64,000 nt of DNA. Origin: Omnitrophica bacterium GWA2_41_15. GTDB lineage: Bacteria; Omnitrophota; Gorgyraeia; Ghiorseimicrobiales; Ghiorseimicrobiaceae. This document shows, one piece after another, positions 1 through 64,000 of this stretch. Below the pieces are notes generated by a model, which was given only the letters and a program-made list of their open reading frames with translations, did no database searches and was not told where the DNA came from. The position numbers and the translations under genes were made by a program. The stretch spans positions 2,128 to 66,127 of the forward strand of contig CAKKQO010000023.1 in assembly GCA_919902105.1 (NCBI GenBank), in the 5' to 3' direction. Numbering within the stretch: position 1 is the stretch's first letter; the number at the start of each line of letters is the position of its first letter.

Positions 1-4
1 GGGG

Positions 5-868
5 TTGGACAGTAAAATTTCCAAGCCGTTATATATCTATACTACGGATAGTCTAAGCCCAGTCATAAAGATAGAAGTTTCAGCGGATGTCGCTGGCAAG
101 AAGGAAAAATTCGTGAGCAGGTTTTTAAACTTCAGCTCTTTGGCAGTATTGGGGGCAGGTCTTGTTGACGGGATTAACCCTTGCGCTTTTACGGTAATGG
201 TATTTTTCATTTCTTTTTTATCCTTTGCCGGATACAGCAAGAAAGATATGCTTATTGTAGGGGGTTTATTCATTTTGACCTTATATATAACCTATTTATT
301 AATCGGCGCAGGGCTATTTAAGACCTTAAGAAGCCTTGAAATATTTACTTATTTTTCGCGCATATTTTATCGCTTGATTTCTGGTTTCGCCTTTGTTATC
401 GGTTTGTTCAATCTATATGATTTTTGGGTCTATCGAAAGACAAAAAATCTAGACAAGATAGTTTTAAAGCTTCCCGCTTTAATCAAAAGAAAGATACAAG
501 GCATGATAAGAGAAGGAATGATAAAGAAAGAAGGCAAGGATAAACCGTTATTTGCTCTTATCATTGCCAGCATAACCTGCGGATTTTTAGTTTCGATTTT
601 AGAATTACTTTGCACCGGTCAGTTATATCTGCCGACAATTGCCTATATTTTAAAGGTTCCGGACTTAAAAATTAAGGCGGTAGGTTATCTATTATTTTAT
701 AACCTGATGTTTATTGTCCCGCTCTTAGCCGTATTTATCTTAGCCTTCTTTGGCTTGACCTCAAGCCATTTTGAAAAACTTACCCGTAAGCATCTATCAG
801 CAGTTAAATTAGTTACTGCGGTTTTATTTTTTGGCTTAGGGTTAGCTTTATTAATCGTAAAAAGGTAA
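5..868 (+). CDS. DsbD/CcdA-family transmembrane thiol-disulfide electron transporter (possibly 5'-truncated by the window edge)
   Basis: Polytopic hydrophobic ORF with two membrane Cys motifs typical of the family (LVDGINPCAF and ELLCTGQLYLP). The frame is open to base 2, so the true start may lie upstream. Confidence 0.6.
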   Translation: MDSKISKPLYIYTTDSLSPVIKIEVSADVAGKKEKFVSRFLNFSSLAVLGAGLVDGINPCAFTVMVFFISFLSFAGYSKKDMLIVGGLFILTLYITYLLIGAGLFKTLRSLEIFTYFSRIFYRLISGFAFVIGLFNLYDFWVYRKTKNLDKIVLKLPALIKRKIQGMIREGMIKKEGKDKPLFALIIASITCGFLVSILELLCTGQLYLPTIAYILKVPDLKIKAVGYLLFYNLMFIVPLLAVFILAFFGLTSSHFEKLTRKHLSAVKLVTAVLFFGLGLALLIVKR

Positions 869-873
869 ATAAA

Positions 874-2636
874 ATGGTGAAAAAAGTAAAATCAGCTTTT
901 TTGTTTATCGGCGTATTATCTTTTTTGTTTTTTAGCCAGCGTGTTTTTGCCGAAAAAGTCACTATCCTTTATACCGGTGAAACACACTCTACGCTTTATC
1001 CCTGCGAATGCCCTTCAGGCCTTAACGGAGGGGTATCCGCGCGCGCTACAAAGGTTAAAGAGATACGTAAAGAGGAAGCGAATGTTTTGCTTGTCGATAG
1101 CGGCGGCGTATTTGCCGGGGGGTTACTTGATGAAAACAGCCAGAATGTTGATTTGGACAAAAAAAGGACCCTGATAAATTTAGATGCGGTAAAAATAATG
1201 GGTTACGATGCTATAGCCGTTGGTGATGAAGAGTTTAATTTTGGCGAAGATTTTTTAAAAAACTCAACCAAAGAAAAAAATATTCCCTTTATCTCTGCGA
1301 ACATAGAAAGCGATTATTTATTGCCTTTTCTTCTCAAACAAGCAGGTAATAGCAAAATCGGCATATTGGCTTTGACTGCCCCTGAAATAAAAAATAAGCT
1401 CGCCGATATAAAGTATATCGAGCCGAAAGAGGCTTTGGAGAAGAATATTCAGGCCTTGCGAGCTAAGGGAGCGGATATAATTATAGTTTTAAGCCACTTA
1501 GGCGAAGAGGAAGATTTAAATTTAATCAAACGCGTTGAGGGCGTTGATATTTTAGTTTGCGGGCATAGGTTGGTAAATGATCCTAACCCGCAAGCCAAAA
1601 TCGCCAATACTATAATCTTGCGGCCTGCCTGGCAGGGAAGAAAATTAGGCAGGATAGATTTAACTATAGATAAAGGTAAGATTCTAAATTATGCGATAAA
1701 CGATATAAAAATAGATAAAGAAATAAAAGACGACCCGGAAGTTTCTCTCATTTTACCCAAGTGTTTTTCTGATAAGGATTGCAGACAAAAAGCCCTTATC
1801 GGTAATTGTGAAAATCCGGCCACTCTTTTTGCCAAGTGTGTTTTTAAAAAGCCTGAGCCGGTTTCGCTGCTCATCGTCAAACCCAAGAGCTGCATTACCT
1901 GCGAGATAACAAGAGCCATTGAAAAGCTTAAGCATACCTTTTCCGATATCAATATTTCCTATTTAAATTATGAAACTAAGGAAGGCGAGGATTTAATTAA
2001 GAAATTAGGCATAGATATGCTTCCGGCATATATTTTTACTAAGGATATAGAAAAAAATCTAAACTTCAATAGTTTTAGCAAGTTTCTTATCCTTAAGGAA
2101 GATAAGTATATTATTGACCCTTCGCTGACGGGTGTTTCTTTCTTTATCGGCCGGCCGAAAATTAAAAATAAATTAGACTTATTTATAAGCCTCTATGATA
2201 AAAATAGCGCTGAGCTTTTGGCGGTGATGCAAGATTTTTTAAGGCAGAGGAAGGAGATTGAATTTAAATTCCATTTTTTAGGCCTTAAAGCTCAAGATAA
2301 AATAATTACTCCAAACGGCCTACCTGAACTTGAAGAAGACTTACGCTCTATCTGTGTAGCGAATAAGTACCCGGATAAATTATGGGATTATCTTTCCTGC
2401 CGCGTAAAAAATATAGAGAGCAGCTGGTGGGACAATTGTTTAGAGTCTTGCGGCTTAAATATTAACTTAATAAAACAATGCAGTAATTCGTCCGAAGGAA
2501 TGGAGCTGCTTGGCGATAATCTAAGTTTAAGCTCAGAATTGAGTATCAGAACCTCGGGGGTGTTCCTGCTTAATAACCAAGAGATATTCAGCACTGTAAA
2601 TACTCCCCAGAAGAAAGAATTAGAAAGGATAATCAA

Positions 2637-2640
<4 letters not shown>
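874..2640 (+). CDS. Secreted fusion protein: degenerate 5'-nucleotidase/metallophosphatase-like N-domain plus thioredoxin/DsbA-like C-terminal domains
   Basis: Signal-like N-terminus (FLFIGVLSFLFFSQRVFA). The N-half resembles the UshA/calcineurin-like fold, but the first metal motif reads GETHS..PCEC. The C-half carries a CxxC (SCITC) in a thioredoxin-like context. The gene starts 5 nt after the CcdA-like gene. Confidence 0.45.
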
Positions 2641-5148
<2,508 letters not shown>

Positions 5149-5188
5149 TTCTATAAGGTTTTCTCTATTAAATAAAGGTTACATTTAC

Positions 5189-5360
5189 ATAATGAAAATT
5201 TTATGCGCCGCACGGAAATTTTTTGCCGACTGCTGCGATTTACAACTCGCAAATTTGCCGAAATTCCCTTACGGTCAGTTTCGGCATTTACTCATTGTAA
5301 TCTCTGGCAGTCTTTTGCCAAAAAATTTCTAATTGTGCTTGCTCATAAAATTTTCATTAT
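5189..5360. repeat. About 172 nt whole-length imperfect hairpin element (element E)
   Basis: Perfect 17-bp terminal inverted repeat, ATAATGAAAATTTTATG (5189-5205) with CATAAAATTTTCATTAT (5344-5360). Inner arms are also complementary (GAAATTTTTTGCCGACTGC / GCAGTCTTTTGCCAAAAAATTTC). Central hairpin TGCCGAAA..TTTCGGCA. Confidence 0.8.
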
Positions 5361-5388
5361 AATAAATTATCGCACCCTTAAACTTTGC

Positions 5389-5416
5389 TTGACTTTCTTG
5401 GGTAATGTGGTATAGT
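5389..5416 (+). promoter_or_regulatory. Candidate sigma70-type promoter for the OmpA-like gene
   Basis: TTGACT, 16-nt spacer, TGgTATAGT (extended -10), about 60 nt upstream of the AGGAGG-ATG at 5479. Confidence 0.45.
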
Positions 5417-5478
5417 TTTAGATAATTATAATTACCCGCCTAAAATATTCTAATAATATTTTTAATCAGGAGGTAGAG

Positions 5479-6156
5479 ATGTTGAGAGATGTAAAAAAAG
5501 GAATGTGGGTATTTTTTATTTTGGCATTAGCGGTTACGTTGAGCAGTTGCACTATAATTTTCCAGAAAGGAAGAAAGTCGGATGTCTCTCAAATAGAGAC
5601 TTTGAGCAAGCGGTTAAGTGAACTCGAGGATGTTAAAAAATTACTAGAGGAAAGGCTAAAGCAAGAAATTGCCGATAAACAGGTAAAGTTAGAAATGGCA
5701 GAGAAGGGTTTAGTGATTACCTTTCTTGCCGATATTCTCTTTGATTCAGGAAAGGCAGAAATCAGGCCGACAGCTTACGCGGCTTTAGATAAAATCGCTC
5801 GGGTGTTGAGTGAAAACGTCCCGGATATGAATGTAGGCATTGAAGGGCACACCGATAATGTTGCGATTAAACATTCAGGGTGGAAGTCTAACTGGGAGTT
5901 ATCGGCCCATCGCGCCTTAAGCGTATTGCATTATTTAGCAAACAAAAAAGGAGTTGCAGGAGAAAGAGTTTCGGCGATCGGCTATGGAGAGTTTCGTCCC
6001 GTCGCCTCCAATGATAGTAAAGAAGGGCGTCAGCTTAACCGCCGGGTAGAGATTGTTATCTTACCTAAGGTAACTAAGATAAAAAAGGCAGAAGCTAATA
6101 TGCCTCAAGAAGCACCGGCTGCTGAAGAAGTTGGGCAGGAAGAGAATTTGAAATAG
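5479..6156 (+). CDS. OmpA/MotB-domain peptidoglycan-binding lipoprotein with coiled-coil linker
   Basis: Signal plus lipobox (LTLSSC). C-terminal OmpA_C-like motifs (FDSGKAEI, GHTDN, NWELSAHRA, NRRVEIV). Strong RBS AGGAGG. Confidence 0.8.
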   Translation: MLRDVKKGMWVFFILALAVTLSSCTIIFQKGRKSDVSQIETLSKRLSELEDVKKLLEERLKQEIADKQVKLEMAEKGLVITFLADILFDSGKAEIRPTAYAALDKIARVLSENVPDMNVGIEGHTDNVAIKHSGWKSNWELSAHRALSVLHYLANKKGVAGERVSAIGYGEFRPVASNDSKEGRQLNRRVEIVILPKVTKIKKAEANMPQEAPAAEEVGQEENLK

Positions 6157-6195
6157 ATTATATCATTCATCAGTCTAATTCCGAGGGAGGAGCAT

Positions 6196-6597
6196 ATGAT
6201 TGAGGAGGCAGTTAAGAATCGTATAATTTTAATCGTGAGCACTCTGTGTTTGATATTTTTCTTCTGGGCTATTGGAGCGCACAGCGAAATAGGCAAATAT
6301 AAGAAGAATATGCAGGACGAAATCAGGAAACGTATAGAGATGGAGGAGCAGAACACAAATTTCTTGAAAGAAAAATCTAACTTTGTGGAAAGTATCAAAC
6401 AGTTAACCGCCCAATTAGAAGAAGAAAAAGCAGTAAATCAAGCTACCAAAAAGGCTTTAGTGGAGGAACAGCTAATGAACGACAGCCTTAAGCAGGAAGT
6501 AGAAAAAGAGGCCCGGCTTAAGCAAGTCATCGAAGAAGATTTGAAAGAGGCATTAATGAAGGATTCGCAGAAACAGAAAAAGCAAGGCTCTCGATAA
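6196..6597 (+). CDS. Membrane-anchored coiled-coil protein, unknown function
   Basis: One N-terminal TM helix followed by an E/K/Q-rich heptad-like sequence. RBS GGAGGAG upstream. Confidence 0.5.
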   Translation: MIEEAVKNRIILIVSTLCLIFFFWAIGAHSEIGKYKKNMQDEIRKRIEMEEQNTNFLKEKSNFVESIKQLTAQLEEEKAVNQATKKALVEEQLMNDSLKQEVEKEARLKQVIEEDLKEALMKDSQKQKKQGSR

Positions 6598-6635
6598 GAC
6601 AGGAAATTTTCCTTAAAGCGTTTAATGCAAGCTTT

Positions 6636-6663
6636 AAAACGGGGGATAAAAATCCCCCGTTTT
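6636..6663 (+). terminator. Intrinsic terminator, bidirectional in appearance
   Basis: AAAACGGGGG-ATAAAAA-TCCCCCGTTTT: GC stem flanked by an A-run and a T-run. Confidence 0.65.
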
Positions 6664-6669
6664 GTTAAC

Positions 6670-6789
6670 CCCGTTAGAGATAACACATCTCACTAAGCAA
6701 GCGGGGTTTGATAATTATGGAAGCATGAGTTTTATCGAGCGCAGGATCTTAAAGAGACGGTCGTCTAAAGACGACCTATCTCTAACGGG
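6670..6789. repeat. 120-nt element closed by a perfect 13-bp inverted repeat
   Basis: CCCGTTAGAGATA (6670-6682) pairs with TATCTCTAACGGG (6777-6789). Internal hairpin GGTCGTC-TAAA-GACGACC (6759-6776). The element ends 7 nt before the uppS ATG. Confidence 0.7.
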
Positions 6790-6796
6790 ATAAAAT

Positions 6797-7498
6797 ATGG
6801 TTCCTCAGCATATAGCAATTATAATGGATGGTAATGGCCGTTGGGCCGAGGCTCGCGGCCTTCCGCGCGCCTTCGGGCATAGAGAAGGCGTAAAGCGAGT
6901 AAAAGAAATAGTCAAGGCCGCCCAAGAATTAGGGATAAGGGTTCTGACTATATTTGCTTTTTCTACCGAGAATTGGGACAGGCCCAAAGAAGAAATCGAT
7001 ATGTTGATGAGATTTCTGGAAAATTACCTTAAAAGCAACGCCAAGGATTTAAAAAAGAAAAATATCAGGTTAAATGTAATGGGCAGGCGTGATCGTATCC
7101 CTGCGCGTTTAACCAAAGAGATTGAACACACAATTAAATTTACTAAAGATAATTCAGGATTTATCCTGAATTTGGCATTAGATTATGGCGGCCGTTTTGA
7201 GATAATCAATGCCGTAAAAACAATAACAAAAAAGGCAAGGGAAGATATATCTTTCGATATTGCCAAGATTACTGAAGAATATTTCTCTCAGCATCTTTAT
7301 ACGAATAATCTTCCTGACCCGGATCTTCTGATACGCACTTCGGGTGAGGAACGTATAAGCAATTTTATGCTTTGGCAGCTTTCTTATACGGAGTTATATT
7401 TTCCCGAAAAATTCTGGCCGGATTTTAAAAAGAGGGATTTAGAAGAAGCTATAGAATTATTTAATAAGCGCAAGCGTAGGTTCGGGAGAATAGAATGA
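6797..7498 (+). CDS. uppS: Undecaprenyl diphosphate synthase
   Basis: HIAIIMDGNGRWA, FAFSTENWDRP, RTSGEERISNFMLWQ motifs. Confidence 0.95.
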   Translation: MVPQHIAIIMDGNGRWAEARGLPRAFGHREGVKRVKEIVKAAQELGIRVLTIFAFSTENWDRPKEEIDMLMRFLENYLKSNAKDLKKKNIRLNVMGRRDRIPARLTKEIEHTIKFTKDNSGFILNLALDYGGRFEIINAVKTITKKAREDISFDIAKITEEYFSQHLYTNNLPDPDLLIRTSGEERISNFMLWQLSYTELYFPEKFWPDFKKRDLEEAIELFNKRKRRFGRIE

Positions 7499-8319
7499 CG
7501 GTTAAAAGGATAATCAGCGCATTATTTTTAATCACCTTAAGTGTCTCCGTAATTTTACTTGACTATCACTTTAAAATGCATTGGCCTTTTAGTTTTTTAA
7601 TTATCTTTTTAATCGGCGCGGGACTTTATGAATTTTTTACCCTCATAGAGCGTAAGGGCATTAAAATTTATAAATATTTCGGGATTGCAGTCGGGTTGCT
7701 TATCCCGCTTTCAATATACCATAAATTTGAGCTTACCAAGGGGTGGGAATTGTTATTTATCGTCCTGCTTTTATTGATTATTTTTTTACTGCAGTTTGCC
7801 CGCCGTGATAGCCGGGGGGCTGTGGAAGGGATTTCCACTTTGTTGTTCGGGATACTTTATATTTCATGGCTGTTTAGCTTTATTATCAAGCTCAGGTATT
7901 TACCTCAAGGGACAGGCCTGGTGGGCGCCCTTTTATTGATAACTAAATCCGGAGATATCGGCGCATATCTTATCGGCACAAGATTTGGCAGGCGCCCGCT
8001 TATTGCCTGGATTAGCCCGAAAAAGTCTATAGAGGGGACCGCAGGCGGATTTATCTTTTCCGTGCTTGCCGCCTTAGCCAGCAAGGTATTCCTTCCGTGG
8101 TTATCTTATGCGCATTGGGCTATGGTAGGGCTTTCTTTAGGGGTTTTAGGACAATTAGGGGACCTTTCAGAATCACTGATTAAACGCGATTGCCGAAGTA
8201 AGGATTCCGGCTTAATATTCCCGGGGATGGGCGGGGTTATGGATATAATTGACAGTTTATTATTTACGGCCCCGGCCTTTTATTTTTATATGAGTTTTTT
8301 AATAAACAAAACACTCTAA
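7495..8319 (+). CDS. cdsA: Phosphatidate cytidylyltransferase
   Basis: Polytopic membrane protein with the C-terminal CTP_transf_1 signature (SLIKRDCRSKDSG..PGMGGVMD..DS). Sits in the conserved uppS-cdsA-dxr-rseP order. Confidence 0.9.
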   Translation: MTVKRIISALFLITLSVSVILLDYHFKMHWPFSFLIIFLIGAGLYEFFTLIERKGIKIYKYFGIAVGLLIPLSIYHKFELTKGWELLFIVLLLLIIFLLQFARRDSRGAVEGISTLLFGILYISWLFSFIIKLRYLPQGTGLVGALLLITKSGDIGAYLIGTRFGRRPLIAWISPKKSIEGTAGGFIFSVLAALASKVFLPWLSYAHWAMVGLSLGVLGQLGDLSESLIKRDCRSKDSGLIFPGMGGVMDIIDSLLFTAPAFYFYMSFLINKTL

Positions 8320-9473
8320 TGCAGCCAAGCGTAAAACAGGTAATTATATTGGGTTCTACCGGTTCCATCGGAGAACATACTCTAGATGTGATTTCTCGCA
8401 ATAAAGAAAAATTTAGAGTATTGGGTTTATCCGCGCATTCTAATAGCGAATTGCTCTTAAAACAGATTGATAAATTTTCTCCTGAATATGCGGCGCTCGG
8501 CGATATAGATAAAGCAAAAGCAATAGAAAATAGGATTAAAGGCAGGACTAAAATTTTAAAGGGCGAAGACGCCATAGAAAATTTACTTGATAAAAAAAGC
8601 GATTTAGTAGTAGTGGCAATAAGCGGCGGCCGCGCTCTCTTACCCGTGTTAAAAGCCTTAGAGACGGCTAAAGCAATTGCTTTAGCAAATAAGGAAGCTT
8701 TGGTAATGGCCGGGCACTTGATAATGAAGAAGGCAGAAGAAAAAAAAGTTAAAATAATCCCTGTGGACAGCGAGCAGAGCGCGATATTCCAGTGCCTTAA
8801 AGATGAAAATACGCATGCAATAAAAAAAGTTTATTTAACTGCTTCCGGCGGGCCGTTAAAAAACATAAGCAGGAAAAATTTTTTTAAAGTTACTCCGGAT
8901 AAAGCCCTTAATCATCCACGCTGGAAGATGGGTAGAAAAATCTCCATTGATTCGGCAACATTGATGAATAAAGGCCTGGAATTAATCGAAGCAATGTGGT
9001 TATTCGCTCTTAAGTCAGAGGCAATAGAAATAATTATACACCCCGAGGCAATAATCCATTCTATGGTAGAATTTATCGACGGCGTAGTTTTAGCACAATT
9101 GGCAGTTGCCGATATGCGTATCCCTATTCAATACGCTCTAACGTATCCGGAGCGCATAAGTTCGGGTTTTAAAAGTTTAAATTTTTCCGCAATTAAAAAA
9201 TTGACTTTTGAAAAGCCCGATTTTAAAAAATTTCCCTGCTTGCGTTTAGCTAAAGAGGCCTCTCTTTCCGGCGGGAGTGCTCCCTGTGTATTAAATGCCG
9301 TCAATGAAGAGGCAGTGAATGCCTTTTTAGACAGGCGCATAAGTTTTATCGCTATCCCGAAAGTAATTGAAAAAGTTTTAAGCAGGCATAGAGTTGTAAA
9401 GTGTCCGGATTTAGAACAAATTTTAAAAACCGATGCCTGGGCAAGAAATGAGGTTAAATGTTTAATTTCTTAG
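8319..9473 (+). CDS. dxr: 1-deoxy-D-xylulose 5-phosphate reductoisomerase
   Basis: ILGSTGSIG NADPH motif, LANKEALV, NHPRWKMG, IHPEAIIHSMVEF. Confidence 0.95.
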   Translation: MQPSVKQVIILGSTGSIGEHTLDVISRNKEKFRVLGLSAHSNSELLLKQIDKFSPEYAALGDIDKAKAIENRIKGRTKILKGEDAIENLLDKKSDLVVVAISGGRALLPVLKALETAKAIALANKEALVMAGHLIMKKAEEKKVKIIPVDSEQSAIFQCLKDENTHAIKKVYLTASGGPLKNISRKNFFKVTPDKALNHPRWKMGRKISIDSATLMNKGLELIEAMWLFALKSEAIEIIIHPEAIIHSMVEFIDGVVLAQLAVADMRIPIQYALTYPERISSGFKSLNFSAIKKLTFEKPDFKKFPCLRLAKEASLSGGSAPCVLNAVNEEAVNAFLDRRISFIAIPKVIEKVLSRHRVVKCPDLEQILKTDAWARNEVKCLIS

Positions 9474-10534
9474 TTCCGATTATCATTTTAAGCGTTCTCA
9501 TTATCGTGCATGAATTTGGGCACTTTATTGTTGCCCGGCGCGTCGGCGTTAAAGTAGAGAAGTTTTCTTTGGGATTCGGCCCAAAATTATTCAGCATAAA
9601 AAGAGGCGATACTTTATACCAGCTCTGCGCTATTCCTTTAGGCGGATATATTAAGATGGCAGGCGATGAGTATGGCGAATACAAAGGCGCAAAAGATGAA
9701 TATCTGGCGCAAAAGCCTGCCAATAAAGCCAAGATTATTTTCGCCGGTGCCGGGCTAAATTACTTATTAGGCTTTGTCTTTTTTTCTTTTGCCTTACTCT
9801 TGGGTATCCCTGATTCTACTACAAGGGTGGGAGAGGTTGTATCGGGATATCCTGCTTTTGAGGCGGGAATATTGCCTAAAGACAAAATAATCGCCGTAGA
9901 TGGCAAGAAAGTAGAGTTTTGGATAGAAATGGTGGGGCTTATCCATGGGAAAAAAGGCGCAAAGGTCAATATAGCTTTATCAAGGGCGGATAAACTTATA
10001 GAATTAGAAATGCCTACCAAGTTAGAGGCCATTGAGACTACAGGAGGCAGGCATGAAATATCGCTTATCGGAATAAAACAAGGGCGTTTAAAATATGGGC
10101 TAAAAGATGCATTTGTTGTAGGCATAAAAGATTATTTAAAAACCACATTATTTTATTATAAGACGCTAGGATTAATGTTTAGCGGGAAAATATCTTTTAA
10201 ACGCTCTGTTGCCGGGCCTATCGGGATTTACTATATTACAACTGGGGCGGCTACGGCGGGTTTAGGCCCGTTGTTGTATGTATTGGCCATACTTAGTTTA
10301 AGTTTAAGCGTGATTAATTTGCTGCCCTTTCCGGTATTAGACGGAGGGCATCTTGCCTTTATTGCCTTAGAAAAAATCCGGGGTAAAGCATTGAACAGGA
10401 ATACTGAAGAGTTGATTACTCGGGTAGGGATGAGTCTGTTGATAACGCTTGCGCTTTTTACTATTTATAATGACATGGTGAATTTTTCTATTCTTGATAA
10501 CTTTCTAAACTGGATTAAATCTTTTAAGCGTTAA
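9458..10534 (+). CDS. rseP: RIP site-2 metalloprotease (M50)
   Basis: HEFGH zinc motif in TM1, an internal PDZ-like segment, and C-terminal NLLPFPVLDGGH. Confidence 0.9.
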   Translation: MFNFLVPIIILSVLIIVHEFGHFIVARRVGVKVEKFSLGFGPKLFSIKRGDTLYQLCAIPLGGYIKMAGDEYGEYKGAKDEYLAQKPANKAKIIFAGAGLNYLLGFVFFSFALLLGIPDSTTRVGEVVSGYPAFEAGILPKDKIIAVDGKKVEFWIEMVGLIHGKKGAKVNIALSRADKLIELEMPTKLEAIETTGGRHEISLIGIKQGRLKYGLKDAFVVGIKDYLKTTLFYYKTLGLMFSGKISFKRSVAGPIGIYYITTGAATAGLGPLLYVLAILSLSLSVINLLPFPVLDGGHLAFIALEKIRGKALNRNTEELITRVGMSLLITLALFTIYNDMVNFSILDNFLNWIKSFKR

Positions 10535-10541
10535 CCCTAAT

Positions 10542-10582
10542 AACACCTACGCGGTGTTACAGGTTAACACCGCGTAGGTGTT
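10542..10582. repeat. Perfect 18-bp stem hairpin between rseP and ispG
   Basis: AACACCTACGCGGTGTTA-CAGGT-TAACACCGCGTAGGTGTT. No T-run follows. Confidence 0.85.
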
Positions 10583-10601
10583 GCAGGTTGTGAAGAACGG
10601 T

Positions 10602-11717
10602 ATGAATATTGTTCGTCGTAAAACAAAAGAAATAAAAATAGGAAAAGTAAAAATAGGAGGCAATAACCCCATTGCTATACAGTCAATGGTAAAGGTTGAC
10701 ACGAAGGATATCGCCGCAGTTATCCGGCAGATAAAAAGTTTAGAAAAAGCGGGCTGTGAAATAGCGAGGGTTGCCGTTAAAGATAAAAATTCGGCCAAGG
10801 CAATAAGTAAGATTAGGCCTAAAATAAATATTCCTTTAGTTGCCGATATCCACTTTGATTATAACTTAGCGCTTTTGGCTGTAAAAAACGGGGTGGATAA
10901 GATAAGGTTAAATCCGGGAAATATTTTTAAGCCTAAAGAGGTGCGCGCGGTAACACTAGCGGCGAAAAGAGCTAAAATTCCCATCCGCGTGGGGGTAAAT
11001 TCTGGTTCGGTCAGAGGGGAATCCAGCGTGGACAACATGGTTAAAAATGCGCAGGATTACATAAAAATGCTGGAAGAATTTGATTTTCATAATATCATAG
11101 TTTCGCTGAAAGCATCAAATATTTTGGATACAGTTGATGCGTATCGTAAAATCTCTAAACTTTGTAATTATCCTTTACATTTAGGCGTGACTGCGACTGG
11201 TACCTCGTATTCGGGGGCAATAAAATCTAGCATTGCTTTAGGGGCGCTTTTATTAGAAGGCATAGGCGATACCATCAGGATATCGCTTACGGAAAAGCCG
11301 GAAGATGAGGTGAACACAGCAAAGATTATTTTAGGCGCCTTAGGGTTACGCCGTTTTGGGCCGGAGATTATCAGCTGTCCAACCTGCGGCAGGTGCGAAG
11401 TGGATTTGGTCAATATAGTTAAGAAACTAGAAAATTCGTTGGCCAGTTGGCCAGTTGGCCAGTTGGCCAGTATAACCGGCAAGCCGGCGGGGCACCCGCG
11501 AGAGCGGGTCGGGCAAGCCGGCAAACCACTAAAGGTGGCCGTAATGGGCTGTGTAGTCAACGGCCCGGGAGAAACCAAAGAAGCGGATATAGGCATTGCC
11601 TTTGGCAGAAAAGAAGGATTGTTATTTAGGCATGGTAAACCCATAAGAAAAGTTCCTGCAGATAGGTGCGTGGAAGTGTTATTAGAGGAAATGAATAAAG
11701 TTTACAATAAACTGTAA
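10602..11717 (+). CDS. ispG: 4-hydroxy-3-methylbut-2-enyl diphosphate synthase (carries a repeat-encoded insertion)
   Basis: [29 protein letters not shown] and GCVVNGPGE motifs. Start moved to ATG 10602 because the TTG at 10578 lies inside the upstream hairpin. Confidence 0.93.
   Translation: [371 protein letters not shown]
11439..11526 (+). repeat. Intragenic GC-rich repeat/palindrome block inside ispG
   Basis: TTGGCCAG x4 tandem (11439-11470) followed by CCGGCAAGCCGGCGGGGCACCCGC-GAGA-GCGGGTCGGGCAAGCCGGC. The ispG frame stays open through the block. Confidence 0.85.
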
Positions 11718-11728
11718 ACTTCCGAGCG

Positions 11729-11748
11729 CCTGCCTGCCAGCAGGCAGG
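11729..11748. repeat. CCTGCCTGCC..GGCAGGCAGG palindrome, copy 1
   Basis: CCTGCCTG-CCAG-CAGGCAGG, 11 nt after the ispG stop. Related copies at 20350-20369 and 43606-43626. Confidence 0.8.
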
Positions 11749-11760
11749 AAGCGAGAGTAT

Positions 11761-12999
11761 ATGTTCTGGTCAGAGAGTTTTATTTATACTTTAAAAGAAG
11801 CGCCTGAGGCGGCAGAAAGCGTAAGCCATAAGCTGATGTTAAGGGCCGGCCTTATCCGTATGCTCGTTGCCGGCGTTTATTCATATCTGCCCTTGGGCTT
11901 TAAGGTTTTAAAAAATATTGAGAATATAGTAAGGGAAGAGATGGATAAAACCGGCGCCTGCGAGATATTACTTGCGGCCTTACAGCCAGAGGAGTTATGG
12001 ATAAAGTCAGGCCGTGACGAACAGATGGGCGAGACGATGATCAGGTTTACCGACCGAAAAGGGCGAAAACTTTGTTTGGGGCCGACCCATGAGGAAGTAA
12101 TTACCGAATTAGTAAAAAACCAGGTGCGTTCTTATAGAGAGCTGCCGGTGATACTTTATCAAATCCAAACTAAATACCGCGATGAACTCAGGCCGCGTTT
12201 TGGCCTAATGCGTGCCTGTGAATTCATTATGAAGGACGCCTATAGTTTTGATATCGACGAAGCTAGCCTAGACAAAAATTATAAAAAGATGTTTATTGCC
12301 TACGAAAAAATATTTAAAAGATGCGGGCTTTCGTTTATCTCGACAAAGGCAGATTGCGGCGTTATGGGGGGAGACGAGTCTTGCGAATTTATGGTTGAGG
12401 CCTTAAGCGGCGAAGATAAAGTCATCTATTGCTCAGATTGTAACTTTGCGCAGGCAAGCACAGAAACAAAAAAATGCCCTAATTGTAAAAAGGACCTCAA
12501 AGGTATAACTGTAATTGAAATAGGCCATATCTTTAAACTTGGTACGAAATACAGTAAATCTTTAGAGGCAAATTTTACTGACGCAGATGGTACGATTAAA
12601 CCTATGATAATGGGTTGTTACGGAATAGGCGTAAGCCGCCTGATTGCCGCAATTATCGAGCAGAATTACGATAAAGATGGTATAATATGGCCAAGGGAGA
12701 TTAGCCCTTACGATGTGCTGATAATCCCATTAAATATGGCTCATCGCCAGACAAAAGAAGTATCAGGCGAGCTGTATAAAAATTTATCAGCGAAGTTTAA
12801 TGTCTTATTAGACGACCGTGACGAACGAGCCGGAATAAAATTTAAGGATGCAGATTTAATCGGCGTACCTTTAAAGGTAGTCATCGGGGAAAAGGGCTTA
12901 GAAAATGGAAAAATTGAAATTGTAAAACGCCGCGATAATAGTGTTTTACTTGTGGATGTGGATAAGGCGATGGCTGCAATCAAAGATATAATAAAATAA
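11761..12999 (+). CDS. proS: Prolyl-tRNA synthetase, bacterial-type but lacking the INS editing domain
   Basis: Class II motifs (RPRFGLMRACEFIMKDAYSF; GCYGIGVSRL), a GHIFKLGTKYS block and a C-terminal anticodon-binding domain. Only 412 aa. Confidence 0.9.
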   Translation: MFWSESFIYTLKEAPEAAESVSHKLMLRAGLIRMLVAGVYSYLPLGFKVLKNIENIVREEMDKTGACEILLAALQPEELWIKSGRDEQMGETMIRFTDRKGRKLCLGPTHEEVITELVKNQVRSYRELPVILYQIQTKYRDELRPRFGLMRACEFIMKDAYSFDIDEASLDKNYKKMFIAYEKIFKRCGLSFISTKADCGVMGGDESCEFMVEALSGEDKVIYCSDCNFAQASTETKKCPNCKKDLKGITVIEIGHIFKLGTKYSKSLEANFTDADGTIKPMIMGCYGIGVSRLIAAIIEQNYDKDGIIWPREISPYDVLIIPLNMAHRQTKEVSGELYKNLSAKFNVLLDDRDERAGIKFKDADLIGVPLKVVIGEKGLENGKIEIVKRRDNSVLLVDVDKAMAAIKDIIK

Positions 13000-13005
13000 T
13001 AAACT

Positions 13006-13467
13006 ATGTATTCAAGCGAAAACATCTCTGACTTAAAAGCGAGGGTGGAAGTCTTTATCAAAGACAGGGGCTTTGAATTGGTTGAGTTTAAGTTCTATCA
13101 GCGAGGCAGAGAAAGTTATTTAAATCTGTTTGTTGATACTCCGCAGGGAGGAATTACTTTAGCAGGATGTTCCGCTTTAAATAGAGAAATCAGAGATTTT
13201 TTGGATAAAAATGCATTGGTGCTTGAGCCTTATACGTTAGAAGTTTCTTCCCCTGGCTTAGATCGTAGTTTAGCTTCGCAAAAAGATTTTTTGCGCGCCT
13301 TAAACCGTAAGATAAAAATCTTTCTAAAAGAACCGGTAAATGGCAGGCTTGAATTTGCGGGGAAGCTTCTTGAGGCCAGCGCAGATAAGATAAATTTAGA
13401 ATTAGATAATAGTTTAATTGCCGCCATATCGTTAAATAACATCGCTAAAGCAAAGAATATACTATAG
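13006..13467 (+). CDS. rimP: Ribosome maturation factor RimP
   Basis: LEVSSPGLDRSL motif, about 150 aa, immediately upstream of nusA-infB. Confidence 0.85.
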   Translation: MYSSENISDLKARVEVFIKDRGFELVEFKFYQRGRESYLNLFVDTPQGGITLAGCSALNREIRDFLDKNALVLEPYTLEVSSPGLDRSLASQKDFLRALNRKIKIFLKEPVNGRLEFAGKLLEASADKINLELDNSLIAAISLNNIAKAKNIL

Positions 13468-13476
13468 CTTAAATGA

Positions 13477-13537
13477 ACCCCGCCTTATAAGATACCGTAA
13501 AATTTTCTATCAATAATTTTACGGTATTCGGCGGGGT
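13477..13537. repeat. 61-nt compound hairpin between rimP and nusA
   Basis: Outer stem ACCCCGCC/GGCGGGGT. Inner perfect 13-bp stem ATACCGTAAAATT (13492-13504) / AATTTTACGGTAT (13515-13527). Confidence 0.8.
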
Positions 13538-13602
13538 CAATTCGCGCAAATAATTTACCTCAGTTTCACTTCTGTAAATTATGCGCTCATTGAGGGGGAA
13601 TA

Positions 13603-14796
13603 ATGAACCAAGAAATATTAGCAGTTTTGGAGCATATAGAACGCGAAAGAGGGATTAAGAAAGACATTTTAATCTCTGCAGTTGAGCTGGCACTTGTGTC
13701 TGCGGCAAAGAAAGTAATTGATGTCGGGCCGGAGCAAGAAGTAAAGGTGCAGCTAGATAAGACTAACGGCCAAATAAGGGTTTTTGTTGATAATAAGGAA
13801 GTAAATCCTCCGGAATTCGGCCGCATTGCTGCCCAGACTGCCAAACAGATTATTATTCAAAAAATACGCGAGGCAGAAAAGGAAGTGATATTTACTGATT
13901 TTCAGGGTAAAGTAGGAGAGATTGTCAGCGGTTCAGTATATCGCTTTGAGAAGAAAAATATCATAGTGGATCTTTTAGGTAAGGCGGAAGGTTTTTTACC
14001 TTATAGCGAGCAATGCCCGGTGGAGAATTTTAAACAGGGCGACCGTATTAAGGCCTTTTGTTTAGACGTAAAAAAAGAGCCTAGAGGCCCGCAGATTATT
14101 CTTTCACGTGCGCATCCGAATATGGTAAGGAAACTTTTTGAAATAGAAATTCCTGAAATATATGAAGGAATTGTCGAGATAAAGTCTATTGCGCGAGAAC
14201 CGGGTGAGCGTACTAAAATTGCCGTCTGGTCAAAGGACGAAAGGGTAGATTGCGTCGGCGCCTGCGTAGGAATGCGCGGGGCGCGGGTGAAAAATATCGT
14301 CGGTGAACTGCATAATGAAAAAATAGATATTGTTCGCTACAGCGATGAGCCGCGGGATTATATCTCTGGAGCCTTAAGCCCAGCTAAAATTTCCGAGATG
14401 AAGATAGATAAAGTAAATAAGGCTGCCGAGATAATCGTGGATGATGACCAATTATCTTTAGCCATTGGAAAACGCGGGCAAAACGTGCGTTTAGCATCGC
14501 GGCTTACCGGATATACTATCAATATACGCACTAAAACGATGCTTAAAGAGGCGGCTGCGGCTGGCGAAGCCAAGCAAGCGCAAGAAGAAGAAGGGAAAGA
14601 GGAAGTTAAGGCTGGCCTATCGGATCTTTCTGGTGTAGGTGCCAAGACCGCAGAAAATTTAAAAGATGCGGGTTTTAAGGATATTGGAGCAATTGCTCGC
14701 GCTTCTTTGGAAGATTTAGTGAAGGTAAAAGGTATAGGAGCCAAGACTGCCGCAAAACTTATTAAACAGGCAAAGAAAATTACTGGAGAAAAATAA
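13603..14796 (+). CDS. nusA: Transcription termination/antitermination factor NusA
   Basis: N-terminal domain, S1 domain, two KH domains (LAIGKRGQNVRLAS) and a C-terminal HhH-like region. Confidence 0.95.
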   Translation: MNQEILAVLEHIERERGIKKDILISAVELALVSAAKKVIDVGPEQEVKVQLDKTNGQIRVFVDNKEVNPPEFGRIAAQTAKQIIIQKIREAEKEVIFTDFQGKVGEIVSGSVYRFEKKNIIVDLLGKAEGFLPYSEQCPVENFKQGDRIKAFCLDVKKEPRGPQIILSRAHPNMVRKLFEIEIPEIYEGIVEIKSIAREPGERTKIAVWSKDERVDCVGACVGMRGARVKNIVGELHNEKIDIVRYSDEPRDYISGALSPAKISEMKIDKVNKAAEIIVDDDQLSLAIGKRGQNVRLASRLTGYTINIRTKTMLKEAAAAGEAKQAQEEEGKEEVKAGLSDLSGVGAKTAENLKDAGFKDIGAIARASLEDLVKVKGIGAKTAAKLIKQAKKITGEK

Positions 14797-14797
14797 T

Positions 14798-16984
14798 ATG
14801 CCTAAAAGCAGGTTAGCAACTAAGCCGCCGGCAGAGAAAAAGAAGATAGTCGCTGTCAAGAAAGATAAGGCTGTTGTTTCCAAAGCCCCAAAAAAAATAA
14901 AAAAGGCAGAGGCGGCAAAAACTAAACCCGCTGTTATTAAGGTTAAAAAGCTAAAAGTTATTAAGACAAAAAAAGAAAAGGCTTTATTAAAACTAGCTCC
15001 TGAAACAGTAAAGGGGTCTATATCTACTGTTTTACGGCGGGAAGTTCCTTTTGTTCTGCCTAAGCCGCAGTTTAAGCCTCAAGAAAAGATAGTCCCCCCC
15101 AAAGGCGAGGTTAAAAAGCACGAGCCAAAAATTAGAGAAGTCTCTCTTAAGCCAGCAGCGCATATTGAGAAGGCCAAAGAGGTAAAAACAGAACTGCCAA
15201 TTGTAGCCAAAAAGCCGCAGGCGGAATTAAGAGAATTAGAAGTAATTTTTCCCATAACGGTAAAGGATTTAAGCATAAAGTTAAACCAGAAGCCTTCGGA
15301 GATTATAAAAACTCTGATGAATAGCGGTGTATTAGTAAATATTAATCAGTCCTTAGATGAGCAATTGGCAAATAAGGTGGCCGAGAAATTCGCAATTTTG
15401 CTTAAAAAAGCCTTATCTGCGGAAGAATTAGTAATAAAGGCGCACGAAGAGAAAAAAGATGCGAGCCTGCTTTTCCCCCGCGCCCCCATAGTTACCTTTA
15501 TGGGCCATGTTGATCATGGCAAAACTTCTCTCTTGGATGCCATAAGAAAAACTAAAGTTGCCGAAAAAGAGCACGGCGGCATAACACAGCATATCGGAGC
15601 CTACGAAGTAACTTTGCCTAAAGGCAACATTACCTTTTTAGATACGCCTGGCCATGAGGCCTTTACTGCCATGCGCGCAAGAGGCGCAAATATCACCGAT
15701 ATAGTAGTTTTAGTAGTCGCCGCAGATGATGGCATTATGCCTCAGACAAAAGAAGCTATTGACCATGCCAGAGCCGCAGGCGTCCCCATAGTTGTAGCGA
15801 TGAATAAAATTGATAAACCGCAGGCAGACATAGATAAGGTTAAACGGCAGCTTTCAGAATTAGATTTAACTCCTGAAGACTGGGGCGGGAAAACTATTAG
15901 CGTCGGCGTTTCTGCTAAAACCGGCCAAGGAATTGATGGGCTACTAGAAATGATTTTGCTTGAGGCAGAAATGTTGGAATTAAAGGCGGAATTTAAACGG
16001 CCGGCCTCGGGTGTGGTTATTGATGCAAGGCGCAGCCCGGGTAGAGGTTCGGTTGCCGCTGTTTTAGTGCAAAATGGCACGCTTAATCTTTCCGATGTAA
16101 TTATCTGCGGGCCATTCTACGGCAAAATAAAAGCAATGTATGATGATTTAGGCAGGCGCCTAGAACAAGCTCTGCCTTCTAAGCCGGTTGAGATAGCCGG
16201 GTTATCAGGCGTTCCGGTGGCAGGAGAGCGTTTTTACGTAGTGGCCGATGAAAAACAGGCAAGAGATATAGCCGGGCAAAGAGAGGCAGAAGTGCGCCTA
16301 AATAAAATACAGCCAAAAATAAAAAGGATTAACTTAGAGGATATCTCTGCTCAGATTAAAGAAGGAAAAATTAAAGAATTAAATATTATTTTAAAGGCAG
16401 ATGTGCAAGGAAGCTTAGGCGCTTTAGAAGATTCCTTGGCTAGCCTTTCCACACAGGAAGTGCAAATTAAATTTATCCATACCGGCATAGGCAATGTTAA
16501 TGTCTCCGACGTAGTCTTAGCCTCTGCCAGCGGCGCCGTCATTATTGGTTTTCATGTCGATGCGGATGAGGCGGCGAGAGATTTAGCGCGTCAAGAGGAA
16601 ATAGACGTGAGAACTTATACCGTTATCTATGAAGCCATAAATGAGGTAAGGACTGCGCTCGAAGGCCTGCTTGAGCCGAAACTGAAAAAAATCTTCTTGG
16701 GTAATTTAGACGTACGCCAGGTATTTAATCTCACTAAGTATGGCCTTATTGCCGGCTGTTACGTGCAAAAAGGTAAAATTATGCGTTCTTCAACTGTGAG
16801 TATAGTGAGAAACGGCGAAGCAATATTTGAAGGCAAGCTCGCATCGCTCAAGCGTTTTAAAGATGATGTGCGCGAAGTTGAAGCAGGATTAGAATGCGGC
16901 GTGGCAGTTGCTGGATTTAGCGATTATCAGGTAGGCGATATCATCGAAGTCTACGAAATAGAAAAGATTGCGAGGAAGCTCTAA
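14798..16984 (+). CDS. infB: Translation initiation factor IF-2
   Basis: K-rich N-terminus. GTPase core [29 protein letters not shown]. Confidence 0.95.
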
Positions 16985-16989
16985 AGTCA

Positions 16990-17976
16990 ATGAATAAAAA
17001 GCGCGTTTTAAGCGGAATGCGGCCGACAGGAAAATTACACTTAGGCCATTTAGTCGGCGCATTAAGCAACTGGGTTAAGCTCCAAGAGGACTATGAATGT
17101 TTTTTTATGTCAGCCGACTGGCATGCTTTAATGAGCGAGTATGCCAAGCCCTCCGTCATCAAAGAAAGTATCCTTGATAATGTCATTGATTGGATTTCCT
17201 GCGGCATCTTACCCGATAAGAGTACTATATTTATCCAATCAGAGGTAAAAGAGCACCTGGACTTATTTATCATCCTCTCCTGTTTGGCCCCTTTAGGCTG
17301 GCTTGAGCGCTGCCCTACCTATAAAGAACAGCTTAAAGAATTAGAAGAGAAAAACCTTACCACCTACGGTTTCTTGGGTTATCCGGTTTTACAGGCGGCA
17401 GATATTTTAATCTATAAAGGCGAATTTGTGCCGGTAGGGGAAGACCAGCTTCCGCACTTAGAATTAACCCGGGAAATTTCTCGGCGTTTTAACAGTCTTT
17501 ATAAAAAAGAAGTTTTAGTTGATCCGCATCCCATCTTGACAAAATTCCCGCGCCTTTTGGGTTTAGACGGCAGGAAAATGAGTAAAAGTTACGGTAATTG
17601 TATTTATTTATCAGATGTACCTGCGGCAGTAGAGAAAAAAGTAATGTCGATGATTACCGATCCTAAGCGCATAAAATTATCCGATCCGGGGCATCCTGAA
17701 ATCTGCAATGTGCATAACTATTATGCGGTATTTAAACCGGAACTAAAGCCTGACGTAGATAAACAATGCCGCGCGGCAGAGATAGGATGCACCGAATGTA
17801 AAAAGAGGCTTGCTTCGATTTTAATCGAAGCGCTTTCCCCTATCCAATCGATGAGAAAAAAATTATTATCTGACAAAAAGCAAATTTTAGATATAATAGA
17901 TAAAGGAAAAGATAAGGCTCGCCTTGTTACACAAAAGACGCTAAAGGAAGTAAAAGAGGCAATGGGATTGGAGTGA
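16990..17976 (+). CDS. trpS: Tryptophanyl-tRNA synthetase
   Basis: Class I HIGH-like (GKLHLGH) and KMSKS motifs; 328 aa. Confidence 0.95.
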   Translation: MNKKRVLSGMRPTGKLHLGHLVGALSNWVKLQEDYECFFMSADWHALMSEYAKPSVIKESILDNVIDWISCGILPDKSTIFIQSEVKEHLDLFIILSCLAPLGWLERCPTYKEQLKELEEKNLTTYGFLGYPVLQAADILIYKGEFVPVGEDQLPHLELTREISRRFNSLYKKEVLVDPHPILTKFPRLLGLDGRKMSKSYGNCIYLSDVPAAVEKKVMSMITDPKRIKLSDPGHPEICNVHNYYAVFKPELKPDVDKQCRAAEIGCTECKKRLASILIEALSPIQSMRKKLLSDKKQILDIIDKGKDKARLVTQKTLKEVKEAMGLE

Positions 17977-17985
17977 TGGCGACGA

Positions 17986-18720
17986 ATGAGCTATAAAATA
18001 AAACTGCAGGTCTTTGAAGGGCCTTTAGACTTATTGCTTTATTTAATAAAGAAAGACCAGCTGAATATCTACGATATCCCTATGGTTGAGGTCACCGATC
18101 AATATATGCGATATCTGGAATTAATGGAACTTTTAGACTTAGATATCGCCGGTGAATTTTTGGTTATCGCGGCAACCCTGCTGCATATCAAATCCAAAAT
18201 GTTGCTTCCGCCGGATCCCAATGAACAACTTGAAGAAGAAGAAGAGGACCCGAGGCTTGATTTAGTGGAAAAACTCCTAGAATATAAACGCTTTAAAGAG
18301 GCGGCCGAACATCTTAGGGGACGCGAGAAAATGCGCCAAGATGTCTTTACCCGCAGGACAAATGAACAAGAAGAAAGAGGTGAGGTATATTTTGAAGCGA
18401 GCCTATTTGAGTTAATCTCTGCTTTTTCAAAGGCGCTAAAAGATATCCCCAAAGATATATTTTATGAGGTTATTAAAGACGAATTTACCGTCGAAGAAAA
18501 GATTCATCAGGTTTTGCATCTTTTATTTGAGCAGCCGATGGTGAAACTCTCCGACCTATTCAATCAAGCCAAAAGTAAATTAGAAATCGTGGCGACATTC
18601 TTGGCGATCTTAGAATTAATTAAGATTAAAGAAATCAGAATAGTGCAGACTCAAATTTTCGGTGAAATCCAGATTATCCGTAACGAAGAAAATATCGTCC
18701 CTATCCCGGTACAAAGATAG
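17986..18720 (+). CDS. scpA: Segregation and condensation protein A (kleisin)
   Basis: N-terminal FEGPLDLLLYLIKK..L.IYDIP signature; about 245 aa. Confidence 0.85.
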   Translation: MSYKIKLQVFEGPLDLLLYLIKKDQLNIYDIPMVEVTDQYMRYLELMELLDLDIAGEFLVIAATLLHIKSKMLLPPDPNEQLEEEEEDPRLDLVEKLLEYKRFKEAAEHLRGREKMRQDVFTRRTNEQEERGEVYFEASLFELISAFSKALKDIPKDIFYEVIKDEFTVEEKIHQVLHLLFEQPMVKLSDLFNQAKSKLEIVATFLAILELIKIKEIRIVQTQIFGEIQIIRNEENIVPIPVQR

Positions 18721-18749
18721 TTAATCCCTCGATCTTTAAGTAGTTCAAT

Positions 18750-19817
18750 ATGCCAACAGGAAGAAAAAAAATACTCACAGATACTTCAGAAGTTAGCGCA
18801 CTCCCCTCAGATTTACTTTTAAAACAAGAGACCGATGAGGATATTGTTTTAAATCTTTCGCTTCGGCCTGCCAAATTATCTGAATTTGTCGGTCAGACCG
18901 GTACTGTAGAGAACTTAAAAATTGCAATTTGCGCCGCCAAAGAGCGCAAAGAGCCGCTGGAACATGTGTTTTTATCCGGGCCTCCGGGCTTGGGCAAAAC
19001 CGCGCTTTCCTATATTATCGCCCATGAGATGGGCACAAAGATTACCGCAACAAGCGGCCCTGCCATTGAGCGGGCAGGCGATTTAATCGGCATACTTACT
19101 AATTTAGAAAAAGGCGATATCCTTTTTATTGACGAGATTCACCGGATGTCTAAGGTAGCGGAGGAGTTTTTATATCCGGCAATGGAAAATTCGCAGATTG
19201 ATTTTATCGTAGATAAAGGCCCATATGCCCGCACCATAAAATTTAACTTAAAAAGGTTTACTCTTATTGGCGCTACCACCAGAAGCGGGCTTTTAAGTTC
19301 GGCGCTGCGTTCGCGTTTTGGCATATTTTACCATTTTGATTTTTATCCCCCTGAAGATTTAGCAAAAATTATCAAGCGCTCGGCGAAGCTTTTAGGCATA
19401 GATGTTAACGATGATGCCGCTTTAGAAATAGCACGGCGTTCGCGCGGCACCCCGCGTGTGGCTAACCGCCTGCTTCGGCGCGTGCGCGATTATGCGCAGG
19501 TAAAATCTAAAAGCAGCCTGATTACCCAGAAAATCGCCGATGAGTCGCTTTCCTGTTTAAGGATAGATAAAAACGGGCTTGATGAATGCGACCGCAAGGT
19601 CCTGCGCACGGTTATTGATGTTTATAGCGGCGGCCCCGTGGGTGTTGAGTCGCTTGCGGCAACACTTAACGAAGAGCAGGATACACTTATCGATACCGTA
19701 GAGCCGTATCTCTTAAAAGCCGGATACTTAAAGCGCACCTCGCGCGGACGCCTCGTTACAAAATTAGCCTACGAGCACCTCGGTGCCAAATACGATAAAC
19801 AGGAAGAGTTGTTCTAA
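18750..19817 (+). CDS. ruvB: Holliday junction branch-migration helicase RuvB
   Basis: LRP..L.EFVGQ, Walker [14 protein letters not shown], sensor [15 protein letters not shown]. Confidence 0.95.
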
Positions 19818-19992
19818 TTTTTTAACGGGTCCTGTCAAGGTTGTGCTTTCGCAAAAACGCTCGGTTTTCTCCAGCGAAGAAAACCTTCGCTCGGCAGTCG
19901 GCGTGCGCTCTGCCGATTTTCATCGGCAGCCATGTCCGCTTTGCGCCTCCTACGTTTTGCTTAAAGCACAAACCTTGCCACCCGCTAAAAAA
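19818..19992. repeat. About 175 nt whole-length imperfect hairpin element (element D)
   Basis: Begins on the base after the ruvB stop. Arms TTTTTTAACGGGT..CAAGGTTGTGCTTT..AAAACG and CGTTTTGC..AAAGCACAAACCTTG..ACCCGCTAAAAAA. Internal hairpins GGTTTTC..GAAAACC and CTGCCGAT-TTTC-ATCGGCAG. Confidence 0.8.
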
Positions 19993-20005
19993 TTGTTAAT
20001 GTATT

Positions 20006-20044
20006 TTGCTAAATCGTCAATTCGCTCAACCGACACAACAATAT
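20006..20044 (+). repeat. Solo 3'-arm-like fragment of the about 208 nt element family
   Basis: TTGCTAAATCGTCAATTCGCTCAACCGACACAACAATAT resembles the 3' arms TTGCTAAAATTGCAATGCGTTCAAGCGACACAATATAT (copy A) and GGCTAAAATTGCAATTCGCTCAAATGACACAGC (copy B). Confidence 0.6.
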
Positions 20045-20201
20045 CCTCTTAGAATATATTTAGCAGAGAAAAAGCGAACTCCGTTTATTAATTGTTACAT
20101 ATAAATATATTAAGGGGGGCGAGATGGAACGAAGGGAAGAGGGACACTCCTTGTAACATATTGTAAATTATAAGGTTACCATTATATTTATAGGTTTATA
20201 A

Positions 20202-20243
20202 AATTACCAGTTACGAGTTACGAATTACTGATTACAATTATGA
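20202..20243. repeat. Degenerate heptamer tandem repeat, 6 units
   Basis: AATTACC AGTTACG AGTTACG AATTACT GATTACA ATTATGA. Confidence 0.75.
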
Positions 20244-20272
20244 AACTACTTCTCTATACCTGTTGCGCGCGG
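20240..20272 (+). pseudogene. Orphan duplicate of the first 11 codons of queH
   Basis: ATGAAACTACTTCTCTATACCTGTTGCGCGCGG versus the queH start ATGAAACTCCTTCTCCATACCTGCTGTGCGCCG: 28 of 33 nt identical (MKLLLYTCCAR versus MKLLLHTCCAP). Located 152 nt upstream and in a different frame. Confidence 0.7.
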
Positions 20273-20349
20273 ATAAATTGCTTAACAAGGCAAATTTATT
20301 CGGATAAAATGCCTTTACCGGAAAACAAGGGGTTAAGTTTTGATTTTTG

Positions 20350-20369
20350 CCTGCCTGCCGGCAGGCAGG
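20350..20369. repeat. CCTGCCTGCC|GGCAGGCAGG perfect 20-nt palindrome, copy 2
   Basis: Read directly from the sequence. Lies 22 nt upstream of the queH ATG. Confidence 0.85.
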
Positions 20370-20391
20370 AATTTTACAATATCGTATAGCC

Positions 20392-20934
20392 ATGAAACTC
20401 CTTCTCCATACCTGCTGTGCGCCGTGCTTGATTTATCCCTTAGAAGAGCTTAAGAAAAAGCGCTTTAAGGTTACAGGGTTATTCTATAATCCCAATATCA
20501 GCCCGCTGTATGAATATGATATACGGCTTAATGCCGTGAAGGATTATTCAAAAGATATTAAGTTTGATTTAATTGTTCATAAAAACGACTGCAACAATTA
20601 TTTAAATTTAGTGGCGGCTGATGAGGAAAAACCTGAACGTTGTAAAATCTGCTGGCAGATGCGGCTTCGCGAAACAGCCCAGTTTGCCAAGGATAATAAT
20701 TTTGACGGTTTCTCAACTACGCTTTTAGTCAGCCCTTATCAGGATCAGGATTTGCTTAAAGTTGTAGGCGAAGAAACGGCCCGCGATATAGATATTGAAT
20801 TTTATTTTGAAGATTTCCGCCCGGGATTTAGGTATGCGCAAGAGCTCGCCAAAAAACAAAACCTCTACCGGCAGAAATACTGCGGATGTAAGTATTCGGA
20901 GTTAGAAAGATGCAAGAAATCGGTAAAACCTTAA
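20392..20934 (+). CDS. queH: Epoxyqueuosine reductase QueH (DUF208)
   Basis: N-terminal LLLHTCCAPC plus C-terminal CxxC/CGC Cys motifs typical of DUF208. Start set at ATG 20392; the upstream extension from 20347 is encoded by the palindrome. Confidence 0.85.
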   Translation: MKLLLHTCCAPCLIYPLEELKKKRFKVTGLFYNPNISPLYEYDIRLNAVKDYSKDIKFDLIVHKNDCNNYLNLVAADEEKPERCKICWQMRLRETAQFAKDNNFDGFSTTLLVSPYQDQDLLKVVGEETARDIDIEFYFEDFRPGFRYAQELAKKQNLYRQKYCGCKYSELERCKKSVKP

Positions 20935-21125
20935 TTATCTTTGGCATAATTTTAATCAGCGTAGGTTTATTGTTAACCTTCGTTAATAAAATCCCTTTTT
21001 TAGGCCGCCTGCCCGGCGATATCCTGATTAATAAGAAAAATTTCACCTTTTATTTTCCTTTTTCGACCTCAATTTTAATCAGCATCATCCTTTCAATAAT
21101 ATTTTGGCTATGGTCCCGTCGATAA
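20910..21125 (+). CDS. DUF2905 small membrane protein
   Basis: Two TM helices flanking the family signature FLGRLPGDI..NF.FYFP. Confidence 0.7.
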   Translation: MQEIGKTLIIFGIILISVGLLLTFVNKIPFLGRLPGDILINKKNFTFYFPFSTSILISIILSIIFWLWSRR

Positions 21126-22288
21126 AAAAATTTAATAATTATAAGTTACGAGTTATAAGTTTAATTATTTTTTTGTTTTTAACTTATCACTTATCACTTA
21201 TCACTTATAATTATTCCTATGCCCAGCCGCAGAAAAGCCGCAATGTGCGCGTGCTCATTCTTAAAGGGGCAGAAAAATTTGACCTCTACATCAGAGGAAA
21301 ATATGAAATACGGTCACCGGACGGGAAAAATGTTATTAAAGAGGGTAAAGGTATAAATGCGAAGGTTTATGCTGATAATAACGCGATAAATATTTCCGAT
21401 ATTCGTATAAATGAAAATAAAATTATAATCTCTCCAGAGTCAGGGATTTTTTATCTCAATAATCGCCCCTTACGCGGCGGGCTAATTGTAAAAAAAGAAA
21501 ATGACTTAACTTTATTAGTAATCAATTATTTAGATTTAGAAGATTATGTTAAAGGGGTTCTTTTCCATGAAGTTTCGCATCACTGGCCGATTGAGGCGAT
21601 TAAGGCGCAGGCAATAGCCACGCGCACGTATGTGCTTTATCAGGTAGAGGTGAGTAAAGATAAAGACTACGATGTAACCAGCGATATTTATTCGCAAGTA
21701 TATGGCGGCAAAGACGCGGAAAGATACCGTACCATTAAGGCGGCAGAGGAAACTGAAGGCGTGGTCTTAACTTGTAAAGCTAAAGTTTTTCCGGCTTATT
21801 TTCATGCTACCTGCGGCGGGAAAACCGAAGATGCAAGCGAATTATGGCAGACAGACCTGCCTGCCTTAAAAGGCGTTGATTGCGGTTTCTGTTTTAAGTC
21901 ACCGCATTTTAAATGGCAGAAGGTATTTAGCAAAGATGAGCTTATAAAAAGGTTAAATTCTTCAGGGTATCGCTTTACTTCTTTAGAGGGCATCCAAATA
22001 TTAGGCCGCGACAAATCAGGCAGAATCAGAAAACTAAAGTTAAAGTCAAAAGATGGTGACGTGTTTATTCCTGCGAAAGATTTCCGCCAGCTCGTAGGCA
22101 CAAGAGTTATCCGTTCTACTAACTTTGCTGTAAATAAATCCGCAGATAATATCTATTTTGAGGGCTTTGGCTGGGGCCATGGCGTGGGGATGTGCCAGTG
22201 GGGGGCATATTTTATGAGCATTAAAAAATATAAGTATCAGGATATCCTTAAGTTTTATTACCCCGGAGCAGAAATAGAGAAAATATGA
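21110..22288 (+). CDS. SpoIID/LytB-domain protein (peptidoglycan remodelling)
   Basis: Motifs LEDYVKGVL..E, AIKAQAIATRTY, CGG.TED, and C-terminal GHGVGMCQWGA. The N-terminal hydrophobic segment is encoded by repeat DNA, so the start is uncertain (TTG 21104 or ATG 21110). Confidence 0.85.
   Translation: MVPSIKKFNNYKLRVISLIIFLFLTYHLSLITYNYSYAQPQKSRNVRVLILKGAEKFDLYIRGKYEIRSPDGKNVIKEGKGINAKVYADNNAINISDIRINENKIIISPESGIFYLNNRPLRGGLIVKKENDLTLLVINYLDLEDYVKGVLFHEVSHHWPIEAIKAQAIATRTYVLYQVEVSKDKDYDVTSDIYSQVYGGKDAERYRTIKAAEETEGVVLTCKAKVFPAYFHATCGGKTEDASELWQTDLPALKGVDCGFCFKSPHFKWQKVFSKDELIKRLNSSGYRFTSLEGIQILGRDKSGRIRKLKLKSKDGDVFIPAKDFRQLVGTRVIRSTNFAVNKSADNIYFEGFGWGHGVGMCQWGAYFMSIKKYKYQDILKFYYPGAEIEKI
21134..21215. 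repeat. Inverted-repeat plus heptamer-tandem block at the 5' end of the SpoIID-like gene
   Basis: AATAATTATAAGT (21134-21146) pairs with ACTTATAATTATT (21203-21215). ACTTATC x3 tandem at 21182-21202. AAGTTAC GAGTTAT AAGTTTA heptamers. Confidence 0.75.
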
Positions 22289-22301
22289 AGTTTTACTAGA
22301 A

Positions 22302-22506
22302 ATATATTATGTCGTTTTCACTTAGATGCAATTTTTTAACGCAAAGGTCTTTCACAATTTCGGTGGCTGCGGAACTCGTTCTTCGGCACCTTCGTGCCAA
22401 GAATGAACTCAAACATCCTCGCCACCCCGATATAGACCATCGGGGTTCCCGCAATTCCTCAAGCTGCTTTGCTAAAATTGCAATGCGTTCAAGCGACACA
22501 ATATAT
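22302..22506 (+). repeat. About 205 nt whole-length hairpin element, family copy A
   Basis: Terminal arms ATATATTATGTCG / CGACACAATATAT. Shared core CTGCGGAACTCGTTCTTCGGCACCTTCGTGCCAAGAATGAACTCAAACAT. Internal hairpin CCCCGAT..ATCGGGG. Confidence 0.9.
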
Positions 22507-22532
22507 TTCTTCTAATAAATTAATTAAAAAAT

Positions 22533-23558
22533 ATGAAACTCTCCGATTTTGATTACAATTTGCCTAAAGAATTAATCGCTCAGTATCCGTCAAATGTGCG
22601 TGATGCCAGCCGCCTTTTGGTAGTAGATAGAAAAAATGAAAGTATTGCGCATAAAAAATTTTCCCGGATACTGGAATATTTTAATCCGGGGGACCTGCTG
22701 GTTTTAAATAACAGTAAAGTTCTGCCGGCACGTGTATTCGGCAGAAGAGAAAAAACCGGAGCAAAAATAGAATTTTTGTTAATTAAAAAAGAAGGCGGCA
22801 CTTTTTCGGTAATGGTAAAACCGGCAAAAAAATTTCAAATCGGAGAAAACATTGTTTTTGGCGAAAATAACGGCGGGCTTTATGCAAAAATAGTAGATAA
22901 AAATAAAATTGCTTTTGAGAGAGGTAATCCCGATGAAATTTATAAGCTCGGAACAATGCCGCTTCCCCCATATATTAAAAGGAATTCCGAAGGATTAGAT
23001 TTTGAAAGGTATCAGACAGTTTTTGCTAAAATTCCCGGTTCAATTGCCGCCCCAACCGCGGGGTTACATTTTAGTAAAGAGCTATTAGGCGAAATTAAGG
23101 ATAGAGCCGTAGAGGTTAACTATGTTACTTTACATGTGGGTGTGGGGACATTTAAGCCGGTAAAGACAGAAGATGTCGCTAAACATAAAATGGAGCCGGA
23201 ATTTTTTGAAATAGGCCCAGAGTTGATAGGAAGTATAAAAAAAGCAAAAAAACAAAAAGGGCGTATTTTTTCCGTAGGGACTACCAGCTGCCGTGTTATC
23301 GAAACAATAACAGAATTACCTATTGTCCATGACTTATCACCTGTAACCCATTCAGGATTTACTAATCTATTTATCTATCCCGGATATAGCTTTAAAGCGG
23401 TAGATTGCCTTTTGACTAATTTTCATTTACCTAAGACCACGCTTTTTATGCTGGTTTGCGCTTTCGCCGGCCGCGAGTTAATTATGCGGGCTTATCAGGA
23501 GGCGATAGAAGAAAAATACCGTTTCTACAGTTACGGCGATGCGATGTTGATAGTGTGA
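22533..23558 (+). CDS. queA: S-adenosylmethionine:tRNA ribosyltransferase-isomerase
   Basis: MKLSDFDY.LP..LIAQ.P, PARL-like, TAGLHF, VGTTS.R..E motifs; 341 aa. Confidence 0.95.
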   Translation: MKLSDFDYNLPKELIAQYPSNVRDASRLLVVDRKNESIAHKKFSRILEYFNPGDLLVLNNSKVLPARVFGRREKTGAKIEFLLIKKEGGTFSVMVKPAKKFQIGENIVFGENNGGLYAKIVDKNKIAFERGNPDEIYKLGTMPLPPYIKRNSEGLDFERYQTVFAKIPGSIAAPTAGLHFSKELLGEIKDRAVEVNYVTLHVGVGTFKPVKTEDVAKHKMEPEFFEIGPELIGSIKKAKKQKGRIFSVGTTSCRVIETITELPIVHDLSPVTHSGFTNLFIYPGYSFKAVDCLLTNFHLPKTTLFMLVCAFAGRELIMRAYQEAIEEKYRFYSYGDAMLIV

Positions 23559-23574
23559 CGATATTGTTGAGAAA

Positions 23575-23630
23575 CGTAAAACTGATGGAATTTCTTATTG
23601 TGTGCTTTCAGAAATTCCATCAGTTTTGCG
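23575..23630 (+). repeat. 21-bp stem hairpin after queA
   Basis: CGTAAAACTGATGGAATTTCT - 14-nt loop - AGAAATTCCATCAGTTTTGCG. The single non-Watson-Crick position is a T:G pair on the + strand. Confidence 0.85.
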
Positions 23631-23681
23631 TACCTCTATAATCTTTAACAGAGCCGAACAGGCTGATTTTGTGAGGGGGTA

Positions 23682-25850
<2,169 letters not shown>

Positions 25851-25854
<4 letters not shown>

Positions 25855-26183
25855 GTAACAAGATAGCATTATTAGAGCAATCACAATTGAGAACTGATTT
25901 ACCCAAGATTAATATCGGCGACCACATAAAGGTATATGTAAAGATACCCGAAGGAGATAAAATCCGCCTGCATCCTTTTGAAGGCACGGTCATTGCCAGA
26001 AAGGGAAGCGGCCTGTCTTCCGCCATCACAGTAAGAAAGGTGTCTTTTGGCGAAGGCGTGGAAAAAGTTTTTATGGTGCATTCTCCTTCTATCCAAAGCG
26101 TTGAGGTCGTTAGGTCGTCAAAAGTAAAACGCGCTAAACTTTATTACCTGCGTGAAAAAGTAGGCAAGAAGGCAACCCTATAA
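25851..26183 (+). CDS. rplS: 50S ribosomal protein L19
   Basis: Conserved trmD-rplS order. GD.I.V...I.EG.K.R.Q.FEG.VIA pattern. Confidence 0.95.
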
Positions 26184-26185
26184 AA

Positions 26186-26911
26186 ATGCCTAATTTACTT
26201 TATGAAAGGCAGATGCTTCGGCAGGGTTTTAGTTTTGTCGGTGGTGTAGATGAGGCAGGCCGCGGCCCTTTAGCAGGGCCGGTAGTGGCTGCCGCGGTAA
26301 TTTTAAAAAAGACAAAGTTTAAAAATAGAATTGATGATTCGAAAATACTTTCTCCTTTAGCCCGAAAGAGGGCCTATTGCGAGATAGTAGAGAATTCTTT
26401 TTTCGGGATAGGCGTTATTTCCGAAGTAATTATTGACGCAGAAAATATCTTAAAGGCGACTATCCTTGCTATGGAAAATGCCATAACCTCTTGTGTTGAT
26501 AAAATTAAAAAAAATTCTAATGTTTGTTTTTTGATAGACGGAAGAAACATAACGCTTGATATTCCCTGTAAGTTTAGGTGTATCGTTGACGGAGACGCAA
26601 AGTGCATGTCAATTTCAGCCGCCTCTATCGTTGCAAAGGTAACACGCGATCGGATTATGCAGATCTACGATAAGATTTACCCCGCATATGGTTTTAAGCA
26701 GCATAAAGGGTATGGAACGCGCGAGCATATTCTGAATTTAAAAAAAGCAGGGGCATCAGCGATACATAGAAAAACATTTTGTCCGGTCAAGCAAAATCTG
26801 CCAACTGGCGATTTCCGCCAAAGGCGGATCCGCCAAAGGCGGAAGATTTTGTGCGATGCCGCACATGCTTGTGCGGCGCAAGTAAATGTGCAATGCATAA
26901 TATTGCTTTAG
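26186..26911 (+). CDS. rnhB: Ribonuclease HII with a repeat-encoded C-terminal extension
   Basis: [25 protein letters not shown] motifs. The last roughly 30 codons (after ..FCPVKQNL) are read through hairpin repeats. Confidence 0.9.
26814..26880. repeat. Tandem 15-mer mini-hairpins plus a second hairpin at the rnhB/yraN junction
   Basis: TCCGCCAAAGGCGGA x2 (26814-26843), each itself a hairpin. Then GTGCGATGCCGCAC-ATGCTT-GTGCGGCGCA (26851-26880). Confidence 0.85.
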
Positions 26912-27258
26912 GTAAGGTTGGCGAAGACGAAGCAGCCAATTTTTTAAAGAAAAAAGGTTATAAAGTTTTGGAACGGAATTGGCGCTTGCCGAAATTCGGC
27001 GAGATAGATATAATAGCGAAAGATAAAGGCATAATCTGCTTCATTGAGGTAAAGAGACGAACGAGCAGTTTGTTCGGCTATCCTTATGAGGCGGTGGATA
27101 AAAAGAAACAATTTAAGTTATCAAGCCTCGCCCTTTCTTACCTAAAGTCAAGAAATTTAATGCAACATCGCGCGAGATTCGATATAATATCTATTTTTAA
27201 TGACGAAATCAGCCTATTCGCCAACGCCTTTAGCTTAAGCGAAAAATTTTTATATTAG
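26893..27258 (+). CDS. yraN: YraN-family (UPF0102) endonuclease-like protein
   Basis: G...E..A..FL...G...L..N.R....GEIDIIA......FIEVK.R pattern. Start set at ATG 26893 rather than 26779, because the extension is repeat-encoded. Confidence 0.8.
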   Translation: MHNIALGKVGEDEAANFLKKKGYKVLERNWRLPKFGEIDIIAKDKGIICFIEVKRRTSSLFGYPYEAVDKKKQFKLSSLALSYLKSRNLMQHRARFDIISIFNDEISLFANAFSLSEKFLY

Positions 27259-27276
27259 TGAAAGGGATAAATTAGT

Positions 27277-28971
27277 ATGCTAAGCGATATTGAGATAGCA
27301 CAGGCGGCAAAACTAAAGCCAGTCCAGAAAATAGCCGCATCTATCGGTATCAAAGAAACCGATTTGGAACTATACGGAAAGTATAAAGCTAAAGTTCTGC
27401 CCACTGCTTTAAAAAAGATAAAGACTAAAAGGCAGGCGAAATATGTTTTAGTTACAGCAATTACGCCTACGCCCTTAGGTGAGGGTAAAACCGTAACCAC
27501 TATTGGCCTATCCATGGCGCTAAATAGGATAGGCAAAAAAGCTATTGCTTGTATCCGCCAGCCGTCGCTTGGCCCAGTCTTTGGGATTAAAGGAGGGGCG
27601 GCCGGAGGCGGGTATTCGCAGGTAGTGCCGATGGAAGATTTTAACCTGCATTTAACCGGCGATGTGCATGCCGTAGGACTTGCGCATAATTTATGCGCCG
27701 CTTTTTTGGAGAACGCTTTATTCAGGAAAAAACTTAATATTGACCATAAAGCCGTTTTTTGGCGAAGAGTTCTAGATGTAAGCGACAGGTCATTACGTAA
27801 AATCAGCGTTGGTTTAGATGATAAGGTAGATGGGGTTTATCCCAGAGAGACCGGTTTTGATATTACAGTGGCGTCTGAAATAATGGCAATTTTAGCGCTT
27901 TCAAGTGATCTCCAGGATTTACGCCGTCGTCTCGGCAGGATTGTCTTAGCCAAGACTTTTGACGGTAAATATGTTACCCCTGAAGATTTAAAGGTTGCCG
28001 GCTCAATGGCAGCGCTTTTAAAAGACGCGGTGCACCCAAATTTAATGCAGACTTTGGATAATACTCCTGTCTTTGTGCATGCCGGGCCGTTTGCCAATAT
28101 CGCGCATGGAAATAGCTCTATTATCGCCGATAAAATCGCGGTAAGTTTAGCGGATTTTGTAGTAACAGAGGCAGGCTTTGGCGCAGACTGCGGGGCAGAG
28201 AAATTTTTTGATATTAAATGCCGCGTCAGCGGCCTTAAGCCGGATGCGGCAGTTTTAGTCTGCACCGTGCGCGCCTTAAAAATGCACTCTGGTAAATTTA
28301 CGGTTAAGCCGGGCAAGCCGCTTGATGAGGGATTACTCCGTGAGAATCTTCCTGCTATTAGAGAGGGTGCTGCAAACTTAGAAAAACAGATTGAGAATAT
28401 TAAAATTTTTGGTATCCCGGTTGTAGTGACGATTAACAGATTCTCCGCCGATACAGATAAAGAAATCGCCTTAATTAAAGAGATTGCCAAAAATGCCGGA
28501 GCCGAAGATGCGATAGTTAGTGATTTATTCGCCAAGGGCTCAAAAGGCGGAGAGGAATTAGCCGAGAAGATAGTTGAAGTCTCCAAGAAAAAAGCGAATT
28601 TTAAATTTCTTTATGAACTGGATAGCACGATTGAAGAAAAGATGTGGGTAATTGCTACCAAGATTTACGGGGCAAAGGATATTGATATTTCGCCGAAAGC
28701 TTTAGAACAGATAGAAGAATTTAATAAATTAGGTTTTAATGGGCTTCCTCTGTGTATGGCAAAGACGCATTTGTCGCTTTCGCATGACCCGGAATTAAAA
28801 GGACGGCCGAAAGACTTTGTCGTGCCAATCCGCGAAATAAAAGTCTCTGCGGGTGCCGGATTTTTATACGCGCTCTTAGGCGATATGCGCACTATGCCGG
28901 GGTTGCCTTCTGTTCCGGCAGGGACAAAGATAGATATTGATAAAGATGGAAAGATAGTGGGATTGTCATAA
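27277..28971 (+). CDS. fhs: Formate-tetrahydrofolate ligase
   Basis: SDIEIAQ, TPTPLGEGKTT, GIKGGAAGGGY, and PLCMAKT.LS.S near the C-terminus; 564 aa. Confidence 0.97.
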   Translation: MLSDIEIAQAAKLKPVQKIAASIGIKETDLELYGKYKAKVLPTALKKIKTKRQAKYVLVTAITPTPLGEGKTVTTIGLSMALNRIGKKAIACIRQPSLGPVFGIKGGAAGGGYSQVVPMEDFNLHLTGDVHAVGLAHNLCAAFLENALFRKKLNIDHKAVFWRRVLDVSDRSLRKISVGLDDKVDGVYPRETGFDITVASEIMAILALSSDLQDLRRRLGRIVLAKTFDGKYVTPEDLKVAGSMAALLKDAVHPNLMQTLDNTPVFVHAGPFANIAHGNSSIIADKIAVSLADFVVTEAGFGADCGAEKFFDIKCRVSGLKPDAAVLVCTVRALKMHSGKFTVKPGKPLDEGLLRENLPAIREGAANLEKQIENIKIFGIPVVVTINRFSADTDKEIALIKEIAKNAGAEDAIVSDLFAKGSKGGEELAEKIVEVSKKKANFKFLYELDSTIEEKMWVIATKIYGAKDIDISPKALEQIEEFNKLGFNGLPLCMAKTHLSLSHDPELKGRPKDFVVPIREIKVSAGAGFLYALLGDMRTMPGLPSVPAGTKIDIDKDGKIVGLS

Positions 28972-29180
28972 GATAGCTGCTGTATCATTTTCGCTCAGGT
29001 GCAATTTTTATACGCCAAGTTCTCGGCATTTTAAGCGCCTGCGTAACTCGTTCTTCGGCACTTTCGTGCCAGGAATGAACTCAAACATACTCGGCGTCCC
29101 GCTCTCTGAGCGGGATGCCTTAAAATGCCTGTGCGTGCTTGGCTAAAATTGCAATTCGCTCAAATGACACAGCAGCTATC
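28972..29180 (+). repeat. 209 nt whole-length hairpin element, family copy B
   Basis: Perfect terminal arms GATAGCTGCTGT / ACAGCAGCTATC. Sub-terminal GGCATTTTAAG / CTTAAAATGCC. Shared core CTGCGTAACTCGTTCTTCGGCACTTTCGTGCCAGGAATGAACTCAAACAT. Hairpin CCCGCTC-TCTG-AGCGGG. Confidence 0.9.
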
Positions 29181-29188
29181 TAAACAAA

Positions 29189-29662
29189 ATGATGTACAAG
29201 AATCAATCTCTTAAAAAATATCTCGATGATTTGGCGGGAAAGCTGCCCGCACCCGGAGGAGGTAGTGCCGCCGCCCTTAGCGGCGCTTTGGGTTGCGCGC
29301 TTTTGTCAATGGTATCTAACTTTACCGTTGGCAAAGAAAAATACAGGAAATACGAAAAAGAAATAAAAGGTATTTTATTAAAGTGCGAGAGTTATAGGAA
29401 AAGGTTTTTGGAGTTAGTGGATTTAGATGTTAAAACATATTCAGCTTATGCTAACGCTAAAGACAAAAAATCTAAAAGTATGGCGAAAAAAGAATCGCAG
29501 AGAGTAGCTAAAGAAATTAACTCTTTAAGTTATAAAGCAATACAATTATGTTTTCCTTTGGCGGAAAAAGGCAATATATATTTGATAAATGATGTCTTAG
29601 CCGGCGCGGAACTTTTGAGCGCCGCCTTTAATGCGGCGTTGATTAACATAGAAGCCGAATAA
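29189..29662 (+). CDS. fchA: Cyclodeaminase/cyclohydrolase-family protein (methenyl-THF cyclohydrolase FchA-like)
   Basis: LPAPGGGSAAALSGALGCALLSMV signature. Sits between fhs and folD. At 157 aa it is shorter than typical family members. Confidence 0.75.
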   Translation: MMYKNQSLKKYLDDLAGKLPAPGGGSAAALSGALGCALLSMVSNFTVGKEKYRKYEKEIKGILLKCESYRKRFLELVDLDVKTYSAYANAKDKKSKSMAKKESQRVAKEINSLSYKAIQLCFPLAEKGNIYLINDVLAGAELLSAAFNAALINIEAE

Positions 29663-29684
29663 GTCTATGGTGATAATAATTTTG

Positions 29685-29857
29685 TCCCGCCTCGCCCCTA
29701 GAAATTGCTTCGCAATTTCAGGGACTAAGTCCTCGCAATTCTTCGAATTGCAGAGGGTAAGATATGTCAAAATTCTATCATATAATTTTGACACACTCGG
29801 CGGGATCAATTCCGACATACAAGTTATGTCGCTCCGCGAGCTCCATAACTTGTGTCG
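29685..29857 (+). other. Multi-hairpin structured spacer between fchA and folD
   Basis: A 7-bp closing stem TCCCGCC (29685-29691) / GGCGGGA (29799-29805) encloses three hairpins at 29696-29723, 29732-29755 and 29766-29792. A further hairpin lies at 29813-29857 (CGACATACAAGTTATG..CATAACTTGTGTCG). Confidence 0.65.
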
Positions 29858-29874
29858 TCATTGAGAGGGTAACC

Positions 29875-30720
29875 ATGAGTGCTAAATTATTAGAAGGAAA
29901 ACCGATTGCCGAAAAAATCAAGGAAGAGATAAGAAAAGAAATTAAGACATTGGGGAGGAAGCCTGTCTTAGCCACCATTCAAGTAGGTGAGAATCCTCAA
30001 AGCACAATCTATTTGAAATCTCAAAAGAAACGGGCTCAAGAACTGGACATAGAGCTTCAAGAGCATATTCTTTTAGACTCAATAGCTGAATCGGAACTTA
30101 TAAATTATATCAGAAAATTAAATCAGGACAAAAATGTAACTGGAATACTTTTGCAACTGCCTTTACCTAGCCAGATAAATTCCAAAAATATTCCTATTCA
30201 TATCGACCCCCTAAAAGATGTAGAAGGTATGCATCCAGAAAACGTAGGCCAAGCCATTTTTGGTAAGATGAGGATTGGTTCTTGCACTGCTCTTGCGGTA
30301 ATGGAATTGATTAATGCTACAGGTGTAGACTTATATGGAAAAGAAGCAGTTATAGTGGGCCACAGCGAAATTGTGGGTAAGCCGGTTAGTCTTCTCCTCT
30401 TAGATAAACTTGCTACCACTACCACCTGCCATATTGCCACGGGCCAAAGAGGTTATCTGCCTACCCATGTCAAAAGGGCAGAGATTTTAGTAGTAGCCGT
30501 AGGAAAGCCGGGAATCATCCACGGTGAATGGGTTAAAGAGGGTGCAATTGTCATAGATGTAGGCATAAACCGCGTCAACGACAAAATCGTCGGCGATGTG
30601 GAATTTGAGAAGGCGTATGAGCGGGCAAGCTACATTACGCCTGTCCCCGGAGGAGTCGGCCCGGTAACCACCATTATGCTGATGCGTAATTTGGTTGAAT
30701 CTGCGAAGTTGCAACGATAA
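29875..30720 (+). CDS. folD: Bifunctional methylene-THF dehydrogenase / methenyl-THF cyclohydrolase
   Basis: LLEGKPIAEKI start, GILLQLPLP, VVGHSEIVGKP, PVPGGVGPVT. Start set at ATG 29875. Confidence 0.95.
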   Translation: MSAKLLEGKPIAEKIKEEIRKEIKTLGRKPVLATIQVGENPQSTIYLKSQKKRAQELDIELQEHILLDSIAESELINYIRKLNQDKNVTGILLQLPLPSQINSKNIPIHIDPLKDVEGMHPENVGQAIFGKMRIGSCTALAVMELINATGVDLYGKEAVIVGHSEIVGKPVSLLLLDKLATTTTCHIATGQRGYLPTHVKRAEILVVAVGKPGIIHGEWVKEGAIVIDVGINRVNDKIVGDVEFEKAYERASYITPVPGGVGPVTTIMLMRNLVESAKLQR

Positions 30721-30725
30721 AGTTT

Positions 30726-31103
30726 ATGCTAAAGAGTATTTTCAAAACAGGCATCCTATTAAGCGTAGGCCTTCTTCTTATTACGGGTTGCGCAAAGACT
30801 AAAAACATTGATGATTTGTTACTCCATTTTGAAAGCCAGGGGCTATCCATAGAAGATCCGCCCGCCATAAGTGCCGAAGAAAAAAGGGTTGTGGAGGGCG
30901 CTAAGAAAATGTTTGCCGCGGCCGGGATTAAAGGCGGCAAAAATGGCCCGGTTGAGCGGAAAAAGAAAATTATAGAAGGCATAAAGGTTGGCATAAGCAG
31001 GTACGCAAATAATATTCTGGCCGAAAAGGCATGCCAGAATTTAACCGCATTTGAAGAACGGCGCAAAAAACGCGCTATCGAAAAATCTTCACCATATTTT
31101 TAA
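30726..31103 (+). CDS. Lipoprotein of unknown function; an in-frame TAA is followed by 48 more open codons
   Basis: Signal plus lipobox LLITGC. After the TAA at 31101-31103 the same frame remains open to TAG 31248-31250. Confidence 0.55.
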   Translation: MLKSIFKTGILLSVGLLLITGCAKTKNIDDLLLHFESQGLSIEDPPAISAEEKRVVEGAKKMFAAAGIKGGKNGPVERKKKIIEGIKVGISRYANNILAEKACQNLTAFEERRKKRAIEKSSPYF

Positions 31104-31281
31104 AAGGGTTATTTTTTAAACGCTACGTTTCTGTTAGAGGTTGAATATTATAAAGTAAAAATATTGCCGGGGGGCCTAGGCGCGGATAAGAGTAGCATAG
31201 ATGAAACCGCCTTATCAAAAATTAAGCAGGCCTTTGAGAGTTTTAAGTAGCTCTAAGCGGAATTATTTAGTTGGATTTATA

Positions 31282-31310
31282 TTGATTAGCGCGGCGGTAT
31301 TTGTTATATT
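31282..31310 (+). promoter_or_regulatory. Candidate sigma70-type promoter upstream of the small island
   Basis: TTGATT, 17-nt spacer, TGtTATATT (extended -10), 43 nt before ATG 31354. Confidence 0.45.
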
Positions 31311-31353
31311 TAAAAAGTGGTAGAGTGACGGAAATAATGAGGAAAAATTTAAT

Positions 31354-31698
31354 ATGGTTAAGAAATTAAATTTTTTGACGGCCTTGGTCACTTTCATCGC
31401 AGCGGTTATAGGATTAATCATAGGGATTCAAAATAGTACTAAAATTGTATCTCTGACAGCGAATGTTAATTCAAATAATATTCGTGTTAACGCAGATTTA
31501 AATAATATAAGCAATAAAATCATATCTATCAATAAAGATATCACGACTATTCGTGGTGATGTTAAGAATGCCGCGGGTATGAAAATAACTGCTATAGGTG
31601 GTGGTCAAGGCGATGTTACCGGTATGAGTGTAACAGCGATTGGTGATGGCAAGAGTAATATTACAGGCTTAGAAGTTGATACTATAATTGGGGAATAG
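31354..31698 (+). CDS. Small membrane-anchored repeat protein, unknown function
   Basis: One N-terminal TM helix, an N-rich middle, and C-terminal 15-aa tandem repeats GMKITAIGGGQGDVT / GMSVTAIGDGKSNIT / GLEVDTIIGE. Confidence 0.5.
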   Translation: MVKKLNFLTALVTFIAAVIGLIIGIQNSTKIVSLTANVNSNNIRVNADLNNISNKIISINKDITTIRGDVKNAAGMKITAIGGGQGDVTGMSVTAIGDGKSNITGLEVDTIIGE

Positions 31699-31701
31699 AA
31701 A

Positions 31702-32004
31702 ATGTTATCACGAAATAAAATTATAGAAATTTTAAAAAAAGAATTTCCGCGCTTAAAAGCTGAATTTAGCGTAAAAAAGATAGGTATTTTTGGCTCCTAT
31801 GCGACGGGTGCGGCGGGGAAAGCCAGCGATGTGGATATTTTTATAGATTTTACAAAACCCATAGGCCTTAAGTTTATGGATTTAGCCGAGCATTTAGAAA
31901 AAATATTGGGGAAAAAGGTAGATATCTTGACTCCTGCCGGCATAAAGGGCATAAGAATAAAACAAATCTCTCAAAGCATTAAGAAAAGTTTAATCTATGT
32001 CTAA
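31702..32004 (+). CDS. mntA: MNT-type nucleotidyltransferase antitoxin
   Basis: GIFGSYATG...SDVDIFIDF (GS-x-G / DxD minimal nucleotidyltransferase motif). 100 aa. Overlaps the next gene by 8 nt. Confidence 0.85.
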   Translation: MLSRNKIIEILKKEFPRLKAEFSVKKIGIFGSYATGAAGKASDVDIFIDFTKPIGLKFMDLAEHLEKILGKKVDILTPAGIKGIRIKQISQSIKKSLIYV

Positions 32005-32341
32005 AAGAGCGGACAAGGATTTACTTAGCGATATCAAAGAATCTATCCTGCGGATAAATAGATATAGCGATAAGGTAACTTATGCGGAATTTATGCGGGA
32101 TACCAAAATCCAGGATGCGGTAGTGCGTAACATTGAAATTATCGGCGAGGCGGTAAAGAATTTATCTGAAGCAGAAAGAAGAAAGTATCCAAAAGTCCCA
32201 TGGAAAGAGTTAGCCAAAATGAGAGATAGGCTTATTCACCATTATTTCGGGGTTAATTACGAAATTGTTTGGAGTATAATCAGAGAAGAATTACCGAATA
32301 TTGCGGCAGGGCTTAAGATGAGTAGCGGGGGATTAAAATGA
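31997..32341 (+). CDS. hepT: HEPN/DUF86 RNase toxin
   Basis: R-x4-H motif (RDRLIHHYF). 114 aa. Classic MNT-HEPN pair order. Confidence 0.85.
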   Translation: MSKRADKDLLSDIKESILRINRYSDKVTYAEFMRDTKIQDAVVRNIEIIGEAVKNLSEAERRKYPKVPWKELAKMRDRLIHHYFGVNYEIVWSIIREELPNIAAGLKMSSGGLK

Positions 32342-33207
32342 CTTTTAAGGAGAAGGTGCAGGCTAAAAAGTTTATTGTAACCGATGAGGTTGGCCCGCCA
32401 AAGGGTATTGAGACTAAGGTGATTTTAGAAGATTGCGCGTTGATAAAAAACCGCGTGGATGCGATTAACGTTACCGATTTACAGAGCTCAGTTATGCGGC
32501 TGGGGTCTTTGGCAGTTTCAGGTATTCTAAAACAGCACGGCTTTGAGCCGGTATATCAGCTAACCTGCCGGGATAGGAATCGACTGGCGCTTCAATCGGA
32601 TATTTTATCCGCCGCCGCTTTGGGGATAGAAAATATTTTACTTTTAACCGGCGACCATCCTTCGTTAGGCGACCACCCGCAGGCAAAGGCGGTATTTGAT
32701 ATTGATTCGGTGCAGTTGCTTGATGCGGTCAAGGGGATAGAGCAAGGCGTGGATATGGCTGGAAAAAAATTGCAAGGTATGCTTCCAAAATTTTTTAAGG
32801 GGGCTGTGGTTAATCCAGGGGCTGAGCCGCTTGAGCCGCAGATCCTAAAGATGAAGAAAAAGATTGCCGCGGGCGCTGAATTTTTCCAGACGCAGGCAGT
32901 GTATGAAGTAGATAAATTTGCCAAGTTTATGTCCGAGGTAAAGAGTTTTGGCATACCGATATTTGCCGGGATTGTGCTTTTAAAATCTGCTGGTATGGCG
33001 CGTTTTATGAATAAAAACGTTGCTGGTGTATTTGTACCGGATAATTTGATAAAGGAAATTGACGAGGCAAAAGATAAGCAGGTAAAGTCGGTTGAGATTG
33101 CCGCGCGCTTGATTAAAGAATTAAAGCCGCTATGTCAAGGCATACATATTATGTCTATCGGCTGGGATAAATTAGTGCCGAACGTCTTAGATGCCGCTGG
33201 TTTATGA
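32338..33207 (+). CDS. metF: Methylene-tetrahydrofolate reductase, acetogen-type small MetF
   Basis: VGPPKG, INVTDLQ, QLTCRDRNRLALQSD, LLLTGDHP, FFQTQAVY. ATGA overlaps on both sides. Confidence 0.88.
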   Translation: MTFKEKVQAKKFIVTDEVGPPKGIETKVILEDCALIKNRVDAINVTDLQSSVMRLGSLAVSGILKQHGFEPVYQLTCRDRNRLALQSDILSAAALGIENILLLTGDHPSLGDHPQAKAVFDIDSVQLLDAVKGIEQGVDMAGKKLQGMLPKFFKGAVVNPGAEPLEPQILKMKKKIAAGAEFFQTQAVYEVDKFAKFMSEVKSFGIPIFAGIVLLKSAGMARFMNKNVAGVFVPDNLIKEIDEAKDKQVKSVEIAARLIKELKPLCQGIHIMSIGWDKLVPNVLDAAGL

Positions 33208-33689
33208 AAAAACTTTATTATGATGTTTCCAAGTGCTTGGCGTGTAAATCTTGTGAGATTGCCTGTGCTGTAGGTAAAAGCACATCTGGCGAATTATTTA
33301 AGGCAATCTTTGAAGAAGTCAAACCGCAGTCATGCGTTGAGGTAAAGACAACCGGAGGAAAAAATTTCCCGATTGCCTGCCGTCATTGTAAAGAGCATCC
33401 GTGTGTATCTGCTTGTATCGCCGGAGCATTAAGTTACGACCAAGCTAAAGGCAGGGTGATTTACAATAAAGATAAATGCGTGGGCTGCTGGATGTGCGTG
33501 ATGGTTTGCCCTTATGGGGCAATCCGGGATAATAAAGAGCTTAAAATTCCTATAAGATGCGATTTGTGCGCCGATGTGGATGAACCGCGCTGTATAAAGG
33601 CCTGCCCTATGGGGGCGATAATGTTTTTGGAAGAAGAAGAGTTTGATAAGATGTTAGCCGAGAAGAAGGTAAATAAAAAACCTGTGTAA
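33204..33689 (+). CDS. CooF/HycB-like ferredoxin with four [4Fe-4S] Cys motifs
   Basis: CLACKSCEIAC, CRHCKEHPCVSAC, CVGCWMCVMVCP, CDLCADVDEPRCIKACP. Confidence 0.85.
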   Translation: MKKLYYDVSKCLACKSCEIACAVGKSTSGELFKAIFEEVKPQSCVEVKTTGGKNFPIACRHCKEHPCVSACIAGALSYDQAKGRVIYNKDKCVGCWMCVMVCPYGAIRDNKELKIPIRCDLCADVDEPRCIKACPMGAIMFLEEEEFDKMLAEKKVNKKPV

Positions 33690-33714
33690 TCTCTTTTTAG
33701 AATCGGTGTAATCT

Positions 33715-34974
33715 ATGGCTACAAAAAATATTGTTATTATCGGTAATTCTGCGGCAGGAGTTTCCGCAGTTGAGGGCATTCGCACAAAAGACCGCGAAAG
33801 TAAAATTACTATTATTTCGGATGAGCAATTTTTAGCTTATTGCCGCTGCCTTATCTCTAATTATTTGGCCGGCACAATAGCCGAGAAAGACTTGGTTTTT
33901 AGAGATAAGAATTTTTATTCCGAAAATAAAGTTGAACTATTACTGGAGAAAAAAGCTGAGCGCATTGATACAAAAAAGAAGAAGGTTTATTTGGAAGATA
34001 AAACAGTAATTCCTTACGATGCGCTGCTGATTGCGGCTGGAGCGTCTCCTAAAATGCCCAAGGATTTAAAGGGTATAAATAAAAGAGGGGTTTTTGGTTT
34101 CCGCACCATTAAAGATACTAAAGAAATCTTAACCATTGCTTCTATTTCGCATACCTCCTGTGTTTTAGGAGGCGGTCTAGTCGGTTTAAAGGCCGCTTAT
34201 GGTTTAGCCAAGCGTAAGCAGGACGTCAAAGTAATTGTTAAGTCTAACCGTATTCTTTCGCAGATTGCCGATAAACAGGCCTCGGAATTATTTTTGAGCC
34301 GTTTTTCCGAAAATGGCATTGAGGTAATGCTTAATACTGATGTTTCCGAGATTATCGGCAACGGCGATTTAAAGGCGGTTAAGCTGGATAATGGGAAAGT
34401 TATCGGCTGTTCTTTGGTAATCGTAGGCAAGGGCGTTTCTCCTAATACAAAATTAGTTTTAGAATCAGATATTAAGATAGATAAAGGAATTTTAGTTGAT
34501 GAGCACCAATGCACAAATATAAATGATGTTTATGCCGCAGGCGATGTGGCGGAAACTTTTGATGTGGCTACAGAGAAATACGAGAATAACGCTCTCTGGC
34601 CTTGCGCAGTTGAACAGGGCAGGGTTGCCGGATTAAATATAGCAGGCGAGAATCTTCAATATGCCGGCTCACTTGGCATGAATTCCATTGAGTTTTTTGG
34701 GTTACCGCTTATTTCTTTTGGCGTATTTGACGGTGAATATGAAACGGTTTCTTCTTTGGATAAGGGAAAAGCAATTTATCGGAAATTAGTATTTAAAAAC
34801 AGCCGTTTAATCGGTGCTTTATTGGCAGGAAATATTCATAATAGCGGGCTTTATCTGAGGTTAATTAAAGAAAGAAGCGATATTTCAAAAATTAAAGATG
34901 ACTTATTAGATGTAAATTTAAATTATGCTAAGATTGCGGAGTTAGTGAAAGAGGAAGAGAAAATTTATATTTAA
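33715..34974 (+). CDS. FAD-dependent pyridine nucleotide-disulfide family NAD(P)H oxidoreductase
   Basis: N-terminal IVIIGNSAAG (FAD), a second GGGLVGLKAAYG dinucleotide fold, and AAGDVAE near the C-terminus; 419 aa. Confidence 0.8.
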   Translation: MATKNIVIIGNSAAGVSAVEGIRTKDRESKITIISDEQFLAYCRCLISNYLAGTIAEKDLVFRDKNFYSENKVELLLEKKAERIDTKKKKVYLEDKTVIPYDALLIAAGASPKMPKDLKGINKRGVFGFRTIKDTKEILTIASISHTSCVLGGGLVGLKAAYGLAKRKQDVKVIVKSNRILSQIADKQASELFLSRFSENGIEVMLNTDVSEIIGNGDLKAVKLDNGKVIGCSLVIVGKGVSPNTKLVLESDIKIDKGILVDEHQCTNINDVYAAGDVAETFDVATEKYENNALWPCAVEQGRVAGLNIAGENLQYAGSLGMNSIEFFGLPLISFGVFDGEYETVSSLDKGKAIYRKLVFKNSRLIGALLAGNIHNSGLYLRLIKERSDISKIKDDLLDVNLNYAKIAELVKEEEKIYI

Positions 34975-34988
34975 AGGGGATAAAAAAT

Positions 34989-37172
34989 ATGTCTAAAATA
35001 GTTGCACAAGCAGTTATTCGCGGCGCAAAAAAAATTGCCAAACTTGCAGAGGATGATTTGACTAAAGCAATTCTAGATAAAGGGGAAAGCCAAAAGGTAG
35101 AATTTCCCGAGACGGCTTTTTATTTTCCTATGGCCAATGCCCTTTTGGGAGCGGAGGTAAAAACCTTAGGCGATGCCAAGAAGATTTTAGCGCATCTAAA
35201 GAAGCTCCTGCCGTGCGAAATTCCCACGGATCAACTCTGGCTTCCTTATTTGGGCGATGCCTTAGACGCCGGAATCGCTACTTTATTGGCTGAAGAAATA
35301 ATCGTCGCTATCCGTTATCTTTACGGTAGAGAGCCTCAGGCCGATTGCAATGGCTTTTTTACGGATACGATTATGCGCTCTCTGGGGATTCAATTGGTTG
35401 ATGGCCGTATGCCTGGCTTTGCCGCGATATTAGGAGCAACACCCGATAACCAGATAGCTTTGGAAATTATCCGTCAGCTTCAGGAAAGAAATATCCTTAT
35501 TTTTGTGGGATCAGAAAGCTCCGGCCGCTCCATCGTTGACCAATTAAAAGAAGAAGATGTGCAGATGGGCTGGGACAATTATATTGTGCCTTATGGCCGC
35601 GATACTATCTCGGCAATCTATCCTCTAAATTGGGCGATAAGGTCAGCGCTTACCTTCGGTGGACTTAAACCGGGACAGGCAAAAAAATGCCTGCTTTATT
35701 GTAAAGAAAGGGTCTTTGCTTTTGGTTTAGCTTTAGGTTTAGTTGATGATGAAAAATATGCTACGGGAGCAGGTGCAATTAATATGGGCTTTCCGGTAAT
35801 CGCGGATACAGATATTCCAGAGATTCATCCCACAGGAATTACTACATATGAAGCGTTGGTAAAAGAATTAGATTACAAGAAAATTGTGCCGCGTTGTATT
35901 GAGGTAAGAGGAGTCAAGGTAAAAGTTGCCCATATCCCTATTCCGGTTCTCTATGGCGCGGCTTTTGAAGGAGAGCGCGTGCGCAAAGAGCAGGTATTTG
36001 CCGAATTTGGAGGAAAGCTTTCTTTAGCATTTGAATATTTAAAAAGTTGTGATTCAGATAGAGTAAATGACGGTCAAGTCGAGCTTATCGGACCGGATAT
36101 AGATAATATGCCCGAGGGCACAAAATCCATGCCTCTGGGGATAGTGATAGAAGTTGCCGGACGGAAAATGCAGAAAGATTTTGAGCCAATCTTTGAACGG
36201 CAGATTCACCATTTTATAAATTGCGCTATGGGCTTAATGCATGTCGGCCAGCGGGATATGGTTTGGATACGCATAAGCAAGGATGCGGCAGGCAAGGGAT
36301 TCCGGCTGAAACATATCGGCGTACTTTTGCATGCTAAATTGCACGAAGATTACGGAGCAATTGTAGATAAGGTAAGTGTGAAACTTTATACTAAACAGGA
36401 AGATGTGGAGAAATTTGTTGAGGAGGCAAAGAAGGTTTATAGCGAGCGCGATGAGCGCATCAGCGGAATGACTGATGAAAGCGTGGATACCTTTTATTCC
36501 TGTATGTTGTGCCAGTCTTTTGCTCCTAACCATGTCTGCGTAATTACTCCAGAAAGGCTGGGGTTATGCGGTGCTTATTCCTGGCTGGATACCAAAGCCG
36601 CATATGAGATTATGCCTTCAGGCGGAAATCAGCCGGTTAAAAAAGGAAAGGTGATAGGTGAAAAACTCGGCCAGTGGGAGGAGGTGAATAAGTTTTTTTA
36701 TAACAAGTCCAACAAGACTATAGAGAAGGTGAGCATGTATTCTATTATGGACAATCCCCAGACCTCCTGCGGATGTTTTGAATGTATTCTGGCTATAATC
36801 CCCGAGGCAAACGGGGTGATGGTTGTGCACCGTGATTATTCTGGGATGACTCCCTGCGGTATGAATTTTACCACTTTGGCTGGCTCGGTTGGCGGTGGAG
36901 TACAGACCCCGGGTTTTTTAGGAGTGGGTAAATTATATCTTGTAAGTAAAAAATTTATCTCCGCAGATGGCGGGCTTGCGAGACTTGTCTGGATGCCCAA
37001 GGAATTGAAGGAAATGCTGGCAGATAAATTGAAGAGGCGCGCAAAGGAGATAGGCATACCTGATTTTATAGACAAAATTTCCGATGAAACTAACGCTACA
37101 ACCAGCGAGGAACTCCTTGCCCATTTAGAAAAAGTTGGACATCCAGCTTTAAAACTTCCACCGTTAATGTGA
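34989..37172 (+). CDS. acsB: Acetyl-CoA synthase catalytic subunit (A-cluster subunit of CODH/ACS)
   Basis: Near-colinear with my recollection of Moorella AcsB: FYSCMLCQSFAPNHVCVITPERLGLCGA, TSCGCFECILAI (Cys-Gly-Cys A-cluster ligands), TLAGSVGGGVQTPGF, KKFISADGG; 727 aa. Confidence 0.95.
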   Translation: MSKIVAQAVIRGAKKIAKLAEDDLTKAILDKGESQKVEFPETAFYFPMANALLGAEVKTLGDAKKILAHLKKLLPCEIPTDQLWLPYLGDALDAGIATLLAEEIIVAIRYLYGREPQADCNGFFTDTIMRSLGIQLVDGRMPGFAAILGATPDNQIALEIIRQLQERNILIFVGSESSGRSIVDQLKEEDVQMGWDNYIVPYGRDTISAIYPLNWAIRSALTFGGLKPGQAKKCLLYCKERVFAFGLALGLVDDEKYATGAGAINMGFPVIADTDIPEIHPTGITTYEALVKELDYKKIVPRCIEVRGVKVKVAHIPIPVLYGAAFEGERVRKEQVFAEFGGKLSLAFEYLKSCDSDRVNDGQVELIGPDIDNMPEGTKSMPLGIVIEVAGRKMQKDFEPIFERQIHHFINCAMGLMHVGQRDMVWIRISKDAAGKGFRLKHIGVLLHAKLHEDYGAIVDKVSVKLYTKQEDVEKFVEEAKKVYSERDERISGMTDESVDTFYSCMLCQSFAPNHVCVITPERLGLCGAYSWLDTKAAYEIMPSGGNQPVKKGKVIGEKLGQWEEVNKFFYNKSNKTIEKVSMYSIMDNPQTSCGCFECILAIIPEANGVMVVHRDYSGMTPCGMNFTTLAGSVGGGVQTPGFLGVGKLYLVSKKFISADGGLARLVWMPKELKEMLADKLKRRAKEIGIPDFIDKISDETNATTSEELLAHLEKVGHPALKLPPLM

Positions 37173-37322
37173 AAAATTTATCTTGCAACTTGGAGCCAAA
37201 TATATTAAAATAAAGATACCTTAAGAGGCAAGTCCTCAAAAGATAGTCCTGCTGATTTTTCCAATTTTACTGCCTAAAAACTTTAATAAATTTCGACATA
37301 TCTTTAGCCCTATCTAAAAGTT

Positions 37323-39890
37323 ATGCCTAAGCCAAAATTATTCCTCTTTGACGCGAATTCGTTCTGTTACCGCGCCTTTTTTGCTATTAAGGCGAATCTC
37401 GCCACCTCTTACGGCCAGCCCACAGGCGCGGTCTACGGTTTTTTAAATATTTTAAACAAAATTCTCAAAGATAATAGGCCGGATTACCTGTCTATATGTT
37501 TCGACGTAAGCCGTGATACTTTCCGTAAAGAAATATTTACCGATTACAAAGGAAACCGTCCTGCTATGCCGGATGAGCTTGTATCGCAGATAGCGATAAT
37601 TAAAGAAATAATTTCGGCTTATAAATTTTATATTTTTGAAAAAGAAGGATTTGAGGCGGATGATATCATTGCCACTATTGCTACAAAGGCGCAAGCTGAG
37701 TTTGAGGTATTTATAGTTTCTGCTGATAAGGATATGCTGCAGTTGGTTAATGATAATATCAAAATATATAATCCCTACCATAGCGAGCGGATAATTAATA
37801 AGGATATGGTAATAAATCGTTTCGGAATTACACCAAAACAGATAGCCGATATGGTCTCTCTAACCGGAGACGCGATAGATAATATTCCCGGTGTAAAAGG
37901 CATAGGAGAAAAAACCGCGCTATGTTTGATGAAAAAATACGGCGACTTAGATAATTTATTACTACATCTTGAAGAAATATCGCCGCAGCGCGTAAGAATT
38001 ATGTTAGAAGAGCAAAAAGATAAGCTGTATTTAAGCAGGAAGCTGGCAATCTTAAATACCGAGGTAGGCCTAGATTTGGATTTTAGTAAATTAAAAGTAG
38101 TAGGCCCGGATTATGATAGCCTACATAGGATTTTTAAGAAGCTTGAATTTAAAAACTTACTTAAAGGCCTGCCGGCTAAACCCAAGGATTTTAAGCAGGA
38201 GGCATTCATTAAAAAATTAAATGAAATCTCCGAGGTCAAAGAATTAATTGAGGCAATACGAAAAGAAAAAATAATGATATTTTTGCCCGAATTAACCGAT
38301 AGTAAGATTTCAAAAATTTACCTTTATCAGGGCGATAAAAACTACTCTATAGAAGAAGAGTTTTACCAAGAGGTGAAAGATATTTTTAGCGATGAAAAGA
38401 TTAAGAAAATAGGGCATAATTTAAAACAGGCAATAATAATGCTTGCTAAATATAAGATTAAACTTAGGGGCGCGTATTTTGATGTGATGCTTGCTGCCTA
38501 TATTTTAAATCCTGCGCAGGCCTCCTACGATTTAGGAGATTTAGTATCTGAATATTTAGAGAAGGATATCAGCGAAAGCCTTCAGGCTCAAACCTTAGTA
38601 AGCCTTATTCATAAATTAAAAGAGGCATTAGATAAAAGCCTTAAAGAAAGAATGCAGGAAAAATTATTCCACGATATAGAAATGCCTTTGGTAGAGGCTC
38701 TCTCTGATATGGAACTTGCGGGCGTCAAACTTGATTTAGATATTTTAAAATCTTTATCAAAAAAGTTAGGAGAAAGGATATCCGTATTAGAAGATGAGAT
38801 TTATAAAATTTCCGGCAAAAACTTTAATATAAACTCGCCAAAACAGTTAAGGTTTATTTTATTTGATAATTTTAAATTACCCGTTATAAAGAAAACAAAA
38901 ACCGGGCCTTCCACTGATGAGGAGGTATTGGCTAAATTAGCTAAGCAAAATCCCCTGCCGGCTTTAATTTTAGATTACCGGCGGTTAATAAAATTAAAGT
39001 CTACCTATATAGATGCTTTGCCTGAATTAGTAGATATAAATGATGGGAAGTTGCACACTTCTTTTAATCAAACAGGCACACAGACAGGGAGGCTGTCTTC
39101 ATCCCGCCCCAATTTACAGAATATACCGGTAAAAACCGAAGAAGGCCGCAGGATCCGCCTTGCTTTTATTCCGAGAAGCCCGGATAATTTATTATTATCT
39201 TGCGATTATTCACAGATAGAGTTAAAGATACTGGCGCATTTATCGAAAGATACAAACCTTATCCATGCATTTTGCGAGGGTAAGGACATACATCGTTACA
39301 CCGCGTCATTAATTTTTGCAACCACCGAAGATAAAATTAGCCAAGTAATGCGTGATACCGCTAAACGTGTTAACTTTGGGATAATTTATGGAATAAGCAG
39401 TTTTGGCTTATCCAAAGATTTAGACATCAGTAATGAAGAAGCCCAAAAGTTTATCGAAGAATATTTTTTGAGGTACCCGCAAGTTAAAAAATATATCGAC
39501 GACACCATTGCCGCCGCAAGGAAAGATGGCTTTACTGCAACGCTCTTGGGCCGCAGGAGGTATTTAAATGAAATAAACAGTTCCAATAACCAATTAAGGG
39601 CATTTTCCGAACGCCAGGCTATAAATGCGCCTATACAGGGCAGCGCCAGCGATATGATAAAACTGGCAATGGTCAATATTCATAATGAACTCGAAAAAAA
39701 ATCGCTTAATTCAAAAATGATTATTCAGGTCCATGATGAACTCATCTTTGATGCGGAGAAAAAAGAAATAGATGGTTTATGCGCCTTAGCGGTCAGGAAT
39801 ATGGAGAATGTTTTAACGCTATCTGTCCCTATAAAAGTTGAGGCAAAGAGCGGCAAGAATTGGTATAACATGAAACCGATAACACTGTAG
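37323..39890 (+). CDS. polA: DNA polymerase I
   Basis: 5'-nuclease domain (LFDANSF.YRAFFA), a central exo-like domain, and pol motifs DYSQIELKILAH, RDTAKRVNFGIIYG, QVHDEL. Confidence 0.95.
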   Translation: MPKPKLFLFDANSFCYRAFFAIKANLATSYGQPTGAVYGFLNILNKILKDNRPDYLSICFDVSRDTFRKEIFTDYKGNRPAMPDELVSQIAIIKEIISAYKFYIFEKEGFEADDIIATIATKAQAEFEVFIVSADKDMLQLVNDNIKIYNPYHSERIINKDMVINRFGITPKQIADMVSLTGDAIDNIPGVKGIGEKTALCLMKKYGDLDNLLLHLEEISPQRVRIMLEEQKDKLYLSRKLAILNTEVGLDLDFSKLKVVGPDYDSLHRIFKKLEFKNLLKGLPAKPKDFKQEAFIKKLNEISEVKELIEAIRKEKIMIFLPELTDSKISKIYLYQGDKNYSIEEEFYQEVKDIFSDEKIKKIGHNLKQAIIMLAKYKIKLRGAYFDVMLAAYILNPAQASYDLGDLVSEYLEKDISESLQAQTLVSLIHKLKEALDKSLKERMQEKLFHDIEMPLVEALSDMELAGVKLDLDILKSLSKKLGERISVLEDEIYKISGKNFNINSPKQLRFILFDNFKLPVIKKTKTGPSTDEEVLAKLAKQNPLPALILDYRRLIKLKSTYIDALPELVDINDGKLHTSFNQTGTQTGRLSSSRPNLQNIPVKTEEGRRIRLAFIPRSPDNLLLSCDYSQIELKILAHLSKDTNLIHAFCEGKDIHRYTASLIFATTEDKISQVMRDTAKRVNFGIIYGISSFGLSKDLDISNEEAQKFIEEYFLRYPQVKKYIDDTIAAARKDGFTATLLGRRRYLNEINSSNNQLRAFSERQAINAPIQGSASDMIKLAMVNIHNELEKKSLNSKMIIQVHDELIFDAEKKEIDGLCALAVRNMENVLTLSVPIKVEAKSGKNWYNMKPITL

Positions 39891-39893
39891 ATT

Positions 39894-40514
39894 ATGCGCA
39901 ATATTTTTGTTATTGGCGTCAGCGGCGGATTCGGCACAGGAAAGACCACCGTAGCAAATATTTTTAAAAAGTTAGGCGCAAAAGTTATTGATGCCGATAA
40001 AATAGCTCATCAGTTACTTCGTTTCAGGAGCCCAGTATACAAAAAGACAGTTTTAAAACTCGGGAAAGCTATATTAAATAAAGATGCTTCCATTAACCGA
40101 AAGAGGCTTGCTGAGATAGTGTTTAACGATAGAGAGAAATTATCCGAGTATCTTAAAATAATTCATCCCGAAATAATAAAGTTAATTAAGCATAAGCTTA
40201 AACATCCGCAAAGAATAAGAAAAATAAAGGTAATTGTTCTTGACGCGCCGCTTTTAATTGAGGCAGGTTTAGATAAGTTAGTAGATAAATTAGTAGTGGT
40301 GGCAACTAGGAGAGATATTCAGTTGTCGCGTATTAAAAATAAATTTGCTTTAAGTAAAAGTGATATTTTAAAACGCATTAAATTACAACTACCGTTGTCT
40401 AAAAAGATAAAGGTAGCTGATTATGTTATAGATAATAATGGCACAGAAAAAAGGGCAGAAAAACAAGTAAGACAAATATGGAAAGAGGTGAAAAGATGGA
40501 CATCATCAACTTGA
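39894..40514 (+). CDS. coaE: Dephospho-CoA kinase
   Basis: [14 protein letters not shown]-loop, DADKIAH, and an LDAPLL-like motif. Confidence 0.9.
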
Positions 40515-41743
40515 AAGAAAAGAAGATTACCGAGTTAAACAAAATGGCCAAGGAGTTAAATGTGAACGGCGTCAGCGGCCTAAAAAAGCAGGATTTGATT
40601 TTTAAAATCCTGCAGGCTCAGGCTGAGAAAGAAGGATTGATGTTTGGAGAGGGAGTTTTGGAGGTTCTGCCTGATGGTTTTGGGTTTTTACGGAGCCCAA
40701 ATTATAACTATTTGCCCTGCCCCGACGATATATATATATCTCCTTCGCAGATAAGGAAATTTGATTTAAGGACAGGCGATACTGTCAGCGGGCAGATTAG
40801 GCCGCCTAAAGAGGGAGAAAAATATTTTGCGCTTTTAAAAGTCGAGGCGGTGAACTTTGAGAACCCGGAAAGTGCTAAAGAAAAAATATTATTTGATAAT
40901 TTAACTCCCCTTTACCCGCACGACCGCTTTATTCTGGAGGCAAGGCCGGAAGAAATCTCTATGCGTATAATGGATTTACTTACTCCTTTGGGTAAAGGCC
41001 AGCGCGCTTTAATTGTGGCGCCCCCTTACAGCGGCAAAACCGTGCTTTTGCAAAAAATTGCCAATTCTGTTGTGCAAAACCATCAGGATGTAATTTTGAT
41101 AGTCCTGTTGATTGATGAACGGCCCGAAGAGGTTACTGACATGCAGAGAAGCGTAAAGGGCGAAGTAATTTCTTCTACTTTTGATGAGCCGGCAGAGAGA
41201 CATGTGCAGGTTGCCGAGATCGTGCTTGAGAAATCGAAAAGGTTAGTGGAGTCCGGCAAGGACGTAGTGATTTTATTAGATAGTATAACCCGCTTGGCAC
41301 GGGCATATAATACGGTAGTCCCGCACTCAGGAAAGATTTTATCCGGCGGCGTAGACTCCAATGCTCTTCATAAACCTAAACGTTTCTTCGGTGCAGCCCG
41401 TGCCGTTGAAGAAGGAGGGAGTTTGACAATTATAGCTACTTCTTTAATTGATACTGGAAGCCGGATGGATGAAGTTATTTTCGAAGAATTTAAAGGAACG
41501 GGTAATATGGAGCTGCAGTTAGACAGAAATTTATTCCAGCGCAGGATCTATCCCGCCATTGATATTAAACGTTCAAATACGAGAAGAGAAGAGTTGTTAA
41601 TAAAAGGAGATGATTTGCAGAAAATATGGATATTAAGAAAAGTGCTTAACGATTTAAATTCGGCAGAAGCAATGGAACTTTTAATTGACAGGATGTCTAA
41701 GAGCAAGAATAATAAAGAATTTTTAGGGAATATGAATCAATAA
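40496..41743 (+). CDS. rho: Transcription termination factor Rho
   Basis: N-terminal [10 protein letters not shown]..., cold-shock-like RNA-binding FGFLR, Walker [28 protein letters not shown]. Start chosen at ATG 40496 with an upstream GAGG. Confidence 0.95.
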
Positions 41744-41747
41744 GTGA

Positions 41748-41789
41748 GGACATAAGTTATGGAACGAAGTGAACATAACTTATTAGTCC
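41748..41789. repeat. CATAAGTTATG-type hairpin after rho
   Basis: GGACATAAGTTATG - 12-nt loop - CATAACTTATTAGTCC. Same motif type as 29813-29857. Confidence 0.8.
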
Positions 41790-41796
41790 AAACTTA

Positions 41797-41834
41797 CCCC
41801 CACTGCTTCGCTTTGCGAAGCAAAGCGGTGGGGG
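41797..41834. repeat. GC-capped long hairpin upstream of rpmE
   Basis: CCCCCACTGCTTCGC-TTTGC-GAAGCAAAGCGGTGGGGG. No T-run follows. Confidence 0.8.
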
Positions 41835-41850
41835 TCATTAAGGAGAAAAA

Positions 41851-42048
41851 ATGAAAGATAAAATTCATCCGAATTATCAGGATGCTTCAATTATCTGCGC
41901 TTGCGGCGAGATAATCCAGACGCGTTCGACTAAACAGAATATCCGTGTAGAAATCTGCTCTAAGTGCCACCCATTTTTTACGGGTAGGCAGAAATTTGTC
42001 GATTCAGCGGGGAGAGTAGATAAGTTTATGAAGAAGTACAAAAAATGA
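41851..42048 (+). CDS. rpmE: 50S ribosomal protein L31 (Cys-containing form)
   Basis: MKDKIHP.Y start, CxC ... [10 protein letters not shown]. Confidence 0.95.
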
Positions 42049-42049
42049 T

Positions 42050-43111
42050 ATGCTTGAAAAACTGGTTGCAATCGAAAAACGCTATAAGGAGTTAGAAGAG
42101 CTTTTAGTAAAAGAGGAAACCCTCGCCGATAAAGATAAATATCAGGTTTATGCCAAGGAGCTTTCTAAATTATCTAAGATTGTTGAAAGGATAAAGCTGT
42201 TCGATAATAAAAACGCGGAACTAAAAGATTTAGAGCATCTTCTTTCTGAACAGCATGAGGAGAGTTTCTTGGATTTAGCTAAAACTGAGATAGATAAACT
42301 AAGAGGGGAAATATCAGCCTTAACCTCAGAGCTTGAGTCTTTGCTCTCGCAAGAAACGGCAGATAAACAGGAAGAGCTTATTATGGAAATTCGCGCCGGA
42401 ACCGGAGGGCAAGAGGCAAGCCTTTTCGTCGGCGACCTATACCGGATGTATACGAAATATGCCGACGCACGAGGTTTTAAATATGAGGTGATGGCGAGCC
42501 ACCCTACCGATACAGGGGGATTTAAAGAAGTAATCTTTAGTATTTCCGGGAAAGGCGCTTATAAAAATTTAAAATATGAAAGCGGTGTGCATCGCGTTCA
42601 GCGTGTACCGGCTACTGAAAGCTCCGGCAGAATTCATACTTCGACGGTGACTGTCGCTGTATTGGTTGAGCCGCAAGAAGTAGATTTAGTTGTCAATCCG
42701 CAGGATTTAAAAATTGATGTTTACCGCTCTAAAGGCGCAGGTGGGCAAAGCGTAAATACGACGGATTCCGCAGTCCGGATTACTCATCTGCCTACGGGAA
42801 TGGTAGTAACTTGTCAGGACGAACGCTCCCAACTAAAGAATAAAAATAAAGCAATGCGGGTTTTAAGGGCACGGCTTTTAGATAAGACAAAACAGGAAGA
42901 CTTAAATAAAATGACTTCTGAGCGCAGGCTTCAGGTCGGTACAGGCGATAGAGCCGAGAAGATACGTACGTATAATTTTCCTGATCGGCGTATCACCGAC
43001 CACAGGATTAATCTCACCATATACAGGCTTGAAGATGTTTTAGACGGCAATATCAACGAATTTATTGGGCGCTTACAGGAAAATGAGAAGAAGAAAAAGG
43101 CGGCGGTATGA
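42050..43111 (+). CDS. prfA: Peptide chain release factor 1
   Basis: GGQ motif (GAGGQSVNTT), PAT tripeptide region (RVPATES), RASGAGGQ-like context; 353 aa. Confidence 0.95.
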   Translation: MLEKLVAIEKRYKELEELLVKEETLADKDKYQVYAKELSKLSKIVERIKLFDNKNAELKDLEHLLSEQHEESFLDLAKTEIDKLRGEISALTSELESLLSQETADKQEELIMEIRAGTGGQEASLFVGDLYRMYTKYADARGFKYEVMASHPTDTGGFKEVIFSISGKGAYKNLKYESGVHRVQRVPATESSGRIHTSTVTVAVLVEPQEVDLVVNPQDLKIDVYRSKGAGGQSVNTTDSAVRITHLPTGMVVTCQDERSQLKNKNKAMRVLRARLLDKTKQEDLNKMTSERRLQVGTGDRAEKIRTYNFPDRRITDHRINLTIYRLEDVLDGNINEFIGRLQENEKKKKAAV

Positions 43112-43956
43112 CGGAAAAAGAGTTAATTTTAACTAATCTTTTGGAATGTTCCCGGCATGAATTATATTTTAAGAATAAACCGTTAAGCAAGGAGCAAGAG
43201 AGAGAGCTGTCAAAAATACTTAAGTTGCGCTGCGCTGGAGTGCCTCTACAATATATCTTAGGCTTTAGCGAATTTATGGGGATAAAATTTAAAGTAGATA
43301 AGCGTGCACTTATCCCGCGGCCGGAGACAGAGATACTGGTTGAGACGGCGATAAAATATGTATCAAGTATCCCCGCCTGTGGCGGGACAGGCAAGTATCA
43401 AGTATCAAGTAAGAACATTCTAGATATAGGGACGGGGTCGGGTTGTATTGCCGTGAGTTTGGCGAAATTTCTGCCTAATTCAAAAATAACCGCTGTGGAT
43501 ATTTCCCAAAAAGCTTTAGAAATAGCGCGGGAAAATGCTGGATTAAATGGCATTGCTGATCAGATTGAGTTTATGCAGAGTGATTTATTCTCGAAATTCG
43601 AAATTCCTGCCTTGCCGGTAGGCAGGCGAATTTCGAATTTCGATATTATTGTTTCCAATCCCCCCTATATTTGCAGTGATGAGATTAAAAAGCTGCCCAA
43701 AGAGGTACAATATGAGCCAAAGCTCGCATTAGATGGTGGATGTGACGGGCTAAACTATTATCGCCGTCTTATTAAGGAGAGCCCGTCTTTTTTAGGAGAA
43801 GGCGGTTTATTAATTATGGAATTAGGAATTGGCCAACTTGAACAAGTAAAAAATATAAGCGAACAAAGTAAAAGATTTATATTTATTGAGGCAATTAAGG
43901 ATTATAATAAAATAAATAGGGTGATAGTATTAAGGCGGGATAGAGAGAATGGATAA
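43108..43956 (+). CDS. prmC: Release-factor glutamine N5-methyltransferase (carries two repeat-encoded insertions)
   Basis: IPRPETE, LDIGTGSGCIA, IVSNPPYI motifs. Follows prfA. Confidence 0.9.
   Translation: MTEKELILTNLLECSRHELYFKNKPLSKEQERELSKILKLRCAGVPLQYILGFSEFMGIKFKVDKRALIPRPETEILVETAIKYVSSIPACGGTGKYQVSSKNILDIGTGSGCIAVSLAKFLPNSKITAVDISQKALEIARENAGLNGIADQIEFMQSDLFSKFEIPALPVGRRISNFDIIVSNPPYICSDEIKKLPKEVQYEPKLALDGGCDGLNYYRRLIKESPSFLGEGGLLIMELGIGQLEQVKNISEQSKRFIFIEAIKDYNKINRVIVLRRDRENG
43360..43411 (+). repeat. Intragenic hairpin flanked by direct heptamer repeats inside prmC (site 1)
   Basis: GTATCAAGTATC | CCCGCC-TGT-GGCGGG | ACAGGCAA | GTATCAAGTATCAAGTA. Confidence 0.85.
43591..43643 (+). 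repeat. Intragenic 53-nt near-perfect palindrome inside prmC (site 2)
   Basis: TCGAAATTCGAAATTCCTGCC-TTGCCGGTA-GGCAGGCGAATTTCGAATTTCGA. Its core is copy 3 of the CCTGCC..GGCAGG motif. Confidence 0.9.
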
Positions 43957-45214
43957 ATTGGTTATTGAAGGCGGAGTGCGTCTTAAGGGAATGGTTAAAA
44001 TCAGCGGAGCAAAGAATGCAGTCTTGCCCATATTATCCGCTGTGTTATTAACTGAAGAACCCTGTATCATTAGGAATGTCCCGGATTTGAGGGATGTGCA
44101 TTTGATGCTGCGAATTTTGCGTTTTTTAGGGGTTGGCGCAGAATTCGATAAAGGAAAAGTAACGGTTTGCGCGAAGAATATTAAAAGTTATACTGCGCCT
44201 TATAATTTGGTTTCTAAGATGCGCGCCTCATTTGCGCTATTGGGCCCGCTTTTAGGCCGCCTTAATAAAGCAAAGGTTTCTCTACCCGGAGGATGTGTTA
44301 TCGGACTACGTCCCGTAGATCTGCATATTAAGGGGCTTAAGCGGCTGAATGTAGATATTGATATAGTTGGCGGCTATGTGAATGCTCGGACTAAGCAGCT
44401 AAAGGGAGGATATATTTATCTCGGCGGAGAGTTTGGCTCATCAGTCCTTGCTACCGCCAATGTAATGATGGCGGCGGTGAAAGCATCCGGCACAACAATA
44501 ATTGATAGTGCGGCTTGTGAACCGGAGCTTGTAGATTTAGCTAACTTTTTAAAAGAGATGGGGGCGCAGATAAAAGGCGAAGGGACACCCACAATAACCA
44601 TCGAAGGAGTAAAGGCCTTAAAAGGGGTAGAATATAAGGTTATACCGGACCGCATTGAGGCCGGAACTTTTATAGTGGCTTCCGCCATTACAAAAGGCGA
44701 TATCACAATTTGCGGCGCTATCCTTCAGCATTTAGCGGCTTTAATTGATAAATTGGAAGAAGCAGGCATTGTTGTAGAGAAAACAGATTCTTCTTTACGT
44801 ATAAGGCGTAAGCGCGAGTTTAAACCGGTAAATATTACTACGCTTCCTTATCCGGGGTTTCCTACGGATATGCAGGCGCAATTTATGTCGCTCTTGAGTG
44901 TTACTCCCGGAGTAAGCGTGATTACTGAAAAAATTTATCCTGACCGTTTTATGCATGTGGCTGAACTTAACCGTATGGGTGCGCATATCCAGAAAGAAGG
45001 CCCGCATGCAATTATTGAAGGGGTGAGAAAGCTTCAAGCGGCACCGGTAATGGCCTCAGATTTAAGGGCATCTGCAGCTTTAGTTTTAGCTGGCCTTGCA
45101 GCTTCGGGGAAGACAGAAGTTTCGCGTATCTATCATTTAGACCGTGGTTATGAAAAAATAGAAGAAAAATTCCAGAAGTTAGGTGCGCGTGTCTGGAGAG
45201 AGAAAGAGGCGTAA
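43949..45214 (+). CDS. murA: UDP-N-acetylglucosamine 1-carboxyvinyltransferase
   Basis: GAKNA.LP, an LPGGC active-site Cys loop, YPGFPTDMQAQ. Confidence 0.95.
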   Translation: MDKLVIEGGVRLKGMVKISGAKNAVLPILSAVLLTEEPCIIRNVPDLRDVHLMLRILRFLGVGAEFDKGKVTVCAKNIKSYTAPYNLVSKMRASFALLGPLLGRLNKAKVSLPGGCVIGLRPVDLHIKGLKRLNVDIDIVGGYVNARTKQLKGGYIYLGGEFGSSVLATANVMMAAVKASGTTIIDSAACEPELVDLANFLKEMGAQIKGEGTPTITIEGVKALKGVEYKVIPDRIEAGTFIVASAITKGDITICGAILQHLAALIDKLEEAGIVVEKTDSSLRIRRKREFKPVNITTLPYPGFPTDMQAQFMSLLSVTPGVSVITEKIYPDRFMHVAELNRMGAHIQKEGPHAIIEGVRKLQAAPVMASDLRASAALVLAGLAASGKTEVSRIYHLDRGYEKIEEKFQKLGARVWREKEA

Positions 45215-45215
45215 T

Positions 45216-45779
45216 GTGATTCTCATGATTGATAATTACGACTCATTTACTTATAACCTCGTTCAGTATTTAGGAGAATTAGGAGGGGACCTGCGTATAT
45301 TCCGCAATGATAAATTAACAATTTCTCAAATAAAAAAAATAAAACCTAAAAAAATCGTTATTTCTCCCGGCCCTGGTAGGCCATCTGATGCCGGGATTTC
45401 TTGCGCGGTAATAGAGCAATTTGCCAAGACCATACCTATCTTAGGTGTATGCTTGGGGCATCAATGTATAGGCGATGTTTTCGGCGGAAAAATCATCCGT
45501 GCGGATAGGCTTATGCATGGAAAGACTTCGCTTATTTATCACAACGGAGAAGGCATTTTTAAAAATATTAAAAGTCCTTTTGAAGCAACGCGTTATCATT
45601 CTTTATTGGTTGAGAAAAAAAGCCTGCCCGGGGCTTTAGAGATTACCGCTTGGACTAAAGAAAATGAGATAATGGGGCTAAAACACAGAAATTTTCCCCT
45701 TTGGGGGGTACAGTTTCATCCGGAATCGATTTTAACCAAGCCGGGTAAAGAGATACTAAAGAATTTTTTGATGTTGTGA
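45216..45779 (+). CDS. trpG: Glutamine amidotransferase component II (anthranilate / aminodeoxychorismate synthase)
   Basis: IDNYDSFTYNL, GVCLGHQ (catalytic Cys), GVQFHPES. Start is GTG 45216 or ATG 45225. Confidence 0.9.
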   Translation: MILMIDNYDSFTYNLVQYLGELGGDLRIFRNDKLTISQIKKIKPKKIVISPGPGRPSDAGISCAVIEQFAKTIPILGVCLGHQCIGDVFGGKIIRADRLMHGKTSLIYHNGEGIFKNIKSPFEATRYHSLLVEKKSLPGALEITAWTKENEIMGLKHRNFPLWGVQFHPESILTKPGKEILKNFLML

Positions 45780-45789
45780 TACTATAAAG

Positions 45790-45997
45790 CAGGTTATTAT
45801 TCATTTTGAACGATTTGCAATTTTCGTCAGGAGTCGTAGAGATTTTAAGGTTCCCCGCCAACGGCGGGGCGCCGAGGACTGTCTGAATTCATTCCTGGCA
45901 CGGAACGTGCCGAAGAATGAGTTCCGCAGGTGCCTTAAAATATCGAGAAGCTGACGTTAAAAAATTGCATCAGAGTGAAAAATGACATAATAACATG
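45790..45997 (-). repeat. 208 nt whole-length hairpin element, family copy C (inverted relative to A and B)
   Basis: The reverse complement aligns with copies A and B: core CTGCGGAACTCATTCTTCGGCACGTTCCGTGCCAGGAATGAATTCAGACA, hairpin CCCCGCC-GTT-GGCGGGG, arms CAGGTTATTATTCATTTT.. / ..GAAAAATGACATAATAACATG. Confidence 0.9.
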
Positions 45998-46025
45998 CTG
46001 TATGCTATGATGATTAATTAGTTTT

Positions 46026-47072
46026 ATGCCTAAGATTACCGATTTAACTGAATTTCTAAACCGCGGCAAACTTCCGGATAAAAATCAGGTTCAGGATGTA
46101 TTTACCGATATTATGTCCGGTAAGGTGGAGACTGAAGATTTAAAGAAGTTCCTTTTAGCGCTGAAAGATAAAGAGACGCCTGAAATTATCGCTGGTGCGG
46201 CAAGCGCTATGCGGGATAAAATGGTAAAAATTAATGTGCGAACTTCTCCCGACGAAGTTGTTTTAGATACCTGCGGAACAGGCGGAGGCAGCTTTCATAC
46301 TTTTAATATTTCAACAGCCAGCGCTTTTGTGATTGCCGGATGCGGTATAAAAGTAGCCAAGCACGGAAACAGGGCGGTCTCAAGCCAGTTTGGAAGCGCC
46401 GATGTTTTAAAGGAATTAGGCTTGAATTTAGATTTGCCGCCGCAGAAGGCAGAGGCGATAATTAAGGAAATCGGCATAGGGTTTTTATTTGCGCCGCTTT
46501 ATCATCCGGCTATGAAATATGCTATAGAGGCACGTAAAGAACTCGCAACCCGCACTCTTTTTAATATCTTAGGCCCATTATGCAATCCGGCAGGAGCAGA
46601 TATCCAGATTGTCGGTGTTTATGAAGAAAGATTAAGCGAAATTTTAGCTCGCGCCTTAGGCGAATTAGGCGCAAGGCGCGCCTTTGTATTATATAGTGAC
46701 AAAGGGTTAGATGAGCTAAGCATTGAAGGAAAAACCAAGGCAGTTGAGCTGATAGATAAAAAAATTAGCCTTAAACCGAGGAAGATAGATATTAATTACC
46801 TTCGTCCGCAGGATTTTGGAGTTAAAGAGGGAACGTTGGCAGAACTTGCGCCGGGGAAAAATACAGAAGAAAATGCAAAGATACTTCTTGATATTTTAAA
46901 AGGAGAGGAATCTGCAAGAATCGATGCAGTATTAATAAATTCCGCCTTAGGGATTTTAGCCTCTGGCATTACCGATAATTTAAAAGATGGGGTAGGGCTA
47001 GCAAGGGAATCTATTGATTCGCAAAAAGCGCTTAAGAAATTAGAAACTTTAATTACGCGGTCAAATAAATAA
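46026..47072 (+). CDS. trpD: Anthranilate phosphoribosyltransferase
   Basis: DTCGTGGG, KHGNRAVSS..GSADVLE, and an NILGPL.NPA-like motif. Confidence 0.93.
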   Translation: MPKITDLTEFLNRGKLPDKNQVQDVFTDIMSGKVETEDLKKFLLALKDKETPEIIAGAASAMRDKMVKINVRTSPDEVVLDTCGTGGGSFHTFNISTASAFVIAGCGIKVAKHGNRAVSSQFGSADVLKELGLNLDLPPQKAEAIIKEIGIGFLFAPLYHPAMKYAIEARKELATRTLFNILGPLCNPAGADIQIVGVYEERLSEILARALGELGARRAFVLYSDKGLDELSIEGKTKAVELIDKKISLKPRKIDINYLRPQDFGVKEGTLAELAPGKNTEENAKILLDILKGEESARIDAVLINSALGILASGITDNLKDGVGLARESIDSQKALKKLETLITRSNK

Positions 47073-47074
47073 GA

Positions 47075-47851
47075 GTGAATATATTAGATAAAATAATCTT
47101 AGAAAAGAAAAAGGCTGTAGCGCGCACCAAGAGAAATAAGGCTTTGGATATTTTAATTAAACAGTCAGAATCTCTCCCTAAAGCGCGTCTGTTTAAAAAA
47201 GCGTTAAATAAAAAAGGTCAGCTTTCTTTAATTGCCGAGATTAAAAAGGCATCGCCTTCGTCTGGGGTAATCCGTCGCGATTTTAATCCGGTAAAAATTG
47301 CTAAGATTTATGAAAAATCCGGCGCGGATTGCCTTTCGGTATTAACAGAAGAGAAATTTTTTAAAGGAAAACTCAATTATATAAAGAAAATTAAAAAAGA
47401 AGTCGGCCTCCCGATTTTACGGAAAGATTTTATCATTGAGGCATACCAGATCTATGAATCCCGTGCATATGGCGCGGATGCGATTTTATTAATTTCTACA
47501 ATACTGCCGTTAGAGAAACTTAAAAAATTTATAAATTTATCTAAAAAATTAAAATTAGATTGCCTGGTAGAATGCGATTGTTTAGCGAGTTTAAGAAAGG
47601 CGCTTAAGGCAGGGGCAGAAATTATCGGGATAAATAATCGCGATTTACATAATTTTAAGGTTGACATTAACCGGACCAAGCGTTTAATTAAATATATTCC
47701 TAAAAATAAGGTTATCGTTTCCGAAAGCGGCATAAAAGGCAAAAAGGATATAGAATTTTTAAAAAATTTAGGCGTAAATGCCGTACTTATCGGCGAGACA
47801 TTTATACGCAGTAAAAATATAGAAGCAAAGATTAAGGAGTTGTTTGATTGA
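47075..47851 (+). CDS. trpC: Indole-3-glycerol phosphate synthase
   Basis: LIAEIKKASPS.G, LSVLTEEKFF.G, LRKDFI, INNRDL. GTG start. Confidence 0.93.
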   Translation: MNILDKIILEKKKAVARTKRNKALDILIKQSESLPKARLFKKALNKKGQLSLIAEIKKASPSSGVIRRDFNPVKIAKIYEKSGADCLSVLTEEKFFKGKLNYIKKIKKEVGLPILRKDFIIEAYQIYESRAYGADAILLISTILPLEKLKKFINLSKKLKLDCLVECDCLASLRKALKAGAEIIGINNRDLHNFKVDINRTKRLIKYIPKNKVIVSESGIKGKKDIEFLKNLGVNAVLIGETFIRSKNIEAKIKELFD

Positions 47852-48462
47852 CGAAAGTAAAAATCTGCGGGATAACTAATTTAGCGGACGCGCGGGCATC
47901 AATAAATGCCGGCTGCGACGCGCTGGGATTTGTGTTTTTTAGAAAAAGCCCGCGCTATATTAAGCCTGCGAAAGCAAAAGCCATAATTAAAAATTTACCA
48001 AAAAATATTCTTAAGATTGGGGTGTTTGTAAATAGTAAAGAAAAAACAATAAAAAGAATTGCTAAATTTTGCGGCCTTGATATACTACAATTTCATGGGA
48101 ATGAATCTACGGAATTTTGCCGCAGATTTATAAGCTATAAGGTAATTAAGGCGATAAGAGTAAAGGATAAAGTAGATTTAAAGTATATTTTGAAGTATAA
48201 TCCTTTTGCCTATCTTTTTGATGCTTTTATGGAGTCAAAGCCCGGGGGGACAGGCAAAAAATTCGATTGGAGGTTTATAGGACATTTAGACGGTATAAAG
48301 AAACCGGTATTCCTTTCCGGCGGGCTTAGCGCAGATAATGTCAAAAAGGCGATAGAGATTGTTAACCCGGATTGGGTGGATGTTTCTAGTTCCGTAGAGG
48401 TAGGCCCAGGTAAAAAAGACCAGCGCAAACTGCTGGAGTTTGTAAGGAAAGTTAAGCTATGA
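47848..48462 (+). CDS. trpF: Phosphoribosylanthranilate isomerase
   Basis: VKICGIT, DALGFVF...SPR, LQFHGNE, LSGGL. TTG start overlapping the trpC stop. Confidence 0.9.
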   Translation: MTKVKICGITNLADARASINAGCDALGFVFFRKSPRYIKPAKAKAIIKNLPKNILKIGVFVNSKEKTIKRIAKFCGLDILQFHGNESTEFCRRFISYKVIKAIRVKDKVDLKYILKYNPFAYLFDAFMESKPGGTGKKFDWRFIGHLDGIKKPVFLSGGLSADNVKKAIEIVNPDWVDVSSSVEVGPGKKDQRKLLEFVRKVKL

Positions 48463-49220
48463 AGGAAAAATTTTTAATTATATTTTTTTCGTTAGCGTTT
48501 ATTTTTTTGGCGATATACTTTTTCCCCAGAAACTCGGCATTATCGCAATTGCCCGAGATAAATTCGGATAAAGTTAAGGCCTTAAAAGAAGAAATACTGC
48601 CTTTTGAGCAGGGCGAAACAATAAGCTATGCGGTAAAATTAGGCGGGATAAAGATCGGTAATGCCGAACTAACGTATAAGGGGAAGACTAAATTAAATGA
48701 TAAAGATGCGCACCTTATAATTTTTTCAACGGATACATTAAACTTTAAGGATACCGAAACTATGTATGCGGCTCTTGATACTTTTCTGCCTCTAAAAATT
48801 GAGCGGGATATCAATAAGTGGGGCAAAAAAATACGCATTGTTGAGGAATATGACCAGCTAAATCATAAAGTCAAAATCACCCAATTCGATAAAACGCGTA
48901 ACCAAACCAAGGAAATAGCGCAGGATGCTCAGATACAGAACGTAATACTCTTAACTTACTTCTTAAGAAAACTCTCTAACTTTGAGCTTGGCAGGGAGTT
49001 CGCTGTTACCCTGCCTTTGGCAAAATTAATTATGCGCTTTACTAAAGAGGAACAGGCCAGGATACCTTGCGGAGTATATCGCACATATTTGGCGGAAAGT
49101 TTCCCTAAAGGGCATAAGATTTGGTTTGAGTCCTCAGAAAAGGCAATCCCTATAAGAATATCCGGGCCATCTATCGCGGGTAAGGTTAATATGGTGATGA
49201 TGGACTATAAAGAGAGGTAA
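48459..49220 (+). CDS. Exported beta-rich protein, DUF3108-like, embedded in the trp operon
   Basis: N-terminal TM/signal segment. [24 protein letters not shown] resembles the start of DUF3108. ATGA overlap with trpF, and the gene ends 2 nt before trpB. Confidence 0.45.
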
Positions 49221-49222
49221 AG

Positions 49223-50413
49223 ATGGTTATCTTTCCCGATAAAAGGGGCCATTTTAAAGAATTCGGCGGTAAGTTTGTCCCAGAGACATTGATGGGCATG
49301 CTTAAAGACTTGGAAGAAAAATATCGCAAGATTAAGCAGGATAAAAAATTCCAAAGAGAATTAAGTTATTATCTTTCTGAGTACGCCGGCCGCCCTACGC
49401 CGCTATATCTTGCCGCAAACCTAAGCAGGAAAATAGGTGCGGCAAAAATTTATTTAAAACGCGAAGACCTTCTCCATACCGGAGCGCATAAGATAAATAA
49501 TACCTTAGGCCAGATTATTTTGGCCCGCGCAATGGGTAAAACTCGGATTATCGCTGAGACTGGCGCCGGACAACACGGCGTAGCTGTGGCTACGGTAGCC
49601 GCGATGTTTAATTTAGAATGCCACGTTTATATGGGAGAAGAGGATATAAAACGGCAGTCTTTAAATGTTTTCCGGATGCGTATGCTGGGTTCGGAAGTTA
49701 TTCCGGTATCAAGCGGAAGTAAAACCTTAAAAGACGCGATGAATGAGGCAATCAGAGATTGGGTTACTAATGTGCGTAATACCTATTATCTGATCGGCTC
49801 AACTGCCGGCCCGCATCCATACCCTGCGATTGTGCGAGATTTGCAGTCAGTTATTGGTAAAGAAACCAAAAGGCAAATTTTAAAGAAGGAAGGAAAACTT
49901 CCGGATTATTTGATTGCCTGTGTTGGAGGCGGAAGCAACTCTCTGGGGCTATTTTATCCTTTTTTAAAAGATAAGGTAAAATTTATCGGAGTTGAGGCCG
50001 CAGGTTTAGGCTTAGATAGCGGTAAACATGCCGCTACCTTATGCCGCGGCTCAAAGGGGATCCTGCACGGCTCTCTAAGTTATGTTTTACAAGATAAAGA
50101 CGGCCAGATAATACCAGCACATTCTATATCCGCAGGCTTAGATTATCCCGGTGTAGGCCCTGAACATAGTTTATTCAAAGAAACAAAACGCGCTGAATAC
50201 GCGGCAGTTACGGATAAAGAAGCGTTAGGCGGTTTTCATCTTTTGTGCAAAACCGAAGGGATAATCCCGGCTTTAGAATCCGCGCACGCACTTGCTTATA
50301 CAGTCAAAATCGGCCGTAAATTTAAAAAGAACGAAATTGTGGTAATCTGCCTTTCCGGCAGGGGAGATAAGGATATTAATACCGTGGCTGATACGATGGG
50401 AATGAAGTTATGA
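49223..50413 (+). CDS. trpB: Tryptophan synthase beta chain
   Basis: [17 protein letters not shown] (PLP Lys), [13 protein letters not shown]. Confidence 0.95.
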
Positions 50414-51198
50414 GCCGTTTAAAAAATAAATTTAACGAATTAAAGCGAAAGAATAGATGCGCGTTTATTGCTTACATTACCGCAGGAGACCCTAATTTAT
50501 CCAAAACCAAAGAAATAGTTCAAGAGTTAGAAAAAAGCGGCGTGGATATTATTGAGTTAGGCGTTCCTTTTTCCGACCCTCTAGCCGACGGTCCGGTAAT
50601 ACAGGCGGCTTCCCAGCGTGCCTTAAAAAACGGGACTAGTCTAACAAAAATTATCCGCTTGGTAAAAGCTCTCCGTTTTAAAGTAAAAATTCCTCTATGT
50701 TTAATGTCTTATTACAATCCCATTTATAAAATGGGATTAGCGCATTTTGCGCAAATGGCATCCGAGGCGGGAGTGGACGGTGTAATCGTTCCGGATTTAC
50801 CGGTGGAGGAAGCCGGGCCTTTTATCCGCTGTGTCAGAAAGGCAAAATTAGACACGATATTTTTTGTTGCGCCGACGAGCGCAGGTGAGCGCATAAAGAA
50901 AACAGCCAATGCTTCAAGCGGGTTTATCTATTACATATCTTTAACGGGAATCACCGGAGCACGCAAAGAATTATCAAGAGATTTAAGGGGAAGGATTAAT
51001 TCAATAAAGAAATACAGCCGTAACCCGGTATGTGTTGGTTTTGGGGTATCCCGCCCTAAGCAGGTAAAAGAGCTTTCTAGTTTCTGCGACGGTGTAATCG
51101 TAGGCAGTGCTATTGTAAGTAGAGTATCTGCGAATTTAAAGGACAAAAATTTGGTGCATAAAGTTGGCAATTTTGTGCGGGGTTTAACTAATGTATAA
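50410..51198 (+). CDS. trpA: Tryptophan synthase alpha chain
   Basis: [30 protein letters not shown] motifs. Confidence 0.95.
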
Positions 51199-52456
51199 GA
51201 AAACTGTATTAGATAACGGCGTAAGGGTTGTCACGGCTAACATGCCCCAGATGAAATCAGTTTCCTTCGGTATCTGGTTTGGCGCCGGCGGAAGATTTGA
51301 GAACAAAGAGAATAGCGGCATTTCGCATTTCTTGGAGCATATGTGTTTTAAGGGTTCACGCCGTTATAGCGGACGCAAGATTAAAGAACTGATTGAAGGC
51401 GTCGGCGGCTCGCTTAACGGTTTTACATCCGAGGAGCTTACCTGCTATTTAGCTAAAATTCTTAATAAACATTTAGAGAGAGCTTTTGAGATAATGACCG
51501 ATATGTCGCTTAATCCTTTGGTAGATAAAACTGAACTGGAAAAAGAGAGATACGTCATATTAGAAGAAATCCGAATGTACCGCGACCAGCCGCAGAGTTA
51601 TGTGCACGAATTATTAGATGCTTTGCTTTGGCCACAACATCCCTTAGGTATGAATTTAGCCGGCACATTTGAGACGGTAAAGAAACTAACCCGCAATGAC
51701 CTCATTTCTTTTAAGGATAAATTTTATTCTGCCGAAAACTTAGTAGTAACGGCGGCTGGAGATATTACCCATGATAGATTAGCGGCTACTGTCCGAAAAT
51801 CATTGGCAAAATTACCGAAGTCCAAGAAGAATGAATTTATTCCTTTTAAATCTCAAGCCAAAAAAGCGCATAATCTTTTTTATAAAAAAACCGAGCAGAC
51901 GCATTTAACTTTAGGGTTTGGCAGTTTAAGGCGGGGCCATCCAGACAGGCATGTAGTTATGCTTATGCATATTATCTTGGGGGCAAATATGTCCAGCCGT
52001 TTATTCGACGAATTAAGGGAAAAACGGGGGTTGGCTTATGAAATAGGCACACAGGTTAAGTCTCTTCAGGAGACAGGCGCGTTTATTGTGCACGCCGGGG
52101 TAGATAACAAAAGAACCCTTGAGGCGATAGAGGTTATTTTGAGCGAGTTAAGCAGGATAAAAAAAGAAAAAGTAAGCCTATCCGAATTTAGGCGCGCAAA
52201 AGATTTTTATTTAGGCCAGCTGACCTTCGGTTTAGAACAAACTATGGAAGAGATGCTTTACATGGGAGAGCAGACTATATCCTTGGATAAGGTCAAGACT
52301 CAGGAAGAAATAATCAGAGAATTAAATAGAGTAAAAATAGAAGATTTAATGCGCGTTTCCGGAGATGTCTTTACGGATAAAAAAATTAATTTGGCTTTAA
52401 TCGGCCCGGTTTCCGATAAGGATAAGAGGAAGATAATCGAGGTACTTTCATTATAA
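51191..52456 (+). CDS. M16-family zinc peptidase (pitrilysin/insulinase-like)
   Basis: HFLEHMCFKG inverted zinc motif (HxxEH) plus a downstream E in EKERYVILEEI. Confidence 0.85.
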   Translation: MYKKTVLDNGVRVVTANMPQMKSVSFGIWFGAGGRFENKENSGISHFLEHMCFKGSRRYSGRKIKELIEGVGGSLNGFTSEELTCYLAKILNKHLERAFEIMTDMSLNPLVDKTELEKERYVILEEIRMYRDQPQSYVHELLDALLWPQHPLGMNLAGTFETVKKLTRNDLISFKDKFYSAENLVVTAAGDITHDRLAATVRKSLAKLPKSKKNEFIPFKSQAKKAHNLFYKKTEQTHLTLGFGSLRRGHPDRHVVMLMHIILGANMSSRLFDELREKRGLAYEIGTQVKSLQETGAFIVHAGVDNKRTLEAIEVILSELSRIKKEKVSLSEFRRAKDFYLGQLTFGLEQTMEEMLYMGEQTISLDKVKTQEEIIRELNRVKIEDLMRVSGDVFTDKKINLALIGPVSDKDKRKIIEVLSL

Positions 52457-52457
52457 T

Positions 52458-53450
52458 ATGCTTAAATTAGTTGTTTTATCGGCGTTAGGGCTTTTAGCTT
52501 TTTTATCCGCATTTTTCTCTGCCTCTGAGACCGCCCACATTGCTTTAAGTAAGATTAAACTAAGGCATATGCTCGCTAAGGGCGTAAAGAATGCTTCTAT
52601 CGTACAGCGTTTGATTTTAAATCTGGATACCTTTATTGCTACGATATTAGTCGGAAATAATTTGGTTAACACCGCAATCTCCGCTATTATTACGGCAATC
52701 TTTGTATATAAATTCGGCCCCAACTGGGGCGTAGTTGCCTCTACTTTTGTAACCACCTTTTTCCTTTTGATATTCTGCGAGATTACTCCAAAAATTTTAG
52801 CCTCGCAATATTCGGCACGGCTTGCGCTTTTAACCGCGCCTTTAATGGAAAGGATAATCCGCGTATTCAGGCCGTTTGCGGTTTTTTTTACCTCAATAAG
52901 CAGATTTTTAATTAAACTATTCGGCGGTTCGGCATCGGTCCGCGCCGCTTTAATTACCGAAGAAGAATTACGCCTGATGATTGAGGTAGGTAAGGAAGAA
53001 GGGGTAGTTAGCGAAGAAGAGAGAAAGATGCTGCACCGTATTTTTGAGTTCGGCGATACCGAAGTTAGCGACGTTATGGTCCCGAAAGAACAAATGGTTG
53101 CAGTTAACCTTAAGGCAGCCCCGGATGAATTATTAGATATTCTTGTAGAAGAGGGCCATGCCCGTATTCCGGTTTATGATGGTTCCATTGATAAGATTGT
53201 TGGTATAATCTATGCCCGCGACTTGCTTTATATACTTAGAGACAAAGGTTTATTCCTACTGCAGGATTTAGTCCGCCAGGCATGTTATGTTCCGGCTAAT
53301 TTACGGGTTAATGAATTATTGAGGAAATTCCAGTCAGATAAAATCCAGATAGCGGTGGTAGTAGACGAGAAAGAAAAGACGCTTGGGCTGGTGACGTTAG
53401 AGGACCTGATTGAGGAAATTGTCGGAGAGATTGAGGAGAAGCGAGAATAA
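52458..53450 (+). CDS. CNNM/DUF21 transmembrane plus CBS-pair protein (HlyC/CorC family, no CorC C-terminal domain)
   Basis: Four TM helices with the SASETA motif, then a tandem CBS region (VMVPKEQMV..., ARIPVYDGSIDKIVGII). Confidence 0.85.
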   Translation: MLKLVVLSALGLLAFLSAFFSASETAHIALSKIKLRHMLAKGVKNASIVQRLILNLDTFIATILVGNNLVNTAISAIITAIFVYKFGPNWGVVASTFVTTFFLLIFCEITPKILASQYSARLALLTAPLMERIIRVFRPFAVFFTSISRFLIKLFGGSASVRAALITEEELRLMIEVGKEEGVVSEEERKMLHRIFEFGDTEVSDVMVPKEQMVAVNLKAAPDELLDILVEEGHARIPVYDGSIDKIVGIIYARDLLYILRDKGLFLLQDLVRQACYVPANLRVNELLRKFQSDKIQIAVVVDEKEKTLGLVTLEDLIEEIVGEIEEKRE

Positions 53451-53453
53451 GCA

Positions 53454-53482
53454 TTGACCTTATGGTTTTTGGGTGTTATAAT
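53454..53482 (+). promoter_or_regulatory. Near-consensus sigma70 promoter
   Basis: TTGACC (53454-53459), 17-nt spacer, TGtTATAAT (extended -10; TATAAT at 53477-53482). Confidence 0.6.
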
Positions 53483-53687
53483 ATTTAAGAATTTAACTTA
53501 CAGAACAATAATGAATGTAAGTTGATTCTCCGAATTTATCCCCATTCGAAATTGGGAAGAAGGAATAACATATGACTCCTTGCTTAGGCGCTTGAAAATT
53601 TTTTGCTTCGCTTCAAAATTTTCTACGCAAGCTTCGGAGTTAAAATTACCCCGCCTTATGAGCGGGGAAATTTTAAGGAGGATTAAA

Positions 53688-53837
53688 ATGGCAGAAGAGG
53701 GATATTGTGTAAAGTGTAAAGCTAAGAAAATAATGAAAGATGAGCAGAAGGTGACAATGAAGAACGGCCGCGCGGCAGCAAAAGGTAAATGCCCGGATTG
53801 CGGTACAGGGATGTATAAGATATTAGGCAAAAAATAA
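53688..53837 (+). CDS. Small zinc-ribbon protein (DUF5679-like)
   Basis: CVKC ... CPDCG in 49 aa. AAGGAGG RBS 7 nt upstream. The longer ORF from 53580 is not supported. Confidence 0.6.
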   Translation: MAEEGYCVKCKAKKIMKDEQKVTMKNGRAAAKGKCPDCGTGMYKILGKK

Positions 53838-53860
53838 TTCATCAGTTAGCATGGTACAAA

Positions 53861-53912
53861 CAGCGGCCAGATTGCTTTAATATTATTGGGGCAAGCTGCC
53901 CGCTGTTTTTTT
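53861..53912 (+). terminator. Probable intrinsic terminator
   Basis: CAGCGGCCAG ... CTGCCCGCTG stem followed by TTTTTTT (53906-53912). The loop is unusually long. Confidence 0.5.
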
Positions 53913-53916
53913 GTTT

Positions 53917-54261
53917 ATGGTTATAGACATATTAGATAAAGCAAAGCTGGCAGTAAAACTTGCAGAGGATAAAAAGTGCGAAAATCCTATTATTTTGCAT
54001 ATAAGTAAAGTATCCAATCTCTGCGATTACTTTGTAATTCTTAGCGCTGAGTCCTCCAGGCGAGTAGAGACAATTGCCGAGGCAATAAAAGATGGTTTTG
54101 AAAAAAAGAGTATTAAAATTTTGCATTACGAAGGCAAAGATACCTGTCTTTGGGTATTATTAGATACTGGCGATGTAATTGTGCATGTTTTTCGTTCGGA
54201 TATGAGGGAGTTTTATGCCTTAGAAAGGCTTTGGTCTAGCGCAGAAGTAATTAAGTTATGA
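53917..54261 (+). CDS. rsfS: Ribosome silencing factor RsfS (iojap family)
   Basis: DYFVI..G.S.R....A pattern, VVHVF-like segment, YALE.LW end. Confidence 0.85.
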   Translation: MVIDILDKAKLAVKLAEDKKCENPIILHISKVSNLCDYFVILSAESSRRVETIAEAIKDGFEKKSIKILHYEGKDTCLWVLLDTGDVIVHVFRSDMREFYALERLWSSAEVIKL

Positions 54262-55919
54262 TAAAGACTGAGTTAGAAGAAGAAATTAGCGCCTTAATAG
54301 AAAATTCTGTAAGCCAAATTGCTCAAGGTGAGGGAAGTAGTAAGCTGGCCTTGAGTTCTCTTGAAGTGAGCGATGAGTCAACCCATGGCGACCTCTCCTC
54401 AAATGCGGCCTTGCAATTAAGCAAGAGTATTAAAAAAAATCCCCGCCTTATCGCCGATTCCCTCATGCAAATTCTGAATAAAGAAATTGCGGATTCTTCT
54501 CTTAAAGATGTAATTGGGAAAATCGAAATTGCCGGAGCCGGTTTTATCAATTTTTTTATTAAAGACGAATACTTTTACCAAAAGATAGATGAAATTATAA
54601 AATTGGACAGTAATTTCGGAAGAATTGATATCGGCAGAAAAGAAAAGGCGCAAATTGAATTTGTCAGCGCAAATCCCACCGGGCCTTTAAGCATTGCCCA
54701 TGCCCGGCAAGCCGCGGTAGGGGATAGCCTCGCCAGGATAATGGAATTTTTAGGTTTTAGTGTAACACGCGAATATTATCTTAATGATGAGGGTAATCAG
54801 GTTAATATTCTAGGTGAATCCATCAAACTGCGGCTTAAAGAATTACAAGGCGAAAAGATAGATTTCCCCGAAGATTATTATCAGGGAGACTATATTAAGG
54901 AAATAGCGGCAAAAATTTCCGCCAATGGCGGAAAAAATCATAATTTCAATTTTTCCGAGTACGGAATAAAGTACATTTTAGACGGGATTAAGAAAGATTT
55001 GGCGGATTTTAACGTTGAGTTTGACGCCTGGTCATCGCAGGCGGCTTTAACAAAAAGCGGAAAGATTGAAGAAGCAATAGAATTTTTAAGGAAAAAAGGC
55101 TTTATCTATGAGCGTGATGATGCGGTTTGGTTTAAATCGACGCTATTCGGAGATGATAAGGACCGCGTGGTAATAAAGAGCGATAAAAGCTACACTTATC
55201 TGGCACCCGATATCGCTTATCATAAAGATAAATTTGCGCAGGGATTTAAACGGGTAATTAATTTATGGGGGCCGGACCATCACGGTTATATCCCGCGTAT
55301 CCGCGCGGCTGTTTCTGCGTTAGGGCAGGAGAAAGATACTCTTTCTGTAGTAATTGTGCAGTTAGTTACATTATTGCGCGAAGGTAAAGTTGTGCCGATG
55401 TCTACCAGAAAGGCAAGCTATGTAACCCTGCGTCAGATTATTGACGAAGTAGGCAAAGATGCGGCGCGTTTTTTTCTCGTGGGAAGGCGTGTTTCCAGCC
55501 ACTTAGATTTTGATTTAGAGTTGGCTAAAAAAGAATCTCAGGAGAATCCAGTGTATTATATCCAGTATGCCTTTGCGCGGATTTCCAGTATCCTGCATAA
55601 AGAAAAAGAGGAAGGTTTTGTACAAGGCAATGCCGATTTAGGGCTGCTTAAAGAAGCGGAAGAATTATTGCTTACGCGCAAGCTAAGCCAATTCCCGCGC
55701 TCTTTAAGCCTATGTTTAGACATGCTTGATCCTTATCCGCTTACGCAGTATCTGACAGAGTTAGCCGCAGATTTTCATAGATTTTACGACAAACATAAGG
55801 TTTTAGATGCAGCGCGCGCTAATTTAAGCCAGGCGCGCCTAAAGTTGGTTAATGCTGTTAAAATCGTGCTAAGAAATGGCCTTTCGCTTTTAGGTTTATC
55901 TACACCGGAGAAGATGTAA
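54258..55919 (+). CDS. argS: Arginyl-tRNA synthetase
   Basis: FVSANPTGPL.IAH (HIGH region), an MSTRK variant of KMSKS, and a C-terminal DALR anticodon-binding domain. Confidence 0.95.
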   Translation: MIKTELEEEISALIENSVSQIAQGEGSSKLALSSLEVSDESTHGDLSSNAALQLSKSIKKNPRLIADSLMQILNKEIADSSLKDVIGKIEIAGAGFINFFIKDEYFYQKIDEIIKLDSNFGRIDIGRKEKAQIEFVSANPTGPLSIAHARQAAVGDSLARIMEFLGFSVTREYYLNDEGNQVNILGESIKLRLKELQGEKIDFPEDYYQGDYIKEIAAKISANGGKNHNFNFSEYGIKYILDGIKKDLADFNVEFDAWSSQAALTKSGKIEEAIEFLRKKGFIYERDDAVWFKSTLFGDDKDRVVIKSDKSYTYLAPDIAYHKDKFAQGFKRVINLWGPDHHGYIPRIRAAVSALGQEKDTLSVVIVQLVTLLREGKVVPMSTRKASYVTLRQIIDEVGKDAARFFLVGRRVSSHLDFDLELAKKESQENPVYYIQYAFARISSILHKEKEEGFVQGNADLGLLKEAEELLLTRKLSQFPRSLSLCLDMLDPYPLTQYLTELAADFHRFYDKHKVLDAARANLSQARLKLVNAVKIVLRNGLSLLGLSTPEKM

Positions 55920-57608
55920 ATGATGCACAAAAGATGGAATATAGCCGAACCTGATTGTTCCCTCCGAGACTTGCTCAGTAATTCATTAGGCATTCCTTCG
56001 GTTTTAGCCCAAATACTTATCAACAGGAACATACGCACAAAAGAAGAAGCGGATATGTTTATGCGTTCTGATATGTCTTTCTTACATAGCCCTTTATCTT
56101 TACCGGATATAGACAAAGCAATCGCACGGATAAAACAGGCAATAAAAAATAATGAGAAAGTATTTTTATTCGGAGATTATGATGTGGACGGAGTCACTTC
56201 CTGCGCGCTTTTGAAACTGACGCTTGAAAAATTAGGGCTTCAGGTTAAGTATTGCCTTCCTCACCGCGTAAAAGACGGATACGGCATAAATAAGAAGGCG
56301 ATAGATTTTGTTAGAAAAGAAAAATTTGATTTATTTATCAGTGTCGACTGCGGTATAACTAATTTTAAAGAAATAGAGTTACTCAATAGTTACGGAATCG
56401 ACAGCATTATTATCGACCACCACGAGCCGCAAGAAAAATTGCCCAACGCCCTTGCCGTGGTTGACCCTAAGCTAAAAGGGCATAAATATCCCTTTAGGGA
56501 TTTAGCAGCAGTAGGGGTAGTTTATAAAGTATGCCAGCAGTTATGCTCCGATTCGCTGATAGATGATTTAGATTTAGTTTTATTGGGGACAGTGGCGGAT
56601 GTAGTACCCTTAGTCGGAGAAAATAGGATACTTGTCCGCGAAGGCCTTCTACGTTTGGCTCATACGAAGAAACCCGGGATAGCCGCATTAATCGATGTCT
56701 GTCGTATCAAAGGCAGAGAATTTGATCCTTATGACGTAAGTTTTATTTTGGGCCCGCGGCTAAACGCCGCAGGCCGCGTGAGTTCTGCGGAAATCGCCTT
56801 TAACCTATTGACTGCCTCATCAGCCTCAGAGGCGAAGGATTTGGCAGAGCAGTTGGATATAGAAAATAAAAGGCGCCGGGATATTGAGAGAGGGATATTG
56901 GATGAGGCCTTAGCCAAGGTTGAGAGCGAGGTAAATTTTAAAGACCACAACGTCATTGTCTTAAGCTCTGAAGGCTGGCATCAGGGAGTTTTAGGCATTG
57001 TTGCCTCGCGTCTGGCAGAAAGGTTTTACCGCCCGACCGTAATTATTTCTACGAATAAATCTCTCGGAAGGGGCTCAGCCCGTTCTATCAGGGATTTTCA
57101 TATATTTGACGCCCTTTCTCAATGCGGAGAATTGTTAGAGACATACGGAGGCCATTCGCATGCGGCGGGCCTGACTATTTTAGAAAGTAATATTGAGAAG
57201 TTTAAGGTTCTAATAAATGAAGTTGCTAAAATGGCCTTAGAGCCGTCTGATTTAATCCGTAGTTTAGATATAGATACAGAGGCGAATTTGGGCGATATCT
57301 CTCTGGATTTAATTTCTGGATTAGAGAAGTTAGCGCCTTTTGGAATGGGCAATCCCGAACCGACATTTGTAACTTACAATCTTTTTCTAAGGGGCCGGCC
57401 CAGCCTTTTAGGAAAAAATACGCTGAAATTCTGGGTTTCTGACGGAAGATTTACTTATCCAGTGGTAGGTTTCGGTATGGCCGATAAGTTCGATTTTATC
57501 TCTGAAAATAGAAGGATAGATTTGGCTTATTCCGCGTCCTTAGATTCTTGGCAGGATAGTCATCAGGCGCAGCTTAACCTAAAAGACGCTAGGGCTTCCC
57601 AGCCTTAA
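55920..57608 (+). CDS. recJ: Single-stranded-DNA-specific exonuclease RecJ
   Basis: DHH motifs (GDYDVDG, VDCG, IIDHH) and DHHA1 (GGH..AAG). Confidence 0.93.
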   Translation: MMHKRWNIAEPDCSLRDLLSNSLGIPSVLAQILINRNIRTKEEADMFMRSDMSFLHSPLSLPDIDKAIARIKQAIKNNEKVFLFGDYDVDGVTSCALLKLTLEKLGLQVKYCLPHRVKDGYGINKKAIDFVRKEKFDLFISVDCGITNFKEIELLNSYGIDSIIIDHHEPQEKLPNALAVVDPKLKGHKYPFRDLAAVGVVYKVCQQLCSDSLIDDLDLVLLGTVADVVPLVGENRILVREGLLRLAHTKKPGIAALIDVCRIKGREFDPYDVSFILGPRLNAAGRVSSAEIAFNLLTASSASEAKDLAEQLDIENKRRRDIERGILDEALAKVESEVNFKDHNVIVLSSEGWHQGVLGIVASRLAERFYRPTVIISTNKSLGRGSARSIRDFHIFDALSQCGELLETYGGHSHAAGLTILESNIEKFKVLINEVAKMALEPSDLIRSLDIDTEANLGDISLDLISGLEKLAPFGMGNPEPTFVTYNLFLRGRPSLLGKNTLKFWVSDGRFTYPVVGFGMADKFDFISENRRIDLAYSASLDSWQDSHQAQLNLKDARASQP

Positions 57609-57807
57609 TACATTTTGTGCAGGCATAGACTCTTTGAGCCCTGCCGTTAACAATAATTTTAATTTTTTGCAGGTTAGGTATAAATTTACGCGGGGTAGTG
57701 CGGGTAGTTTTTTGTCCTACGCCGCCTTTTTTCTTAGCTAACCCCCGGCGGATAATTATATTTCCGACAACTGTTCCTTTGCCGCAAATAGCGCATTGTT
57801 TAGCCAT
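57589..57807 (-). CDS. rpmB: 50S ribosomal protein L28 (Cys-containing form)
   Basis: MAKQCAICGKG..., N.R.F.PNLQ, C-terminal CTKC. It is the only minus-strand gene, and its 3' end overlaps recJ by 20 nt. Confidence 0.95.
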   Translation of the reverse strand: MAKQCAICGKGTVVGNIIIRRGLAKKKGGVGQKTTRTTPRKFIPNLQKIKIIVNGRAQRVYACTKCIKAGKP

Positions 57808-57887
57808 TTTTACTTCCTTGTTGGGCTGGTTGATAATTTAGGTAACCTATATAGTTTACTCAAAAATACGTTAAAGTCAACCAAAAT

Positions 57888-60806
57888 ATGCAAAATATTC
57901 TATCAGGGCTTAATCCCGAGCAACTTGAGGCAGTTACCTATAGAGAGGGGCCGCTTTTAATTATTGCCGGAGCAGGTACGGGTAAGACGGCGGTGATTAC
58001 CCGCCGTATTTCTTGGCTTTTGTCCGAAAATCTCGCCAAAACCGATGAAATCTTAGCCCTCACTTTTACGGACAAGGCGGCATGCGAGATGCAGGAGCGG
58101 GTGGACTTATTGGTTCCTTATGGTTATACGGATATCTGGATTTCTACCTTTCATTCTTTCGGTGACAGAGTTTTACGGGAAAATGCCTTAAGATTAGGGT
58201 TTGATCCTGACTTTAAGGTTTTGACCCGTCCTGAAGCAGCAGTATTTTTCAAAGAGCACCTTTTTAAATTTAGCCTTTCTTATTACCGGCCTTTATCTGA
58301 TCCGGCGAAATTTATCGATGCGATAATAACATATTTCAGCCGCCTAAAAGATGAAGATATTACATCCTGCGAATATTTAGAGTATGCAGAAAAATTACGC
58401 AGAATTGCCGAAGAAAGTAAAGATGATGCGCTCAGCGAAGAGGCCCAGAGGCATACGGAGTTATCTCAATGTTTTAGCCAATATCAGGATTTTTTGGCAA
58501 AATCCGGCAAAGTTGATTTCGCTAACCAATTTTATCTGGCCTTGGGGCTCTTGCGTACGCACCCCGCAGTGCTTAAGTGCTATCAAGAGAAATTTAAATA
58601 TATCCTTGTAGATGAGTTTCAGGATACTAATTTTGCCCAGTTTCAAATAGTAAAATTATTGACAGGTAGTGCAAAAAATATCACTGTCGTAGCGGATGAT
58701 GACCAATGTATATATAGATTCCGCGGCGCAGCCTACAGCAATATCTTAAATTTTATTGAGGCTTATTCGGAGGCAAAAAAAATTACGCTGATAAAAAATT
58801 ACCGCTCGACGCAAAAAATACTTGATTCAGCATACCGCCTTATTCAATATAATAACCCCGACCGCTTTGAGGTAAAAAGTAAGATTAATAAGAAACTCAT
58901 TGGTTTTGTCCCGGATGGCATCGAGGTTAAGCATGTTAGTTTTGATACGGTTTCCTCTGAGGCAGATTATGTCGCAAACGCAATAGAGGAAAAAGTAAAA
59001 TGCACAGGATATAACTATACTGATTTTGCGATTCTGGTACGTTCTAATAACGACGCAGACCCGTTTTTAAGGGCGCTGAATATGTTAGGTATTCCCTGGT
59101 GTTTCAGCGGAAATCAAGGTTTATATTCGCGTCAGGAAGTGCGCCTGTGTATTTCTTTTTTAAAACTTATGGCGAATATAGAAGATAGCCTCAGTGTTTA
59201 TCATCTTCTAATCTCTGAAATTTATCAGGCGGATATTTTTGATTTGAGCCCTCTTATGCATTATGCCCAAAGGAGAAAAATCTCTCTTTTTTCTATCCTG
59301 CGTAAATTAGAAGATATTTTTTTGCAGAATATAAGCATATCAGAAAGGACAAAAACTGTTATAGAGAAATTTATTGCGGATATGGGAAAATATCTTGAAG
59401 CCTCCAAAAATTTATCCACGGGAAGGCTGCTTTATCTATTTCTTAATGATACAGGTTATATTTCTTCCTTAACTAAAAATCCGAGTGCGGTTAATGAAGA
59501 GAAAATTTGTAATATCGCCAAATTTTTTGATATTGTGCGCAATTATGAAAGTTTAAGCCGTGAGGACCGCGTAATTTATTTTGTCGAGCACCTAAAACTT
59601 TTAATGGAGGCAGGGGATGATCCCGCAACTATAGAGTCCGATTTGGATTCTCCGGCAGTGCAGGTTTTGACCGTGCATAAAGCAAAGGGCCTGGAGTTTA
59701 ATGTAGTATTTATGGTAACTTTAGTGCAGGGACGTTTTCCTTGGCCCAGACGTGCCGAGGCTATAGAATTGCCTGACGAATTAATCAAGGATATTTTACC
59801 GAGCGGCGATTCTCATCTTGAGGAGGAGCGCCGACTGTTCTATGTGGGAATGACCCGGGCAAAAAAAGACTTAATTTTTACCTCTAGCCTTGACTACGGC
59901 GGAAAAAAAACGAGAAAAGCAAGCCGATTTATTTTTGAAGCGCTTGGCATACTTCAAGGTAGGACAGCTGAACTAAGAAAAAGCTCAGGCCTCGAGCTGA
60001 TTAAACAGAATGCTCCGCCGCTATGTAATAAAACTCTCTCGATAGCAAGGGCCGCTCCCGAAGAACAAATATTAAGTTTAAGTTATTACCAGATAGATGA
60101 CCACAGGACCTGCCCCTTAAAATATAAATATGTGCATATACTGCGTGTTCCCATAATGGAACACCATGCTGTGCTTTACGGCAAGGCCATGCACGAGGCA
60201 GTATTGAAGTATTATCAGTCAAAGATGAATAAAATTAAAATAACGCAAAGAGAGCTGGTTTCCGCCTTTGATAATGCTTTTAAAGCAGAGGGTTTTTTAT
60301 CCAGCGAGCATATCGAGGAGAGGAGGCGCACGGCTTATAGGGCGCTTGCGAGATTTTTTGTTAAAGAAGAGAAGGAAAAAATTCTCCCTGTCTATATGGA
60401 GAAGGATTTTTCATTCTTTATAGGGACAAATAAGGTTAACGGCAGGTGGGATCGTATTGATATAGTTAACGATAAAGCCGTAATTATTGATTTTAAGACT
60501 TCAGAAGTAAGAAAGCAAAAAGACGCAGATAAAAAAGCCAAAGAAAGCCTTCAGCTTTCTATCTATGCCCTTGCCTATAAGGCTATTAATAATGTCCTGC
60601 CTGAGAGAGTCGAATTACACTTTTTAGAGTCAGGTTTGGTAGGCAGCACCCAGAAGGATGACTCTGACTTAGAAAAAACGATAGAGATAATCAAGGAGGC
60701 TGCTTCTGGTATCCGTTTGGCAGAATTTCCCGCAAAACCGAAGTATTTATCCTGTGCCTATTGCGCTTATAATCAAATCTGCCCTTATGCGGCAATACAG
60801 CGATGA
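57888..60806 (+). CDS. UvrD/PcrA-type superfamily-1 helicase fused to a C-terminal Cas4/AddB-like PD-(D/E)XK nuclease domain with a Cys cluster
   Basis: Walker A AGAGTGKT, DEFQDTN, VHKAKGLEF, YVGMTRAK. The C-terminus has C(PLKY)..D..DFK..Q..Y plus CAYCAYNQIC. Confidence 0.85.
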   Translation: MQNILSGLNPEQLEAVTYREGPLLIIAGAGTGKTAVITRRISWLLSENLAKTDEILALTFTDKAACEMQERVDLLVPYGYTDIWISTFHSFGDRVLRENALRLGFDPDFKVLTRPEAAVFFKEHLFKFSLSYYRPLSDPAKFIDAIITYFSRLKDEDITSCEYLEYAEKLRRIAEESKDDALSEEAQRHTELSQCFSQYQDFLAKSGKVDFANQFYLALGLLRTHPAVLKCYQEKFKYILVDEFQDTNFAQFQIVKLLTGSAKNITVVADDDQCIYRFRGAAYSNILNFIEAYSEAKKITLIKNYRSTQKILDSAYRLIQYNNPDRFEVKSKINKKLIGFVPDGIEVKHVSFDTVSSEADYVANAIEEKVKCTGYNYTDFAILVRSNNDADPFLRALNMLGIPWCFSGNQGLYSRQEVRLCISFLKLMANIEDSLSVYHLLISEIYQADIFDLSPLMHYAQRRKISLFSILRKLEDIFLQNISISERTKTVIEKFIADMGKYLEASKNLSTGRLLYLFLNDTGYISSLTKNPSAVNEEKICNIAKFFDIVRNYESLSREDRVIYFVEHLKLLMEAGDDPATIESDLDSPAVQVLTVHKAKGLEFNVVFMVTLVQGRFPWPRRAEAIELPDELIKDILPSGDSHLEEERRLFYVGMTRAKKDLIFTSSLDYGGKKTRKASRFIFEALGILQGRTAELRKSSGLELIKQNAPPLCNKTLSIARAAPEEQILSLSYYQIDDHRTCPLKYKYVHILRVPIMEHHAVLYGKAMHEAVLKYYQSKMNKIKITQRELVSAFDNAFKAEGFLSSEHIEERRRTAYRALARFFVKEEKEKILPVYMEKDFSFFIGTNKVNGRWDRIDIVNDKAVIIDFKTSEVRKQKDADKKAKESLQLSIYALAYKAINNVLPERVELHFLESGLVGSTQKDDSDLEKTIEIIKEAASGIRLAEFPAKPKYLSCAYCAYNQICPYAAIQR

Positions 60807-60854
60807 AAAAAGATAAGACAACAGCAGAATAAGCGCCCGGCCGGGCATTTTTCC

Positions 60855-60883
60855 TTGACTTTAGAGATAGATTGGAGTATATT
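60855..60883 (+). promoter_or_regulatory. Candidate sigma70-type promoter for rpsO-pnp
   Basis: TTGACT, 17-nt spacer, TATATT, followed by the AGGAGG RBS at 60895-60900. Confidence 0.45.
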
Positions 60884-60908
60884 ATTACTTTATGAGGAGG
60901 TGGCTGCT

Positions 60909-61178
60909 TTGGCTTTAGTAAAAGAAAAAAAACAACAGGTAATAGGTGATTTTAAGGTGCATGAAAAAGATACAGGATCAGCTTCTGTGCAAATCGCCCT
61001 GCTTACTGAAAGGATAAATGGCCTTTCAGGCCATTTTAAACAACATGCGAAAGACCACGGTTCCCGCCGGGGGCTGCTGGTGTTGGTTAGTAAGCGCCGC
61101 AGGCTCCTTGACTACCTAAAAAAATCAAATACCAAGAAATACGAAGACATCCTGCAAAAACTTAACCTTAGAAAGTGA
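60909..61178 (+). CDS. rpsO: 30S ribosomal protein S15
   Basis: DTGS..VQ.ALLT..I..L..H...H.KDH.SRRGLL..V..RR.LL.YL pattern. 89 aa from TTG 60909, 8 nt after AGGAGG. Confidence 0.92.
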
Positions 61179-61184
61179 GGACTG

Positions 61185-63269
61185 ATGCATAGCGAAATTA
61201 AACACGTCCAGGCACAATTTGGGCGTGAAATTATCCATTTAGAGACCGGAAAACTCGCTAAACAAGCAGATGGTGCCGTTGTAGTGCAATATGGCGGCAC
61301 GGTAGTTTTAATCACTGTTTGTGTTTCTAAAGAGCCGAAAGAAGGGATAGATTTTTTACCCTTAACTGTAGAATATCAGGAAAAGACTTATGCCGCAGGA
61401 AAAATCCCGGGTGGATTTTTTAAGCGGGAAGGCCGCCCTTCAGAGAGCGAGATTTTAACCTCGCGTTTAATTGATAGGCCAATCCGGCCGCTTTTTCCTA
61501 AGGGTTTTGTCAATGAAATCCAGATAATGGGGCTGGTTTTATCCAGCGACGGAGTAAATGACCCGGATATCCTTGCAGTAATCGGCGCATCCAGCGCTAT
61601 AACTCTTGCCGGAATTCCTTTTACCGGCCCTATTGGCGCTGTCCGCGTGGGTATAATAGAGGGAAACTTCATCCTTAATCCCACTTATGAGGAGTTAGAA
61701 AAAAGCGTGTTGGATTTGGTAGTAGTGGGTTCAAAAACCGGCGTAATTATGCTTGAGGCTAAGGCTAAAGAACTTGCCGAAGATAAAATTTTAGAAGCGA
61801 TTAAATTCGGCCATCGCCATCTTCAAAATGTAATTGGTTTGCAAGAGGAATTAAGGAAGCAATGCGTAGTTACCCCTAAAGAATTTACTTATGAGAAAAT
61901 TGATGATGAGCTTTTTAATAAAGTAAAGGAATTATCTTGCGAAAAATTAGTTGAGGTCTGTTCTTTATCGGATAAAGAGAAAAGAGAAGAAGAGATAGAT
62001 TTGCTTTGGGGATCTTTAGTAGAACAATTCAAGGCCGCAGGCAGTGAGGCGCTTCCTGAGGATATAAAACTTGCCTTGGTTGAGGCAGAAAAAGAAGAGG
62101 TGAGAAAATTTGTTCTAGAGAAAGACATACGCGTTGATGGCAGAAGATATGAAGATTTACGGTCGATAAGCTGTGAGATAGGGGTTTTGCCGCGCACACA
62201 CGGCTCAGGGCTTTTTACAAGAGGGCAGACTCAGAGTTTAGCCATCACTACTTTAGGCACCCGCGCCGATGAACAAAGATTAGATGGTTTAGAAGGCGAG
62301 CTTTCCAAGTCTTTTATGCTGCATTATAGCTTTCCGCCTTTTAGCGTTGGGGAGGTTAAGCCGGTGAGAGGGCCTGGGAGGCGTGAAATCGGCCACGGCG
62401 CATTGGCAGAGAAAGCGCTTAAATTCTTAATGCCTTCAAAAGAAGAATTCCCTTATACTGTAAGGGTGGTCTCAGAAATTCTCGAGTCCAACGGTTCTTC
62501 CAGCATGGCTACCGTCTGCGCCTCAGCGCTGTCTTTAATGGATGCCGGTGTTCCGATAAAAGATGCAGTGGCTGGTGTCGCCTTAGGTTTAATCAAAGGA
62601 GACGATAAATACGCTATCCTTACTGATTTAAACGGCCTCGAGGATCATTTCGGCGATATGGATTTTAAGGTAGCCGGCACAAGGGCAGGAATTACCGCCG
62701 TACAATTAGATTTAAAAATTACCGAACTGCCTTTTGAGATTCTAGAGAAAGCAATAAATCAGGCAATGAAGGCGCGTTTTATTATTTTAGAAAAGATGCT
62801 GCAGGCTATTGATAAGCCGAGAGCGAATTTATCCGAATACGCCCCGCGCATTACGGTATTAAAAATCAGCACGGATAAAATCGGCGAACTTATCGGGCCT
62901 GGCGGAAAAAATATCAAAAAGATTATTGAGCAGACCGGTGTTACTATTGATATTGAGGAAGATGGCACGGTTTTAGTCGGTTCCGTTGATGCCGCCGCTT
63001 CAGAGAAAGCCGTTAGGATTATTAAGGGGATGACCGAAATCCCTGAGGTAGGAAAAATTTATACCGGCGTAGTTAAACGCATTGTTAACTTCGGCGTCTT
63101 CTGCGAGATACTTCCTAACAAAGAAGGCCTAGTGCATGTATCTGAGCTTGCCAGTAAATTCGTCAAAGACCCCAATGAAATAGTAAAAATGGGCGATGAG
63201 TTTAAAGTAAAAGTTATCGGTATAGACGATTTAGGCCGGGTAAATTTAAGTAAAAAGCAAGCAGAATGA
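61185..63269 (+). CDS. pnp: Polynucleotide phosphorylase
   Basis: Two RNase PH domains (REIGHGALAE), KH (IGPGGKNIKKI) and S1 (G.V..I..FG.F) domains. Confidence 0.97.
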   Translation: MHSEIKHVQAQFGREIIHLETGKLAKQADGAVVVQYGGTVVLITVCVSKEPKEGIDFLPLTVEYQEKTYAAGKIPGGFFKREGRPSESEILTSRLIDRPIRPLFPKGFVNEIQIMGLVLSSDGVNDPDILAVIGASSAITLAGIPFTGPIGAVRVGIIEGNFILNPTYEELEKSVLDLVVVGSKTGVIMLEAKAKELAEDKILEAIKFGHRHLQNVIGLQEELRKQCVVTPKEFTYEKIDDELFNKVKELSCEKLVEVCSLSDKEKREEEIDLLWGSLVEQFKAAGSEALPEDIKLALVEAEKEEVRKFVLEKDIRVDGRRYEDLRSISCEIGVLPRTHGSGLFTRGQTQSLAITTLGTRADEQRLDGLEGELSKSFMLHYSFPPFSVGEVKPVRGPGRREIGHGALAEKALKFLMPSKEEFPYTVRVVSEILESNGSSSMATVCASALSLMDAGVPIKDAVAGVALGLIKGDDKYAILTDLNGLEDHFGDMDFKVAGTRAGITAVQLDLKITELPFEILEKAINQAMKARFIILEKMLQAIDKPRANLSEYAPRITVLKISTDKIGELIGPGGKNIKKIIEQTGVTIDIEEDGTVLVGSVDAAASEKAVRIIKGMTEIPEVGKIYTGVVKRIVNFGVFCEILPNKEGLVHVSELASKFVKDPNEIVKMGDEFKVKVIGIDDLGRVNLSKKQAE

Positions 63270-64000
63270 AGAAGAACCATTTACTGGATGAGATCGCCGC
63301 GATAATTTTATTCGCGGCGGCAATCCTTATTTTTTTAAGCCTCATCTCTTATCACAAAGAAGACCTGCCATTTTTTACCTCGCATCCAAATATCCCCCCG
63401 AAAAATATTATCCGCGGATTCGGCGCAGTCATAGCTGCCGCTTTATTTTTTGTAATCGGCCAGGCGAGTTATCTCTTAGTTTTTATTTTAGGTATATTCG
63501 GCTTAAATAAAATGCGGCATAAAGAGTTTTATTTAAGCCCGGTTAAAATTACTGCCCTTTCCATAGCAATATTTTCGCTATCGTCTTTATTAAGCCTTGT
63601 ATTTTTTAACAATAAAGAACTTATGTTTACGGCTGGCGGTTACATCGGCTCTTTATTTTCTAAATTTACCGTTGATTATTTCGGTAAAGTCGGCGGGTAT
63701 GTAATTGTAACGGCGCTTTTACTTTCGAGCCTTCTTTTATTAGGAGAATTTCTGCTATATCCTATTCTTTCCAAGTTTAAAGAAGCGGCGCAAGGCGCTA
63801 TGAATAATTTTTTGGCCTCTTTAAAAAAAATTAGAGGCCCAGCATTAATCAAGGCAAGCCCCAAAGAGAGGATAAAGACAGATGTTAGAAAAGGCGCCTC
63901 TCTTTCTGGAGGAGAGAAATCAGAAAAACCTGCCGCACTATGGGGGAATGAAAAGAAAAACCCCCGCCTATCTATTTTAAACCCAGAGAACGAAAAAAAT
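63266..64000 (+). CDS. ftsK: DNA translocase FtsK/SpoIIIE, N-terminal membrane region (3' partial)
   Basis: ATG overlaps the pnp stop, and 245 codons run open to the window end. Four hydrophobic helices with the GGYIGS....FG..G pattern typical of the FtsK N-terminus. The motor domain lies outside the window. Confidence 0.65.
   Translation, partial: MKKNHLLDEIAAIILFAAAILIFLSLISYHKEDLPFFTSHPNIPPKNIIRGFGAVIAAALFFVIGQASYLLVFILGIFGLNKMRHKEFYLSPVKITALSIAIFSLSSLLSLVFFNNKELMFTAGGYIGSLFSKFTVDYFGKVGGYVIVTALLLSSLLLLGEFLLYPILSKFKEAAQGAMNNFLASLKKIRGPALIKASPKERIKTDVRKGASLSGGEKSEKPAALWGNEKKNPRLSILNPENEKN

What the first reader, a model, noticed from the sequence alone, without database searches (positions are those of the whole stretch)
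45790..45997. Family copy C is inverted and separates trpG from trpD
The reverse complement of 45790-45997 aligns along its whole length with copies A and B.

The flanking genes run in the same direction as at the other two sites, so orientation relative to transcription is not conserved. That argues for a mobile, MITE-like origin rather than a strand-specific cis-regulator. Because the element is nearly palindromic, either orientation would still give a long RNA hairpin.

It creates a 246-nt gap inside what otherwise looks like a tightly coupled trp operon. It could act as a transcriptional or RNase III processing boundary between trpG and trpDCFBA.
Basis: partly seen in the sequence, partly recalled or inferred. 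Interest (0 to 1): 0.7.

Follow-up and report, generated by a model that had tools for sequence, protein, structure and literature searches.

The report
Mobile palindromic repeat splitting trp operon
The 246-base gap between trpG and trpD holds one inverted copy of a roughly 200-base hairpin-forming repeat that has moved between operon junctions in a group of groundwater Omnitrophota bacteria; it is a new family of a familiar kind of small mobile DNA, not a strand-specific regulator.

Summary
Window 45783-46004 is a full, inverted copy (nhmmer E=3e-59) of a ~210-nt family. Other copies lie at 22298-22510 (A) and 28971-29181 (B), with a degenerate relative near 19815-20050. All flanking genes are on the + strand.

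The genome is a Candidatus Omnitrophota MAG from Hainich groundwater. Related genomes show that the element is mobile:
- trpG and trpD abut (TAA then ATG, 0 nt) in two relatives, one of which carries the family elsewhere, between ribD and ribE.
- Two closer relatives carry a family copy at the same trpG-trpD junction in the opposite orientation.
- Site A is empty in three relatives, and copy A is flanked by a 10-bp duplication of the empty-site sequence.
- Site B is filled, empty or occupied by other palindromic families, depending on the lineage.

Pairing is strongly maintained: 90.8% of cells are paired and 36 of 64 pairs show double changes. It is almost all Watson-Crick, with no G·U strand bias (13 vs 9). 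Both strands fold (z about -7 to -8). There is no Rfam match, no terminator-like site in the element and no above-chance promoter signal.

Verdict: a new ERIC/Correia-like (MITE-like) intergenic repeat family. RNase III or mRNA-boundary effects are plausible but untested. One puzzle remains: copy B is 95% identical to its counterpart in a distant relative.

The parts
45783..46004 (-). Copy C of the palindromic repeat family. The family-sense strand is the window minus strand. It fills the trpG-trpD gap.
   Evidence: nhmmer E=2.9e-59; alignments A1-A4; folds.
45783..45852 (.). Left arm of copy C (window orientation). It holds the outer stem TATAAAGCAGGTTATTAT, an internal loop, the GCAATTTT stem and the ATTTTAAGG stem.
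   Evidence: MFE structure; consensus pairs.
45853..45869 (.). Internal hairpin hp2 of copy C (CCCCGCC AAC GGCGGGG). The stem sequence differs between copies but stays paired.
   Evidence: Helix 6; the alignment shows CCCCGAT/ATCGGGG, TCCCGCTC/GAGCGGGA and CTCCTCC/GGAGGAG variants.
45889..45920 (.). Internal hairpin hp1 of copy C (TCATTCCTGGCAC GGAAC GTGCCGAAGAATGA). This is a module replaced by unrelated hairpins in some relatives.
45921..46004 (.). Right arm of copy C (window orientation).
45216..45779 (+). trpG (glutamine amidotransferase, 187 aa by the public gene call), the upstream neighbour.
   Evidence: Pfam GATase 1.6e-59; gene call in L003.
46026..47072 (+). trpD (anthranilate phosphoribosyltransferase), the downstream neighbour.
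   Evidence: Pfam Glycos_transf_3 9.6e-80; 100% match to an NCBI Omnitrophota MAG protein.
22290..22527 (+). Copy A with the extra sequence it brought. The palindrome is 22298-22510. It lies between the SpoIID-domain gene and queA.
   Evidence: nhmmer E=9.4e-55; fold; empty sites in L018, L019 and L024.
22280..22289 (.). Left copy of the 10-bp direct repeat AAAATATGAA flanking copy A (target-site duplication; holds the SpoIID stop codon).
   Evidence: It matches the single ATATGAA stop/start overlap in the empty sites of relatives.
22528..22537 (.). Right copy of the 10-bp direct repeat AAAATATGAA (holds the queA start codon).
28971..29181 (+). Copy B, between fhs (formate-tetrahydrofolate ligase) and an FTCD_C cyclodeaminase gene.
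   Evidence: nhmmer E=8.2e-63; fold -93 to -100 kcal/mol; positional counterpart in L018.
19815..20050 (+). Degenerate or composite relative D. It has an AATTTTTTAACG...GCTAAAAAATT closing stem with different contents, followed by an orphan 3'-arm-like segment.
   Evidence: nhmmer hit at 19991-20042, E=9.5e-4; sequence; fold.

Best explanation
Copy C is one member of a family of non-coding, ~200-210-nt, almost fully palindromic interspersed repeats. They are mobile, or were until recently, in a clade of groundwater Candidatus Omnitrophota.

Each copy folds, as DNA or as RNA from either strand, into a long AT-rich closing stem with conserved internal loops. The stem encloses two GC-rich hairpins, giving a Y shape.

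In this lineage the element entered a trpG|trpD junction that was originally tight (TAA followed directly by ATG). It sits there in the orientation opposite to copies A and B. Orientation does not matter to the element, because what is maintained is Watson-Crick self-complementarity of the DNA, not a one-strand RNA.

The orientation may have been set at insertion. Alternatively the core may have flipped later, between the inverted outer stems.

Shown: family membership, structure, covariation, presence/absence differences between relatives, a target duplication at copy A, and mixed orientation.

Inferred: the element is co-transcribed with the trp operon and puts a roughly 100-bp imperfect hairpin into the mRNA. 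That would remove trpG-trpD translational coupling and could serve as an RNase III or stability site, as a by-product of insertion rather than its cause. The mobilising enzyme is unknown.
For: Family and structure:
- Three full copies and one degenerate copy occur in 64 kb.
- Further members lie at other operon junctions in related genomes: ribD-ribE in JAUXSB01, radical-SAM-hemB in Ga0210019, upstream of MTHFR in ERZ21828306, and fhs-FTCD in JAUXSB01.
- On 8 copies, 90.8% of cells are paired, against 33-50% when partners are slid. 36 of 64 pairs have double changes, and 0 of 500 shuffles reach this.

Presence/absence differences:
- trpG and trpD are contiguous in L010 and L012. The CG11 outgroup has an unrelated 68-nt spacer there.
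- Site A is empty in L018, L019 and L024.
- Site B is empty in L024, L025 and L026.

Duplications: AAAATATGAA (10 bp) flanks copy A and equals the empty-site sequence. By my reading of the printed sequence, ATAAATATG (9 bp) flanks the L014 copy.

Orientation:
- Sense to transcription at A, B/L018, L014/L015, L016 and L019. Antisense at C and L001.
- Both orientations occur at the trpG-trpD junction itself.
- The flanks of C and L015 align in direct orientation, while the core aligns better reversed: 116 vs 101 of 170.

Strand neutrality: 431 Watson-Crick cells, 13 G·U in sense and 9 A·C (which would be G·U in antisense). Both strands fold strongly in every copy.

Neutral decay where testable: the L014 and L015 copies are 82-83% identical, equal to trpD fourfold-site identity of 82%.

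Not a known RNA: no Rfam match for the whole window at gathering scores, and no credible match at copy C at E<=10.

Five independent Logan assemblies break at the same point inside copy C. I read this as breaks caused by repeated sequence, which is an inference.
Against: - The termini, which are the best-conserved part of a transposase-driven MITE, are here the least conserved part. They differ between copies while staying self-complementary.
- No target duplication is discernible at copy C, and only TAA is repeated at copy B.
- No transposase or parent IS with matching ends was found. Only about 330 kb of these genomes could be examined, and the plasmid, phage and E. coli collections gave no match.
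- Copies within the window are old (64-68% identity in the arms), so there is no sign of a recent burst.
- Copy B is 95% identical to its counterpart in a genome whose fourfold sites are only 40-58% identical. A purely selfish, neutrally decaying element does not predict this.
- Internal hairpins keep pairing through compensatory changes. That implies a single-stranded form matters to something, whether transposition or the host.
Confidence: 0.75

Rival explanations
1. Domesticated operon punctuation. The elements began as mobile DNA but are kept by the host because the co-transcribed hairpin, in either orientation, acts as an RNase III, RNase E or exonuclease-barrier site. That would set different mRNA levels for the genes on either side (trpG vs trpDCFBA, fhs vs FTCD-folD).
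For: - All 7 independent sites lie between co-directional genes inside operons.
- Pairing is maintained through many compensatory changes.
- Copy B is 95% identical across genomes with 40-58% fourfold-site identity, as a local identity peak confined to the element.
- The fhs-FTCD junction has been filled by three different palindromic families of similar architecture in different lineages.
- RNase III cleavage of Correia repeats and orientation-dependent RNase E effects of ERIC repeats are documented (PMC10969869, PMC2229807).
Against: - The same junctions are empty and tightly coupled in close relatives, so the hairpin is dispensable.
- The L014 and L015 copies evolve at the synonymous rate.
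- 57 of 59 genes in the window are co-directional, so an intra-operon position is expected by chance.
- No expression data are available.
Confidence: 0.15
2. Site-specific (homing) element that inserts into the centre of short pre-existing palindromes. The locus-specific outer stems would then be the two halves of the target rather than part of the element.
For: - L025, the closest relative by fhs fourfold-site identity (0.85), has at site B only GATATAGCATATATC. This is exactly the two outer-stem halves of the L018 copy joined together.
- Outer stems are copy-specific yet self-complementary at every locus.
- Independent recent insertions of the same subtype into this target would explain both the 95% identity and the patchy distribution of copy B.
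Against: - At sites A and C the empty junctions of relatives contain no such palindrome, so the outer stems arrived with the insert.
- The L025 15-mer can equally be the footprint of a palindrome-stimulated deletion of the interior.
- No enzyme is known for this.
Confidence: 0.07
3. Strand-specific structured RNA, such as a cis-regulator, attenuator or small RNA gene, whose copies regulate the adjacent genes.
For: - Very stable, conserved three-way-junction fold with conserved unpaired motifs: CTCAAACA between the hairpins, and TCGCTCA on both arms in direct orientation, which gives the element a polarity.
Against: - Two of seven sites are antisense to transcription, and both orientations occur at the trpG-trpD junction.
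- There is no G·U over A·C excess on either strand.
- Neighbouring genes are functionally unrelated: trp, folate/C1, queuosine, riboflavin and haem.
- Presence or absence varies between close relatives.
- No Rfam family matches, and no terminator-like or above-chance promoter signal was found.
Confidence: 0.03

Closest known systems
ERIC / IRU (enterobacterial repetitive intergenic consensus, 127-bp imperfect palindromes)
   Same: Both are small, non-coding, almost fully palindromic units. Both sit in intergenic, co-transcribed positions inside operons and occur in either orientation. Family sequence is conserved across species while chromosomal locations differ. A long stem-loop forms in the mRNA (PMC2229807, PMC10969869).
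   Different: There is no sequence similarity: blastn of copy C against 5,426 E. coli genomes finds nothing. This family is in a different phylum and is longer (~210 nt). It has two internal hairpins, one of which is an exchangeable module. ERIC is listed with a TSD and 5'-TA-3' at its termini (PMC2229807, Table 1), whereas here 9-10-bp duplications are seen at two copies.
Correia / NEMIS elements of Neisseria
   Same: Both are MITE-like repeats of 100-155 bp or more that are co-transcribed with neighbouring genes. Correia hairpins are cut by RNase III, which changes mRNA levels (PMC10969869, PMC2229807).
   Different: Correia elements have well-conserved TIRs of about 24 bp, a TSD with 5'-TA-3' at the termini, and an optional IHF site (PMC2229807). 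Here the termini vary between copies, no TA duplication is seen, and RNase III processing is untested.
BOX elements and BIMEs (mosaic modular repeats of pneumococcus and enterobacteria)
   Same: Both have a modular build. Here a conserved frame carries an internal module (hp1) that is swapped for unrelated hairpins in different copies.
   Different: The modules here are nested within one large palindrome rather than strung in tandem. There is no sequence relationship. The description of BOX and BIME structure is from my own knowledge and was not checked here.
Small hairpin-flanked inversions (flip-flop of sequences between inverted repeats, e.g. in chloroplast intergenic hairpins)
   Same: The core of the element at the trpG-trpD junction is reversed between lineages, while the flanks stay in the same orientation.
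   Different: Inversion in situ is not proven here. Independent insertion or replacement remains possible. The comparison rests on my own knowledge of that literature.

Membership tests
Prokaryotic MITE (non-autonomous class II element) | Small (about 50-800 bp) and without a transposase gene | tested here: met
   The element is 210-240 nt. By my reading of the sequences, short ATG-initiated frames are not conserved between copies (10, 23 and 22 codons with different ends). Size range from PMC11602168.
Prokaryotic MITE (non-autonomous class II element) | Terminal inverted repeats of at least 10-15 bp | tested here: inconclusive
   Every copy has 13-20 bp of complementary termini. However, the terminal sequences differ between copies, unlike TIRs recognised by a single transposase.
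Prokaryotic MITE (non-autonomous class II element) | Target-site duplication of 2-10 bp flanking the insert | tested here: inconclusive
   Copy A is flanked by a 10-bp AAAATATGAA duplication that matches the empty site. L014 is flanked by 9-bp ATAAATATG. Copy B has only TAA on both sides. No duplication is discernible at copy C.
Prokaryotic MITE (non-autonomous class II element) | Multiple dispersed copies with presence/absence differences between related genomes | tested here: met
   Seven independent sites were found. Empty orthologous junctions exist for sites A, B and C.
Prokaryotic MITE (non-autonomous class II element) | A cognate autonomous IS or transposase with matching ends | not testable with these tools
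   Whole genomes of these MAGs could not be scanned. No transposase family appears in the Pfam annotations of the genes listed for the fetched loci. The plasmid and phage collections gave no match.
ERIC | Sequence homology to the enterobacterial 127-bp consensus | tested here: not met
   blastn with word size 11 of copy C against all complete E. coli genomes, which carry ERIC copies, finds no match at E<=0.01.
Correia / NEMIS | Conserved ~24-bp TIRs with a TSD and 5'-TA-3' at the termini | tested here: not met
   Termini vary between copies. The duplications seen are 9-10 bp, not TA. Feature list from PMC2229807, Table 1.
REP / BIME (RAYT-associated) | 20-40-bp palindromes with a GTAG or CGTC head | tested here: not met
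   The element is about 210 nt, and I see no GTAG or CGTC head at the ends of the sequences. Definition from PMC3733652.
IS200/IS605-derived palindromic elements | No target duplication and strand-specific insertion | tested here: not met
   Copy A has a 10-bp duplication. Both orientations occur on one replichore with uniform GC skew. The defining features are from my own knowledge.
Any curated RNA family (Rfam 15) | Match to a covariance model at its gathering score | tested here: not met
   There were 0 matches in the whole window at gathering scores. At copy C, only chance-level matches appeared at E<=10.

The most novel reading that the evidence does not exclude
The family is more than junk. 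At least the fhs-FTCD copy (B) is either held under very strong purifying selection or belongs to a site-specific element that homes to a conserved 15-nt palindrome. It is 95% identical to its positional counterpart although fourfold-degenerate codon sites in the flanking genes are only 40-58% identical. More generally, these Y-shaped palindromes, whose cores may flip in place, could serve as interchangeable punctuation of operons such as Wood-Ljungdahl/C1 and trp in ultra-small Omnitrophota.
Probability: 0.15. Interest if true: 0.55.

Novelty: new member of a known kind. Interest (0 to 1): 0.3.

Why it matters
Small palindromic repeats of the ERIC, Correia and BOX type are known mainly from cultured Proteobacteria and Firmicutes. 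I found no description of one in Omnitrophota: three full-text searches brought nothing, and a 2024 survey of MITEs across 183,232 genomes does not mention the phylum.

For this window, the result means the trpG-trpD gap is a recent insertion. It is not an attenuator, a promoter region or a missing gene.

More broadly, the elements explain repeat-induced contig breaks in assemblies of these genomes. They also mark operon junctions as insertion hot spots; three families have used the fhs-FTCD junction.

They provide natural before-and-after pairs for asking how a 100-bp hairpin inside a polycistronic mRNA affects expression in streamlined bacteria.

The unusually conserved copy B and the exchangeable internal hairpin are the only features that go beyond the textbook picture.

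Tried and rejected
- **Rfam.** I scanned the whole window at gathering thresholds and copy C at E<=10. Nothing credible matched.
- **tRNA/tmRNA.** None found in the window.
- **First collection pattern.** The pattern built on hairpin hp1 (TTCTTCGGCACN{3,5}GTGCCARGAAT) was too narrow, because hp1 turned out to be a variable module. It gave one true locus and one chance hit in the genome collection and none in metagenomes. A 5'-arm pattern found three more loci and none in viral contigs.
- **Coding potential.** Reading the sequences, the short ATG-initiated frames inside the element are not conserved between copies. Rejected.
- **Outward promoter.** The element end supplies ATGACA as a -35, followed 18 nt later by TATGAT before trpD. 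The count equals the shuffle expectation, and by inspection the arrangement is absent at other copies. Rejected.
- **Intrinsic terminator.** There is no T-run after any stem in the element.
- **Choosing an RNA strand by folding energy.** The family-antisense strand is 0-10 kcal/mol more stable in every copy. G·U versus A·C counts show no bias, so I attribute the difference to composition.
- **Integron attC, retron ncRNA and IS200/IS605 ends.** Considered from memory and rejected. No adjacent integrase or reverse transcriptase is annotated, the housekeeping genes are not cassettes, and copy A has a 10-bp duplication.
- **Recent recombination tract as the reason for copy B's conservation.** The sliding identity peak is confined to the element, so this is not supported.
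- **Known mobile DNA.** blastn against plasmids, phages and E. coli genomes found no match.
- **Literature.** Searches for Omnitrophota repeats or RNA motifs found nothing relevant.

Full report
**1. The observation**

The window has about 40% GC and uniformly positive GC skew. In my crude ORF map, 57 of 59 genes are on the + strand.

The repeat finder links 22355-22429 with 29027-29101 as direct repeats. It links both of these with 45903-45981 as inverted repeats.

MAFFT aligns 22290-22520, 28960-29195 and the reverse complement of 45780-46010 along their whole length, with 79% mean column identity. A profile HMM of the family hits:
- copy C at 45996-45791 on the minus strand, E=2.9e-59;
- copy B at E=8e-63;
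- copy A at E=9e-55;
- a weak partial match at 19991-20042, E=9.5e-4. This lies in a longer, degenerate palindrome I call D.

The neighbours were identified by Pfam:
- A lies between a SpoIID-domain gene and queA.
- B lies between fhs and an FTCD_C cyclodeaminase gene.
- C lies between trpG and trpD. aroA lies upstream of trpG; trpC, trpF, a DUF3108 gene, trpB and trpA lie downstream of trpD.

All of these genes are on the + strand. The trpG-trpD gap is 246 nt. The palindrome is slightly longer than stated, at 45783-46004.

**2. Anatomy**

Every copy folds into the same Y shape:
- an outer stem of 13-20 bp;
- an internal loop;
- a 9-bp stem (U)GCAAUUUU/AAAAUUGC(A);
- two further stems;
- two hairpins, hp1 and hp2, separated by a conserved unpaired CTCAAACA.

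Both strands fold far better than shuffled sequence. For copy C the values are -80.5 kcal/mol (z -7.0) and -71.6 kcal/mol (z -7.9).

On eight full copies from five genomes, 90.8% of pair cells form standard pairs, against 33-50% when partners are slid. Thirty-six of 64 pairs show changes on both sides. None of 500 shuffles reaches these values.

Pairing is overwhelmingly Watson-Crick, at 431 of 489 cells. G·U pairs number 13 in the family-sense strand. A·C oppositions, which would be G·U on the other strand, number 9. What is conserved is therefore DNA-level self-complementarity, equally good on either strand.

The element is not perfectly symmetric. Both arms carry TCGCTCA in direct orientation, which gives it a polarity.

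No Rfam family matches. There are no tRNAs. No terminator-like site lies in the element. The one promoter-like match at its 3' edge is no more than shuffles give.

**3. Source and relatives**

TrpD is identical to a protein of a Candidatus Omnitrophota MAG. The exact gene lies on Hainich groundwater contigs such as ERZ1292641 Hain_H51.

Five independent Logan assemblies of this strain all break at the same base inside copy C. I read this as repeat-induced breaks, which is an inference.

Pattern scans and protein-anchored look-ups gave further family members:

| Locus | Source | Junction | Orientation to transcription |
|---|---|---|---|
| L001 | JAUXSB010000014.1, GCA_030681595.1 | ribD-ribE | antisense |
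| L014 | TrpD 84% identical to the window's | trpG-trpD | sense |
| L015 | TrpD 84% identical to the window's | trpG-trpD | sense |
| L016 | Ga0210019 | radical-SAM gene-hemB (truncated copy) | sense |
| L018 | GCA_030681595.1 | fhs-FTCD | sense |
| L019 | ERZ21828306 | upstream of MTHFR | sense |

**4. Evidence of mobility**

*Site C (trpG-trpD).* In GCA_030681595.1 (L010) and ERZ21828306 (L012), where TrpD is 75-76% identical, the trpG stop TAA is followed directly by the trpD ATG. The first of these genomes carries the family elsewhere. A CG11 outgroup has an unrelated 68-nt spacer.

*Site A (SpoIID-queA).* In L018, L019 and L024 the two genes overlap; in L019 the overlap is ATGA. In the window, the 10-mer AAAATATGAA occurs on both sides of the insert, at 22280-22289 and 22528-22537. 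The left copy provides the SpoIID stop and the right copy the queA start. This is a classical target-site duplication. A 9-mer, ATAAATATG, likewise flanks the L014 copy.

*Site B (fhs-FTCD).* The state varies by lineage:
- a family-1 copy in the window and in L018;
- a different palindromic family in the Hain_H41 strain (L020-L022), which also occurs in the window near 5190-5350;
- a third family in L019;
- an unrelated 83-nt spacer in L028;
- a 1-nt gap in L026 and an 11-nt spacer in L024;
- only GATATAGCATATATC in L025, which is the two outer-stem halves of the L018 copy joined together.

*Orientation.* Across seven independent sites, five copies are sense and two antisense to transcription. 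Both orientations occur at the trpG-trpD junction itself.

The flanks of the window copy and the L015 copy align in direct orientation, while the core aligns better reversed (116 vs 101 of 170 positions). This is compatible with inversion of the core between the outer inverted repeats. It is also compatible with replacement or independent insertion.

**5. Neutral or selected?**

The L014 and L015 copies are 82-83% identical, which equals the fourfold-site identity of their trpD genes (82%). That fits neutral decay. Paralogues within the window are only 64-68% identical in the arms, so they are old.

Copy B is an exception. Outside hp1 it is 95% identical to the L018 copy, whereas the flanking genes are 40-58% identical at fourfold sites. 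The identity peak is confined to the element. hp1 is completely replaced, and the outer stem shows paired AGCT/ATAT changes on both arms.

By fhs fourfold-site identity, L025 (0.85) and L021 (0.77) are closer to the window than L018 is (0.58). Neither L025 nor L021 has the B copy. Strong selection, recent independent homing into a conserved 15-nt palindrome, and deletion footprints all remain possible. I leave this unexplained.

**6. Mechanism**

*Best-supported reading (confidence 0.75).* This is a non-autonomous mobile palindromic repeat that is indifferent to orientation. It landed in a tight trpG|trpD junction in this lineage.

*Shown:* family membership, structure, covariation, presence/absence differences, a duplication at copy A, mixed orientation and absence of strand bias.

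*Inferred:* co-transcription with the trp operon, formation of a roughly 100-bp imperfect hairpin in the mRNA, loss of stop/start coupling, and possible RNase III or stability effects. The last is by analogy with Correia and ERIC repeats (PMC10969869, PMC2229807).

*Unknown:* the enzyme that moves the element.

*Against a textbook MITE:* the termini vary between copies, no duplication is visible at copy C, and internal hairpins covary.

*Rivals:*
- a host-retained punctuation element (0.15);
- homing into short palindromes (0.07);
- a strand-specific RNA regulator (0.03). This last is contradicted by the mixed orientation, the absence of G·U bias, the unrelated neighbouring pathways and the empty junctions.

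**7. Comparison with known families**

The family behaves like ERIC/IRU and Correia/NEMIS repeats, and its exchangeable hp1 recalls mosaic BOX/BIME repeats. It is not a member of any of them:
- It has no similarity to E. coli genomes, which contain ERIC and REP copies.
- It has no match in plasmids or phages.
- It has no TA duplication and no GTAG/CGTC-headed 20-40-bp unit (definition from PMC3733652).

Three full-text searches found no description of such repeats in Omnitrophota, and a 2024 MITE survey does not mention the phylum.

**8. Verdict**

This is a real feature, correctly observed and largely correctly interpreted. It is a new family of a well-known kind. The inverted copy in the trp operon is ordinary behaviour for such repeats.

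Interest is modest (0.3). It is raised slightly by the over-conserved copy B, the modular hairpin and the possible in-place flipping.

Noticed in passing
window 28971-29181 vs L018 9794-9989: Copy B is 95% identical, outside hairpin hp1, to the copy at the same fhs-FTCD junction in a genome whose flanking genes are only 40-58% identical at fourfold sites. hp1 is replaced by an unrelated hairpin. Closer relatives lack the copy. This suggests either selection or recent homing.
   Followed up: partly
L025 3395-3417 (fhs-FTCD junction): The closest relative has only GATATAGCATATATC at site B. This is exactly the two outer-stem halves of the L018 copy joined. It is either the pre-insertion target palindrome or a deletion footprint.
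   Followed up: partly
window about 5190-5350; L020 1364-1566: A second palindromic repeat family has the same architecture: a GGAAAUUUUUUGCC...GGCAAAAAAUUUC closing stem plus internal hairpins. It occupies the fhs-FTCD junction in the Hain_H41 strain and another junction in the window (83-90% identity).
   Followed up: partly
L019 9872-10000; L012 14369-14415: A third palindromic family (GAATGACGAAT type) sits at fhs-FTCD and also between trpB and trpA in ERZ21828306. The trp operon of that relative is therefore interrupted at a different junction.
   Followed up: no
window 22372-22377 and 22405-22410 (copy A); the same spot in other copies: Hairpin hp1 is flanked by a direct repeat, GAACTC. 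Other copies carry unrelated hairpins at exactly this position (GCCC TTAAAT GGGC in L014/L015; CCCCACACCCAG TACA CTGGGTGTGGGG in L018). This looks like a nested or exchangeable module.
   Followed up: no
window 19815-20050: A degenerate or composite relative of the family. It has a related closing stem with different contents, followed by an orphan 3'-arm-like segment. A spurious 89-aa ORF (19783-20052) overlaps it.
   Followed up: partly
window 48459-49220: A DUF3108 gene sits inside the trp operon between trpF and trpB, and this is conserved in relatives L010, L012 and L023. trpG follows aroA directly, with no trpE beside it.
   Followed up: no
window intergenic gaps (e.g. 6598-6796, 13468-13602, 23559-23681): Nine of the 15 intergenic gaps of at least 100 nt in my crude ORF map fold with z of -5.8 or lower. 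This includes a 33-nt, 85%-complementary inverted repeat just after queA (23563-23642). One of the nine, 41744-42049, actually contains the rpmE gene.
   Followed up: no
L016 10380-10560 (minus strand): A truncated family copy (5' half only) is followed by a tandem duplication of about 95 nt of unrelated sequence, between a radical-SAM gene and hemB.
   Followed up: no
window 53590-53680: A structured leader with an AAAATTTT-type stem and a CCCCGCC...GGCGGGG hairpin lies just upstream of a DUF5679 gene. It gave only a weak profile hit to the family's 5' arm (E=0.34).
   Followed up: no
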